In this document: positions 1 to 39,066 of the stretch, piece by piece
Layout of the letters: every line of letters starts with the position of its first letter
Position numbering within the stretch: position 1 is the stretch's first letter
Assembly (NCBI GenBank): GCA_036165695.1
Contig: JAYZIH010000019.1
Coordinates: 1-39,066 of the forward strand
Length of the DNA stretch: 39,066 nucleotides
DNA from: Pseudomonadota bacterium
GTDB taxonomy: Bacteria; Pseudomonadota; Gammaproteobacteria; Poriferisulfidales; GCA-002705445
Direction of reading: 5' to 3'
Program-made: the position numbers and the translations under genes
The notes under the pieces: generated by a model
The model's database searches: none
Seen by the model: only the letters and a program-made list of their open reading frames with translations
Told to the model about the DNA's origin: nothing

Positions 1-196
1 ATTTAGTTATATTTTTAAGAACATATAAAGTCGAGCAGTAAGGACATTTTATTTCTTTATCTTTGGAATCTTCTATTGGGAGAAAAACTTTTGGATGAGA
101 CTGGTCCATATAATTTTCTCTTGGGCAGGATAGTGGTAGGTCACTTTTACCTATCGTTATTATACTAGATTTTATTTTTTCATCGGAATCGCCCAT
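1..196 (-). CDS. zf-CHCC-type zinc-finger protein (partial, C-terminus beyond window edge)
   Basis: Not in the ORF track. Reverse-strand ATG at 196-194, then 65 codons open to position 1: MGDSDEKIKSSIITIGKSDLPLSCPRENYMDQSHPKVFLPIEDSKDKEIKCPYCSTLYVLKNITK. The LxCP...HPxVFL...CPYC pattern resembles the small bacterial zf-CHCC (NDUFS6-like) family. It lies 7 nt downstream of the ilvE stop on the same strand. Confidence 0.45.
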   Translation of the reverse strand, partial: MGDSDEKIKSSIITIGKSDLPLSCPRENYMDQSHPKVFLPIEDSKDKEIKCPYCSTLYVLKNITK

Positions 197-203
197 TTCG
201 GCT

Positions 204-1124
204 TTATACAATAGTTAACCAGCTAGAATATTTTTCAGATTTACCGTTTACAATATTAAAAAATAGTTCTTGAAGTTCTTTAGTAACTGGCCCTCTTTTT
301 CCACTACCTATTTTTTTTCCATCGAGTTCTCTGATTGGAGTAACTTCTGCTGCAGTTCCAGTGAAGAACGCCTCATCAGCTATATAAACTTCATCCCTTG
401 TGATTGGTTTTGAAATAACATTCATTCCCTTGTCACCAGCAATTTTAATAACTGTTCTTCTGGTAATGCCATCAAGTGCAGATGTAAGTTCTGGAGTATA
501 AATTACACCTTTACTAACAATAAAAAGATTTTCACCACTTCCCTCTGAAACATATCCACTTGGATCAAGAAGTAGTGCTTCATCATAACCGCAATCAAGA
601 GCTTCCTGAAGAGCAACCATTGAATTAATATAATTACCATTTGCTTTTGCTTTGCACATAGTAGAATTTATATATTGTTTTGAGTACGAAGATGTTTTTA
701 CTCTTATTCCATTATTTAAATTATCTTCGCTAAAATAAGAACCCCATTCCCAAGCAGCTACAATTAGATGTTCTTTTAGATTATCAGCCCTTAGACCCAT
801 TCCTTCAGCTCCATAAAAACACATAGGTCTAATATAACCAGATTTTAGGTTATTTTTTTTAACAACAATTTTTTGTGCCTCGATAATTTCTTCGTAGGTG
901 TAAGGAATTTTCATCCCTAATATTTTTGTTGAGTTTATTAGTCTTTCTGTATGCTCTTCTAGTCTAAAAATACTAGTCCCTTTTGAAGTTTTATAGGCTC
1001 TTACACCTTCAAATGCTCCCATTCCATAGTGTAGTGTATGAGTAAGAACATGAACCTTAGCATCTCTCCAAGGCACCATTTCTCCATCAAACCATATATA
1101 ACCGTCTTTATCCGATATAGACAT
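204..1124 (-). CDS. ilvE: branched-chain amino acid aminotransferase (class IV PLP enzyme)
   Basis: The 306 aa ORF matches the IlvE length and carries family-typical segments (GMGAFEGVRAY, YIRP, EGSGENLF, GITR). Confidence 0.9.
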   Translation of the reverse strand: MSISDKDGYIWFDGEMVPWRDAKVHVLTHTLHYGMGAFEGVRAYKTSKGTSIFRLEEHTERLINSTKILGMKIPYTYEEIIEAQKIVVKKNNLKSGYIRPMCFYGAEGMGLRADNLKEHLIVAAWEWGSYFSEDNLNNGIRVKTSSYSKQYINSTMCKAKANGNYINSMVALQEALDCGYDEALLLDPSGYVSEGSGENLFIVSKGVIYTPELTSALDGITRRTVIKIAGDKGMNVISKPITRDEVYIADEAFFTGTAAEVTPIRELDGKKIGSGKRGPVTKELQELFFNIVNGKSEKYSSWLTIV

Positions 1125-1149
1125 ATATAACCTTTCGTTAATTGCAAAT

Positions 1150-1168
1150 GTAAATGAGAAGTATTATC
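1150..1168. promoter_or_regulatory. candidate Fur box upstream of the iron ABC transporter
   Basis: GTAAATGAGAAGTATTATC matches the 19-bp Fur consensus GATAATGATAATCATTATC at 14/19 positions (counted by hand). It sits 59 nt upstream of the ATG at 1227, in the divergent ilvE/transporter intergenic region. Confidence 0.35.
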
Positions 1169-1226
1169 ATGTACTGCTCAGTACAGAGTCTATTATATTT
1201 GATTTTCTCAATGAAAAGGAGGAAAA

Positions 1227-2276
1227 ATGTTAAAGAAAATGGATTATCTTGGTAAGTATTTCCTCACTCTTTTGTTGGTTATTTCATTTTGCTCAGCTCT
1301 ATTTGCTCATCAGCACAAGTCTAGCGCTGGGGAAGTTAGTGTTTTTTCAGGTAGAAAGGAGGCTTTAATTAAGCCTTTGCTTGACAAATTTTCTGAGTCT
1401 AGCGGTATTAAAGTAAATTTAATAACAGCTAAATCTGCAAGTTTATTGAAGAGATTAGAATTAGAAGGTCCGAATACAACTGCAGATGTTTTAATTACTA
1501 GTGACGTTGGTAGGTTACATATTGGAGTTGAGAAAGATCTTTTTGGGAAAATTGATAATAATATAGTTTCTTTAGTTCCTAAAGGATACGCTGATAAAGA
1601 TTTATATTGGGTAGGTCTATCTAAACGGATAAGGTCCATAGTTTACTCCAAGGAAAAAGTTGACCCAAAGGAACTATCTAATATTGAGGACTTAAGTTCG
1701 CCAAAATGGAAAGGGAAGATTTGTGTTAGATCATCAAATAATATCTATAATCAATCTTTAGTTGCTTCTTATATTTATCTATATGGAGAAAAGAGGGCTT
1801 TAGAGATTGTTCAAGGCTTAGTTAACAATTTTGCTAAGAAGCCATCAGGAAATGACAGAGCTCAAGTTAAAAGTATTGCTAAAGGTGAGTGCACGATTGC
1901 TATAGTAAATCATTACTATTACGCAAGAATGTTACTTTCAAAAGATAAAGACCAGAAGGAAGCTGCCGAGAAAACAGATATTTTCTTTTTAAATCAAAAT
2001 TCGCAAGGTTCACATACTAATATTAGTGGGATAGGGCTATCAAAATTTTCAAAGAACCGCGATAATGCACAAAAGTTAATAAGTTTTTTATTAAATAATG
2101 ACTCACAATTATGGTATGCTAAAGTTAATAATGAGTATCCAGTTATGAATGATATAAAAACAACTAACTTATTAGAGGGCTGGGGTGATATAAAGCTTGA
2201 TTATAAAAGTATACCCTATTTAGGAAGATTAAACGCTCAAGCTGTTAAACTTATGGACAAAGTTGGTTGGAGATAG
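1227..2276 (+). CDS. Fe(III)-type ABC transporter periplasmic substrate-binding protein (FbpA/AfuA/IdiA-like)
   Basis: 349 aa with an N-terminal signal-like hydrophobic segment (LTLLLVISFCSALFA). The family-typical NHYYYA tyrosine cluster is present. SD AAGGAGG lies upstream, and matching permease and ATPase genes follow. Confidence 0.8.
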   Translation: MLKKMDYLGKYFLTLLLVISFCSALFAHQHKSSAGEVSVFSGRKEALIKPLLDKFSESSGIKVNLITAKSASLLKRLELEGPNTTADVLITSDVGRLHIGVEKDLFGKIDNNIVSLVPKGYADKDLYWVGLSKRIRSIVYSKEKVDPKELSNIEDLSSPKWKGKICVRSSNNIYNQSLVASYIYLYGEKRALEIVQGLVNNFAKKPSGNDRAQVKSIAKGECTIAIVNHYYYARMLLSKDKDQKEAAEKTDIFFLNQNSQGSHTNISGIGLSKFSKNRDNAQKLISFLLNNDSQLWYAKVNNEYPVMNDIKTTNLLEGWGDIKLDYKSIPYLGRLNAQAVKLMDKVGWR

Positions 2277-2300
2277 AATAAAATTGCTTGGAGTGTAGCT

Positions 2301-3866
2301 TTGCATCTTAATAGGTTATCTTTATTTATTATAATAGTCTTTGTATTGCCTATTTTTGCACTCTTATCATCTGCTTTTTTCCCTTATGGTGATAATCTTT
2401 ATCATATATATGACACAGTTTTATATGATTACTTTTTTAATTCTCTATCCTTGGCTATTGGAGTCGCGTTTATTACCTTTTTATTAGGTGGTTCTACTGC
2501 ATTTCTAACTTCTATGTATAATTTTCCTTTAAGAAGGTTGATTACAGTAATGTTAATTTTACCACTAGCTATACCTCCATATATTAATGCAATTACTTAT
2601 TCAGGTATTCTTGAAAATTACTCTGCCATAGATATACATAACTTATTTGGATCAGTTTTGATGATTTCTTTTGTCGTATATCCATATGTATATTTATTAG
2701 CTAGAGGTGCATTTATAGAGCAGTCTCGAGAAATATATGAAAACTCCCAGGTTTTAGGCGTTACTAACGCTAAAATGTTTTTTAAAGTATCTCTTCCACT
2801 TGCTAGGCCAGCAATAATACTTGGCGTCACTTTGTCAGCAATGGAAGCATTAGCAGATTATGGGACTGTTGAATTTTTAGGTGTTGCAACTTTTACTACT
2901 GGAATATTTAGAACTTGGATTGGGATGGGTGACACAATTTCAGCTGCACAAATGGCTACGTTCTTTTTAACTATAGTTTTTATATTTGTTTTAATAGAAC
3001 AAAATACAAGAAGGAAGATTAAATATGCAGAAAGCACAAAGCACCGAAGAAAATTTAACAGAATCTCGGTCCCTAAACATATTGGATTTATTTTCCTTAT
3101 AATTTGCTTAATACCTCTATTATTTGGTTTTTTAATACCATTCTTTCAGTTATTATTCTGGGCTTTTTTTAAGTCAGATGTATTTAGTAAAAATGAACTT
3201 TGGGATATAACTTTCAATTCTCTATCTTTAGCTACCATTGGATCTGTGATAATAGTTTTAATATCATTACTTTTTACATATTCACAGAGATTAAATCCAA
3301 CATTATTCTTAAATAGAATGTTAAAGGTTATGACTATGGGTTACGCAATTCCCGGCCCTGTAATCGCAATTGCTGTTTTAGTCCCATTTTCTTACTTAGA
3401 TGGTTTTCTAAACAATATTTCAAATAATTATTTTAATTTTGATATCGGTTTAATATTTAGTGGAACATTTTTTGTTTTAATATTTGCCTATTGTTTAAGA
3501 TTTTCTACTATATCAATTAGGTCATTAACTGATGGTTTTGGGAAGATAAATTATAGTATTGATGAGACAGCTAGACTAATGGGAATAAGCGAAAGGAAGA
3601 TATTAAAATCTTTACATATTCCTTTACTTGGGACTCCCTTACTTACTAGCTTTTTGATTGTTTTTGTGGATATTATGAAAGAGCTGCCACTTACCTCTGT
3701 TTTAAGGCCTTTTAATTTTAATACTTTATCAGTCAAGGCATTTGAGCTTGCATCGGATGAGTTAATTATAGATGCATCTGGGGCTTCTATAATGATTGTT
3801 TTTGCTGGGATAATACCAATCATCTTTATTATGAAAAACATATACGGGAAAAGAAATCTGTTATAA
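2301..3866 (+). CDS. iron ABC transporter permease, duplicated two-module type (FbpB/AfuB-like)
   Basis: 521 aa, very hydrophobic, with two tandem binding-protein-dependent permease modules. TTG start. Sits between the SBP and ATPase genes. Confidence 0.8.
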   Translation: MHLNRLSLFIIIVFVLPIFALLSSAFFPYGDNLYHIYDTVLYDYFFNSLSLAIGVAFITFLLGGSTAFLTSMYNFPLRRLITVMLILPLAIPPYINAITYSGILENYSAIDIHNLFGSVLMISFVVYPYVYLLARGAFIEQSREIYENSQVLGVTNAKMFFKVSLPLARPAIILGVTLSAMEALADYGTVEFLGVATFTTGIFRTWIGMGDTISAAQMATFFLTIVFIFVLIEQNTRRKIKYAESTKHRRKFNRISVPKHIGFIFLIICLIPLLFGFLIPFFQLLFWAFFKSDVFSKNELWDITFNSLSLATIGSVIIVLISLLFTYSQRLNPTLFLNRMLKVMTMGYAIPGPVIAIAVLVPFSYLDGFLNNISNNYFNFDIGLIFSGTFFVLIFAYCLRFSTISIRSLTDGFGKINYSIDETARLMGISERKILKSLHIPLLGTPLLTSFLIVFVDIMKELPLTSVLRPFNFNTLSVKAFELASDELIIDASGASIMIVFAGIIPIIFIMKNIYGKRNLL

Positions 3867-3875
3867 CATTTCTAT

Positions 3876-4928
3876 ATGAATAAAAGATTAGTTATTTCTG
3901 ATTTAGCTATGGCTTATAGCAGAGATGGAAAAGGTTTCTCATTAAAAAATATTAATTTTGATTTAGGAGACTCTGAAATCGGTTGTTTTTTAGGGCCAAG
4001 TGGATGTGGAAAAACCTCCCTTCTAAGAGCTGTTGCTGGCCTTGAACCAATCTCTGAGGGCTCTATACTTTCTAATGGACTATGTATTTCTACTGCTAGT
4101 TCAGTTCTCCCAGCTAGTAAGAGAAAAATAGCGATGGTCTTTCAAGATTATGCTTTATTTCCAAATCTGACAATAGAGAAGAATATAGTATTTGGACTTG
4201 ATAAGTTAACAAAGGAAGAAAAATTTAATAAAGTTGAATCTCTGCTATCCCTTGTGAATATGGAAAAGTATAGGAATTCTTATCCTCACGAACTTTCTGG
4301 TGGAGAACAACAAAGAGTTGCTTTAATTCGTGCACTTGCTACTTCTCCAGATATATTACTTCTAGATGAGCCATTTTCAAGTTTAGATGTTGAAATTAAA
4401 GAAAGTCTTATAAAGGATGTAAAAGAATTATTAAAGAATTTTTCAATTGCTTCAATAATTGTTACACATGATCAGTTTGAAGCATTTTCTATTGCAGATA
4501 AAATTGCTGTTATAAATAATGGAGAAATTCTTCAGACAGGAACAGCATATGAAATTTATCATGAACCTAGTACAAAATTCGTTGCTGATTTCGTGGGCTT
4601 AGGAACTTTTCTACCAGCCAAGCTTGAAGGTAAAGATACTCTAAACACACCTTTAGGTTTAATAAAAAATTTTTCAAGACAAAATTTTAAAGAGTCAGAT
4701 GATTTAGAGATTTTAATTAGACCGGATGATATTATTCATGATGATACAAGCAAAATGAAAGCTGTTGTAGTAGATAAACATTTTAGAGGTGCGGAATTCT
4801 TATATGAATTAAAATATAAACAAAAATTCCCCCTTTTATGCTATGCATTAAGTCACCATGACCATAAACTTGGAGAATCTATTGGGATAGAAGTAGATTG
4901 TGAACATTGCGTAGTTTTTAAAAAATGA
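3876..4928 (+). CDS. ABC transporter ATP-binding protein (FbpC/AfuC-like)
   Basis: Walker [13 protein letters not shown] signature LSGGEQQRV and Walker B LLLDEP are all present. The 350 aa length includes a C-terminal regulatory-type extension. Confidence 0.85.
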
Positions 4929-4935
4929 GAAGGTA

Positions 4936-6603
4936 ATGAGTAGAAAATATTCAAAAAAAATAGTAACTGGTTTTGATCGTGCACCTAGTAGAGCGATGTT
5001 AAGGGGTGTAGGTTTTAAAGATAAAGATTTTCTAATACCACAAGTTGGCGTAGCATCAACGTGGAGCCAAGTCACCCCTTGCAATACTCATATTGATGAG
5101 CTTTCGAGACATGTTGAATTAGGTTTAAAAAATAATAAATTGAAGCCAGTTATTTTTAATACAATAACTATATCTGACGGAATCTCAATGGGAACTGAAG
5201 GGATGAAGTTTTCTTTAGTTTCTAGGGAAGTTATAGCTGATTCTATTGAAACTGTCGCAGGGTGCGAAGGTTTTGATGGCTTAATTGCTATCGGAGGATG
5301 TGATAAAAACATGCCCGGCTGCATGATTGCGTTATCAAGACTTAATAGACCTTCTATCTTTATATACGGCGGAACTATTATGCCTGGAAAGCATAAGAAC
5401 AAAAATATTGATATAGTTTCTGTTTTTGAAGCTGTAGGGCAATATTCAAAAAAAGAGATTACAAGTGATGATTTAAAACAAATTGAGAAAAGAGCTATAC
5501 CTGGGCCAGGTTCATGTGGAGGAATGTACACGGCAAATACTATGGCTTCAGCTATTGAAGCGCTAGGAATGAGTTTGCCAGGTAGTTCATCTCAAGCTGC
5601 TATTTCTAAATCAAAAGTTTTAGATTGTAGAAAATCTGCTAAAGCATTAAAGAATTTATTAAGAAATGATATTAAACCATCCGATATTATGACGAGAAAG
5701 GCATTTTTAAATGCAATAACAGTGGTTATTAGCTTAGGCGGATCAACAAATGCTGTTTTACATTTATTGGCAATGGCAAAAGCAATGGATGTAAAACTTA
5801 ACCTAGACGACTTTACTAGCATTGGTAAGAAAGTTCCAGTATTAGCTGACTTAAGACCAAGTGGAAAATATATGATGTCAGAACTCATTAAGATTGGAGG
5901 TATACAGCCTTTAATGAAGATGCTTCTAGATAAGAAGTTAATTTATGGAGAATGTTTGACAGTAACTGGAAAAACAATCGCACAGAATTTAAAGAATATA
6001 AAAAAATATAGGAATGGACAAAAAATTATTAGGAATTTTGATAATCCAATAAAGAAAGATAGTCATCTAGTAATTTTATATGGGAATTTAGCCCCAGAAG
6101 GAGCAGTTGCAAAAATATCTGGAAAAGAAGGGCTTAGTTTTACAGGAAAGGCAATAGTTTTTAATTCTGAAGAGTCTGCTATGGAGGCTATTCTTAATAA
6201 TAAAATTAAGAAGGGACATGTAATTGTAGTTAGGTATGAAGGTCCAAAAGGTGGTCCGGGCATGAGAGAAATGCTTGGTCCAACAAGTGCTATCATGGGT
6301 AAAGGGCTAGGAAAAGATGTTGCTTTTATAACTGATGGAAGATTTTCTGGTGGAAGTCATGGTTTTGTTATAGGACATGTTTCTCCTGAGGCAGCCGTAG
6401 GAGGGAATATTTCAATCATTAAAAATGGTGACCAAATAAGAATTGATGCGAATAAAAGAAAAATTTCTTTACTTATTCCTTCTTCAGAGATTAAAAAACG
6501 TCTAAAGGGAAAATCTAAATTTAAGTCAAAACATAAAACTGGCACCTTAGCTAAGTATGCGAAACTTGTTGGCTCCGCGTCAGAAGGAGCCGTTACTGAT
6601 TAA
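4936..6603 (+). CDS. ilvD: dihydroxy-acid dehydratase
   Basis: 555 aa with IlvD/Edd signatures ([27 protein letters not shown]). Confidence 0.95.
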
Positions 6604-6605
6604 TT

Positions 6606-6845
6606 TTAGTTAGGTTTAAAACTAAAATTTCCTGTAAGTACCCAACGTAAAAGTATATATAGAGGAAAAATAACTAATGCTGCAAGAGCAATAGTTTTGT
6701 GATTATAATCGATATAGTTTGCTAAGATCCCAAAAAAAGAGCGACCTTTCATATATACATACACTATGTTTAAAGGATGTAGAAGAAAAAGTAATAATGT
6801 AATTGCGTATAGTAGTCTATTAATTTTTTGATAAAATCCGCTCAT
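6606..6845 (-). CDS. hypothetical small membrane protein
   Basis: 79 aa ORF with two hydrophobic stretches, downstream of the 2H phosphoesterase gene on the same strand. No recognisable family. Confidence 0.3.
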   Translation of the reverse strand: MSGFYQKINRLLYAITLLLFLLHPLNIVYVYMKGRSFFGILANYIDYNHKTIALAALVIFPLYILLRWVLTGNFSFKPN

Positions 6846-6857
6846 ATTTTTAATATA

Positions 6858-7355
6858 TTAAAATTTATGTTCATTTAATGTTTCATACCAAGGAAAGGCA
6901 CCCTTATGCTCTTCATTACTATGTAATTCTACAACACAAGCCTTCTCAAATTCAATTATCTCTGGAAACCCGCTTACTTCCTTACTTATTTCCCTCTTTT
7001 TTTGCAGAGAAGTTTTAATATAAAGTAAACTTAAATGAGGATTAAATATATACTCATCGTTTGGAAAGTTTTCCTTTGCAATATTATTAAGTGCACCAAG
7101 ATGGGAATTCATTGCTATATCAAGAAAAATACTTTTAAAATATGCTTCTGTAGAGCATACTCCTTTAATAATGACAGATAGTCCTGTTATATTTTTAAAT
7201 ATATTTCTAAGCTTTATGTCTTGCATCTTATCAAAAGTATGAAGTGTTACATGTGGAGTAAATTTAACTGCATCGTATCTCTTAACAAGACTATCTATAG
7301 TTGAACATAGAAACTTATTATCATCTTTAGGTATTAGCCATATTGCGTATTTCAT
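6858..7355 (-). CDS. 2H phosphoesterase superfamily protein (2'-5' RNA ligase/cyclic phosphodiesterase-like)
   Basis: Two H-x-T/S-x motifs at the expected spacing: FTPHVTLHT and FNPHLSLLY. 165 aa. Overlaps the upstream hydrolase gene by 4 nt. Confidence 0.6.
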   Translation of the reverse strand: MKYAIWLIPKDDNKFLCSTIDSLVKRYDAVKFTPHVTLHTFDKMQDIKLRNIFKNITGLSVIIKGVCSTEAYFKSIFLDIAMNSHLGALNNIAKENFPNDEYIFNPHLSLLYIKTSLQKKREISKEVSGFPEIIEFEKACVVELHSNEEHKGAFPWYETLNEHKF

Positions 7356-8218
7356 AAATTTTCACTAATCTTCTTAAAAACTACATCCATATTTTTATAG
7401 AACCAATGATGTCCAGAATCTGGCATTAAGAATTTATTTGCTGACGGCAACTTAGTTTCATAATAATTTGCCATTTCATGAGGCACAGTTGGGTCATCTA
7501 ATCCATGCCATATATTTATCGGAATATTATTGTTAGAATCAATACTATAATCCCAATTACTTAAAAATAATTCTATATCAAGTTGAATTCCCTTAATACC
7601 ACTTTCAAAAGCTGATAAACTTGATTTAATCAAGGACTCTCTAATTTTATCTTCTTTTAAAACATCCATATCCGTCTTTTTTGAATGTAAACAAAAAATT
7701 CTTAGTGAGAGATGTTTAAATCTTTTCCCATATTTAAAAATTATTAATAGCAGAAAACTAGCAAGAGTTTTATTTTTGCTAAATGTTTTTAAAATTAGTT
7801 TTTGAGGTTTTCCCATTTTCTTTATATTTGATTTGTTAATTGGAGCTAAGGCACTTACAAAGTTAGCATTTACTAGTAAGTGTGGAATATTTGCAAGACA
7901 TGCATATGCGAAAGGACCACCACCAGATACACCAATAACAGAAAATTTATTTATACCTAAAATCTCAGATAGCTCTTTAATATCTTTTGTATATTCCTTA
8001 ATATTTTTTAAATGTTTGTAACTAGATCTGCCAATACCAGGCCTATTTGGGCATATTAAAAGTATGTCATTTTTATTTGCAGCATCCTCTAAAGTTTCAA
8101 ACATAAAGAAAGAAGCTGGCGTACCATGGAGACATATTGTTGGATGACCTTTTTTGCTTCCATATATGCCATATGACAAATTCCTGCCATCACTTAGTTT
8201 TATTATTTTTTCTTCCAA
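7352..8218 (-). CDS. alpha/beta-fold hydrolase
   Basis: 288 aa with the nucleophile elbow GVSGGG (G-x-S-x-G), an HGTP oxyanion region near the N-terminus, and a C-terminal DSGHH histidine region. Confidence 0.75.
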   Translation of the reverse strand: MEEKIIKLSDGRNLSYGIYGSKKGHPTICLHGTPASFFMFETLEDAANKNDILLICPNRPGIGRSSYKHLKNIKEYTKDIKELSEILGINKFSVIGVSGGGPFAYACLANIPHLLVNANFVSALAPINKSNIKKMGKPQKLILKTFSKNKTLASFLLLIIFKYGKRFKHLSLRIFCLHSKKTDMDVLKEDKIRESLIKSSLSAFESGIKGIQLDIELFLSNWDYSIDSNNNIPINIWHGLDDPTVPHEMANYYETKLPSANKFLMPDSGHHWFYKNMDVVFKKISENL

Positions 8219-8234
8219 TTTTATTTTACAGAAA

Positions 8235-8672
8235 TTAAAAACCTGCTATCTCAAGTAGCTTCTTTGATTTTTCTATATCCTTCTCTACTAATTTTCCTTC
8301 TTCATAGATCATAGCAAGAGTAGTTAGTGAGCCTGCAAGTCCTTGCTCTGCAGCTTTTGTGAACCAATAAACCGCTTGCTCACCATTTTTTTCAACACAA
8401 TCACCTTCCATAAACATAAAACCTAAACCGTGTTGGGCTAGAGCATGACCATTCTCTGCAGCCTTTTTCATCCATTTGTATGCAAGAAGGGGGTTTTCTT
8501 TATTACCTAGACCATTCTGATACATTATTGCACATCTATGTTGTGCTTCAGTATTACCATCTTCTGCTAAAGGCGAAAGGAGCTGCATAGCTCTTGAAAA
8601 GTGTTTTGCCTCAAAAGCCTGTAAACCACTATTTAATTCAACATCTTTTTTTTTCACAATATTACTACCCAT
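8235..8672 (-). CDS. Sel1-repeat (TPR-like) protein
   Basis: 145 aa with three or four Sel1-type repeats (A..W..KAAE.G...AQ..LG.MY..G). Confidence 0.8.
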   Translation of the reverse strand: MGSNIVKKKDVELNSGLQAFEAKHFSRAMQLLSPLAEDGNTEAQHRCAIMYQNGLGNKENPLLAYKWMKKAAENGHALAQHGLGFMFMEGDCVEKNGEQAVYWFTKAAEQGLAGSLTTLAMIYEEGKLVEKDIEKSKKLLEIAGF

Positions 8673-8746
8673 TAGCTATATATATATTTAGACAAGTATA
8701 TGCATATAATATATCAATTGTAAATTTCTCATATGGGGGATTAATT

Positions 8747-9841
8747 TTGTCAAAGGACATATTGAGAAGCACTATTCAAAAAGTTGCAACTGGTCCCGAG
8801 TATAGTAAGGACATTGATGTCAAAGAAAGCTATGAAGCAATGCTAAACATACTCGATGAAAATGTTGACCCTGTTCAGGCAGCAATTTATTTAATTGCAT
8901 TACGCATGAAAAGAGAAACTTTGGATGAAAACACTGGATCACTTAAAGCTATTTTAGATAAATCTATTATTACAACTGTTGATGTTGATGAGATTGTTGA
9001 TTTAGCTGAACCTTATAATGGTTTTTCTAGAAATACTCCGGTATCACCTTTTTTACCAGCTATATTAGCATCGGTTGGATTGGCAACAGTAACTCATGGC
9101 GTAACGACTGTTGGACCTAAATTTGGATTAACTCATAGAAAAATACTAGAAAAACTTGGTGTTAACGTCAATAAGGACCCTAATGCAGTTAGTAAAGATC
9201 TTTGTACGCCTGAAATTTCTTGGGCATACATTGATCAAAGTAATTTCTGTAAATCTTTATATGGTTTGATTGATATGAGAACACGCATGGTCAAAAGAAC
9301 TGTAATTACAACTGTTGAAGTTTTAGTTGGCCCTATAAGAGGGAAAAACAAGACTCACTTAGTTACTGGGTACGTTCATCCAGCATACCCCCCAGTTTAT
9401 TTACATTTAGCAGATATATCAGGCTTTGATACAGCAACACTCATTAAAGGAGTTGAAGGTGGAATTACGCCTCCGTTAAGGCAAGATACAAAAGTATATA
9501 CATATAATAATGACAAAAAGCTAGAAATTGTCTTTAACCCAAAAGATATTGGAATAGAACAAAATGCTAGAGCCGTCCTATTACCAGAGCTTTCAAAAAA
9601 CTCTGCTTCGTTAGATGAAATATCTAGCGAAATTAATATTGAAGAATTTGCTGAAAAAGCTGCTTCAATAGGATATGAAGCATTAAATGGGAAAGATGGC
9701 ATCGCAAAAGACTCTCTAATTTATGCTAGTTCAATTATTTATAGCGTTGTTAGGTCAGTAAATTTTTCAGATTCGGCAAAGTTAATAAGAAAGTCGATAG
9801 ATAGCGGAAAAGCAAAAGAATTTTTTTCTAATGCGATATGA
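8747..9841 (+). CDS. TrpD2/YbiB-family protein (anthranilate phosphoribosyltransferase-like fold, probable nucleic-acid binding)
   Basis: Pattern similarity to E. coli YbiB as recalled: ALRMK.E, EPYNGFSRN compared with PSYNGARKQ, and VTHGV compared with VVHGV. The TrpD catalytic motifs GTGGD and KHGNR are absent. I moved the start to TTG 8747 (GGGGGA SD at 8735-8740) because the tracked ORF start at 8594 overlaps the opposite-strand Sel1 gene. Confidence 0.6.
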   Translation: MSKDILRSTIQKVATGPEYSKDIDVKESYEAMLNILDENVDPVQAAIYLIALRMKRETLDENTGSLKAILDKSIITTVDVDEIVDLAEPYNGFSRNTPVSPFLPAILASVGLATVTHGVTTVGPKFGLTHRKILEKLGVNVNKDPNAVSKDLCTPEISWAYIDQSNFCKSLYGLIDMRTRMVKRTVITTVEVLVGPIRGKNKTHLVTGYVHPAYPPVYLHLADISGFDTATLIKGVEGGITPPLRQDTKVYTYNNDKKLEIVFNPKDIGIEQNARAVLLPELSKNSASLDEISSEINIEEFAEKAASIGYEALNGKDGIAKDSLIYASSIIYSVVRSVNFSDSAKLIRKSIDSGKAKEFFSNAI

Positions 9842-9881
9842 TTTATAATCTAGATCAGTTTTTTTAAGTAAAGGGAGAAAA

Positions 9882-10076
9882 ATGGACGATATATATAGAG
9901 AAGCAACTACAAAAATGGAAGAGCTTGGTATTCAGGACGAATATATAATAGGATGGCAGGGAGGTTATTTAGGCCATCCTGAAAGAGAAGAAACAAGAGC
10001 CACTGATGCGTATGAAGCGGGTTACGAGGATGGAAAGAATAAAGACTTAAACAATCTTGATAAATGGAAAAAGTGA
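9882..10076 (+). CDS. hypothetical small acidic protein
   Basis: 64 aa ORF with SD-like AAGGGAG upstream. No recognisable family. Confidence 0.35.
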   Translation: MDDIYREATTKMEELGIQDEYIIGWQGGYLGHPEREETRATDAYEAGYEDGKNKDLNNLDKWKK

Positions 10077-10079
10077 TAT

Positions 10080-10634
10080 CTACTTTTTAACAAGCGACTT
10101 TATAGCTGTTTTTAAAGGTTGCATCATTTTTGGTACTTCTGAATCAATAACATACATTCGTATCCAGTTGTTATCTAGATTCCCCATAACATTCATCAAA
10201 TGATTTCCTAATATAATTTTTGTTTTATAGTTTGGTTCCATGTCATATGGAAACTCACTATATTCTTCTAACCTCTCGTTAAGCTTTTCAATGAAAGAAA
10301 TTCTTTCATCTACGTCCTTTATTTTTAGCTCTTGTTTATTAGAGGTAATCGTATCACTTATTTTTTTAGCAATATCAGTAATATAAGTAAGTTTTTTATC
10401 ATCTGGTAGATTGATAAGTTCATTACTAGCTACATAAATTAAAAAACATGAAACTTCTTCAAGCACATTAAATCTATCTTCCCAAGTACTTGTTTCAAAA
10501 CCCTCATTTTCTAGACTAAGCAAAGTTTTTTGAGATATTTTCCAGATATTTACAGCAACAGCACCAGCAATTTGATCTATTTGTCTAGTTTTATCTTTTT
10601 GATTCCAACCAGTATGTATTCTTTGTATACTCAT
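10080..10634 (-). CDS. hypothetical protein
   Basis: 184 aa ORF, predicted soluble and helical by eye. No motif I can assign. Convergent with the 64 aa ORF (3 nt apart). Confidence 0.5.
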   Translation of the reverse strand: MSIQRIHTGWNQKDKTRQIDQIAGAVAVNIWKISQKTLLSLENEGFETSTWEDRFNVLEEVSCFLIYVASNELINLPDDKKLTYITDIAKKISDTITSNKQELKIKDVDERISFIEKLNERLEEYSEFPYDMEPNYKTKIILGNHLMNVMGNLDNNWIRMYVIDSEVPKMMQPLKTAIKSLVKK

Positions 10635-10683
10635 TTTTATAATTACAGTTAAATAAATACAATATATTAGAATTTTTTTAAAT

Positions 10684-11256
10684 ATGAAAGAATTAAAATC
10701 AGATAGCTTTATCTATGAATTTCCTAATATTATATCAAAAGAGATATGTGAAGACATTATTAAGAGATTTGAAAAAGACAAAGTAAACCATTATCGAGGA
10801 AGAATTGGACAGAAACTTGATGAGGATTTAGATATAAAGAGATCAACAGATTTATTTATTAGTGGAAAAGATGAATGGAAGGATGTAGACCAGATATTTT
10901 TTGATGCTTTAAAGAAAGCTATGATAGAAATAAAAAATAAAATAGATTTTTTTAATGGTCCCTTTAAAGACATGGGATATGCTATACAGAGAACAGATAA
11001 AGAAGAATTTTATCACTGGCATATTGATGGAGGTAGCCATGAATTTAGTTATAGACAATTAGTTGCAATCTTTTATTTAAATACATTAAGTGATGAAGAT
11101 GGTGGTACAACGGAATTTTTTCATCAAAAGATTAATGTCAAACCCGAGGTCGGAAAATTAATTTTATTTCCACCATTTTGGACTCATAAGCATAGGGGAC
11201 GCAAAGTAGAATTGGGAAAAAAATATATTGCTACTACATGGATAGTATTTGCTTAA
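10684..11256 (+). CDS. 2OG-Fe(II) oxygenase, prolyl-4-hydroxylase-like
   Basis: 190 aa with the H-x-D iron motif HWHIDG and a distal His in WTHKHRG. GGTTEF and LILFP strands are typical of the P4H-type double-stranded beta-helix. Confidence 0.75.
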   Translation: MKELKSDSFIYEFPNIISKEICEDIIKRFEKDKVNHYRGRIGQKLDEDLDIKRSTDLFISGKDEWKDVDQIFFDALKKAMIEIKNKIDFFNGPFKDMGYAIQRTDKEEFYHWHIDGGSHEFSYRQLVAIFYLNTLSDEDGGTTEFFHQKINVKPEVGKLILFPPFWTHKHRGRKVELGKKYIATTWIVFA

Positions 11257-11257
11257 T

Positions 11258-11581
11258 TTATTCTAAGAATATAGTATCTTGCATATTACCAGCAGTATCT
11301 ATATCAATACTTTTAGTTTTTGGCAGATGATAAATTATATATGCTGCCATCATTATTGCTGTTTCTTTTCTTCCATTGTGGATAGAGGTAAATAATCTTT
11401 CAGCTGCAATTTGACATTTTTGTAATTGATTAGGTTTTTCAACCCAAATTTGCCCCATTTGCCATCCCTTCTCCATATCAACATCCATTTTCTTGAAAAA
11501 ATCTACACCTTCTTCAATAATTAGTGGCTTAATTTTAAGGGGATATGAATTATTACCTAGAATAATTTTTAATTCATACAT
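11258..11581 (-). CDS. hypothetical protein (last gene of the dsrA-divergent operon)
   Basis: 107 aa ORF, 6 nt downstream of the 65 aa ORF on the same strand. No recognisable family. Confidence 0.5.
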   Translation of the reverse strand: MYELKIILGNNSYPLKIKPLIIEEGVDFFKKMDVDMEKGWQMGQIWVEKPNQLQKCQIAAERLFTSIHNGRKETAIMMAAYIIYHLPKTKSIDIDTAGNMQDTIFLE

Positions 11582-11587
11582 TTAGAA

Positions 11588-11785
11588 TTATTTATTTGAT
11601 CCTTTTTCTTTATGGGCAAGATCAACCACTTCCATTGCAGTGTCCCTATATTCTTCTCTGAAATTCGACAGACTCGATCCTTCTTTTGGAGCAAAGTATT
11701 CCTCAGGCTCCACACCTACTCTATCTAATTCAATGAACTTCTTTTGCATCTCGAGAAGCTTTTTAATTTTTTCTTTTTTATCCAT
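11588..11785 (-). CDS. hypothetical small charged protein
   Basis: 65 aa ORF, lysine/glutamate rich, 55 nt downstream of the DsrC-like gene. No obvious SD. Confidence 0.4.
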   Translation of the reverse strand: MDKKEKIKKLLEMQKKFIELDRVGVEPEEYFAPKEGSSLSNFREEYRDTAMEVVDLAHKEKGSNK

Positions 11786-11840
11786 TTGAATATTTTAACT
11801 TAATTATTTTAAAAAAGAACTATCTCATATTGAGTAGGAG

Positions 11841-12179
11841 CTAGTATCCACCTTTTCTTCTACTTTCAGGTAATCCAGATATCCTTCCGCCTTGTTTGCT
11901 TGGGTCACCTGGGAAAAGATCATATAGTACTTTAGCATCAATCTTCTCTCCCCATAATTTCTCAAAGTATTTAACGAGTTTCCTAGTATTAGGTTGATTC
12001 CCTGCATTATTAAAAAACTCATCTCTGAGATGGTTGATAACATCCCAATGTTTTGATGTTAATTCTAAACCTTCAGAGCTAGCTATATGTTTAGCTAATC
12101 CTTCACTCCAGTCTTCAGCATTAACTAGATATCCCATTTGAGTAGTTTCAATTTCTTTTCCATCAAAATCAATTGCCAT
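11841..12179 (-). CDS. DsrC/TusE-family protein lacking both conserved C-terminal cysteines (RspA-like)
   Basis: The 112 aa protein aligns over its whole length with the bona fide DsrC at 17627-17959 (GYL.N..DW..GLA, HW.VIN.LR, LY.LFP, GLP). Its C-terminal arm reads KQGGRISGLPESRRKGGY where DsrC reads KQACKYAGLPKPTGCV. A strong SD, GAGGTG, lies 5 nt upstream of the ATG. Confidence 0.85.
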   Translation of the reverse strand: MAIDFDGKEIETTQMGYLVNAEDWSEGLAKHIASSEGLELTSKHWDVINHLRDEFFNNAGNQPNTRKLVKYFEKLWGEKIDAKVLYDLFPGDPSKQGGRISGLPESRRKGGY

Positions 12180-12187
12180 AATTCACC

Positions 12188-12871
12188 TCATTCATCCCTT
12201 TCTTTTGCAACTGCTACTGCCGCAATGCTTTTATAGGGTAAAAAGATACCACAACCAAATAATTTTCCAATACCTAATCCTATTTCCTGTAATTTAATTG
12301 AATCTTGTGGGGACATTTCAGTAATTAATAAGGTACATGTTTTATAGGTAGTTTTAGATGTTTTTACATTATATGATTTACCACACATCATTTTTTTTAC
12401 ATGGATACCTAACTTCTCAATATCACTTTTAACAGATTCTAAAAACTGATCTTCAGTTTTGCTTATATCCATAATTAGATATCTACAAAAAAGTGTATCT
12501 GATACAGTTAGTTTTTTAACATTTGGCTTGCTTAACTTAACAGAATATTTTCCAACTGGAAGAGTTTTATTATCCAATTCTTTTATAAGCTCGATATGTT
12601 TATTCAGTGACCTAATAGTTAATCTTGCCCTTTTTGATAAATAAATCTCATCCTTAGGTCTTTCCCAGCCAGCCCCAGATGAGGAGCCATGAATTGTATG
12701 TATGGCTAGATTATCAATTGATTCTATACTTGGAATAATTTCTTTAATTGATATGAATAAATCGTAAGCATGGTCAGCAGAAATTTTTTTACAATCAACA
12801 TGAAAGGCTATATCAATTGTATTAGATTCAATTTTGATATCTTCATCTTCCTCTGTTTCTTCCCAATACAT
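12188..12871 (-). CDS. Cas6/Cmx6-like RAMP-fold protein (orphan, no CRISPR context)
   Basis: The 227 aa sequence reads by eye as two beta-alpha-beta-beta-alpha-beta lobes. Near the C-terminus, GLGIGKLFGCG fits the Cas6 glycine-rich loop pattern GhGxxxxxGhG, including a basic residue. The N-terminal IDIAFHVDC..ISADHAYDL resembles Cmx6-type sequences as I recall them. Confidence 0.6.
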   Translation of the reverse strand: MYWEETEEDEDIKIESNTIDIAFHVDCKKISADHAYDLFISIKEIIPSIESIDNLAIHTIHGSSSGAGWERPKDEIYLSKRARLTIRSLNKHIELIKELDNKTLPVGKYSVKLSKPNVKKLTVSDTLFCRYLIMDISKTEDQFLESVKSDIEKLGIHVKKMMCGKSYNVKTSKTTYKTCTLLITEMSPQDSIKLQEIGLGIGKLFGCGIFLPYKSIAAVAVAKERDE

Positions 12872-12877
12872 AATAAT

Positions 12878-13063
12878 TTATGGTGACGTGAATAAGTTTT
12901 CTAAATCTGATTCATAATTATCCGGAGTATCATCAAAAGGAGGCTTTATATCAATTGATAAAAAAATTTCTCCGTCTTTAATTTTATCTTTTATAAACTT
13001 CTTAAGAGATTTATAGGAGTCGATCTTATGCTCTGCAATTAATATTTCACTAATTACTAGCAT
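12878..13063 (-). CDS. hypothetical small protein with acidic tail
   Basis: 61 aa ORF. Its start overlaps the TauD-like gene by 14 nt and its stop lies 6 nt upstream of the Cas6-like start. No recognisable family. Confidence 0.35.
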   Translation of the reverse strand: MLVISEILIAEHKIDSYKSLKKFIKDKIKDGEIFLSIDIKPPFDDTPDNYESDLENLFTSP

Positions 13064-13916
13064 TATTGAAAATTCTGTTTTTAAATCTTATTCTATACAA
13101 TAATCTTTCTTCATTGCTGTCAGAAAATGCTTCTCTTTTATGTAAAATATTATTTGCAATAAATCCTTCATTTTTGTTTAACAAGGTTTTTAATTTAAAT
13201 TGGTTATCATCTTCCAAAAATTCTTTAATAAATGTAGTTATTTGCTTAGTCATTTTATCATTTTTCCACATAATATTTCTTTCTCTCATTGTATAGCGCA
13301 AATGGATTTCATTTTGATTGTCAATTTTAAATACTGGCCCAACTACATCTTGACTATTTTCGACATTATCGTCTTTTGGTATCGTCATAACATCGTTTTC
13401 CATTAGAAAATTAATAAAGTTTGTATTTTTATCTCTTAATGCAATATATAGCATTTCATGATCTAGTACTATATTTTCTCCACCTTTAGTTGCTGGATTC
13501 ACACAATGTAATATAAAAGATTTTATAGAAAATAAATTATGATTATAGTAGCCATCTGTATGCCAATTTAACTCCTTGTTTGTATAAGGTATATATTTAC
13601 TAAATTTTCCTCCATCATCTTGATTTTTGATTTCAGATATACCTTGAGAGTCTGAGTTTGGGTTGTGAATAATATCTATTAAGTTTAGCTGGCTGCACAG
13701 CAAGAGGACATCTTCTTTCTTTACCTCATTTTCGTGACTATAAAAAACGTAATTGTACATTTGAGAGACGGTCTTTAACCTTACTAATTCCTTAGACTTT
13801 AGCGCTCCTATGTCATTGATTTTAATCTTAATTTCATTAGGATTTATTGGATAATACGAGAGTTTTTGCTTTTTCCATACCTCGTAATCAGAGTTATTTT
13901 CTAGATTGGCTAACAT
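13050..13916 (-). CDS. TauD/TfdA-family Fe(II)/2-oxoglutarate dioxygenase-like protein
   Basis: 288 aa with the H-x-D motif in NWHTDGYY, a GGEN segment, and a distal His in NNILHKRE followed by Arg residues. The length fits the family. Confidence 0.75.
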   Translation of the reverse strand: MLANLENNSDYEVWKKQKLSYYPINPNEIKIKINDIGALKSKELVRLKTVSQMYNYVFYSHENEVKKEDVLLLCSQLNLIDIIHNPNSDSQGISEIKNQDDGGKFSKYIPYTNKELNWHTDGYYNHNLFSIKSFILHCVNPATKGGENIVLDHEMLYIALRDKNTNFINFLMENDVMTIPKDDNVENSQDVVGPVFKIDNQNEIHLRYTMRERNIMWKNDKMTKQITTFIKEFLEDDNQFKLKTLLNKNEGFIANNILHKREAFSDSNEERLLYRIRFKNRIFNNASN

Positions 13917-13952
13917 TTGTTAGAATCTACTAATACTCCAGCAAGAAAGGGA

Positions 13953-13968
13953 TACCCCTTATGGGATA
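13953..13968. promoter_or_regulatory. 7-2-7 inverted repeat TACCCCT-TA-TGGGATA, candidate NarL/LuxR-family operator
   Basis: The left half fits the E. coli NarL heptamer TACYYMT exactly. The right half is its inverted copy at 5/7. It is a G+C-rich island inside the AT-rich 148 bp dsrA/TauD-like divergent intergenic region. Confidence 0.3.
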
Positions 13969-14011
13969 TGACCTTACACCCCAATAGAGCTGTGTTTAAT
14001 AGGCCTAATAA

Positions 14012-14040
14012 TGCATAAAATTACGCTATATAGTTATAAT
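14012..14040 (+). promoter_or_regulatory. candidate sigma70-type dsrA promoter
   Basis: Perfect -10 TATAAT at 14035-14040. The -35 is weak (TGCATA at 14012-14017, 17 nt spacer). SD GGGGAGA at 14051-14057 precedes ATG 14065. Confidence 0.3.
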
Positions 14041-14064
14041 ACTTCTTAATGGGGAGATTGAAAG

Positions 14065-15333
14065 ATGGCAGAAAAACAAAAACATCCAACACCAATGCTT
14101 GATGAGCTTGAACACGGCCCATGGCCAAGCTTCATATCAGGCATTAAGAGACTCAGAGACAAACATAAGGATAAACGTGTGCAAGGGGTAGCAAACGACT
14201 TATTAGGACAACTTGAACACTCATATGAAACACGTAAAGGATATTGGAAAGGGGGAACAGTTAGTGTGTTTGGATATGGAAGTGGAATTATTCCAAGATT
14301 TTCAGAAGTAGGTTCATCATTCCCAGATTCTAAAGAATTTCACACACTTAGAGTACAACCGCCAGCAGGAAACTATTATACAACTGACATGTTAAGACAA
14401 CTTGGAGAGAGTTGGGAGAAGCATGGTTCAGGTTTATCAACATTTCATGGACAAACAGGCAACATAATGTTTATTGGAACTTCAACAGAAGGAACACAAC
14501 ATTTCTTTGATGAAATAAATGAATATGGTTGGGATTTAGGTGGAGCAGGACCATGTGTAAGAACTGGCATGTGTTGTGTGGGTGCTGCTAGATGTGAGCA
14601 GTCTAACTTAGATGAAATAAAGATTCATAGAACCTTGCTTAATAATTTTACTGATGATGTGCATAGACCAGCATTACCATATAAATTTAAATTCAAAGTT
14701 TCTGGGTGCCCAAATGATTGTGTTAACTCTATAGAAAGAGCAGATTTTTCAATTATTGGAACCTGGAAAGATGATATGCAAGTTAGTCAAGAAAAAGTTA
14801 AAGAGTTTGTAGAAAAAAAGGGAAGAAAGTATGTAATTGATAACGTAATTACAAGATGCCCAACTAATTGCTTATCTTTAGAAGACGATGATTCACTTAG
14901 TGTTGATAATAAAAACTGTGTGAGATGTATGCATTGTTTAAATGTTATGCCTGAAGCTTTAAGTCCAGGAAAAGATAAAGGCGCAACTATTTTAATGGGC
15001 GGAAAAAGAACTTTAAAAGTTGGAGACCTAATGGGTACTGTTATCGTCCCATTTATGAAGTTAGATAACGAAGAGGATTATGAAAAATTGGTAGAACTTG
15101 CTGAAGAAACTATAGATTTTTGGGCAGAAAATGGATTAGAACAGGAAAGATGTGGAGAGATGATTGAGCGTATTGGACTAGTAAATTTCTTAGAAGGTAT
15201 CGGTATGGAAGTTGATCCTACTATGGTTAATGACCCTACAACAAGCTCCTACATTAGAATGGACGGATGGGACGAGGAAGCTGAGAAGTGGTTTAAAGAA
15301 AGACTAAAACAGCCAGAAGCTGCAGCAAATTAA
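14065..15333 (+). CDS. dsrA: dissimilatory sulfite reductase alpha subunit (oxidative/reverse type)
   Basis: 422 aa with a siroheme/[4Fe-4S] Cys cluster (CVRTGMCCVGAARC) and a ferredoxin insert (CPNDC, CVRCMHC). dsrB and dsrEFH follow. Confidence 0.97.
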   Translation: MAEKQKHPTPMLDELEHGPWPSFISGIKRLRDKHKDKRVQGVANDLLGQLEHSYETRKGYWKGGTVSVFGYGSGIIPRFSEVGSSFPDSKEFHTLRVQPPAGNYYTTDMLRQLGESWEKHGSGLSTFHGQTGNIMFIGTSTEGTQHFFDEINEYGWDLGGAGPCVRTGMCCVGAARCEQSNLDEIKIHRTLLNNFTDDVHRPALPYKFKFKVSGCPNDCVNSIERADFSIIGTWKDDMQVSQEKVKEFVEKKGRKYVIDNVITRCPTNCLSLEDDDSLSVDNKNCVRCMHCLNVMPEALSPGKDKGATILMGGKRTLKVGDLMGTVIVPFMKLDNEEDYEKLVELAEETIDFWAENGLEQERCGEMIERIGLVNFLEGIGMEVDPTMVNDPTTSSYIRMDGWDEEAEKWFKERLKQPEAAAN

Positions 15334-15347
15334 TTTAGGAGCTATAA

Positions 15348-16433
15348 ATGGAAGAAAAAGCACAAGTAGAACATAGAAATCCAATTGAAACAGGATGTCC
15401 GGATGCTTTTCAATATATGCATCCACTAATGAGAAAAAATTATGGGAATTGGGCATATCATGAGGACCCACGTCCTGGTGTATTAAAGCATGTAGCTCAT
15501 AGTGGCGAGGCAATATGGACTGTCAGAGCAGGCACACAAAGAATACTTGATGTTTTTACACTTAATCTATTGTGTGATATTGGCGATAAATTTGCTGATG
15601 GTTATGTGCGTTTTACAATAAGAAGCAACATAGAATATATGGTTGACCAAGAGTCTAAAGTTGGTCCACTTATTGTTGAGCTAGAAAAAAATGGTTTTGT
15701 CGTAGGTGGAACTAAAAACTCAGTTGCAATGATTTCGCATACTCAAGGATGGTTGCATTGTGATATTCCAGGAACTGATGCATCAGGAGTTGTTAAAGCA
15801 ATGATGGATGAATTAATAGATGAGTTCAAAGGATGGAATATGCCTAATCGTGTGCATATGACAACCTCTTGCTGCCAGATTAATTGCGGTGGACAAGGAG
15901 ATATTGCTATAAATGTTCAACATACAAAACCCCCAAAGATAAATCATGAATTAGTATCTAATGTATGTGAAAGACCTTCTGTTGTTGCAAGATGCCCAGT
16001 TGCAGCTATAAGACCAGCTCAGGTAAATGGAAAACCTTCCCTTGAAGTAGATGAGAAAAAATGTATATGTTGTGGTGCATGTTATCCACCATGTCCACCT
16101 ATGCAAATTAATGATGCAGAACATACAAAACTATCGATTTGGGTCGGAGGAAACCACTCAAACGCAAGAGGAAAACCAACTTTCCAGAAACTAGTAGCGG
16201 CAGGAATCCCAAATAACCCACCAAGGTGGCCGGAAGCTACTTCAATAGTAAAAAAGATTCTAAGAGCATATAGAGATAATGCAAAGGATTGGGAGAGAAT
16301 TAATGACTGGATAGAGCGCATAGGATGGCCAAGATTTTTTGAATTAACTGGCTTACCTTTTACAAAATTTCATATTAATAATTGGAAAGGTGCAAGAAAT
16401 AGTCTAAACGCATCAACACATATAAGATTCTAA
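15348..16433 (+). CDS. dsrB: dissimilatory sulfite reductase beta subunit
   Basis: 361 aa with the TTSCCQINCGG Cys cluster and ferredoxin domain CICCGACYPPCP. SD AGGAG upstream. Confidence 0.97.
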   Translation: MEEKAQVEHRNPIETGCPDAFQYMHPLMRKNYGNWAYHEDPRPGVLKHVAHSGEAIWTVRAGTQRILDVFTLNLLCDIGDKFADGYVRFTIRSNIEYMVDQESKVGPLIVELEKNGFVVGGTKNSVAMISHTQGWLHCDIPGTDASGVVKAMMDELIDEFKGWNMPNRVHMTTSCCQINCGGQGDIAINVQHTKPPKINHELVSNVCERPSVVARCPVAAIRPAQVNGKPSLEVDEKKCICCGACYPPCPPMQINDAEHTKLSIWVGGNHSNARGKPTFQKLVAAGIPNNPPRWPEATSIVKKILRAYRDNAKDWERINDWIERIGWPRFFELTGLPFTKFHINNWKGARNSLNASTHIRF

Positions 16434-16454
16434 TCATTTAGGGGCTCTAATATT

Positions 16455-16847
16455 ATGAAATTAGGTATATTAATTAATGAGGGGCCTTATCAGCATCAAG
16501 CTTCAGATTCAGCGCTTCAATTTTCAAAAGCAGCTATAGAAAAAGGACACGAGATATTTAGAGTATTTTTTTATAATGATGGAGTTAATAATGCAACAAG
16601 ACTTGCAATACCACCTCAAGATGATCGTAATATAACTAAAGAATGGAGTGAGTTAGCAAAAAAAAATAACATTGACCTTGTTGTATGTGTTGCTGCAGCG
16701 CAAAGGCGTGGACTAATTGATGCAGACGAAGCAAAAAGGAATGGAAAGGATGCTGATAACATCGCCGAGGGCTTTAGAATCTCAGGATTAGGCCAACTAG
16801 TTGAGGCTGGAATACAGTCTGATAGGTTAATTACATTTGGTGACTAA
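16455..16847 (+). CDS. dsrE: sulfurtransferase DsrE (TusD-like)
   Basis: 130 aa DsrE/TusD fold (MKLGILINEGPY) with the conserved active Cys in VVCVAAA. Position in the dsr locus fits. Confidence 0.9.
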   Translation: MKLGILINEGPYQHQASDSALQFSKAAIEKGHEIFRVFFYNDGVNNATRLAIPPQDDRNITKEWSELAKKNNIDLVVCVAAAQRRGLIDADEAKRNGKDADNIAEGFRISGLGQLVEAGIQSDRLITFGD

Positions 16848-16849
16848 TT

Positions 16850-17278
16850 ATGAGTGACGAAGCGAATAATGAAGCTAAAGTAAAAAAATTTATGTATGTT
16901 AATAGAAAGTCTCCTTATGGAACAATCTATGCTTTGGAATCTCTAGAAGTCGTACTTATAACCGCAGCATTTGATCAGGATGTAAGCTTAGCTTTTTTGG
17001 ATGATGGTGTTTACCAGTTAACTAAGAACCAAAAAACAGAAGGCATTGGTATGAAAAATTTTTCTCCAACATTTGCTGCTCTTGGTGATTACGATATAAA
17101 AAAGATTTATATTGAAAAAGATTCTCTAGATGAAAGAGGTTTAGATATTTCTGATTTACAAGAACTAGTATATGAAGATGAAGATAATGATTACGAAGAA
17201 AAGAGTTCGATTCATTTAGTCTCTAAAGAAGAATTATCGAAAATAATGGACGAACAAGACGTAACGTTAAGTTTTTAA
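16850..17278 (+). CDS. dsrF: DsrF (TusC-like)
   Basis: 142 aa with a TusC-like N-terminal pattern (FMYVNRKSPYG). Sits between dsrE and dsrH. Confidence 0.85.
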   Translation: MSDEANNEAKVKKFMYVNRKSPYGTIYALESLEVVLITAAFDQDVSLAFLDDGVYQLTKNQKTEGIGMKNFSPTFAALGDYDIKKIYIEKDSLDERGLDISDLQELVYEDEDNDYEEKSSIHLVSKEELSKIMDEQDVTLSF

Positions 17279-17288
17279 TGGAAAAAAT

Positions 17289-17597
17289 ATGGGAATATTA
17301 CATACTATAAATAAATCACCTTTTGAAAATAATTCTTTGGAGTCATGCTTATCACTTCTAGCTCCAGAAAGCAGTGTACTTTTTATTGAAGATGCAGTTA
17401 TTGCTGCTATGCAGAATACAAAGTTCAGTTCTTTAGTTGAAGATAAACTTAAGGCGTTTAAGATTTACGCTCTACAACCAGATTTGGATGCTAGAGGTCT
17501 TGACGGAGGAAAGGTGATTAACGGTATTGAAGTGATTGGATACAATGATTTTGTAGATTTAGCGGTATCTCATAAATCTGTGCAATCTTGGTTATAA
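17289..17597 (+). CDS. dsrH: DsrH (TusB-like)
   Basis: 102 aa with a TusB-like pattern (ILHTINKSP...LESC...FIEDAV) including the conserved Cys. Confidence 0.85.
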   Translation: MGILHTINKSPFENNSLESCLSLLAPESSVLFIEDAVIAAMQNTKFSSLVEDKLKAFKIYALQPDLDARGLDGGKVINGIEVIGYNDFVDLAVSHKSVQSWL

Positions 17598-17626
17598 TTT
17601 TTTTTTAATTATTTTGGAGGTATAAA

Positions 17627-17959
17627 ATGAGTTTGGAAGTTGATGGAAAATCTTATGATACAGATGAGGAAGGTTATTTAGCAAACCTAAATGATTGGAA
17701 TCCAGGCCTCGCTGATGCTATGGCAAAAGTAGATGGCACAAATTTGGATGAAAACCATTGGGAAGTTATAAATTTTCTTCGAGAGTATTATGAAGAATAC
17801 CAAATTGCCCCTGCTGTTAGAGTTTTAACTAAAGCGATTGGCAAAAAACTTGGCAAAGACAAGGGAAATAGTAAGTATTTATATGAGTTATTTCCTTATG
17901 GGCCTGCGAAGCAAGCATGTAAATATGCAGGGCTTCCAAAGCCAACAGGGTGTGTATAA
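17627..17959 (+). CDS. dsrC: DsrC sulfur-carrier protein
   Basis: 110 aa with the canonical C-terminal arm CKYAGLPKPTGCV, carrying both the penultimate Cys and the Cys ten residues upstream. Confidence 0.95.
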   Translation: MSLEVDGKSYDTDEEGYLANLNDWNPGLADAMAKVDGTNLDENHWEVINFLREYYEEYQIAPAVRVLTKAIGKKLGKDKGNSKYLYELFPYGPAKQACKYAGLPKPTGCV

Positions 17960-17977
17960 AACGATACACAAAAGACA

Positions 17978-18709
17978 ATGGATCCAACAATAAGTCTTTT
18001 GAGTAAATTTATTGCAGTTGTGTTTTATTTTGCATTTGCAATTTTGTTTATAGGTTTGATACGTAAAATAATGCAGTACGCTTCTACACCAGCACCATTA
18101 AAAATTCCAACAATGCCTGCTCCTATTACAAAGTTAGGCGTTGGTTATAGGATGCTTAAAGAAGTCGTTATTTTTGAAAGCCTTTTCAAATCAAGTAAAC
18201 CAACTTGGCTTTTCGGCTGGTTATTTCATTTTGGACTTTTTCTAGATATGTTAAGACATTTAAGATATTTTATAGATCCAGTTTGGGCTTGGGTAGTTTT
18301 TATACAACCCTTCGGAAAGTATGGTTCAATTTTGATGGTGATTGGATTACTTGGCCTAATTGCTAGAAGATTATTCGTTGATAGAGTGAGATATATATCT
18401 GCACCTTCAGACCACTTAATGTTGGTTTTAATTTTATGTATAGCATCTACTGGGATTTTAATGAGTTTTTATCTTGGAACAGATGTAGTTAGTGTTAAGT
18501 CTTTCTTCATGGGTTTAATGACTGGAAATATACAAAATATTCCTCCTGATCCAGTTTTAGTTTGCCATTTATTATTAGTTGCTTTTTTGATGATTATTTT
18601 CCCATATAGCAAATTACTGCATGCACCGGGGGTCTTTTTTAGTCCGTCAAGAAATCAAGTAGATAATCCAAGAGAAAAAAGACATGTAACAAAGTGGGCT
18701 ACCAAATGA
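17978..18709 (+). CDS. dsrM: DsrM, NarI-like membrane dihaem cytochrome b
   Basis: 243 aa with about five hydrophobic helices carrying conserved His residues. Locus position fits. Confidence 0.85.
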   Translation: MDPTISLLSKFIAVVFYFAFAILFIGLIRKIMQYASTPAPLKIPTMPAPITKLGVGYRMLKEVVIFESLFKSSKPTWLFGWLFHFGLFLDMLRHLRYFIDPVWAWVVFIQPFGKYGSILMVIGLLGLIARRLFVDRVRYISAPSDHLMLVLILCIASTGILMSFYLGTDVVSVKSFFMGLMTGNIQNIPPDPVLVCHLLLVAFLMIIFPYSKLLHAPGVFFSPSRNQVDNPREKRHVTKWATK

Positions 18710-20244
18710 CTGATAAAAAATTTGACACACCAGAATTGAGAGAGTTTCCTATTATTCCTAAACTAAAAGATGGAGTAATGTCACACAGTAAGCCTTTTTT
18801 TTCTAAAGAAGAATTTCAAGAACCTCTAGGGTTTCCTGGAGACCTGGTTGAAGGATGGGAAGAGAAGGCCGTTGAAAAAATGGGTGACTTACAAGGTAAA
18901 TATAGATCCTTGCAAGTATTTCTAGATTCTTGTGTAAAATGTGGTGCTTGTACTGACAAATGTCATTATTATCTTGGCACAACAGATCCAAAAAATATGC
19001 CTGTTGCGCGTCAGGATCTTTATAGAAAAGTATATAGAAGATATTTTACTTTTGCCGGGAAATATTTCCCTAAATTAGTTGGAGCAACCAACCTTTCAAA
19101 AGAAGTATTAGATGATTGGTATACATATTTTCACCAATGTTCTCAGTGCAGGAGATGTTCAGTGTATTGTCCTTATGGAATTGATACAGCTGAAATTTCT
19201 ATGGCAGCAAGGGAGGTAATGGACACCATTGGCGTTGGACAGAAATACTGTAATGAAATTATTGGGAAGGTACATAAAATTGGAAATAACTTAGGACTTC
19301 CTGGTCCCGCCTTAGAAGATACTTTAGAAGGGTTAGAGGAAGATGTAGAAGAAGAAACTGGCGTGTCTGTTAAGTTTCCTTTAGATCAAGAAGGAGCGGA
19401 TGTTTTACTTGTGACTCCTTCTGCAGATTTTTTTGCTGAACCACATGTAGATGGACTTATTGGTTATGCCAAGGTTTTACATGAAGCAGGAATTTCTTGG
19501 ACTTTAAGTTCTCATGCAAGCGAAGCAGCTAATTTTGGAATGTTTATTGGAAGCTATGATAATATGAAAAAATTAGCACTAAGAATTAGAGAAGCTGCGT
19601 TAAAGCTAAAAGTAAAAAGAATTGTTTTTGGCGAGTGTGGTCACGCATGGAGAGTTGCATACAGTTTTTTAAATACACTAGCAGGTCCATGGGATTTTTT
19701 AGATCCTAAATATCCTGTTCCTCAACATATATGTGAAGTTACATATGATTTAATTAACGAAAAGAAAATTAAATTCGATAAGTCCCGCAATGATGATATG
19801 GTCTTAACTTTCCATGACTCATGTAATGTTGCAAGGGCTTCAAGAATGGGGGATATGCCAGGAGGGCAATTTATAATACCTAGAGAGATTATCAAATCTA
19901 CATGTAATAATTTTTATGATATGCCAAAAGATACTATTAAAGAAGGTACATATTGCTGTGGTGGTGGCGGAGGCTTACTAACTGATGATTTAATTGAGCT
20001 TAGAGTTAAAGGTGCTTTACCTAGAATGGAGGCTTTGAATCATGTGACTGAAAATCATGGTGTAACGCATATGGCGGCAATTTGTGCTATTTGTAAGAGC
20101 CAATTTTCTAAAGTATTTCCATATTACAATTTTACGATGGATCAGATTGTAAGTGTGCACCAACTAGTTAGCAATGCAATTATATTGACTGGTAGTACTG
20201 ATGAAAATGACCACCCAAAAGAGGATATAGAAGAAGCTGCGTAA
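18706..20244 (+). CDS. dsrK: DsrK, HdrD-like iron-sulfur (CCG-domain) subunit
   Basis: Ferredoxin Cys motifs (CVKCGACTDKC, CSQCRRCSVYCP) and a CCG domain (YCCGGGGG). I prefer ATG 18706, which forms an ATGA overlap with the dsrM stop, over the tracked GTG at 18694. Confidence 0.9.
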   Translation: MTDKKFDTPELREFPIIPKLKDGVMSHSKPFFSKEEFQEPLGFPGDLVEGWEEKAVEKMGDLQGKYRSLQVFLDSCVKCGACTDKCHYYLGTTDPKNMPVARQDLYRKVYRRYFTFAGKYFPKLVGATNLSKEVLDDWYTYFHQCSQCRRCSVYCPYGIDTAEISMAAREVMDTIGVGQKYCNEIIGKVHKIGNNLGLPGPALEDTLEGLEEDVEEETGVSVKFPLDQEGADVLLVTPSADFFAEPHVDGLIGYAKVLHEAGISWTLSSHASEAANFGMFIGSYDNMKKLALRIREAALKLKVKRIVFGECGHAWRVAYSFLNTLAGPWDFLDPKYPVPQHICEVTYDLINEKKIKFDKSRNDDMVLTFHDSCNVARASRMGDMPGGQFIIPREIIKSTCNNFYDMPKDTIKEGTYCCGGGGGLLTDDLIELRVKGALPRMEALNHVTENHGVTHMAAICAICKSQFSKVFPYYNFTMDQIVSVHQLVSNAIILTGSTDENDHPKEDIEEAA

Positions 20245-20277
20245 TAGTTTAATATATTACGTATAAGGAGATTATAT

Positions 20278-22233
20278 ATGGGAGCGCCAAAAGAAGAAAT
20301 TGAAAAAAAATTAACTTTTAGGAAGTATCAAGAAGGCGTTCATGAGTATGAACGTCTAGGTGATAATATTTTTGAACAAGATAAATCACATAAATGCCCT
20401 ACTTATGTTCATAGAACTCCACCTTGCCAAGGTAGTTGTCCTTCAGGAGAGGACATTAGGGGTTGGTTAGATATTGTGCGCGGCATAGAAAAACCACCTG
20501 AAGATGTTTCAATGCAAGAATATGCATTTAGAAGATCAACTACAGCAAATCCTTTTCCATCTATGATGGGGAGAGTGTGTCCTGCACCATGCCAAACTGG
20601 ATGTAACAGAAATGATGTTGAAGATTTTGTTGGGATAAATGCGGTAGAACAATATATTGGCGACACCGCTATTGAGAAAGAATTTACCTTTGAGTGTACA
20701 GATAAAATGTCAGGTAAAAAAGTTGCAATTGTAGGAGGAGGGCCTGCCGGCCTATCTGCAGCTTATCAATTAAGGAAACTTGGTCATGCAAGTACTATTT
20801 TTGAGGCGCATGAGAAGTTAGGTGGAATGATGAAGTATGGTATTCCAAACTATAGAACACCAGATAAATTTTTAGAGCCAGAGGTAGAAAGAATTTTAGG
20901 TATGGGACACATCAATGTTCAGTATAATACAACTGTTGGAAAAGATATTAAAATAGAAAAACTTGAAAAAGAATACGATGCAATATTATGGGCGATTGGT
21001 TGTTGGACAGGTAGAGACTTGCCAGTGCCAAATAATGATGCGCCTAACTGTATTTCAGCCATAAAATATTTAGAAGCTATTGCGCAAAATAGACTGTTTG
21101 TAACAGCTAAAAAAATTGTTTGTGTCGGCGGAGGAGATACATCTATTGATGTTGTTTCATCTTCAAAAAGACTAGGTACACTCGATCATGAATTAAGCGA
21201 TGAGATTAAACCAGAATCAATTACAAGTAATAATACATCGCAAGATGAAAGTTTGGCAGAAAAAAGAGTTCATAATGATGTGACACTTACATCTTTATTT
21301 AAAAAGTCTGAGATGACAGCAACAGAACATGAAGTAAATGATGCAATTAATGAAGGTGTAAAAATTCTTGATGGAGTAATGCCAATTGAAATTTTAGTAG
21401 ATAAGAGTGGAAGGGCTACTGGTATTAAAATGGTTAAGTGTGAAATGCAAGATAATAAGCCAACACCTATAGAAGGAACAGAATTTGAGTTAGAGGCTGA
21501 CTTAATTGTATCAGCGATTGGCCAGAGTGGAGTTTTAGATGGCTTAGATGAACTTAATAATGGGAAAAATTTAATTTCTGCTGATTCACATTATGCAGTA
21601 CCAGATAAGCCTGGTCATTTCGTTGCTGGAGATATAATAAGACCACACCTATTAACTACAGCTATAGGGCAAGGTGCAGTAGCATCTGAAACTATTCATA
21701 AATATTTTGAAAATAATGAATTAAGAAAGCGTCCAAAAGTAGATGTCCACCATTTTGACTTATTAGAAAAGCTTAAGGAAAGTAAGCTAGCACCAGAGAC
21801 TTATGAAGGTGGTGAATATCGTGGCACTGATGAGTTAGACTTTTCAGTACATAATTATGAAGACAGGTCACAACAGGAAGTTATTAAGACGGAAAGGATG
21901 TTTTTGGCTCATTTTGAGAATACACCTCGTGGTTTGAGAGAAGAAACGGGGCCAGACGAAAAGGCTGTCCTAGGAAACTTTGATGAAAGAATGAAAACAT
22001 ACACTGAAGAAGAAGCAATTAAGGAAGCAGGAAGGTGTATGAGTTGTGGGATGTGTTTTGAATGCGATAACTGTGTGATTTATTGTCCACAAGATGCAGT
22101 TTTTAGAGTTAAAAAGGATAAAAGTACAACAGGAAGATATGTCGACACAGATTATAAAAAATGTATAGGATGTCATATTTGCTCAGACGTTTGCCCAACA
22201 GGTTACATAGATATGGCCTTGGGAGATCATTAG
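20278..22233 (+). CDS. dsrL: DsrL, NAD(P)H-dependent iron-sulfur flavoprotein (GltD-like)
   Basis: 651 aa with dinucleotide fold GGGPAG and VGGGDTS, and a C-terminal 2x[4Fe-4S] ferredoxin domain (CMSCGMCFECDNCVIYCP, CIGCHICSDVCP). SD AAGGAG upstream. Confidence 0.9.
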   Translation: MGAPKEEIEKKLTFRKYQEGVHEYERLGDNIFEQDKSHKCPTYVHRTPPCQGSCPSGEDIRGWLDIVRGIEKPPEDVSMQEYAFRRSTTANPFPSMMGRVCPAPCQTGCNRNDVEDFVGINAVEQYIGDTAIEKEFTFECTDKMSGKKVAIVGGGPAGLSAAYQLRKLGHASTIFEAHEKLGGMMKYGIPNYRTPDKFLEPEVERILGMGHINVQYNTTVGKDIKIEKLEKEYDAILWAIGCWTGRDLPVPNNDAPNCISAIKYLEAIAQNRLFVTAKKIVCVGGGDTSIDVVSSSKRLGTLDHELSDEIKPESITSNNTSQDESLAEKRVHNDVTLTSLFKKSEMTATEHEVNDAINEGVKILDGVMPIEILVDKSGRATGIKMVKCEMQDNKPTPIEGTEFELEADLIVSAIGQSGVLDGLDELNNGKNLISADSHYAVPDKPGHFVAGDIIRPHLLTTAIGQGAVASETIHKYFENNELRKRPKVDVHHFDLLEKLKESKLAPETYEGGEYRGTDELDFSVHNYEDRSQQEVIKTERMFLAHFENTPRGLREETGPDEKAVLGNFDERMKTYTEEEAIKEAGRCMSCGMCFECDNCVIYCPQDAVFRVKKDKSTTGRYVDTDYKKCIGCHICSDVCPTGYIDMALGDH

Positions 22234-22277
22234 GGTAAATAGTTAGTTGAAAACTGAATTTATGGGAGAAATTCAGT

Positions 22278-22667
22278 ATGTATAGAAAAATTTTAATTGT
22301 CTCACTCTTCACATTTGCATTTATGCTGATTGTACTCCCTTCAGAATCTCATGATAATCAGGATTTACATCATAATATAAGTAAGTTATCAGGAGATAAA
22401 TGTGTTGAACCAACACAGCTAATGAGAGAAAAACATCATATATTTATCGAAGATCATAGTCATGAAACTGTGGTTAATGGAATTAGAACTAAAAAACATA
22501 GTTTAAAGAACTGTATACAATGCCATATACAACCTTTAGCAGATGGAACATTCCCGGCAAAAGATGATGAACAACACTTTTGTGCAGGTTGTCATTTATT
22601 TACTGGGGTAAAATTAGAATGTTTTGATTGCCATGCGTCAAAACCTTTGAGAAAAGTTAAAAATTGA
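22278..22667 (+). CDS. dsrJ: DsrJ, periplasmic trihaem cytochrome c
   Basis: 129 aa with a signal peptide and three CxxCH motifs (CIQCH, CAGCH, CFDCH). The conserved extra Cys in GDKCVEP is also present. Confidence 0.9.
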   Translation: MYRKILIVSLFTFAFMLIVLPSESHDNQDLHHNISKLSGDKCVEPTQLMREKHHIFIEDHSHETVVNGIRTKKHSLKNCIQCHIQPLADGTFPAKDDEQHFCAGCHLFTGVKLECFDCHASKPLRKVKN

Positions 22668-23428
22668 GAAAATATGTTGAGATGATTGATAAAGCTAATA
22701 ATCAATTGAGTAGAAGAAAGTTTTTAAAAGGGACGGCTAAACTTAGCCTACTAACAATTGCGCCTGGCATTTTCTTGCAAGACTTAGCTGGCGCTAGAGA
22801 TCCAGCAACTCCTGTGAGTAATAAGAGTCGTTGGGGAATGTTAATTAATACTAATTTATGTGACGAAGGATGTGATGCATGTGTTACAGCTTGTAATGAA
22901 GAACATGGTATAGATGATTTTGGTAGACCAGAAACAGATGTACAATGGATTAGAAAGCTTAATTTAGTAGATGAAACTTCTAATAAAAAATATAGTATTC
23001 CAATGATGTGTCAACATTGTGAAGACCCCCCATGTGTGGATGTATGCCCGACAGGCGCTTCTTTTGTTAGAGCTGATGGCATTGTCCTGGTTAATAGTCA
23101 TACATGTATTGGATGTAGATATTGCATGATGGCTTGTCCATATAAGGCACGTGCTTTTGTCCATGAAAATCTTTCAAACCAATTGCCAGATGTTCCTAGA
23201 GGAAAAGGTTGTGTAGAAAGTTGTACTTTATGTGTACATAGAATTGATAGAGGGGAAAATAATACTGCATGTGCAGAAGCATGTACAAAGGATGGTGCAC
23301 AGGCTATTATCTTTGGTGATTTAAATGATCCAGATAGTGAAATTTCTAAACAGTTAGTTAAGTATGGTGGAACTGCAATTAGGGGTGATTTAGGATTAAA
23401 TACGGCAGTTAGATATCGAGGAATTTAA
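22664..23428 (+). CDS. dsrO: DsrO, periplasmic 4Fe-4S ferredoxin subunit (Tat-exported)
   Basis: Twin-arginine signal SRRKFLKG and several CxxCxxCxxxCP clusters. The tracked TTG start overlaps the dsrJ stop; ATG 22682 is an alternative start. Confidence 0.9.
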   Translation: MRKYVEMIDKANNQLSRRKFLKGTAKLSLLTIAPGIFLQDLAGARDPATPVSNKSRWGMLINTNLCDEGCDACVTACNEEHGIDDFGRPETDVQWIRKLNLVDETSNKKYSIPMMCQHCEDPPCVDVCPTGASFVRADGIVLVNSHTCIGCRYCMMACPYKARAFVHENLSNQLPDVPRGKGCVESCTLCVHRIDRGENNTACAEACTKDGAQAIIFGDLNDPDSEISKQLVKYGGTAIRGDLGLNTAVRYRGI

Positions 23429-23430
23429 TT

Positions 23431-24639
23431 ATGCAAGATAAGACAGAATATAAAGTTATTGAATTATCAAGAGCAGTTTTTATATTTGGAATTATATCTC
23501 TATCATTAATTGGGCTTGGACTCTATTCCTTTACAATTTTAGAGCATGAAGGTCATTGGCTAACTGGCATGAATAATCAAGTAGTTTGGGGAGTTCCGCA
23601 TATTTTTGCAATTTTTTTAATACTTGCTGCTTCCGGAATACTTAATGTAGCTACAATTTCCTCCGTTTTTAATATTCGAGCTTATAAACCTCTAGCTAGG
23701 CTATCAGCACTTTTAGCTATATGTTTATTAACAGGTGGATTGTTAGTACTTGTTTTAGATTTAGGAAGGCCAGAACGTCTTGTTGTAGCTATGACTACTT
23801 TTAATTTTAAATCTATATTTGCTTGGAATATATTCCTATATAGTGGATTTATATTTGTTGCAGCAATATATTTATGGATGATGTTTGAGGCACGTTATAA
23901 TAAATTTATAGGAAAGGTTGGAACATTTGCATTTGTTTGGAGAATAATTCTAACAACGGGAACAGGGTCAATATTTGGTGTCCTGGTTGCTAAAGAAGCA
24001 TATAATGGAGCTTTACTTGCACCATTATTTATTGCACTCTCATTATTACTAGGGACAGCAATATTTTATAAAGTTTTATTTTGGATGGATAAAGGTCTTG
24101 ATGTAGCATTAGGTACAGAGACTATTGAAAGATTTAGGAAACTATTAATATATTTTATTTTTGCTGTTTTTTATTTAACAGTTTTATCTCACCTAACAAA
24201 TCTTTATGCGACAAAAAATCATAATTATGAGTTCTTCCTATTATTTTCTGGGAATATTTATACATTTTTATTTTGGTTTGGGTACCTAGTGATTGGAACT
24301 ATTTTGCCCTTGCTAATTCTATATAATAAAAAGTGTCAAAAGTGTCCAGTTATGATTTTAGTTTCTTCCTTCTTAGTAATTTTGGGTGTTTTTTGCCAGT
24401 TATATGTCATTATAATTTCAGGCCAAGCTTTCCCATTAGATTTGTTTCCCGGCTTGTCTGAAAGTAGCACTTTTCAAGATGGCGTCATATCACCCTATAT
24501 CCCAAGTGTTTATGAGCTTATGCTTGGCTTAGGGGGTGTAGGTATTGCGGCTATTATTTATTTAGTTGCGGTTCTAGCGTTAGATTTTACCCCAAAAACT
24601 TTAGAAGACCAGAATCATAAAGATCAAAGAGTTGAATAG
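23431..24639 (+). CDS. dsrP: DsrP, NrfD/PsrC-like integral membrane quinone-interacting subunit
   Basis: 402 aa with about ten hydrophobic helices. Directly follows dsrO. Confidence 0.85.
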   Translation: MQDKTEYKVIELSRAVFIFGIISLSLIGLGLYSFTILEHEGHWLTGMNNQVVWGVPHIFAIFLILAASGILNVATISSVFNIRAYKPLARLSALLAICLLTGGLLVLVLDLGRPERLVVAMTTFNFKSIFAWNIFLYSGFIFVAAIYLWMMFEARYNKFIGKVGTFAFVWRIILTTGTGSIFGVLVAKEAYNGALLAPLFIALSLLLGTAIFYKVLFWMDKGLDVALGTETIERFRKLLIYFIFAVFYLTVLSHLTNLYATKNHNYEFFLLFSGNIYTFLFWFGYLVIGTILPLLILYNKKCQKCPVMILVSSFLVILGVFCQLYVIIISGQAFPLDLFPGLSESSTFQDGVISPYIPSVYELMLGLGGVGIAAIIYLVAVLALDFTPKTLEDQNHKDQRVE

Positions 24640-26020
24640 TCTATACATATCGGCAGCACATAAATCTTCTGGTAAAACTATTTTATCGGTTGGATTATCA
24701 AGAATATTTTCTAAGCTTAATTATAAAGTGCAAGCATATAAAAAAGGACCAGACTATATTGACCCTAGTTGGCTTTCATTAGCTTCCGGATCTCCTTGCT
24801 ATAACTTAGATTTTAATACGCAAAAAAATTCAGAAATTGTAGGTTTATATGAAGAAACTCATTTAGATTTTAACATAATCGAAGGAAATAAAGGCTTGTA
24901 CGATGGACTTAATCTAGATGGCTCAGATTCAAATGCTGCACTCGCCAAGTTATTAAATACAGAAGTTTTATTAATAATTAACTCAGAAGGAATTACCAGG
25001 GGGATAGCTCCATTACTAGATGGCTACATAAATTTCGATAAGAAATGCAAAATATCAGGGGTTATTTTAAATAATGTTGCATCAAGCAGACATGAAGAAA
25101 AGTTAGTTAGCTCAATTAGGAAATATACAGATCTAGAAATATACGGGGCAATACCTAAGAACGAAAACTTTATACAAGAGAGGCATCTAGGATTAGTACC
25201 ATCAAATGAAAATAAGCTAGCTACGGCAAGAGTTGATTTTATTGCAAAAGCCATTAAATCTTCTGTAGATATAAAAAAAATAGAAAGAAATTTTTATAAG
25301 AGTAATAGTGCAGATCATGAAATTTTAGATGAGATAAGGCTATATAAAAAAGAAGTAAAAAAAATAATGAGGATTGGAATCCTTTATGATCAATCATTTG
25401 GATTTTATTACTCTGATGACTTAGAAAAGTTTTCCCAATATGGAGCAGAACTTATTTATATAAATAGCATTCAGGATAAGAGGCTCCCAAAAAAACTAGA
25501 TGGATTATTTATAGGTGGCGGATTTCCTGAGATAGTAGCTAGTAAGTTAGAAAAGAATATACAACTGAAGCTAGATATAAAAGATTTTATTATGAATAAT
25601 AATCCATGCTATGTTGAATGTGGAGGCCTTATGTATCTCTGTAATAAATTAATTTATAACAAAAAAAAATATAATATGGTTGGTGTGATACCGGGAACAT
25701 GCGAAATACAAAACTCACCAGTAGGAAGAGGATATGTTAAAATACAGTTTAAGAAAAATAATTTATGGAATGTAGATTGCAAAAAAATTATCAAGTGTCA
25801 TGAGTTCCATTATGCAAAACTAAAAAACAATACAAGTATATCAAATAATTGTTTCTCAAATGTCTTAAGGGGATATGGCATCAATGGACAAGCAGATAGC
25901 TATCAATATAAAAACCTATTAGCAAATTTTTCTCATCTCAGGCATACTGAAAGCTTCCCATGGGTAAAATATTTTATTGATTTTGTAAAGAGACAAAAAA
26001 GTGATAAAGATAACAGATAA
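24632..26020 (+). CDS. dsrN: DsrN, cobyrinic acid a,c-diamide synthase-like siroheme amidase
   Basis: 462 aa with the CobB/CbiA-type N-terminal SGKT loop and a C-terminal glutamine amidotransferase-like half (ECGGLMYL). TTG start overlaps the dsrP end by 8 nt. Confidence 0.85.
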   Translation: MNSLYISAAHKSSGKTILSVGLSRIFSKLNYKVQAYKKGPDYIDPSWLSLASGSPCYNLDFNTQKNSEIVGLYEETHLDFNIIEGNKGLYDGLNLDGSDSNAALAKLLNTEVLLIINSEGITRGIAPLLDGYINFDKKCKISGVILNNVASSRHEEKLVSSIRKYTDLEIYGAIPKNENFIQERHLGLVPSNENKLATARVDFIAKAIKSSVDIKKIERNFYKSNSADHEILDEIRLYKKEVKKIMRIGILYDQSFGFYYSDDLEKFSQYGAELIYINSIQDKRLPKKLDGLFIGGGFPEIVASKLEKNIQLKLDIKDFIMNNNPCYVECGGLMYLCNKLIYNKKKYNMVGVIPGTCEIQNSPVGRGYVKIQFKKNNLWNVDCKKIIKCHEFHYAKLKNNTSISNNCFSNVLRGYGINGQADSYQYKNLLANFSHLRHTESFPWVKYFIDFVKRQKSDKDNR

Positions 26021-26318
26021 AGCATTATCAAAAATCATAGAACAAAAAAAACTAATGAAAAATGACTCTATGAAGCTTAGAGTCGCTGTTATGCGTAAAG
26101 ATGATAAATATCATTATGCTATGGGATTTGATGATAATGTAACCCAAGAAGATGAGATTGTTCCTACCGATGGAATTGATATAATTGTTTCATCAGTATC
26201 TAAACCTCTTGCAAATGGTATGACTATTGATTATGTTGAAATTGAAAAAGATAATTTCAATTTTATTTTTTTAAATCCAAATGACCCGTCTTATGTTGAA
26301 CCCAAAGAAAAAAAGTGA
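26001..26318 (+). CDS. dsrR: DsrR, IscA/HesB-like protein without Fe-S ligand cysteines
   Basis: 105 aa with the IscA-like pattern (I.ITD.A...I......LR..V...G..G..Y...FD) but no cysteine anywhere. GTG start overlaps dsrN by 20 nt. Confidence 0.7.
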   Translation: MIKITDKALSKIIEQKKLMKNDSMKLRVAVMRKDDKYHYAMGFDDNVTQEDEIVPTDGIDIIVSSVSKPLANGMTIDYVEIEKDNFNFIFLNPNDPSYVEPKEKK

Positions 26319-27195
26319 AGATTTTAATATTTTTCTAGAATTGTTAAGCACTTGGCTAACAAATATTATGGCTGGAGATTTGTCTGCGAGACTCAATTTA
26401 GATAAAGAGAGCCCATACTACTTAGTTTCTAATAATATAAATGCTGTTTCTGACATGCTTGAAAAACAAGTGAGTAAAAATAACGAGCAGATAGAGAGGT
26501 TCTCTAAATATAAAGAGGAGAAGAATATTGAAATAAATAAACTTGCAATTGTTGAAGAACGTATAAAATTTGCTTCAGAACTACATGATTCTTTAGCACA
26601 AACCCTTGCCACACTAAAATTACAAGTAAGGGTGTTAGATGAAAGTATGCATCAGTCAAATGAAAAAAATATGTGGTCAGAATTAGAGAAATTAGAAAAA
26701 AGCATAGAGAGAGCAAACACGGAGATAAGGAAACTTATTAAACATTTTAGATCTGGCTCATCAGAAGAAAATAATTTTTTCAATAGCATTAATAATGTAG
26801 TGAATGATTTTAAAAATGATTTTCCAAGTGCAAAGATATTTTACCAAAACAATATATCAGATATTAATATTAATAATGAGCAAGAACTAAATATAGTTAG
26901 GATAATCCAGGAAGCTTTGACTAATGTAAAAAAACATTCTAAAGCTAGCACTGTTAGACTTTTTCTTACATCAGAGAATGCAGACAAGTATTTAATAATT
27001 ATTGAAGATGATGGTATTGGTATAGCCAAATCATGTTTTATGGGTCATGATGAAGAGCCTTCTGATGACCACTTTGGTATAAATATTATGAGAGACAGGG
27101 CAAAGAAAATTGATGGTGATTTAAAAATAGAAAGTGAACCTGGAGAAGGAGTAAGAATAATTTTAAGATTCTCCAAGCAATTAGAAAATTCTTAA
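26281..27195 (+). CDS. sensor histidine kinase, HAMP-remnant + HisKA_3 + HATPase_c, no transmembrane or sensor domain
   Basis: H-box ELHDSLAQTL with His at about residue 102. N-box NVKKHS, G-box DDGIGI, and GEGVRI are present. A HAMP-like segment IMAGDLSARL...NNINAVSDML lies near the N-terminus. The tracked start overlaps dsrR by 38 nt; alternative starts are ATG 26293, TTG 26341 and ATG 26368. Confidence 0.8.
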   Translation: MTRLMLNPKKKSEDFNIFLELLSTWLTNIMAGDLSARLNLDKESPYYLVSNNINAVSDMLEKQVSKNNEQIERFSKYKEEKNIEINKLAIVEERIKFASELHDSLAQTLATLKLQVRVLDESMHQSNEKNMWSELEKLEKSIERANTEIRKLIKHFRSGSSEENNFFNSINNVVNDFKNDFPSAKIFYQNNISDININNEQELNIVRIIQEALTNVKKHSKASTVRLFLTSENADKYLIIIEDDGIGIAKSCFMGHDEEPSDDHFGINIMRDRAKKIDGDLKIESEPGEGVRIILRFSKQLENS

Positions 27196-27203
27196 AAATT
27201 AAC

Positions 27204-27863
27204 ATGGCATTAAAAGTTATTATAATTGATGATCACACACTTTTTAGAGATGGGCTTAAGACTCTTCTAGTTCGTCATAATATTGAGGTTATTGCATCTT
27301 ATAACAACGGTGCTGATGGAATAAAAGGTATTCAGGATAACTACCCAGACATAGTTCTACTTGACCTAAGAATGCCAGAATCTTCTGGTATAGATATCTT
27401 AAAAAAGATAAAAGCAAAATATAAGCATTTATTAGTTGTCATGTTAACTACTAGTGATGATGAAAAAGATTTAATAGAAGCTCTTAAAAATGGTGCTAGT
27501 GGTTATCTTTTAAAAGACATGGAGCCTGATGATTTAGTTGTTGCGCTAAAAGATATCAATAAAGGAGAAACAATTGTAGCTCCAAATTTAACACAGATAC
27601 TTGCAAAAGTTGTGAAAGGAGACGATAACTCTGAACAAGTCACTAGCCCAGTAGATGATCTTACTCCGCGTGAGAAAGAAATATTAGAGCTACTAGCTGA
27701 AGGGCAAAGTAATAAAATCATTGCTAAGAACCTAGGAATTTCCGATGGGACAGTAAAGTTACATGTAAAATCTATACTCAGAAAATTAGATATACATTCT
27801 CGGGTGGAAGCTGCAGTTATAGCTGTCGAACATGGTTTGAGGAGAAAAACTAACACGGAGTAA
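27204..27863 (+). CDS. NarL/FixJ-family response regulator (REC + LuxR-type HTH)
   Basis: Receiver domain (IIIDDH, phospho-acceptor in VLLDLRMP, conserved K in LLKD). The C-terminal GerE/LuxR HTH reads LTPREKEILELLAEGQSNKIIAKNLGISDGTVKLHVKSILRKL. Confidence 0.9.
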   Translation: MALKVIIIDDHTLFRDGLKTLLVRHNIEVIASYNNGADGIKGIQDNYPDIVLLDLRMPESSGIDILKKIKAKYKHLLVVMLTTSDDEKDLIEALKNGASGYLLKDMEPDDLVVALKDINKGETIVAPNLTQILAKVVKGDDNSEQVTSPVDDLTPREKEILELLAEGQSNKIIAKNLGISDGTVKLHVKSILRKLDIHSRVEAAVIAVEHGLRRKTNTE

Positions 27864-27871
27864 AAGAAAAT

Positions 27872-28042
27872 ATGCAAGGCTGGAAAAAAAATAGAGTTGG
27901 ATTAGGAGTTTTACTAGTGATTTCATCGCTTGTAGCTAACTATGATGATTTTTCAGAAGGACAGAAAGTGTCTTTAATTGCACTATTAGTTTTAGTTTAT
28001 TATCTATATGTAAAATTTCTAAATAATTATCCAAAGGCGTGA
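27872..28042 (+). CDS. hypothetical 56 aa two-helix membrane protein (below ORF-track cutoff)
   Basis: Hand translation gives MQGWKKNRVGLGVLLVISSLVANYDDFSEGQKVSLIALLVLVYYLYVKFLNNYPKA, with two hydrophobic segments. It fills the otherwise empty RR-rhodanese gap. No SD seen. Confidence 0.25.
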   Translation: MQGWKKNRVGLGVLLVISSLVANYDDFSEGQKVSLIALLVLVYYLYVKFLNNYPKA

Positions 28043-28044
28043 AG

Positions 28045-28887
28045 ATGTTTTCTCATATCATTTCTCCGGAAAATTTACTATGTAATTTAGACAAGGAGGA
28101 CTGGATAATATTTGATTGTAGATTTAACCTATTAAAAAAAAATGAGGGTGAAGACCTATATAAAGAGTCACATATTAAAAACTCATATTATATTGATCTA
28201 GAAAAAGATCTGTCTGACTGCAAAAAGAATGGAGGAAGACATCCTTTGCCAAATATTGAACAATTTAAAGAAGTTTTAAATAGATATGGTATAGATAAGA
28301 GAACACAAATTGTTCTTTATGATGATAACAAGGGAGCCATTTGTTCAAGATTTTGGTGGATGTTAAAAAATGTTGGGCATGTAAATGCATGTGTCTTAGA
28401 TGGTGGTTATACCGCATGGAAAGATTTAACCTATCCGTTAACTAACAATCTCTCTCCTAGAAGAAAATCAACGAATAACTCATACTCATACAATAATGAA
28501 GAAATATATACAACAGAAGAAATAAAAAGATTGTTAGACGAAGATAAGATAATTCTCGTAGACGCAAGAGAGGAAAATAGATATTTGGGCAAAGAGGAAA
28601 AGATTGATAAAAAATCTGGACATATACCTGGATCAATAAATTTACCCTATGCAACTAATATAAATGAAAAAGGTTTTTTTAAAAATAATGATGAGCTTAT
28701 TAAAAAATTTGAAATTTTACTAAACGATAACTCTAAGGAAATTGTTCATATGTGTGGGTCTGGAGTAACAGCGTGTCATAATTTACTTGCAGCTGACCTT
28801 ACACAAAAATTTGGCTTACAAAAACTATATATAGGCTCGTGGAGCGCATGGATAGAAGACGAAAATAATAAAATAGGATTAGGATGA
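28045..28887 (+). CDS. tandem-rhodanese sulfurtransferase (3-mercaptopyruvate/thiosulfate sulfurtransferase, SseA-like)
   Basis: Two rhodanese domains, with the active-site loop CGSGVTAC in the second. I prefer ATG 28045 (AAGG 7 nt upstream) over the tracked GTG at 28039. Confidence 0.85.
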   Translation: MFSHIISPENLLCNLDKEDWIIFDCRFNLLKKNEGEDLYKESHIKNSYYIDLEKDLSDCKKNGGRHPLPNIEQFKEVLNRYGIDKRTQIVLYDDNKGAICSRFWWMLKNVGHVNACVLDGGYTAWKDLTYPLTNNLSPRRKSTNNSYSYNNEEIYTTEEIKRLLDEDKIILVDAREENRYLGKEEKIDKKSGHIPGSINLPYATNINEKGFFKNNDELIKKFEILLNDNSKEIVHMCGSGVTACHNLLAADLTQKFGLQKLYIGSWSAWIEDENNKIGLG

Positions 28888-30179
28888 GAAAGAAAAGTTC
28901 AGTATACATGGATGATGAATTATTTGTTTGGCACCCTTATACAACTAGTATTGACCAAAATCCTCTTTATGAAGTTATTAGAACAGAAGGTACAAAAATA
29001 TACCTTTCCTCGGGAGAGATATTAATTGATGGAATGTCATCTTGGTGGTGCGCTATAAATGGCTATAATCATCCAAAACTAATAAAGGCTGCAGAGAAAC
29101 AATTAAGAAAATTCCCTCATGTTATGTTCGGTGGATTTACTCATAAACCAGCTGTATCACTAGCTAAAAAATTAATTAAAATTTCACCAAAAGGTCTTCA
29201 AAAGGTATTCTTTTCAGATTCTGGATCTGTTTCAGTTGAGGTTGCAATGAAATTCGCAATTCAGTATTGGCATGCAAAAGGAGTTGAAAGAAAAAAAAGA
29301 TTCCTTACTGCTAGAGGTGGTTATCATGGAGACACTTTTGCTGCAATGTCAGTTAGCGATCCTGATAATGGGATGCATAATCTATTTAAAAGCTCATTAT
29401 TAAAACAATATTATACTTTTGAACCAGAAAGTTTAGAAAATCATAAGAATTATAATAGTAAAAGCCTAAAAAAGTTAGAAAATATTTTAAAAGATAAAAA
29501 CTCAGAAATAGCGGCAATAATAATAGAGCCAATTGTGCAAGGTGCAGGCGGCATGAAGTTTTATCATAAAGATTACTTAAAGATATTAAAAAAGTTATGT
29601 AAAAAATATAATGTTTTATTGATATTAGATGAAATTGCTACGGGATTTGGTAGAACGGGAAAGTTATTTGCTTGTGAACATGCAAAAATATCTCCAGATA
29701 TTATGTGTGTTGGCAAATCTATAACTGGCGGTACTATGAGTCTTGCTGCAACGATTGTTTCAAAGAATATTAGCAATACTATATCATCAAAAAGTCCTAG
29801 GGTTTTTATGCATGGGCCGACTTATATGGCTAATCCATTAGCATGCTCTGTATCCTTAGCAAATATTGAATTATTAGAATCATATGACTGGAAGAAAAAA
29901 GTAAACAATATAGAAAAAAAACTTTTTCATGAGCTTAATAAAATTTCCGAAAATAAAAATGTTAAAAGCTATAGAGTTCTTGGTGCAATTGGAGTTCTTG
30001 AGATGTATGAAGATGTTAATATAGGTGAAATACAAAAAATTTGTGTACGAGAGGGTATATGGCTTCGCCCTTTTAAGAATTTAATCTATTTAATGCCACC
30101 ATATATTATTTCTAATGCCGATTTAGATTATTTACTAGGGAAGCTTAAGGTTGTCATTGAAGAGCATTATAATAACTAA
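28884..30179 (+). CDS. bioA: adenosylmethionine-8-amino-7-oxononanoate aminotransferase
   Basis: 431 aa class-III aminotransferase with BioA-typical WHPYT, DEIATGFGRTGKLFA and the PLP-lysine region VGKSITGG. ATGA overlap with the rhodanese stop. Confidence 0.9.
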   Translation: MRKKSSVYMDDELFVWHPYTTSIDQNPLYEVIRTEGTKIYLSSGEILIDGMSSWWCAINGYNHPKLIKAAEKQLRKFPHVMFGGFTHKPAVSLAKKLIKISPKGLQKVFFSDSGSVSVEVAMKFAIQYWHAKGVERKKRFLTARGGYHGDTFAAMSVSDPDNGMHNLFKSSLLKQYYTFEPESLENHKNYNSKSLKKLENILKDKNSEIAAIIIEPIVQGAGGMKFYHKDYLKILKKLCKKYNVLLILDEIATGFGRTGKLFACEHAKISPDIMCVGKSITGGTMSLAATIVSKNISNTISSKSPRVFMHGPTYMANPLACSVSLANIELLESYDWKKKVNNIEKKLFHELNKISENKNVKSYRVLGAIGVLEMYEDVNIGEIQKICVREGIWLRPFKNLIYLMPPYIISNADLDYLLGKLKVVIEEHYNN

Positions 30180-30811
30180 AATCTGTATGAAATATTAATC
30201 ATAATTTTCGATACTTTGCTCATTAATTCTTTTACTAAATTAGGAATTTCAATTGATCCTTTAGATGCTGCTAATTCACCATGTTTATTCTCATCAGCTC
30301 TCATTTGTAGTAAGATTTCTCTTGTTTTATGGTCATTAGTTGGAATTTTTTCTAAATGCCCATCAAGATGCCTAGAAACTTGTTTTTCTGTCTCTTCTAC
30401 AAATCCAAGACCTACTTTATCATTGTAAACGCCAGACATTATTCCTATAAGTACTGAACCACAATACCATGCGGAATCAAACACACTTGTTTTGCCACCA
30501 AGCTCCTCTATTCTTTTTTTACACCAGAATAGATGATCCTTTTCTTCTTCAGCAATATCTAACATTAAATTTTTTTGGTCTTCATTTTTTGAAATAAAAG
30601 CATGGCCAATATATAGGCCTTGAGCTGCTATTTCTCCAGAATGATTAATCCTCATTAAAGAGGCAGAGAGTTTTCTTTCTTTTTCATTCATCTCACCTTC
30701 TGAAACATTACTTGCAGGATAGTTTGCATTACTATCTCTTTTACTAGATATAGTATTCAATAGTTCATTTGTCCTTCCTAAGAAATTATCTAATTTTGAA
30801 AAATTTCTCAT
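30176..30811 (-). CDS. coq7: demethoxyubiquinone hydroxylase (Coq7 di-iron carboxylate family)
   Basis: 211 aa with RINHSGEIAAQGLY, EEEKDHL and ADENKHG (E-x-x-H di-iron motifs), as in bacterial Coq7. Confidence 0.85.
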   Translation of the reverse strand: MRNFSKLDNFLGRTNELLNTISSKRDSNANYPASNVSEGEMNEKERKLSASLMRINHSGEIAAQGLYIGHAFISKNEDQKNLMLDIAEEEKDHLFWCKKRIEELGGKTSVFDSAWYCGSVLIGIMSGVYNDKVGLGFVEETEKQVSRHLDGHLEKIPTNDHKTREILLQMRADENKHGELAASKGSIEIPNLVKELMSKVSKIMINISYRF

Positions 30812-31164
30812 ATTAGCTTCCTAAGTAAAACTGTCACTATGACGTGAAATCGTTTTATAAAGAGTGTAATCTTTTCCAGAAATGACAGAGTCTGAAGTGT
30901 ATCTTTTTTAAAACTATCCATAATTTCCTTGAAGTTAACATTCGCAGGGCAATTTTTTTGGCAAGATAGGCATAAAATACAATTATTTATATGAGTCAAA
31001 GATTTCATATTGACTTCAAGATCACCTCTATTAATAGCAGAAATCATGGAGATTCTCCCTCTTGGTGATTCTGACTCATTTTTTGAGATAGCGTAGGTAG
31101 GGCAGTGTTCTAGGCACATCCCACACATTACACAACTTTCATGATCTAGATATTTTATACTCAT
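30808..31164 (-). CDS. small 2x[4Fe-4S]-type ferredoxin-domain protein resembling only the N-terminus of GlcF/GlpC/HdrD-type subunits
   Basis: 118 aa with two CxxCxxCxxxCP motifs (CVMCGMCLEHCP, CILCLSCQKNCP) separated by SPRGRI, as in GlcF. No CCG domains follow. ATGA overlap with the coq7 start. Confidence 0.6.
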   Translation of the reverse strand: MSIKYLDHESCVMCGMCLEHCPTYAISKNESESPRGRISMISAINRGDLEVNMKSLTHINNCILCLSCQKNCPANVNFKEIMDSFKKDTLQTLSFLEKITLFIKRFHVIVTVLLRKLI

Positions 31165-31204
31165 AATAGTGTTGACAAATACATTAATATATTATAACAT
31201 TTTA

Positions 31205-31284
31205 ATATAGTTAATTTCCTCCGACCACCGAACAAATACTGGTGGACAATATGAGCGCAGTACCCTTACTGCGCTCTTTTTTTT
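31205..31284 (+). ncRNA. candidate small RNA (about 80 nt), function unknown
   Basis: Perfect -35 TTGACA at 31172-31177, with -10-like TATAAC (15 nt spacer) or TAACAT (17 nt spacer). An unpaired CCUCC lies at 31218-31222. Hairpin CCACC/GGTGG spans 31225-31245. A canonical intrinsic terminator lies at 31253-31284. There is no + strand CDS within 1 kb upstream. The 5' end is approximate. Confidence 0.3.
31253..31284 (+). terminator. rho-independent terminator (+ strand orientation)
   Basis: GAGCGCAGTA-CCCT-TACTGCGCTC forms a 10 bp perfect stem with a 4 nt loop, followed by T8 (31277-31284). Confidence 0.7.
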
Positions 31285-31630
31285 AGCCATATTTCTTATG
31301 ATAATCCCTTTTTTTCCCTGATCTTTGGGTTACTACCCCTAAGATATTTTTCTTATCTTCTTCCTTAATTTCAATACTTTTGTAGTCCTTATTTAGTGCT
31401 AAAAGATTGATTTTATTAATGATTTCTATCTTTCTTAAAATGAGGCTTTTATCAGTTTCGTAAAGTACATAATCCCCATTTTTTGCATTTACACTTGGAT
31501 CAATGATTACTATACAATCCTTCTCAAATTCTGGATACATACTGTCGTCTAAGACCTGTAGTGCAAAAGGCTCTTGAGCTGCGCAGTTTTCCCCCTCATT
31601 GCTTAATTCTTGATACTTTTTTGGCTCCAT
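31283..31630 (-). CDS. S24-family peptidase domain protein (LexA C-terminal/UmuD-like) without DNA-binding domain
   Basis: 115 aa. VLDDSMYPEF..DCIVIIDP contains the catalytic Ser context (G/D-D-S-M), NGDYVLYE is present, and LILRKI supplies the Lys. No HTH domain and no adjacent umuC. Confidence 0.65.
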   Translation of the reverse strand: MEPKKYQELSNEGENCAAQEPFALQVLDDSMYPEFEKDCIVIIDPSVNAKNGDYVLYETDKSLILRKIEIINKINLLALNKDYKSIEIKEEDKKNILGVVTQRSGKKRDYHKKYG

Positions 31631-31743
31631 TTATACAGTTCCTAGCTTAAAATAGTGATTCTACGATATTTTCTCATATTTTGCTCTAGTTATACTTATG
31701 CTCATGTTATACACAGCTTATACTCAGAAAAAACAGACGTTAA

Positions 31744-31791
31744 CCACATTATATTGTGCTTGACTAATGTACCAATCACATCTTATAGTGT
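31744..31791. promoter_or_regulatory. tandem NrdR boxes upstream of nrdA
   Basis: Box 1 CCACATTATATTGTGC (31744-31759) matches 13/16 and box 2 TCACATCTTATAGTGT (31776-31791) matches 12/16 to the NrdR consensus acaCwAtATaTwgTgt. The two starts are 32 bp apart (about three helical turns), the typical arrangement. Confidence 0.55.
31760..31789 (+). promoter_or_regulatory. candidate nrdA promoter
   Basis: -35 TTGACT (31760-31765), 18 nt spacer, -10 TATAGT (31784-31789). The -10 is overlapped by NrdR box 2. Confidence 0.4.
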
Positions 31792-31825
31792 ATTATTGAA
31801 AAAATAGCTACTAAAATAATAAAAA

Positions 31826-34726
31826 ATGGACACAAATCAAAAAGATCTAGGGCTAGGTGTTGTTAACGTCAAAAATGATGATGCTGTTTCAAGCATAGCT
31901 ACACTCAGCGAAGTGGATTTAATGGCTCCAGGCAAATATAGGGTTGTCAGGAGAAATGGCAGTATTACAAACTTTGATTTAAGTAAAATTACAGTTGCTA
32001 TGACCAAGGCTTTTCTTGCTGTTGAAGGATCACAAGCAGCAGCATCTTCTAGAATTCACAAGATTGTCGAAGATTTATCAAGAGATGTATATCAAGCGTT
32101 AACTCGTAATATTCCTGATGGTGGCACATTTCATATTGAAGATATTCAAGACCAAGTAGAATTGGCTTTGATGAGATCAGGCGAGCATAAAGTTGCACGT
32201 TCCTATGTTCTTTATAGAGAAGAACAATCTAGAAAAAGAATAGATCAAGAATCAAAACAATCAACCTCTGAAGGAGAAAAAGATCTTAACACTGTTTACA
32301 ATAACATTAACGTAACGAATAAGAATGGTGATAGTCAGCCTTTAGATCTTAAAAGATTAAATGAGGTTGTTGCAGAAGCATGCTTAGAAATACAGGATGT
32401 TTCTACAGAGCCAGTAATTTCAGAATTGCAAAAAAATATTTATGATGGTGTTTCTGTTGATGATCTTGCAACAGCACTCATTATGTCTTCTAGAGTACTC
32501 ATTGAAGAAGAACCAAATTATACATACGTCTCTGCTAGACTACTTATGGATAGTTTAAGAAGGGAGGCTCTTAGTTTTGTTTTAGAGAAGGATGTTGAAG
32601 CAACATCAAAACAAATGGCAGAATTTTATAAAGACTATTTTAAACTTTATATTAAAAAGGCGTGTAGTCTAAATTTACTTAGCTCCGAAATTATGGATAG
32701 CTATGATTTAGAAATTTTATCAGAGTCACTACTTCCAGAGAGAGATATGAAATTTACTTATCTGGGATTACAAACTCTTTATGATCGTTATTTCATCCAT
32801 TCGGATGGTACTAGATTTGAATTACCACAAGCTTTTTTTATGCGTGTGGCTATGGGACTTGCATGCAATGAAAAAGAAAAAGAAAATAAAGCAATCGAAT
32901 TTTACAAATTACTATCGTCTTTTAATTTTATGAGCTCAACGCCGACCTTGTTTAACTCTGGCACCCTTCGCCCGCAGCTCTCATCATGTTATCTAAGTAC
33001 AATTCCTGATGATCTGCGGGGCATTTTTGGATCGATTACTGATGATGCTCTTCTTTCAAAATTTGCTGGTGGACTTGGAAATGACTGGTCAAGAGTAAGA
33101 GGCATGGGAACTCATATTAAGGGTACAAATGGCAAATCGCAGGGAGTAGTGCCTTTTCTAAAGGTAGCTAATGATACAGCGGTTGCAGTTAATCAAGGCG
33201 GGAAGCGAAAAGGAGCAATGTGTGCGTATTTAGAAACCTGGCATTTAGATATAGAAGAATTCTTAGATCTTAGAAAGAACACTGGTGATGATCGAAGAAG
33301 AACGCATGATATGAATACAGCAAACTGGATTCCTGATATTTTTATGAAACGTGTAGTTGAAGAGGGTAAGTGGACACTTTTTTCTCCGCATGAGACAGAA
33401 GATCTTCATGATTTATATGGTGAGAATTTTGAGAAGCGATATATAGAATATGAAAAATTAGCTACAGAAGGCAAAGTAAAATATTTTAAAGAGATTAATG
33501 CTGTGGATTTATGGAAGAAAATGCTTGGTATGTTATTTGAAACTGGACATCCATGGATTACTTTCAAAGATCCATGCAATATTAGATCACCTCAGGGTCA
33601 TTCAGGTGTGGTGCATTCGTCAAATTTGTGTACTGAGATAACTTTAAACACGTCTGATGATGAAATTGCTGTATGTAATTTAGGTTCAGTAAATTTAGCA
33701 GCTCATGTTGACGAAAATGGTTTGATGAAAGATAAGCTAGAAGATACCATCACGACCGCAATGAGGATGTTAGATAATGTTATAGATTATAATTACTATA
33801 GTGTTGAAAAAGCTAAAAGCTCTAATTTAAAACATAGACCTGTAGGTCTTGGTGTTATGGGATTCCAAGATGCACTCTATAAACTTAATATTCCTTACGC
33901 AAGTGAAAAAGCAGTAGAATTTGCTGATGAATCAATGGAGTTAGTAAGTTATTTTGCAATAAAAGCATCAACTGACTTAGCTGAAGAGAGAGGAAAGTAT
34001 GAATCCTTTGATGGTTCTTTGTGGGCGCAAGGAATAATGCCTGTAGATTCCATTGGTTTATTAGAAGAATCAAGAAGTAAATATGTAGCGGTTGATCGTA
34101 GTGCAAAATTAGACTGGAATCAGTTGAGAGAAAGGGTCAAAACAGTAGGAATGAGAAATTCAAACACACTTGCAATAGCTCCAACAGCAACGATTTCTAA
34201 TATAACAGGTGTTACCCAGAGCATTGAGCCAACATATCAAAACTTATATGTTAAATCTAACTTGTCCGGTGAGTTTACAGTCATCAATTTACATTTAGTA
34301 AATAAATTAAAAGAGCTAGGTTTATGGGATAAAGTTATGGTAAATGATTTAAAATATTATGATGGTAGTATTTCTTCAATAAGCCGTATACCTGATGAAA
34401 TAAAATCTGTTTTCTCTACAGCTTTTGAGTTAGATGCAAGGTGGCTAATAGAAGCTGCTTCGAGGCGTCAAAAATGGATTGATCAGTCTCAATCTTTGAA
34501 CATATATATGTCGGAGCCTTCAGGGCCAAAACTAGATAATTTGTATAAGTTAGCTTGGGTTCGTGGACTTAAAACCACATACTATTTAAGAACTATGGGC
34601 GCAACGCACGTTGAAAAAAGTACATTAAATGATAATAAGTTGAATGCGGTTGCAGAAAATGACGAATCACAGGAAAGTCAAAGTGTGTGCTCAATTTTAG
34701 ACCCTGACTGCGAGGCATGTCAGTAG
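31826..34726 (+). CDS. nrdA: ribonucleoside-diphosphate reductase class Ia alpha subunit with N-terminal ATP-cone
   Basis: 966 aa with an ATP-cone (YRVVRRNGSITNFDLSKI), active-site NLCTEI, and the TYYLRT region. A C-terminal Cys pair (CSILDPDCEAC) is present. Confidence 0.95.
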   Translation: MDTNQKDLGLGVVNVKNDDAVSSIATLSEVDLMAPGKYRVVRRNGSITNFDLSKITVAMTKAFLAVEGSQAAASSRIHKIVEDLSRDVYQALTRNIPDGGTFHIEDIQDQVELALMRSGEHKVARSYVLYREEQSRKRIDQESKQSTSEGEKDLNTVYNNINVTNKNGDSQPLDLKRLNEVVAEACLEIQDVSTEPVISELQKNIYDGVSVDDLATALIMSSRVLIEEEPNYTYVSARLLMDSLRREALSFVLEKDVEATSKQMAEFYKDYFKLYIKKACSLNLLSSEIMDSYDLEILSESLLPERDMKFTYLGLQTLYDRYFIHSDGTRFELPQAFFMRVAMGLACNEKEKENKAIEFYKLLSSFNFMSSTPTLFNSGTLRPQLSSCYLSTIPDDLRGIFGSITDDALLSKFAGGLGNDWSRVRGMGTHIKGTNGKSQGVVPFLKVANDTAVAVNQGGKRKGAMCAYLETWHLDIEEFLDLRKNTGDDRRRTHDMNTANWIPDIFMKRVVEEGKWTLFSPHETEDLHDLYGENFEKRYIEYEKLATEGKVKYFKEINAVDLWKKMLGMLFETGHPWITFKDPCNIRSPQGHSGVVHSSNLCTEITLNTSDDEIAVCNLGSVNLAAHVDENGLMKDKLEDTITTAMRMLDNVIDYNYYSVEKAKSSNLKHRPVGLGVMGFQDALYKLNIPYASEKAVEFADESMELVSYFAIKASTDLAEERGKYESFDGSLWAQGIMPVDSIGLLEESRSKYVAVDRSAKLDWNQLRERVKTVGMRNSNTLAIAPTATISNITGVTQSIEPTYQNLYVKSNLSGEFTVINLHLVNKLKELGLWDKVMVNDLKYYDGSISSISRIPDEIKSVFSTAFELDARWLIEAASRRQKWIDQSQSLNIYMSEPSGPKLDNLYKLAWVRGLKTTYYLRTMGATHVEKSTLNDNKLNAVAENDESQESQSVCSILDPDCEACQ

Positions 34727-34743
34727 AATTTAGGAGGTAAATT

Positions 34744-35958
34744 ATGTCATTATTATGGGAAGATCCAATAGCAAATTCTTTAAAAGAAGAAAAGAGCGCT
34801 GATAATAAACAAGAAGCTGTTACACCTCCAACTATTGCGCATGAACCGGTAGTTGCCCAAGAAAAAGATATTAAACAACCACCTTTAGATGCTTCTACAG
34901 ATACGGCGGGGAATACCGGTCTTGAAAGTATAGAAATGGGAGCAAAAAGGATACAGGTTGATGATAAGCAAATAATTAATTGTAGGGCAGATTTAAATCA
35001 ATTAGTGCCTTTTAAATACGAGTGGGCTTGGCAAAAATATTTATCTGCTTGTAATAATCATTGGATGCCGCAGGAAATTAATATGACGGCTGATATAGCA
35101 TTATGGAAAAATTCTGATGGGCTAACTGAAGATGAAAGACTTGTGGTTGAGAGAAATTTAGGTTTCTTTTCAACAGCAGATTCTCTAGTTGCTAATAACC
35201 TTGTACTTGCTGTTTATAAACATATTACTAACCCAGAATGTAGGCAATATTTGTTAAGACAGGCATTCGAAGAAGCAATTCATACCCATGCATATCAGTA
35301 CTGTATTGAATCATTAGGCCTTGATGAGGGTAAGTTATTTAATATGTATAGAGAAATACCGTCTGTAGCTACTAAAGCAGAATGGGCATTACCTTATACA
35401 CAAAGTCTTGGTGATATTAATTTTAGAACTGGTACACATGAAAACGATCAAAGATTATTAAGAGACTTAATTGCATTCTATGTTATCTTTGAGGGAATTT
35501 TCTTTTATGTAGGATTTGCCCAAATACTTTCAATGGGTAGAAGAAATAAGATGACTGGCGTGGCTGAGCAGTTTCAATATATTCTTCGTGATGAATCAAT
35601 GCATATGAATTTTGGAATTGATGTCATTAACCAGATTAAGATAGAAAACCCAAATCTGTGGACTGAGGATTTCAAAAAAGATATGGTTAAATTAATTCTA
35701 GAAGGGGTTGATCTTGAAACCCAATATGCATATGACACCATGCCAAGAGGAATTCTAGGAATGAATGCCCCAATGTTTGAAGAGTATTTGCATTATATAG
35801 CTAACAGAAGATTAACGCAGATTGGCCTTGAAGAGCACTTTAAAGGAGCAAATAATCCATTCCCATGGATGTCAGAAATATTAGATCTCAAGAAAGAGAA
35901 AAACTTCTTTGAGACTAGAGTTACTGAGTACCAAACAGGTGGTGCATTAAACTGGTAG
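34744..35958 (+). CDS. nrdB: ribonucleoside-diphosphate reductase class Ia beta subunit
   Basis: 404 aa with di-iron/tyrosyl-radical motifs ([19 protein letters not shown]). SD AGGAGG upstream. Confidence 0.95.
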
Positions 35959-35968
35959 GCCTTCGATT

Positions 35969-36928
35969 CTAGTCTTTTATATGTACTCTCTTAACAGTAA
36001 ATCCATATTGGTTTTCTAAGAGATATAAAACACCCTTTTTCCCAAGAAGATGCATAGCACCTACTGAAACAAATGTGCCTCCTTGCCCTTTAAACATATC
36101 TAGACCATATAAAAATGGCAGATTCATATAATGTGCCATTACAACATTTCTAATATAAATACTATGTTTCATATATGCATCGTAATGAGCTTTTTTATCG
36201 GAAGATTTATCAATAAAACTAGTACTGATTTCTGTGAGCTTTACAAGATCCTCTTCTAAATAAGCAGAAACCATACCTTCTAATGTGTCATTAATATGTG
36301 GAAATGCATTTATTTTATCCTTTAATAAGGAAACTTGTGACTCCATCGGCATTGCGTAAAAAGCAGCCAATAGTTCCTCAGGGGATTCAATTTGGTATAT
36401 CTCTTTATTTTGGATGCTCGCTAGATCAAGAAGTTTGTGATCTACAATTGGACCACTATGTTTTGATTTAGCAGCTATGCTAAACATTGCAGCCCATGGC
36501 TTAATGTGTTTTGCATATTTTTCATTAACCCCATTTTTAGTTAATAGTGCATACACTTGATCAGCAGTTTCCTTTCCTGCAACATCAGCAAGCGTCTTCT
36601 TTTTAAACATCATACGTTTCTTTATATTTTCAAACCCATGATAAGGGTTCCAAAGGTGGCTACTTGGGAATGCCTCAATAGAATAGCCTTTGGACTTATA
36701 GAAAATATCCATAACTTTTTTTGGAACTCTAGTAACCCTTTCATCATTCATGTGAATTGTGCCGTATATATGTCCAAGCATTTCCCCATCCTTACTAATT
36801 TCCCAAAATAAACCTTTTGAATATGGCGGAGGCGTTGTTGCTACTATATATATACTTGCTGAAAAGAAAGCTACTAGGAAAATAACTGTTGATAAACTGG
36901 TATTCTTATTCTTCATTTTTTTCACCAT
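35969..36928 (-). CDS. TraB/GumN-family protein
   Basis: 319 aa with an N-terminal hydrophobic anchor or signal. GTIHM near the N-terminus and VGAMHL near the C-terminus are typical of TraB/GumN. Confidence 0.7.
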   Translation of the reverse strand: MVKKMKNKNTSLSTVIFLVAFFSASIYIVATTPPPYSKGLFWEISKDGEMLGHIYGTIHMNDERVTRVPKKVMDIFYKSKGYSIEAFPSSHLWNPYHGFENIKKRMMFKKKTLADVAGKETADQVYALLTKNGVNEKYAKHIKPWAAMFSIAAKSKHSGPIVDHKLLDLASIQNKEIYQIESPEELLAAFYAMPMESQVSLLKDKINAFPHINDTLEGMVSAYLEEDLVKLTEISTSFIDKSSDKKAHYDAYMKHSIYIRNVVMAHYMNLPFLYGLDMFKGQGGTFVSVGAMHLLGKKGVLYLLENQYGFTVKRVHIKD

Positions 36929-36952
36929 TTTTTAGATTTTACTAAGGATACA

Positions 36953-36982
36953 TAAAAAAAACGCCCTTGTAAAAAAGGGCGT
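36953..36982 (-). terminator. rho-independent terminator downstream of the AlkB-family gene
   Basis: On the - strand, ACGCCCTT-TTTTAC-AAGGGCGT (8 bp stem) is followed by T7. It lies 24 nt after the stop at 37006. Confidence 0.75.
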
Positions 36983-37005
36983 CTTCATTTCTTTTAGCAG
37001 AGAAT

Positions 37006-38160
37006 TTATACTGTTTTATATCCAGCAATTTCGTTCATTTCTCTTGCTATTTTTAACTCGCCTTCAGATGCTTCATTCTTATCCCATTTAGCCAAATGTT
37101 TTTCCATTAATTTATGGAACATTGGTGGGAAAAGTGCTAAAGCAAATAAAGTAAAGTAACCACTACCAGAGTTTGGTGCTCCAACTTCATCTAACTCCCA
37201 GAAGTGTGTTTCACCTCTATCATGATGGTCTGCTTGTCTTCCAATCTCAATGAAGAACCAGCTTGTGAATAATGTTGAATTATCCCAGCTATGTCTGTAA
37301 TCAATTGGAGAACCTTTTTCTCTAATTAGACCATAGTGCTCTAAGTAGTTTAATGCTTCTAACTCAAAGTTTGATATTAACCATATCAAAGCCATGCATG
37401 CAATACCTGTCCAACCACCTGCAAACCAAAATAGAGCTACAGTTGGTACAGCCATGAAGTAACCACGAATCCAACGATTCTGCATAGAAAGGAAAGGTAC
37501 ACCCAATCTTCCTAAACGTTGTTTCTCCATGTTGTAAAGGAATTTACTTTGCCCTAAACCACATCTTGGGTAATGAGCATATAAGCTTCTTCCTCTTGGT
37601 GCAGTTGCAGGATCGTCATCACAACCTAATTCAAGGTGATGGTTGTATACATGTGCATAGCAGAAATGTGCTTTTCCACTTAACGCCATCATCCATCTTG
37701 AAATAAGGAAACTAAATCCTTTGGTGTGTGATAATTCATGACCATAGATGATACCGATTCCAGCAAATACTCCAGTTGAAACTACAGCGCCAACTAATTG
37801 TGATGCAGTTATTCCGGTGTAATATGCCATACCAAGAAATGTAGCGGTTTCACCAGTAAATGGTATACCGTTTACATATTGATAAATTCTCCAAGCAATA
37901 GCTAGTTGAAGAAGAACAAATACACCTAACATTGCATACATAGTTGCGTTTAGTAACCATGGAACACCGTTAGTATCGCCATTTTCATCAAACCCGGCAC
38001 CAAGCGTTTGTACAGGTGTTATAGTGTCAACTACAATTCCAACACCAAGTAAAAAGACCCCTGTCCATACCCATGGACCACCAGCTATAACACCAAACAT
38101 TGATGCTAATATAAGTAGTGGCGCTAGGTAATAACGCGCATTTATTAAAAATTTTCTCAT
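37006..38160 (-). CDS. AlkB-family integral-membrane di-iron hydroxylase (alkane 1-monooxygenase-like)
   Basis: 384 aa carrying the histidine boxes HELSH and HVYNHH (followed by DPATAPRG), the AlkB-specific NYLEHYG, and QADHHD. SD GGAGG lies 5 nt upstream. Confidence 0.8.
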   Translation of the reverse strand: MRKFLINARYYLAPLLILASMFGVIAGGPWVWTGVFLLGVGIVVDTITPVQTLGAGFDENGDTNGVPWLLNATMYAMLGVFVLLQLAIAWRIYQYVNGIPFTGETATFLGMAYYTGITASQLVGAVVSTGVFAGIGIIYGHELSHTKGFSFLISRWMMALSGKAHFCYAHVYNHHLELGCDDDPATAPRGRSLYAHYPRCGLGQSKFLYNMEKQRLGRLGVPFLSMQNRWIRGYFMAVPTVALFWFAGGWTGIACMALIWLISNFELEALNYLEHYGLIREKGSPIDYRHSWDNSTLFTSWFFIEIGRQADHHDRGETHFWELDEVGAPNSGSGYFTLFALALFPPMFHKLMEKHLAKWDKNEASEGELKIAREMNEIAGYKTV

Positions 38161-38188
38161 CCCTACCTCCAGTCAAGACACGAAAAAT

Positions 38189-38219
38189 AAGTTTTTAAAA
38201 ACTTGGTTATTCAATAACC
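38189..38219. repeat. two abutting perfect palindromes in the alkB-like/fabA divergent intergenic region
   Basis: AAGTTTTTAAAAACTT (38189-38204) is a 16 bp perfect palindrome. It is followed directly by GGTTATT-C-AATAACC (38205-38219), with 7 bp perfect arms. Confidence 0.5.
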
Positions 38220-38344
38220 TGACTCCACTATATCAAAAAACACGAAAGTAGTAAATTTTACGTCCTATGCAAATAATGAACATATTTTACTATACAAATA
38301 GTGGACATCCTTGTGCTAAAGTATAAGATAACGGGAATATATTT

Positions 38345-38863
38345 ATGAGTCAAAAGAAAAAATCGTATACAAATGAGGACCTTATAGCATGTTCTCAAGG
38401 TAAAATGTTTGGTGAAGGGAATGCCCAGTTGCCAACTGTAGGTATGCTTATGTTCGATAGAATTGACTTAATTCAGGAAGATGGGGGCAACTATAACAAC
38501 GGTATTATTAAAGGCACCCTCAACATTGATCCAGAACTATGGTTTTTTAAGTGCCATTTTATAGGGGACCCGGTTATGCCAGGCTGTCTCGGATTAGATG
38601 CCATGTGGCAACTTGTGGGCTTTTATCTTGGATGGTCAGGATTTCCAGGCCGCGGTAGAGCACTTGGAGTTGGTGAGGTTAAGTTTACTGGACAGGTGCT
38701 TCCAACAGCAAAGGAAGTTACATACCATATTCATATAAAACGACTTATCACAAGAAAGCTTGTCATGGGCATTGGAGATGGAATTGCGTATGTTGATGGA
38801 CGAGAAATATATGTAGCTAAAGATTTAAGAGTTGGGCTATTCACTTCAACAGAAGGATTTTAA
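38345..38863 (+). CDS. fabA: 3-hydroxydecanoyl-ACP dehydratase/isomerase
   Basis: 172 aa with the FabA active-site region [24 protein letters not shown]. Confidence 0.95.
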
Positions 38864-38865
38864 AA

Positions 38866-39066
38866 ATGGCTAGTAAAGAAAGTTATTTAAATTCTACTGG
38901 TTATATATTTACCCACTTGCCAGCACCTTCTGAAATTGAAACGCAACTTAGAGAAAACTTTTCTAATTTTGATATATCTGGGACAATTTTAATTTCAGAA
39001 GAAGGGATTAATATTAATTTGGCAGGGTTAGAAGCACAGGTAAAAGCTGCTGAGGATTCTATTATC
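38866..39066 (+). CDS. rhodanese-related UPF0176/TrhO-like protein (partial, N-terminal 67 codons)
   Basis: Not in the ORF track. ATG 38866 is open to the window end: MASKESYLNSTGYIFTHLPAPSEIETQLRENFSNFDISGTILISEEGININLAG. This matches the YceA/TrhO N-terminal pattern (Y.F..l.....l...l......l.G.i.ia.EGIN). Confidence 0.5.
   Translation, partial: MASKESYLNSTGYIFTHLPAPSEIETQLRENFSNFDISGTILISEEGININLAGLEAQVKAAEDSII

What the first reader, a model, noticed from the sequence alone, without database searches (positions are those of the whole stretch)
11258..13916. Six-gene operon divergent from dsrA: TauD-type dioxygenase, orphan Cas6/Cmx6-like RAMP protein, cysteine-less DsrC paralogue and three unplaceable small proteins
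Seen in sequence: six same-strand ORFs run from 13916 to 11258 with junctions of -14, 6, 8, 55 and 6 nt, which looks like an operon. The first gene starts 148 bp from dsrA on the opposite strand, so the two units share one control region. The content is as follows. (i) A 288 aa TauD/TfdA-like Fe(II)/2OG dioxygenase (WHTDG). (ii) A 61 aa protein with an acidic tail. (iii) A 227 aa two-lobe protein with an exact Cas6 glycine-rich loop. (iv) A 112 aa DsrC-fold protein lacking both redox cysteines, with the strongest SD of the set. (v, vi) 65 aa and 107 aa proteins I cannot place. The window has no CRISPR array and no other cas gene, and the DsrC-like protein has no sulfur-carrying cysteine. Established knowledge: Cas6 proteins are RNA-binding or RNA-cleaving RAMPs. 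DsrC carries an HTH-like motif, and cysteine-less relatives have been proposed to be regulatory (the RspA group). Inference: neither borrowed component can perform its textbook role here. The module may therefore be a repurposed nucleic-acid-binding or processing unit, or a protein-modifying unit, functionally tied to dsr expression or sulfur oxidation. I vaguely recall automated annotations placing Cas6/Cmx6 next to DsrC-family and TauD-family genes in other CRISPR-less proteobacteria, but I cannot verify this and know of no experimentally defined function.
Basis: partly seen in the sequence, partly recalled or inferred. Interest (0 to 1): 0.85.

Follow-up and report, generated by a model that had tools for sequence, protein, structure and literature searches.

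The report
Orphan Cas6 module beside dsrAB
Next to the key sulfur-oxidation genes (dsrAB) sits a conserved gene set containing a true Cas6 CRISPR-type RNA-binding protein with no CRISPR system, a cysteine-less copy of the sulfur carrier DsrC and several unknown small proteins; the same set occurs in hundreds of sulfur-oxidising bacteria and its function is unknown.

Summary
Six minus-strand genes (13916-11258) have exactly the stated junctions and start 148 bp from dsrA.

- **Identities hold.** They are a TauD-family oxygenase, a Cas6/Cmx6 protein, a DsrC-fold protein lacking both cysteines, and three proteins matching no family.
  - For Cas6/Cmx6, Pfam gives E 1e-50 and the AlphaFold model superposes on the type I-B Cas6 8FCJ_B at TM 0.8.
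- **No CRISPR context.** The window and 80 related loci (±10 kb) hold no CRISPR array and no other cas gene. The nearest true Cmx6 proteins all head complete type I-B operons.
- **The cluster is widespread.** Cas6-like relatives were found in at least 575 species genomes of sulfur-oxidising Gammaproteobacteria. In the 80 best loci the 61-aa protein is adjacent in 91%, the DsrC-like gene in 86%, TauD in 81% and a divergent dsrA in 87%.
- **New: shared control sites.** A conserved palindrome, TATCCC-N4-GGGATA, belongs to a fixed dsrA promoter layout. A related site precedes the 65-aa gene, so the unit is co-regulated with dsr but is not always one operon.
- **Prior knowledge.** Only the TauD-like gene has a name (dsrQ, Lenk 2012), and its function is untested.
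- **Likely role.** This is probably a regulatory or accessory module of the oxidative Dsr pathway built around an exapted Cas6. The mechanism is inferred, not shown.

The parts
13050..13916 (-). dsrQ-type TauD/TfdA-family Fe(II)/2-oxoglutarate oxygenase (288 aa), with the H119-x-D121...H259 motif
   Evidence: PF02668 at E 3e-14. The nearest solved relative is TmpA 6NPB, only weakly (E 0.007). It lies upstream of the Cas6-like gene in 56 of 69 loci. A tauD-like gene divergent from dsrA was named dsrQ (PMC7596348).
12878..13063 (-). 61-aa acidic protein (median pI 4.5) with the invariant motif D-[VI]-K-P-P-F-x-D-T-P-x-x-W-E; the tightest partner of the Cas6-like gene
   Evidence: It lies directly upstream of the Cas6-like gene in 71 of 78 loci, with a median gap of 30 nt. 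Conservation is shown. It has no Pfam or PDB match.
12188..12871 (-). Orphan Cas6 (Cmx6/type I-B family) protein, 227 aa. It keeps H34, R87, R130, the S191-x3-Q195 helix and the G-rich loop. It has orphan-specific additions: an acidic MxWEE N-tail, an SGNGWxRP insertion and a KKMxCG motif.
   Evidence: PF09559 at E 1e-50 and TIGR02807 above its cut-off. The AF2 model has pLDDT 85. Foldseek matches 8FCJ_B at TM 0.79/0.83 and rmsd 1.8. The profile against PDB gives E 6e-43. No cas genes or arrays lie nearby.
11841..12179 (-). Cys-less DsrC/TusE-fold paralogue (112 aa, RspA-like). Both cysteines are replaced by Gly, and the C-terminus ...GLPESRRKGGY is invariant.
   Evidence: PF04358 at E 3e-30. 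The best PDB hit is A. vinosum DsrC 1YX3 at E 8e-21. RKGGY is the C-terminus in all 66 orthologues read. It lies downstream of the Cas6-like gene in 63 of 73 loci. Identity to SUP05-type relatives is 78-87%, as high as DsrC itself.
11588..11785 (-). 65-aa predicted-helical protein of unknown family, with conserved MQKKF and AH-x-E-x-GS motifs
   Evidence: It is present downstream in 43 of 70 loci. Conservation is shown. It has no Pfam or PDB match.
11258..11581 (-). 107-aa acidic protein of unknown family, with invariant G39-W-Q-M and C56-Q-I
   Evidence: The family has 2134 clusters, all named 'hypothetical', with no Pfam domain. The AF2 model has pLDDT 92 and pTM 0.85, but no PDB fold match (best E 0.2). 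It is present in 35 of 62 loci.
13953..13968 (.). Distal operator palindrome TACCCCTTATGGGATA (consensus TATCCC-N4-GGGATA) in the dsrA/dsrQ divergent region
   Evidence: At one mismatch or fewer, 33 of 38 matches in 1.32 Mb of loci fall in the 26.5 kb upstream of dsrA. A -10-like hexamer lies at a fixed offset of +55 to +58 toward dsrA in 36 of 37 sequences.
13977..13994 (+). Proximal dsrA-promoter site (window CACCCCAATAGAGCTGT; consensus CACCCCA-N3/4-(T)AGGGATT), followed by the -10 candidate TAAAAT at 14016-14021
   Evidence: The conserved layout across 37 sequences is shown. In the window the site lies about 10 bp closer to the palindrome than in other loci.
11821..11834 (-). Degenerate copy (CTCAATATGAGATA) of the same site type, between the DsrC-like gene and the 65-aa gene
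   Evidence: In 37 sequences a (C)CC-N4-GGG(A)ATA element lies 49-145 nt upstream of the 65-aa gene, mostly 71-113 nt. In 26 of 37 sequences a -10-like hexamer follows at +23 to +25.

Best explanation
**What is shown.** This is a conserved accessory unit of the oxidative (reverse) Dsr sulfur-oxidation system of Gammaproteobacteria. It is not a CRISPR-Cas remnant.
- The core is a 61-aa acidic protein, an orphan Cas6 and a Cys-less DsrC paralogue.
- The usual companions are the oxygenase DsrQ (TauD-like), a 65-aa protein and a 107-aa protein.
- The same operator type (TATCCC-N4-GGGATA) occurs in the dsrA promoter and upstream of the 65-aa gene, which points to co-regulation with dsrAB.

**What is inferred.**
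- The Cas6-like protein keeps the basic RAMP core, the conserved N-terminal histidine and the glycine-rich loop of true Cas6 enzymes. It therefore most likely still binds, and perhaps cuts, a specific RNA stem-loop that is not a CRISPR repeat.
- The acidic 61-aa protein, and the acidic N-terminal tail added to the orphan Cas6, act as its partner or inhibitor.
- The DsrC paralogue keeps the flexible C-terminal arm but ends in RKGGY instead of the redox cysteines. It acts as a non-redox adaptor that docks to a partner of DsrC or to the Cas6 unit.
- Together they tune the expression or activity of the Dsr pathway. DsrQ adds an oxygen-dependent input in aerobic lineages.
For: - **The genes are real and conserved in order.** They lie divergent from dsrA in at least 575 species genomes, of which 80 loci were read.
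- **Cas6 membership and fold** are supported.
- **Functional residues are retained.** H34, R87, R130, S191, Q195 and the G-loop are invariant across orphan and true Cmx6 proteins. The orphan core has pI about 8.5, like true Cmx6 at 8.8, and the acidity comes from an added N-tail.
- **There is no CRISPR context.** No cas genes or arrays occur in 80 loci or the window. By contrast, all 5 true Cmx6 relatives looked up head type I-B cas operons, and arrays were seen in three of those five contexts.
- **The DsrC paralogue is under strong constraint.** Identity is 78-87% where the Cas6-like protein is about 51-57%, and the RKGGY end is invariant.
- **Operator and promoter layout** is shared between dsrA and the 65-aa gene.
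- **TauD is absent in Chromatiaceae-type loci** (L063, L068, L071). Lenk's report that dsrQ occurs mostly in aerobic chemotrophs fits this.
- **A neighbour is linked to sulfur oxidation.** An Alvin_2107-family 'globule sulfur oxidation protein' gene lies at 9882-10076 and in 31 of the 56 loci with enough downstream flank.
Against: - No RNA target was found.
  - The one conserved stem-loop-like element proved to be a promoter operator lying upstream of a fixed -10 box.
  - Its mismatch variants show no strand bias (my reading of the variants listed).
  - It does not travel with stand-alone Cas6-like units.
- No experiment or paper bears on the module.
- All the small proteins are acidic, so none looks like a classic DNA-binding factor.
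- DsrD shows that small Dsr-linked proteins with nucleic-acid-binding folds can act purely at the protein level.
- The role of the conserved histidine as a catalytic residue is inferred from its position only.
Confidence: 0.4

Rival explanations
1. The module acts only at the protein level on rDsrAB or its sulfur relay. The Cys-less DsrC paralogue inserts its RKGGY arm where DsrC's arm goes (DsrAB, DsrEFH or DsrK) and acts as an allosteric effector, placeholder or assembly factor. The small acidic proteins and the Cas6 fold serve as scaffolds, and no RNA is involved. The Fe(II)/2OG oxygenases of the island may hydroxylate one of these proteins as an oxygen signal.
For: - The DsrC paralogue is as conserved as DsrC itself and has an invariant C-terminal arm.
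- There is a precedent: DsrD has a wHTH fold but is an allosteric activator of DsrAB (PMC8794893).
- Up to three different Fe(II)/2OG oxygenases recur in the island: TauD-like, a P4H-like gene at 10684-11256, and a PiuC-like gene in 38 loci.
- The 61-aa protein has invariant prolines in its K-P-P-F-x-D-T-P motif.
- All the small proteins are acidic.
Against: - The residues that orphan and true Cas6 proteins share are the ones typical of RNA recognition: the G-rich loop, the basic core and the N-terminal His. Their retention is hard to explain for a pure scaffold.
- No interaction data exist.
- I could not run multimer predictions.
Confidence: 0.25
2. The Cys-less DsrC paralogue is the transcription factor that binds the TATCCC-N4-GGGATA sites, activating dsrA and the 65-aa gene and autoregulating its own operon. 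The other genes are regulon members.
For: - The operator is conserved in the divergent region. One site is centred near -41 and one near -76 relative to a fixed -10, and the same site precedes the 65-aa gene.
- The regulator-like gene is encoded divergently from its presumed target, as in many bacterial regulons.
- The DsrC fold contains an HTH-like motif, and A. vinosum DsrC was reported to bind dsr upstream DNA. I recall this from Grimm et al. 2010, which is not held in the library.
Against: - The protein is acidic (median pI 5.2).
- The HTH-like helix is equally conserved in bona fide DsrC, which is a sulfur carrier.
- The DsrD precedent warns against reading an HTH as DNA binding.
- The stand-alone Cas6-like/DsrC-like unit in L014 lies among housekeeping genes, and the loose motif scan found no operator there.
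Confidence: 0.12
3. The unit is a catabolic side-branch. DsrQ oxygenolytically releases sulfite from a sulfonate, which then feeds the Dsr/sulfite-oxidation pathway, and the other genes are unrelated neighbours.
For: - This is the speculation in the literature for dsrQ (PMC7596348; PMC9371685).
- The TauD-family match has an intact His-Asp-His motif.
Against: - The core that is conserved most tightly lacks any catabolic enzyme, and TauD is the dispensable member: it is absent from 13 of 69 loci.
- No sulfonate transporter or desulfonation partner lies in the cluster.
- Similarity to characterised TauD-family enzymes is very weak (best PDB E 0.007).
Confidence: 0.1
4. The Cas6-like gene is a decaying remnant of a lost CRISPR-Cas system, or the adjacency of the genes is chance.
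For: The gene scores above the curated cas6_cmx6 cut-off and is annotated as such in public records.
Against: - The ORF is intact and has 32 invariant residues across 18 diverse orphans, including orphan-specific motifs.
- It sits in the same gene order in at least 575 species genomes.
- No cas gene or array lies within 10 kb in any of the 80 loci.
Confidence: 0.01

Closest known systems
Cas6 of type I-B / I-MYXAN CRISPR-Cas (Cmx6; solved as chain B of the type I-B CAST Cascade, PDB 8FCJ/8FCU)
   Same: - It belongs to the same Pfam/TIGRFAM family and has the same two-lobe RAMP fold (TM about 0.8, rmsd 1.8).
- It shares the glycine-rich loop, the S-x3-Q helix and conserved arginines.
- The N-terminal His is invariant as in other Cmx6 proteins.
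   Different: - It has no CRISPR array and no cas3, cas8, cas7, cas5, cas4, cas1 or cas2.
- It forms a separate subgroup with an acidic MxWEE N-tail, an SGNGWxRP insertion and a KKMxCG motif, and it lacks an insertion present in true Cmx6.
- Its fixed neighbours are a 61-aa acidic protein, a DsrC paralogue and dsrAB.
DsrC / TusE / RspA family (A. vinosum DsrC, PDB 1YX3)
   Same: It has the same fold and about 40% identity to the DsrC encoded in the same window. The ...GLP... C-terminal arm is retained.
   Different: - Both cysteines are replaced by Gly.
- The arm is two residues longer and ends in an invariant RKGGY.
- It therefore cannot be a sulfur carrier like DsrC or TusE. It fits the 'RspA' description (no cysteines), but that group has no tested function (PMC8477390).
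dsrQ (tauD-like gene divergent from dsrA; Lenk et al. 2012)
   Same: It has the same position and orientation relative to dsrA and the same TauD family.
   Different: The papers I could read mention only the tauD-like gene and a speculative sulfonate role. They do not mention the Cas6-like gene, the DsrC-like gene or the small genes that follow it.
DsrD (small wHTH protein of reductive Dsr systems)
   Same: It is a small accessory protein encoded with dsrAB, with a fold that suggests nucleic-acid binding.
   Different: - It is unrelated in sequence and is found in sulfite reducers, not oxidisers.
- Its function as an allosteric activator of DsrAB has been shown experimentally.

Membership tests
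Cas6 protein family (PF09559 / TIGR02807 Cmx6) | Sequence match above the curated thresholds | tested here: met
   PF09559 scores 172 bits against a cut-off of 26.7. TIGR02807 scores 105.6 bits against 98.85.
Cas6 protein family (PF09559 / TIGR02807 Cmx6) | Double ferredoxin-like (RAMP) fold with a C-terminal glycine-rich loop | tested here: met
   The AF2 model has pLDDT 85. Foldseek gives 8FCJ_B at TM 0.79/0.83, followed by P. furiosus Cas6 and Cse3. The loop GLGIGKLFGCGIF is invariant in its Gly positions.
Cas6 protein family (PF09559 / TIGR02807 Cmx6) | Metal-independent endoribonuclease activity on a repeat stem-loop, with a catalytic His | not testable with these tools
   H34 is invariant in 22 of 22 aligned orphan and true Cmx6 sequences. 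A catalytic role is inferred from its position only, and the solved CAST homologue has Asn at that position.
CRISPR-Cas system (type I-B / I-MYXAN) | A CRISPR array and effector or adaptation cas genes in the locus | tested here: not met
   The window has no array, and the 80 loci have none apart from an unrelated 55-nt repeat at one contig end. tblastn with Cas3, Cas8b, Cas7, Cas5, Cas4/1, Cas2 and WYL found no hit. All 5 true Cmx6 relatives looked up head cas operons, and arrays were detected in three of those five contexts.
DsrC (sulfur-carrying subunit/substrate of DsrAB) | Two conserved cysteines in the C-terminal arm: CysA in the penultimate position and CysB ten residues before it | tested here: not met
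   The alignment to 1YX3 puts Gly at both positions. None of the 66 orthologues has either canonical cysteine.
TusE | The penultimate cysteine that accepts sulfur from TusBCD | tested here: not met
   The C-terminus is RKGGY in every orthologue.
DsrC/TusE/RspA superfamily (PF04358); RspA subgroup | DsrC fold with both cysteines absent | tested here: met
   PF04358 at E 3e-30, with the cysteines absent. The name RspA is used in PMC8477390. The regulatory function implied by the name is untested.
TauD/TfdA Fe(II)/2-oxoglutarate dioxygenases; dsrQ | Family match with the His-x-Asp...His iron ligands | tested here: met
   PF02668 scores 53.9 bits against a cut-off of 27. H119, D121 and H259 align with TmpA.
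TauD/TfdA Fe(II)/2-oxoglutarate dioxygenases; dsrQ | dsrQ: a tauD-like gene directly upstream of dsrA and divergent from it | tested here: met
   The two start codons are 148 bp apart. The same arrangement holds in most loci. The definition is from PMC7596348.
TauD/TfdA Fe(II)/2-oxoglutarate dioxygenases; dsrQ | Sulfonate-dependent sulfite release | not testable with these tools
   This is only a speculation in the literature.

The most novel reading that the evidence does not exclude
The orphan Cas6 is a CRISPR-independent, structure-specific riboregulator, either a binder or an endonuclease. It acts on transcripts of the sulfur-oxidation regulon. The 61-aa acidic protein gates it as a nucleic-acid mimic, and the Cys-less DsrC paralogue couples it to the state of the Dsr sulfur relay. 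This would be the first Cas6 exapted to control a core energy metabolism.
Probability: 0.2. Interest if true: 0.9.

Novelty: new variant of a known kind. Interest (0 to 1): 0.68.

Why it matters
- **For sulfur metabolism.** Dissimilatory sulfite reductase in its oxidative mode drives sulfur oxidation in symbionts, oxygen-minimum-zone bacteria (SUP05) and purple sulfur bacteria. How it is regulated and assembled is poorly known.
- **For CRISPR biology.** A Cas6 protein that has left CRISPR, and that stays beside dsrAB in hundreds of species with a Cys-less DsrC and a dedicated small partner, would be a clear case of a Cas protein exapted for a housekeeping pathway.
- **For experiments.** The finding names a concrete set of candidate regulators or accessory factors. 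The operator and promoter layout found here gives a handle for identifying the transcription factor of the dsr regulon. Everything is directly testable in cultured carriers such as Thioalkalivibrio denitrificans (locus L019).

Tried and rejected
**1. The palindrome as a solo CRISPR-repeat-like hairpin cut by the orphan Cas6: rejected as the main reading.**
- In its favour, it has the same geometry as the repeats of true Cmx6 systems: a 5-6 bp stem, a 4-nt loop and a handle, as in GATGCC-GTAA-GGCGTT-GAGCAC.
- Against it:
  - It lies upstream of a -10 box at a fixed distance toward dsrA.
  - A second, proximal copy lies near -41.
  - Its mismatch variants show no strand bias (my reading of the variants listed).
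  - It is absent beside stand-alone Cas6-like units.

**2. CRISPR remnant: rejected**.

**3. Database searches for the unknown parts gave nothing usable.**
- Rfam found nothing in the window.
- Pfam, NCBIfam and PDB profile searches for the 61-, 65- and 107-aa proteins and the 184-aa neighbour gave nothing significant.
- The AF2 model of the 107-aa protein is confident but has no PDB fold match.

**4. Literature.** Ten searches found no paper linking Cas6/Cmx6 with dsr. Lenk 2012 was looked up under its cited PMC id and is not held. The two Weissgerber papers were tried under ids I recalled from memory and were not found. Grimm 2010 was not looked up, and the searches did not return it.

**5. 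Expression data.** The supplementary tables of a symbiont transcriptome (PMC8269255) held no Cas6 entry.

**6. A fixed -10 box in the dsrQ direction** downstream of the palindrome was not found.

**7. Multimer prediction** (61-aa protein with Cas6-like; DsrC-like with partners) was not possible with the tools and caps.

Full report
**1. Observation**

| Coordinates | Length |
|---|---|
| 13916-13050 | 288 aa |
| 13063-12878 | 61 aa |
| 12871-12188 | 227 aa |
| 12179-11841 | 112 aa |
| 11785-11588 | 65 aa |
| 11581-11258 | 107 aa |

- The junctions are -14, 6, 8, 55 and 6 nt.
- dsrA starts at 14065, 148 bp from the first gene.
- The plus-strand genes that follow are dsrABEFHCMKLJ by NCBIfam.
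- The quoted sequence details are all present: WHTDG, the glycine-rich loop GLGIGKLFGCGIF, the acidic tail of the 61-aa protein, the absence of both DsrC cysteines, and the GAGGTG Shine-Dalgarno before the DsrC-like gene.
- The window has about 33% G+C, no CRISPR-like tandem repeat and no Rfam family.

**2. Identity of the proteins**

- **288-aa protein.** It is a TauD/TfdA-family oxygenase (PF02668, E 3e-14). The iron ligands H119, D121 and H259 align with TmpA, its only, weak, solved relative.
- **227-aa protein.** It is a true Cas6.
  - PF09559 gives E 1e-50, and TIGR02807 (cas6_cmx6) scores above its curated cut-off.
  - A profile of the family finds the type I-B CAST Cas6 8FCJ_B at E 6e-43.
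  - An AlphaFold model (pLDDT 85, pTM 0.81) superposes on 8FCJ_B at TM 0.79/0.83 and rmsd 1.8 Å. Other Cas6 and Cse3 structures follow.
- **112-aa protein.** It has the DsrC fold; the best PDB hit is A. vinosum DsrC 1YX3 at E 8e-21. Glycine sits at both cysteine positions.
- **61-, 65- and 107-aa proteins.** None matches Pfam, NCBIfam or PDB.
  - The 107-aa family has 2134 clusters, all labelled hypothetical.
  - It folds confidently (pLDDT 92) into an alpha+beta structure with no PDB match.

**3. Orphan status of the Cas6**

An alignment of database homologues splits into two groups.

- **The true Cmx6 group.** All five proteins looked up (P0078, P0080, P0086, P0087, P0093) head cas6-cas3-cas8b/DevT-cas7/DevR-cas5-cas4/cas1(-cas2) operons.
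  - Four of the five contexts are complete through cas2. The contig for P0080 shows none.
  - Arrays were detected in the contexts of three of the five proteins. Their repeats form a 5-bp stem, a tetraloop and an 8-nt handle.
- **The orphan group, which includes the window protein.**
  - It has an acidic MxWEE N-tail, an SGNGWxRP insertion and a KKMxCG motif.
  - It keeps H34, R87, R130, S191, Q195 and the G-rich loop, all invariant across both groups.
  - Without the added acidic tail its core has pI about 8.5, like true Cmx6 at 8.8.
- **CRISPR context of the orphans.** In the window and 80 orphan loci with up to 10 kb of flank on each side, tblastn with Cas3, Cas8b, Cas7, Cas5, Cas4/1, Cas2 and WYL finds nothing. 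Tandem Repeats Finder (TRF) finds no CRISPR array.

**4. Conservation of the cluster**

These include Thiothrix- and SUP05-type MAGs, Thioalkalivibrio, Thiohalomonas, Thiomargarita, Parabeggiatoa, Halochromatium and other Chromatiaceae, Ectothiorhodospiraceae and sponge symbionts.

In the best 80 loci, counted only where the flank suffices:

| Neighbour of the Cas6-like gene | Loci |
|---|---|
| 61-aa gene directly upstream (median gap 30 nt) | 71 of 78 |
| DsrC paralogue downstream (median gap 96 nt) | 63 of 73 |
| TauD-like gene upstream | 56 of 69 |
| Divergent dsrA | 53 of 61 |
| 65-aa gene | 43 of 70 |
| 107-aa gene | 35 of 62 |

- **The core** is therefore the 61-aa protein, the Cas6-like protein and the DsrC-like protein.
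- **TauD** is missing in Chromatiaceae-type loci (L063, L068, L071).
- **An extra gene.** An unknown protein of about 275 aa lies between the 61-aa and Cas6-like genes in 21 loci, including those three.
- **Further island members** that the streamlined window lacks:
  - a PiuC-like 2OG oxygenase, in 38 loci;
  - a DUF6866 protein, in 33 loci;
  - a GNAT, in 25 loci.
- **Island members the window keeps**:
  - the P4H-like oxygenase at 10684-11256;
  - the 184-aa protein at 10080-10634;
  - the Alvin_2107-family gene at 9882-10076.
- **Constraint.** The DsrC paralogue is 78-87% identical between the window and SUP05-type relatives, where the Cas6-like protein is 51-57% identical. Every orthologue ends in RKGGY.
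- **Stand-alone units.** The pair 61-aa/Cas6-like (L025, L026, L040) and the pair Cas6-like/DsrC-like (L014) also occur alone. Flanking genes were annotated for L025 and L014 and are housekeeping genes.

**5. Control region (new)**

- **A conserved palindrome.** A 16-bp palindrome, TATCCC-N4-GGGATA, lies in the dsrA/dsrQ intergenic region.
  - With at most one mismatch, 33 of 38 matches in 1.32 Mb fall in the 26.5 kb upstream of dsrA.
  - The window copy is at 13953-13968.
- **Layout toward dsrA.** Reading toward dsrA, the order is: palindrome, 17-19 nt, CACCCCA-N3/4-(T)AGGGATT, about 20 nt, then a -10-like hexamer (TAGACT, TATAGT or TAAACT).
  - The hexamer lies at +55 to +58 from the palindrome in 36 of 37 sequences.
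  - That places the sites near -76 and -41, which is the layout of an activator-dependent promoter (inference).
- **A second site type.** An element of the same kind, (C)CC-N4-GGG(A)ATA, lies 49-145 nt upstream of the 65-aa gene, mostly 71-113 nt. In 26 of 37 sequences a -10-like hexamer follows at +23 to +25.
- **What this implies.**
  - The dsr operon and at least the 65-aa gene share a regulator.
  - The 'six-gene operon' has an internal promoter in most lineages.
  - In the window both elements are present but degenerate and compressed.
- **The hairpin alternative.** I first considered these elements as Cas6 target hairpins. I rejected that for three reasons: their position upstream of the -10 boxes, the lack of strand bias in their variants (my reading), and their absence beside stand-alone Cas6-like units.
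- **Who binds them.** All the small proteins are acidic, so the binding factor is probably encoded elsewhere.

**6. Literature**

- The tauD-like gene divergent from dsrA is called dsrQ. It was noted mostly in aerobic chemotrophic sulfur oxidisers, with a speculative sulfonate-to-sulfite role (PMC7596348; PMC9371685).
- No searchable paper links Cas6/Cmx6 with dsr.
- 'RspA' is used for Cys-less members of the DsrC family, without a tested function.
- DsrD, long taken for a DNA-binding regulator, is an allosteric activator of DsrAB. This is a caution against reading function from fold.

**7. Explanation**

- **Shown:** this is a conserved, dsr-linked and apparently dsr-co-regulated accessory module that contains an exapted Cas6.
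- **Inferred:**
  - The Cas6-like protein still recognises a structured RNA, because the RNA-recognition features it shares with true Cas6 are under constraint.
  - The 61-aa protein is its partner.
  - The DsrC paralogue uses its conserved arm as a non-redox adaptor.
  - DsrQ gives an oxygen-dependent input.
- **Main rival:** a purely protein-level modulation of rDsrAB or the sulfur relay. I cannot exclude it.

**8. Verdict**

- The finding is real and its descriptive part is right.
- It is not fully new, because dsrQ is already named, and the operon boundary is lineage-specific.
- The orphan Cas6, the Cys-less DsrC and the small-protein core beside dsrAB appear undescribed, and their mechanism is open.

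Noticed in passing
window 13949-14040 (+); loci L007-L080 upstream of dsrA: The dsrA promoter has a conserved layout: a distal palindrome TATCCC-N4-GGGATA, a proximal CACCCCA-N3/4-TAGGGATT site, and a -10-like hexamer at a fixed offset in 36 of 37 sequences. The transcription factor that binds it is unknown.
   Followed up: yes
window 11792-11834 (-); DsrC-like to 65-aa gene gaps of 37 loci: A promoter-like element precedes the 65-aa gene and carries the same site type, so the six genes are probably two transcription units in most lineages. In the window the element is degenerate and is followed by a T-run.
   Followed up: yes
window 9882-10076 (+): A 64-aa protein matches NCBIfam NF049856, 'Alvin_2107 family globule sulfur oxidation protein' (E 1e-25). 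The same gene recurs in 33 of the 80 related loci.
   Followed up: partly
window 10684-11256 (+); L018 11884-12573 (-): A second Fe(II)/2OG oxygenase (2OG-FeII_Oxy_3, P4H-like) abuts the cluster. Other genomes add a third (PiuC/PKHD-like, 38 loci). Up to three oxygen-dependent hydroxylases therefore lie beside an otherwise oxygen-independent Dsr pathway.
   Followed up: partly
window 10080-10634 (-): A conserved 184-aa protein of unknown family, present in 39 loci, has a profile that weakly hits the plastid RNA-polymerase-associated protein PAP12/pTAC7 (8QMA_P, E 0.011). This is borderline and unverified.
   Followed up: partly
L063 9164-9991; 20 further loci: An unknown protein of about 275 aa with no Pfam match lies between the 61-aa and Cas6-like genes in 21 loci, including Chromatiaceae-type loci that lack the TauD-like gene.
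   Followed up: partly
L030, L039, L049, L077 (107-aa orthologues): In these four loci the 107-aa protein carries a conserved C-terminal extension of about 85 aa (...VTKVFKVGKGxRFSVxDH...).
   Followed up: no
L021 7571-11135; L066 7409-11135: In these two loci dsrEFHC, with no dsrAB detected within the up to 10 kb fetched on each side, is divergent from the 61-aa/Cas6-like/DsrC-like unit. An operator-like palindrome lies in between.
   Followed up: no
L018, L023, L032, L038, L044, L048, L054 (DsrC-like orthologues): A subgroup of the DsrC paralogues has ...GGCPQSTRKGGY, with a cysteine replacing the Leu of GLP. This is not one of the canonical DsrC cysteine positions.
   Followed up: no
window 8594-9841 (+): A glycosyl-transferase-family-3 (anthranilate phosphoribosyltransferase-like) protein recurs at the far end of the island in 19 loci.
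   Followed up: no
L056 1-243: A 55-nt-period tandem repeat (4.4 copies) lies at a contig end, about 2.7 kb from the 61-aa gene in a Thiotrichaceae MAG. It does not look like a typical CRISPR array.
   Followed up: no

Follow-up and report, generated by a model that had tools for sequence, protein, structure and literature searches.

A CRISPR-independent clade of Cas6-like proteins linked to dsrAB in sulfur-oxidising Gammaproteobacteria

The 227-codon open reading frame at positions 12188..12871 on the minus strand of the 39,066-nucleotide stretch of DNA analysed here (hereafter the window) encodes what is, judging by its sequence and predicted structure, a full-length, genuine Cas6-fold RAMP protein and a structural relative of Cas6. 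It belongs to a clade of the Cas6/Cmx6 family that is large, distinct, CRISPR-independent and vertically inherited, and is not a one-off occurrence. We tentatively favour, with slightly less than even confidence, the reading that the clade is a domesticated branch of the family that processes or regulates cellular RNA tied to sulfur oxidation.

Family assignment and CRISPR search

The protein matched the Pfam family Cas6 (PF09559) over residues 19-214 with 172.4 bits (cutoff 26.7; E = 1.4e-50), the NCBIfam model TIGR02807 (cas6_cmx6) with 105.6 bits (cutoff 98.85), and the Cas6 models of PADLOC (E = 1e-52). Among PDB sequences it matched 8fcj_B, the Cas6 of a type I-B CAST (E = 1e-13). An AlphaFold (AF2) model of the protein (pLDDT 88, pTM 0.83) has the secondary-structure order of two tandem ferredoxin-like (RRM) beta-alpha-beta-beta-alpha-beta lobes. 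When this model was compared with known structures using Foldseek, as the first-pass annotation of this DNA had proposed, every match with E <= 7e-4 (41 chains) was a Cas6 or Cas6e, the best being 8fcu_B and 8fcj_B with TM scores of 0.78-0.83; a non-RAMP fold, set beforehand as evidence against the assignment, was not seen. Because of the Pfam, TIGR02807, 8fcj_B and Foldseek matches, the Cas6 assignment goes far beyond a chance motif. The motif from which it had started, GLGIGKLFGCG (residues 198-208, codons at 12248..12280 on the minus strand, read from the sequence), indeed fits the GhGxxxxxGhG pattern of the Cas6 G-rich loop with a basic residue, K203, inside it. Its placement between a helix and the final strand of the second lobe agrees with the AF2 model, where it is bordered by helix 188-197 and strand 210-212.

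The reported absence of a repeat-spacer array and of cas partners around the gene was borne out. TRF found no array in the window, a scan for 18-mer arrays there was empty, and tblastn detected no homologues of Cas3, Cas8b/DevT, Cas7, Cas5, Cas4-Cas1 or Cas2 in it. The accompanying statement that all intergenic gaps are shorter than 200 bp and none is repetitive stands in its second half only, since the gap at 6604-6857, counted between ORFs encoding 90 aa or more, spans 254 bp. The cas genes or array nearby that define a gene as CRISPR-associated were absent from the window and from within 10 kb in 80 related loci and in four further CRISPR-free loci (L001-L004). The sole match of the 18-mer scan in CRISPR-free loci was a spacer-free, perfect tandem repeat of 55 bp in L056. 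Distant relatives with <=32% identity belong to complete type I cas operons; 36-nt-repeat arrays adjoin two of these cas-linked relatives (L087, L089-L091), and no array was found within the 8 kb examined in cas-linked L005 and L006. Patterns derived from the CRISPR repeats of the cas-linked relatives had no match in the CRISPR-free loci.

The Cas6-like clade and its genomic setting

Neither the breadth of the clade nor its fixed small partner gene nor its synteny with dsrAB had been remarked upon in the first-pass annotation. The protein matches at least 583 species representatives, the best 80 of which are all sulfur-oxidising Gammaproteobacteria, and the matches at E <= 1e-30 form 245 clusters at 50% identity, all of them single-domain proteins of 210-240 aa. 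Two apparent fusions, one with MlaA (P0002) and one reading through into the DsrC-like ORF (P0037), were judged to be gene-calling or frameshift artefacts. Ratios of dN/dS of 0.09-0.16 among SUP05-like orthologues indicate purifying selection; a population-level estimate against the near-identical contigs L092-L095 had too few differences to inform. Between the clade and the CRISPR-linked relatives the search score falls from 112 to 80 bits.

In alignments, the clade is set apart by an inserted loop of the form S-x-x-G-W-x-R-P (S65-G-A-G68-W69-E-R71-P72; 12656..12679, minus strand), which is missing from the CRISPR-linked relatives and is the best-conserved clade feature, with G68 in 148/148 and W69 in 147/148 representatives. 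The other hallmarks are an acidic N-terminus, in which W3 is invariant among the clade orthologues, and a near-neutral pI with a median of about 6.1, as compared to 7.7-10 in the CRISPR-linked relatives. The aligned G-rich loop has fewer basic residues than that of the CRISPR-linked relatives, and the Lys of their 'VVIKGF' strand is missing.

The most regular neighbour is the gene for p61, a 61-aa acidic three-helix protein (12878..13063, minus strand). In 77 of 86 loci, some with one gene in between, this conserved upstream partner precedes the Cas6-like gene. In about 23 loci the two are separated by an inserted gene of about 236 codons, the product of which was without Pfam match and was rejected as a second RAMP (hhalign probability 0.2%). 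The p61 family has about 954 members, likewise without Pfam match; the AF2 model (pLDDT 91) yielded no PDB match by structure, nor was there one by profile. The NCBI name of p61, 'sulfur relay protein DsrC', is unsupported by Pfam, NCBIfam or fold. The operon starts with a gene for a TauD/TfdA-family Fe(II)/2-oxoglutarate dioxygenase (13050..13916, minus strand; PF02668, E = 3e-14), which is present upstream of the Cas6-like gene in 66 loci. Downstream, in 69 loci, is a gene for a cysteine-less, RspA-type paralogue of the DsrC/TusE family (11841..12179, minus strand; PF04358, E = 3e-30). Its C-terminus, RKGGY, ends 68/68 of the full-length DsrC-like orthologues, whereas true DsrC ends in PTGCV when aligned with the paralogue.

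An accessory module (8235..11785) continues in the 3' direction with genes for p65 (11588-11785, minus strand), p107 (11258-11581, minus), a 2OG-Fe(II) oxygenase (10684-11256, plus), p184 (10080-10634, minus), p64 (9882-10076, plus), a Glycos_transf_3-like protein (8594-9841, plus) and a Sel1-repeat protein (8235-8672, minus); the annotation draws on Pfam. In many loci these genes recur 3' of the Cas6-like gene, and L004, which lacks dsr genes, is one such locus. On the other side, dsrA and dsrB (14065..16433, plus strand) are divergent from the Cas6-like operon in the window as in most loci; the identification of dsrAB is supported by NIR_SIR Pfam matches to the orthologues in L001-L003 and by tblastn identities of 66-95% in at least 60 loci. 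In two loci without dsr genes, L025 and L027, the p61 and Cas6-like pair stands alone among housekeeping genes. A 320-bp gap between the two genes in L025 was considered as a conserved element and rejected, because it is inserted DNA bordered by a duplicate of the 3' end of p61.

The gene has a counterpart in Allochromatium vinosum, Alvin_1248, which is followed by Alvin_1249/1250 and then dsrA (Alvin_1251). Going by the order of genes in loci of related Chromatiaceae, the p61 orthologue is probably Alvin_1250. According to re-tabulated microarray data (PMC11267869, Table S2), Alvin_1248-1250 shift together 6- to 18-fold and the dsr genes move in the opposite direction. The literature that we searched contained no paper on Alvin_1248-1250 or on a dsr-linked Cas6, which is also unmentioned in a review (PMC8730458) and in the 2025 classification (PMC12669027), and the Riftia symbiont proteome supplements contained no Cas6 entry. 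Alvin_1248 is located in a genetically tractable species, and the role of the protein is therefore directly testable there.

Conserved residues, RNA targets and competing functions

The first-pass annotation had listed H24, H34, H58 and H61 as candidates for a catalytic His. The alignments single out H34 (codon 12770..12772, minus strand), at the N-terminus of helix alpha-1, which we take to be where enzymes of the Cas6e/Cas6f type carry their catalytic His. H34 is identical in 31 aligned sequences, CRISPR-free as well as CRISPR-linked, and was found in 83/83 orthologues of the species loci examined and in 133/148 of the wider clade representatives; Tyr takes its place in 10/148 (about 7%), and Tyr, Asn, Cys or Ala in 14/148. 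The aligned residue in 8fcj_B is Asn. Of the remaining candidates, H58 and H61 are conserved within the CRISPR-free clade only and H24 is unconserved, with K or R at this position in most sequences. Conservation extends to R81, R87, Q195, G198, G206, G208 and F210 (each 83/83 orthologues), R130 (82/83) and G200 (81/83), with R or K at G-loop position 203 in 71/83; K160 and K214 are among the invariant Arg and Lys residues of the clade orthologues.

Because H34, R81, R87, R130 and the G-rich loop are retained, our best guess is a role in RNA hairpin binding or processing. A specific RNA stem-loop would still be recognised via the G-rich loop and the invariant Arg residues, His34 would cleave the recognised RNA in most lineages, and the clade-specific GW loop together with p61 may provide new specificity or control. 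The protein would then act as a post-transcriptional factor for a sulfur-oxidation-linked RNA rather than for crRNA. The accessory operon (TauD-like dioxygenase, p61, Cas6-like protein and DsrC paralogue) shares a probable NarL-type operator with dsrAB. A more specific version, which we regard as possible but doubtful, is that a Cas6 was captured from a type I CRISPR system and, along with its 60-aa partner, became a sequence-specific RNA-processing or RNA-binding regulator that acts post-transcriptionally on the dsr operon or its accessory regulon. If true, this would hold for most gammaproteobacterial sulfur oxidisers, including SUP05 and the giant and purple sulfur bacteria.

The first-pass annotation had left open whether the protein acts on a non-CRISPR RNA or is a RAMP exapted as a protein scaffold. 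These are the two explanations that remain: the retained residues favour RNA, and a changed function is favoured by the neutral pI, a G-loop that has fewer basic residues and the replacement of H34 by Tyr in about 7% of the representatives. In the second case, which we consider rather unlikely, the fold would serve as a protein- or small-ligand-binding subunit together with p61, the RKGGY DsrC paralogue or the dioxygenases, with the old catalytic site reused or vestigial. Such a role is consistent with the near-neutral or acidic pI, the acidic N-terminus with its invariant W3, the loss of basic residues from the G-loop and of the 'VVIKGF'-strand Lys, the GNGW loop being clade-specific and the best-conserved element, and the 14 representatives with Tyr, Asn, Cys or Ala in place of H34. 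It also agrees with fixed neighbours that are all proteins and with the lack of any RNA element accompanying the p61 and Cas6-like pair in L025 and L027. The exaptation is, however, difficult to reconcile with the presence of H34 in every one of the 83 orthologues examined, and R81, R87, R130, K160, K214 and the G-loop glycines are kept, as binding to a phosphate backbone predicts.

For the RNA-processing reading, the substrates proposed in the first-pass annotation, namely the polycistronic dsr transcript and the divergent leader, fared poorly, and none of the following searches turned up an RNA target. The intergenic junctions of the dsr genes are 14-44 bp in size and contain no shared hairpin. 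The window contains 10 distinct sites with perfect G+C-containing hairpins, which represent no shared family; Rfam gave no match in the window or in seven loci, and no tRNAs were found in the window. When the spacers that separate the Cas6-like gene from the DsrC-like gene were folded for at least 60 loci, no common structure emerged, only promoter-like TAnnAT elements.

In the leader there is one conserved palindrome, TACCCCTTATGGGATA (13953..13968), located in the spacer between dsrA and the TauD-like gene. It matches an E. coli NarL site, TACCCCTAAAGGGGTA (PMC4549865), almost base for base, and it lies at an almost constant distance from the start of dsrA. We consider it to be a probable NarL-type 7-2-7 DNA operator rather than a Cas6 substrate. 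A candidate regulator, as judged from sequence, is the HisKA_3 histidine kinase and NarL/GerE-type response regulator pair encoded at the end of the dsr cluster (26281..27863, plus strand, with the response regulator at 27204-27863; Pfam), orthologues of which adjoin the Cas6-like module in L023, L058 and L080. The palindrome might instead be transcribed and serve as the hairpin substrate of the Cas6-like protein, in autoregulation or in an action on the dsr leader, since its G+C-rich 6-bp stem and 4-nt loop resemble Cas6 substrates, its conservation extends to distant loci and a scan flagged it as terminator-like on the TauD-sense strand. Its asymmetries are more often G-U-compatible on that strand (6 versus 2), although this bias is non-significant. 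We regard this explanation as improbable because of the match to the NarL 7-2-7 operator and the tracking of dsrA, which contrasts with a distance of 53 to 356 nt to the TauD-like start. Against it are also the NarL-type regulator and kinase, which are encoded in the cluster itself and, in other lineages, next to the module. The palindrome moreover recurs in further spacers between divergent promoters of the module, and it is absent from the dsr-less loci with the p61 and Cas6-like pair.

A toxin-antitoxin-like or defence function of the p61 and Cas6-like pair, in which p61 would be the small acidic antitoxin and the Cas6-like protein the RNase toxin, is very improbable. In gene order and gene size the two recall type II systems, and the pair does occur alone among housekeeping genes in L025 and L027, but where such systems are mobile and patchy modules, this pair is inherited vertically and in synteny with a core metabolic operon, dsrAB, across the whole class. 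Purifying selection on the Cas6-like gene is strong (dN/dS about 0.1), no signs of mobility were seen for the pair, and its neighbours have no PADLOC defence match except to generic 2OG and Cas6 models.

Hardly any weight can be given to an ordinary crRNA-processing Cas6 that serves a CRISPR-cas system elsewhere in the genome, despite the passing of the TIGR02807 equivalog cutoff, the database name of clade members ('type I-MYXAN CRISPR-associated protein Cas6/Cmx6') and the precedent of some type III systems in which Cas6 is supplied in trans (PMC12669027), as the p61/dsrAB setting is fixed in at least 80 species whereas CRISPR-cas is patchily distributed, the loci lack cas genes and arrays, the insertion and the drop in score set the clade apart from CRISPR-linked relatives, and the only cas operon listed for A. 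vinosum belongs to a separate type I-E system that has a Cse3 of its own.

Significance and comparison with known systems

Cas6 enzymes are treated as specific to CRISPR, and in the 2025 classification Cas-profile matches that do not lie in cas islands are set aside as false positives (PMC12669027). The clade described here is large, old and under selection, and has a fixed place next to the gene of the key sulfur-oxidation enzyme in ecologically dominant groups (SUP05, Beggiatoaceae, Chromatiaceae and Ectothiorhodospiraceae, as well as symbionts of sponges and at vents). The NCBIfam equivalog name is very probably wrong as a functional name for the clade, and it inflates CRISPR counts in the genomes of sulfur oxidisers. 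If the protein binds RNA, it would represent a natural repurposing of Cas6 for host gene regulation and an unrecognised layer of dsr control; if it does not, it illustrates what the RAMP fold can become. Should a Cas6 indeed have been captured from a type I system and converted as outlined above, a housekeeping function in energy metabolism would be seen here for the first time in a Cas6.

The closest known relatives are the Cas6/Cmx6 proteins of type I-B and I-MYXAN systems (8FCJ/8FCU chain B), which are of the same family, double-RRM fold and length. They share with the clade the G-loop with its GCG-I/L-F motif, R87, R130, S191 and Q195, and H34 is common to the Cas6-like protein and the CRISPR-linked sequences sampled. 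Unlike them, the clade has no cas operon or array. It has the SxxGWxRP loop, an acidic extension at the N-terminus that carries an invariant Trp, a pI of about 6 instead of 8-10 and a G-loop less rich in basic residues, and its genes are linked to dsrAB and have a fixed partner gene for a 60-aa protein. The Streptomyces Cas5-6-7-8 modules with STAND and the haloarchaeal HRAMP (PMC8730458) are likewise Cas-family RAMP systems without adaptation module or array, but these are multi-Cas effectors with a predicted role in defence, whereas here a single Cas6 is found with non-Cas partners in an energy-metabolism locus.

The RspA-type cysteine-less DsrC proteins and the neighbouring paralogue both match the DsrC fold profile and both lack the C-terminal cysteines; the invariant RKGGY end, two additional residues and the location after the Cas6-like gene are particular to the paralogue and do not appear in the accessible parts of the RspA descriptions. 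Lastly, DsrR and DsrS were reportedly implicated in post-transcriptional control of dsr in A. vinosum by Grimm and colleagues in 2010 and 2011. Like the Cas6-like protein they are small accessory proteins whose genes accompany dsr, with a proposed post-transcriptional function in the case of DsrR and DsrS, but the folds are unrelated. The dsr operon itself contains the genes for DsrR and DsrS, and the Cas6-like gene belongs to the divergent operon.

A Cas6-family protein outside CRISPR-cas loci

The 227-residue product of the ORF at 12188-12871(-), the Cas6-like protein, is spanned end to end by the Pfam profile PF09559 'Cas6' (E 1.4e-50) and passes the NCBIfam equivalog TIGR02807 cas6_cmx6 with 105.6 bits against a cutoff of 98.85. 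Its sole significant sequence match in the PDB is 8fcj_B (E 1e-13), the Cas6 of a type I-B CRISPR-associated transposon. An AlphaFold2 model built from 31 homologues (pLDDT 88, pTM 0.83) has two beta-alpha-beta-beta-alpha-beta lobes, and a Foldseek search of the PDB with this model returned exclusively Cas6 or Cas6e chains down to E ~7e-4, headed by 8fcu_B and 8fcj_B (TM 0.78-0.83, rmsd ~2 A). The motif GLGIGKLFGCG occupies residues 198-208, between a helix (188-197) and a strand (210-212). The first-pass annotation, which had placed a G-rich loop in a Cas6 fold here, is borne out by profiles, model and Foldseek, and a chance motif is ruled out. Sequence, predicted fold and motifs all place the protein in the Cas6/Cmx6 family.

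Neither tandem or spaced repeat arrays nor Rfam matches nor tRNA genes were found in the window. Likewise, tblastn with Cas3, Cas8b/DevT, Cas7, Cas5, Cas4-Cas1 and Cas2 from cas-linked relatives gave no matches in the window or in 84 CRISPR-free loci (L001-L004 and L007-L086) with flanks of up to 10 kb. The lack of CRISPR or cas partners noted at first reading thus held in the window. If CRISPR-associated proteins are defined functionally, by their association with cas genes and an array, this protein is not one of them, and because this association is missing, the database name 'type I-MYXAN CRISPR-associated protein Cas6/Cmx6' given to clade members is very probably wrong as a statement of function.

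The 95 relatives obtained from a search of 5.8 billion proteins fall into two groups. The more distant ones, of 32% identity or less (bit scores <=80), are located in complete type I cas operons (L005, L006, L087, L089-L091) with Cas3, Cas8b or DevT, Cas7, Cas5, Cas4-Cas1 and Cas2, and at L087 and L089-L091 a 36-nt repeat (GTGCTCAACGCCTTACGGCATCAATGGTTTCGGCAC or closely similar) forms arrays. Relatives sharing 33% identity or more (bit scores >=112) were never in cas operons; they are marked by an inserted loop, S-x-x-G-W-x-R-P (residues 65-72 of the window protein), and by an acidic N-terminal extension starting with M-x-W-E-E-D, and their median pI is 6.1, compared with 7.7-10 in the CRISPR-linked relatives. 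In the cas operon locus L005, no array was present within the 8 kb examined. The repeat-core pattern AACGCC-N4-GGCAT nonetheless occurs at two sites of this locus, perhaps as solitary or ectopic repeats.

The conserved neighbourhood

Comparing the window neighbours with all loci by tblastn, for which the gene lists of L001-L004 and L092-L095 were concordant, showed that gene order around the Cas6-like gene is conserved. The gene for the 61-residue acidic protein p61 (12878-13063(-)) is located upstream, directly or past one gene of about 236 codons, in 77 of 86 loci; a cysteine-less DsrC paralogue (11841-12179(-)) lies downstream in 69 loci; a TauD-family dioxygenase gene (13050-13916), the first of the operon, lies upstream in 66; and dsrAB is upstream and divergently transcribed in most. 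Farther downstream a set of genes recurs (window 8235-11785; L004 8791-14712). The small conserved proteins p65, p107, p184 and p64, which have no Pfam match, keep their order there, in the company of a Glycos_transf_3/TrpD-like protein, a Sel1-repeat protein and one or two 2OG-Fe(II) oxygenases. L004, with no dsr genes nearby, has this set in the same order, and the genes at 8235-11785 point to a larger functional module.

p61 and the Cas6-like gene stand alone amid housekeeping genes in Beggiatoaceae and some sponge symbionts (L025, L027), and the minimal unit therefore consists of these two. About 954 relatives of p61, 51-79 residues long, were found; p61 has no Pfam match, and its confident three-helix model has no match in the PDB. 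Across the class the protein is 59-65 residues long with 40-90% identity, a conservation exceeding that of the Cas6-like protein. Its NCBI name, 'sulfur relay protein DsrC', looks like a propagated misannotation, as the Pfam DsrC model and the NCBIfam models all fail to match p61.

The ~236-residue gene inserted between p61 and the Cas6-like gene (L003 7288-7998 and about 23 other loci, e.g. L064, L067, L081 and L086, in Chromatiaceae and others) has no Pfam match, is unrelated to Cas6 and is probably the counterpart of Alvin_1249 in Allochromatium vinosum. In L025 the same gap holds a 320-bp insertion (9668-9991). With its duplicated p61 3' end, its long inverted repeats at the termini and a fold z-score of -4.6, it looks like a MITE-type element. 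The DsrC/TusE paralogue, with orthologues in 68 loci, lacks both redox cysteines. Compared with DsrC, the paralogue has two extra residues in its C-terminal arm; all full-length orthologues terminate in RKGGY, where true DsrC has PTGCV. The RKGGY end may plug the DsrAB channel or act as a decoy for it, or the neighbouring dioxygenases may modify it. About 5 kb from the Cas6-like gene, 6858-7355(-) encodes a 165-residue protein with a cyclic phosphodiesterase (CPDase, 2H-family) domain, a proximity worth recording since Cas6 cleavage leaves 2',3'-cyclic phosphate ends.

Possible RNA binding or exaptation, and the leader palindrome

H34 lies at the N-terminus of helix alpha-1, the position of the catalytic His in Cas6e and Cas6f, and is invariant both in a mixed alignment of 31 sequences and in 83/83 orthologues. 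R81, R87, Q195, G198, G206, G208 and F210 are equally constant (83/83), R130 is kept in 82/83, K160 and K214 are nearly invariant, and G-loop position 203 is R or K in 71/83. These residues suggest that the protein has kept binding to an anionic polymer, most simply an RNA stem-loop, and would still cleave in most lineages. On the other side, residue 34 is His in 133 of 148 cluster representatives and Tyr in 10, the most constant positions in that set are G68 and W69 of the new loop, ahead of R81 and R87, and much of the positive charge seen in CRISPR-linked relatives is gone from the clade; in 8fcj_B itself, Asn stands in the place of H34 and His in that of H58. Of the two roles first proposed, RNA binding or processing and an exapted RAMP, the former is favoured by the retained H34, Arg/Lys residues and G-loop, and weakened by the Tyr replacements, the charge loss and the constancy of the new loop. 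We tentatively prefer an RNA-binding or processing regulator working with p61. Exaptation for binding a protein or ligand, to which the latter observations point and against which the invariance of H34, R81, R87 and three G-loop glycines (G198, G206, G208) among orthologues argues, is possible but rather unlikely.

No RNA target was found among window junctions, hairpins, spacers and repeat-like sequences. The suggestion that the dsr transcript is the target finds no support in its intergenic junctions, which measure 14-44 bp in the window, or in the hairpins of the window, which form no repeated family. The spacers between the Cas6-like and DsrC-like genes have no shared structure, and the CRISPR-free loci contain no sequence resembling the CRISPR repeat of the relatives.

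The sole strongly conserved non-coding element found is a palindrome with the consensus TATCCC-N4-GGG(A/G)TA in the dsrA / TauD-like spacer (13953-13968, TACCCCTTATGGGATA). Strict matches number 37 in 1.46 Mb, and 27 of them lie in this spacer, for which about 0.1 would be expected by a rough estimate (~22 kb in total). The spacers with a copy include those of L001, L014, L023, L030-L033, L043, L047, L073, L086 and others. A second, related inverted repeat (CACCCTAC..GGGGTG) precedes the palindrome, for which the window interval 13947-13985 is also recorded.

The palindrome has the look of a Cas6-type hairpin, but several observations argue against its being the substrate of the Cas6-like protein. 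The element is almost identical to the high-affinity NarL 7-2-7 site of E. coli, TACCCCTAAAGGGGTA (PMC4549865). It keeps a nearly constant distance from the dsrA start (~190-250 nt in most lineages, ~95-116 nt in SUP05-like loci), whereas that to the TauD-like start varies from 53 to 356 nt. At other loci further copies lie upstream of p65 and between the divergent genes for p64 and the Sel1-repeat protein (p145), and p61 plus Cas6-like loci without dsr have none. Finally, a HisKA_3 histidine kinase (26281-27195) is encoded directly after dsrN/dsrR, followed by a NarL/GerE response regulator (27204-27863) and a rhodanese (28039-28887), and orthologous kinase and regulator pairs adjoin the Cas6-like module in Thioalkalivibrio denitrificans (L023), L058 and L080. 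For these reasons we read the palindrome as a putative DNA operator of a two-component regulon covering dsr and the accessory operon, with the kinase and regulator pair as its candidate regulator. Together they point to an undescribed NarL-type regulon over dsr and accessory genes. In the divergent leader, another RNA target proposed at first, the conserved palindrome is better read as this operator than as a substrate, a role that we regard as improbable. A toxin-antitoxin or defence pair of p61 and the Cas6-like gene is more improbable still. Trans-acting crRNA processing is scarcely credible; in A. vinosum the type I-E cas operon, a separate locus (Alvin_0646-0651), includes a Cse3 of its own.

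A widespread clade tied to the dsr locus

By the account of PMC11267869, which re-tabulates the Weissgerber 2013 microarray (Table S2), elemental-sulfur-grown A. vinosum cells were compared with sulfide controls. The Cas6-like gene Alvin_1248 and its neighbours Alvin_1249 and Alvin_1250, next to dsrA (Alvin_1251), are listed there at 12.5-, 6.3- and 17.7-fold, and dsrA through dsrP at 0.09-0.25-fold, second-hand values from a spreadsheet with errors that call for caution. They suggest that Alvin_1248-1250 is one sulfur-responsive unit, regulated differently from dsr. The text of the papers searched does not mention these three genes.

Scanning one genome per GTDB species with clade-specific peptide patterns gave matches in at least 583 species, and the best 80 of these are all Gammaproteobacteria known as, or named for, sulfur oxidisers. 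Among these 80 are SUP05-like MAGs, Thioalkalivibrio denitrificans, Chromatium weissei, Halochromatium, Thiocapsa, Thiomargarita, Parabeggiatoa, Sulfuricaulis, Thiohalomonas and sponge symbionts. When 1.84 billion cluster representatives were searched exhaustively with an HMM, 245 clusters reached E <= 1e-30 and 1473 reached E <= 1e-3; the top 150 have a single domain each and show no fusions, and nearly all are ~210-240 residues long. The dN/dS ratio of 0.09-0.16 among SUP05-like orthologues indicates, at the level of the sequence, that the Cas6-like gene is functional.

A CRISPR-independent Cas6 clade tied to the dsr locus is thus real, widespread and previously uncharacterised: reviews of CRISPR exaptation (PMC8730458) and the 2025 CRISPR classification (PMC12669027) do not mention it, and no dsr-linked Cas6 is described in the literature searched. 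The 2025 classification treats hits of Cas profiles outside cas islands as false positives (PMC12669027), and such a clade would come as a surprise to a specialist in CRISPR evolution, one that is directly testable in A. vinosum.
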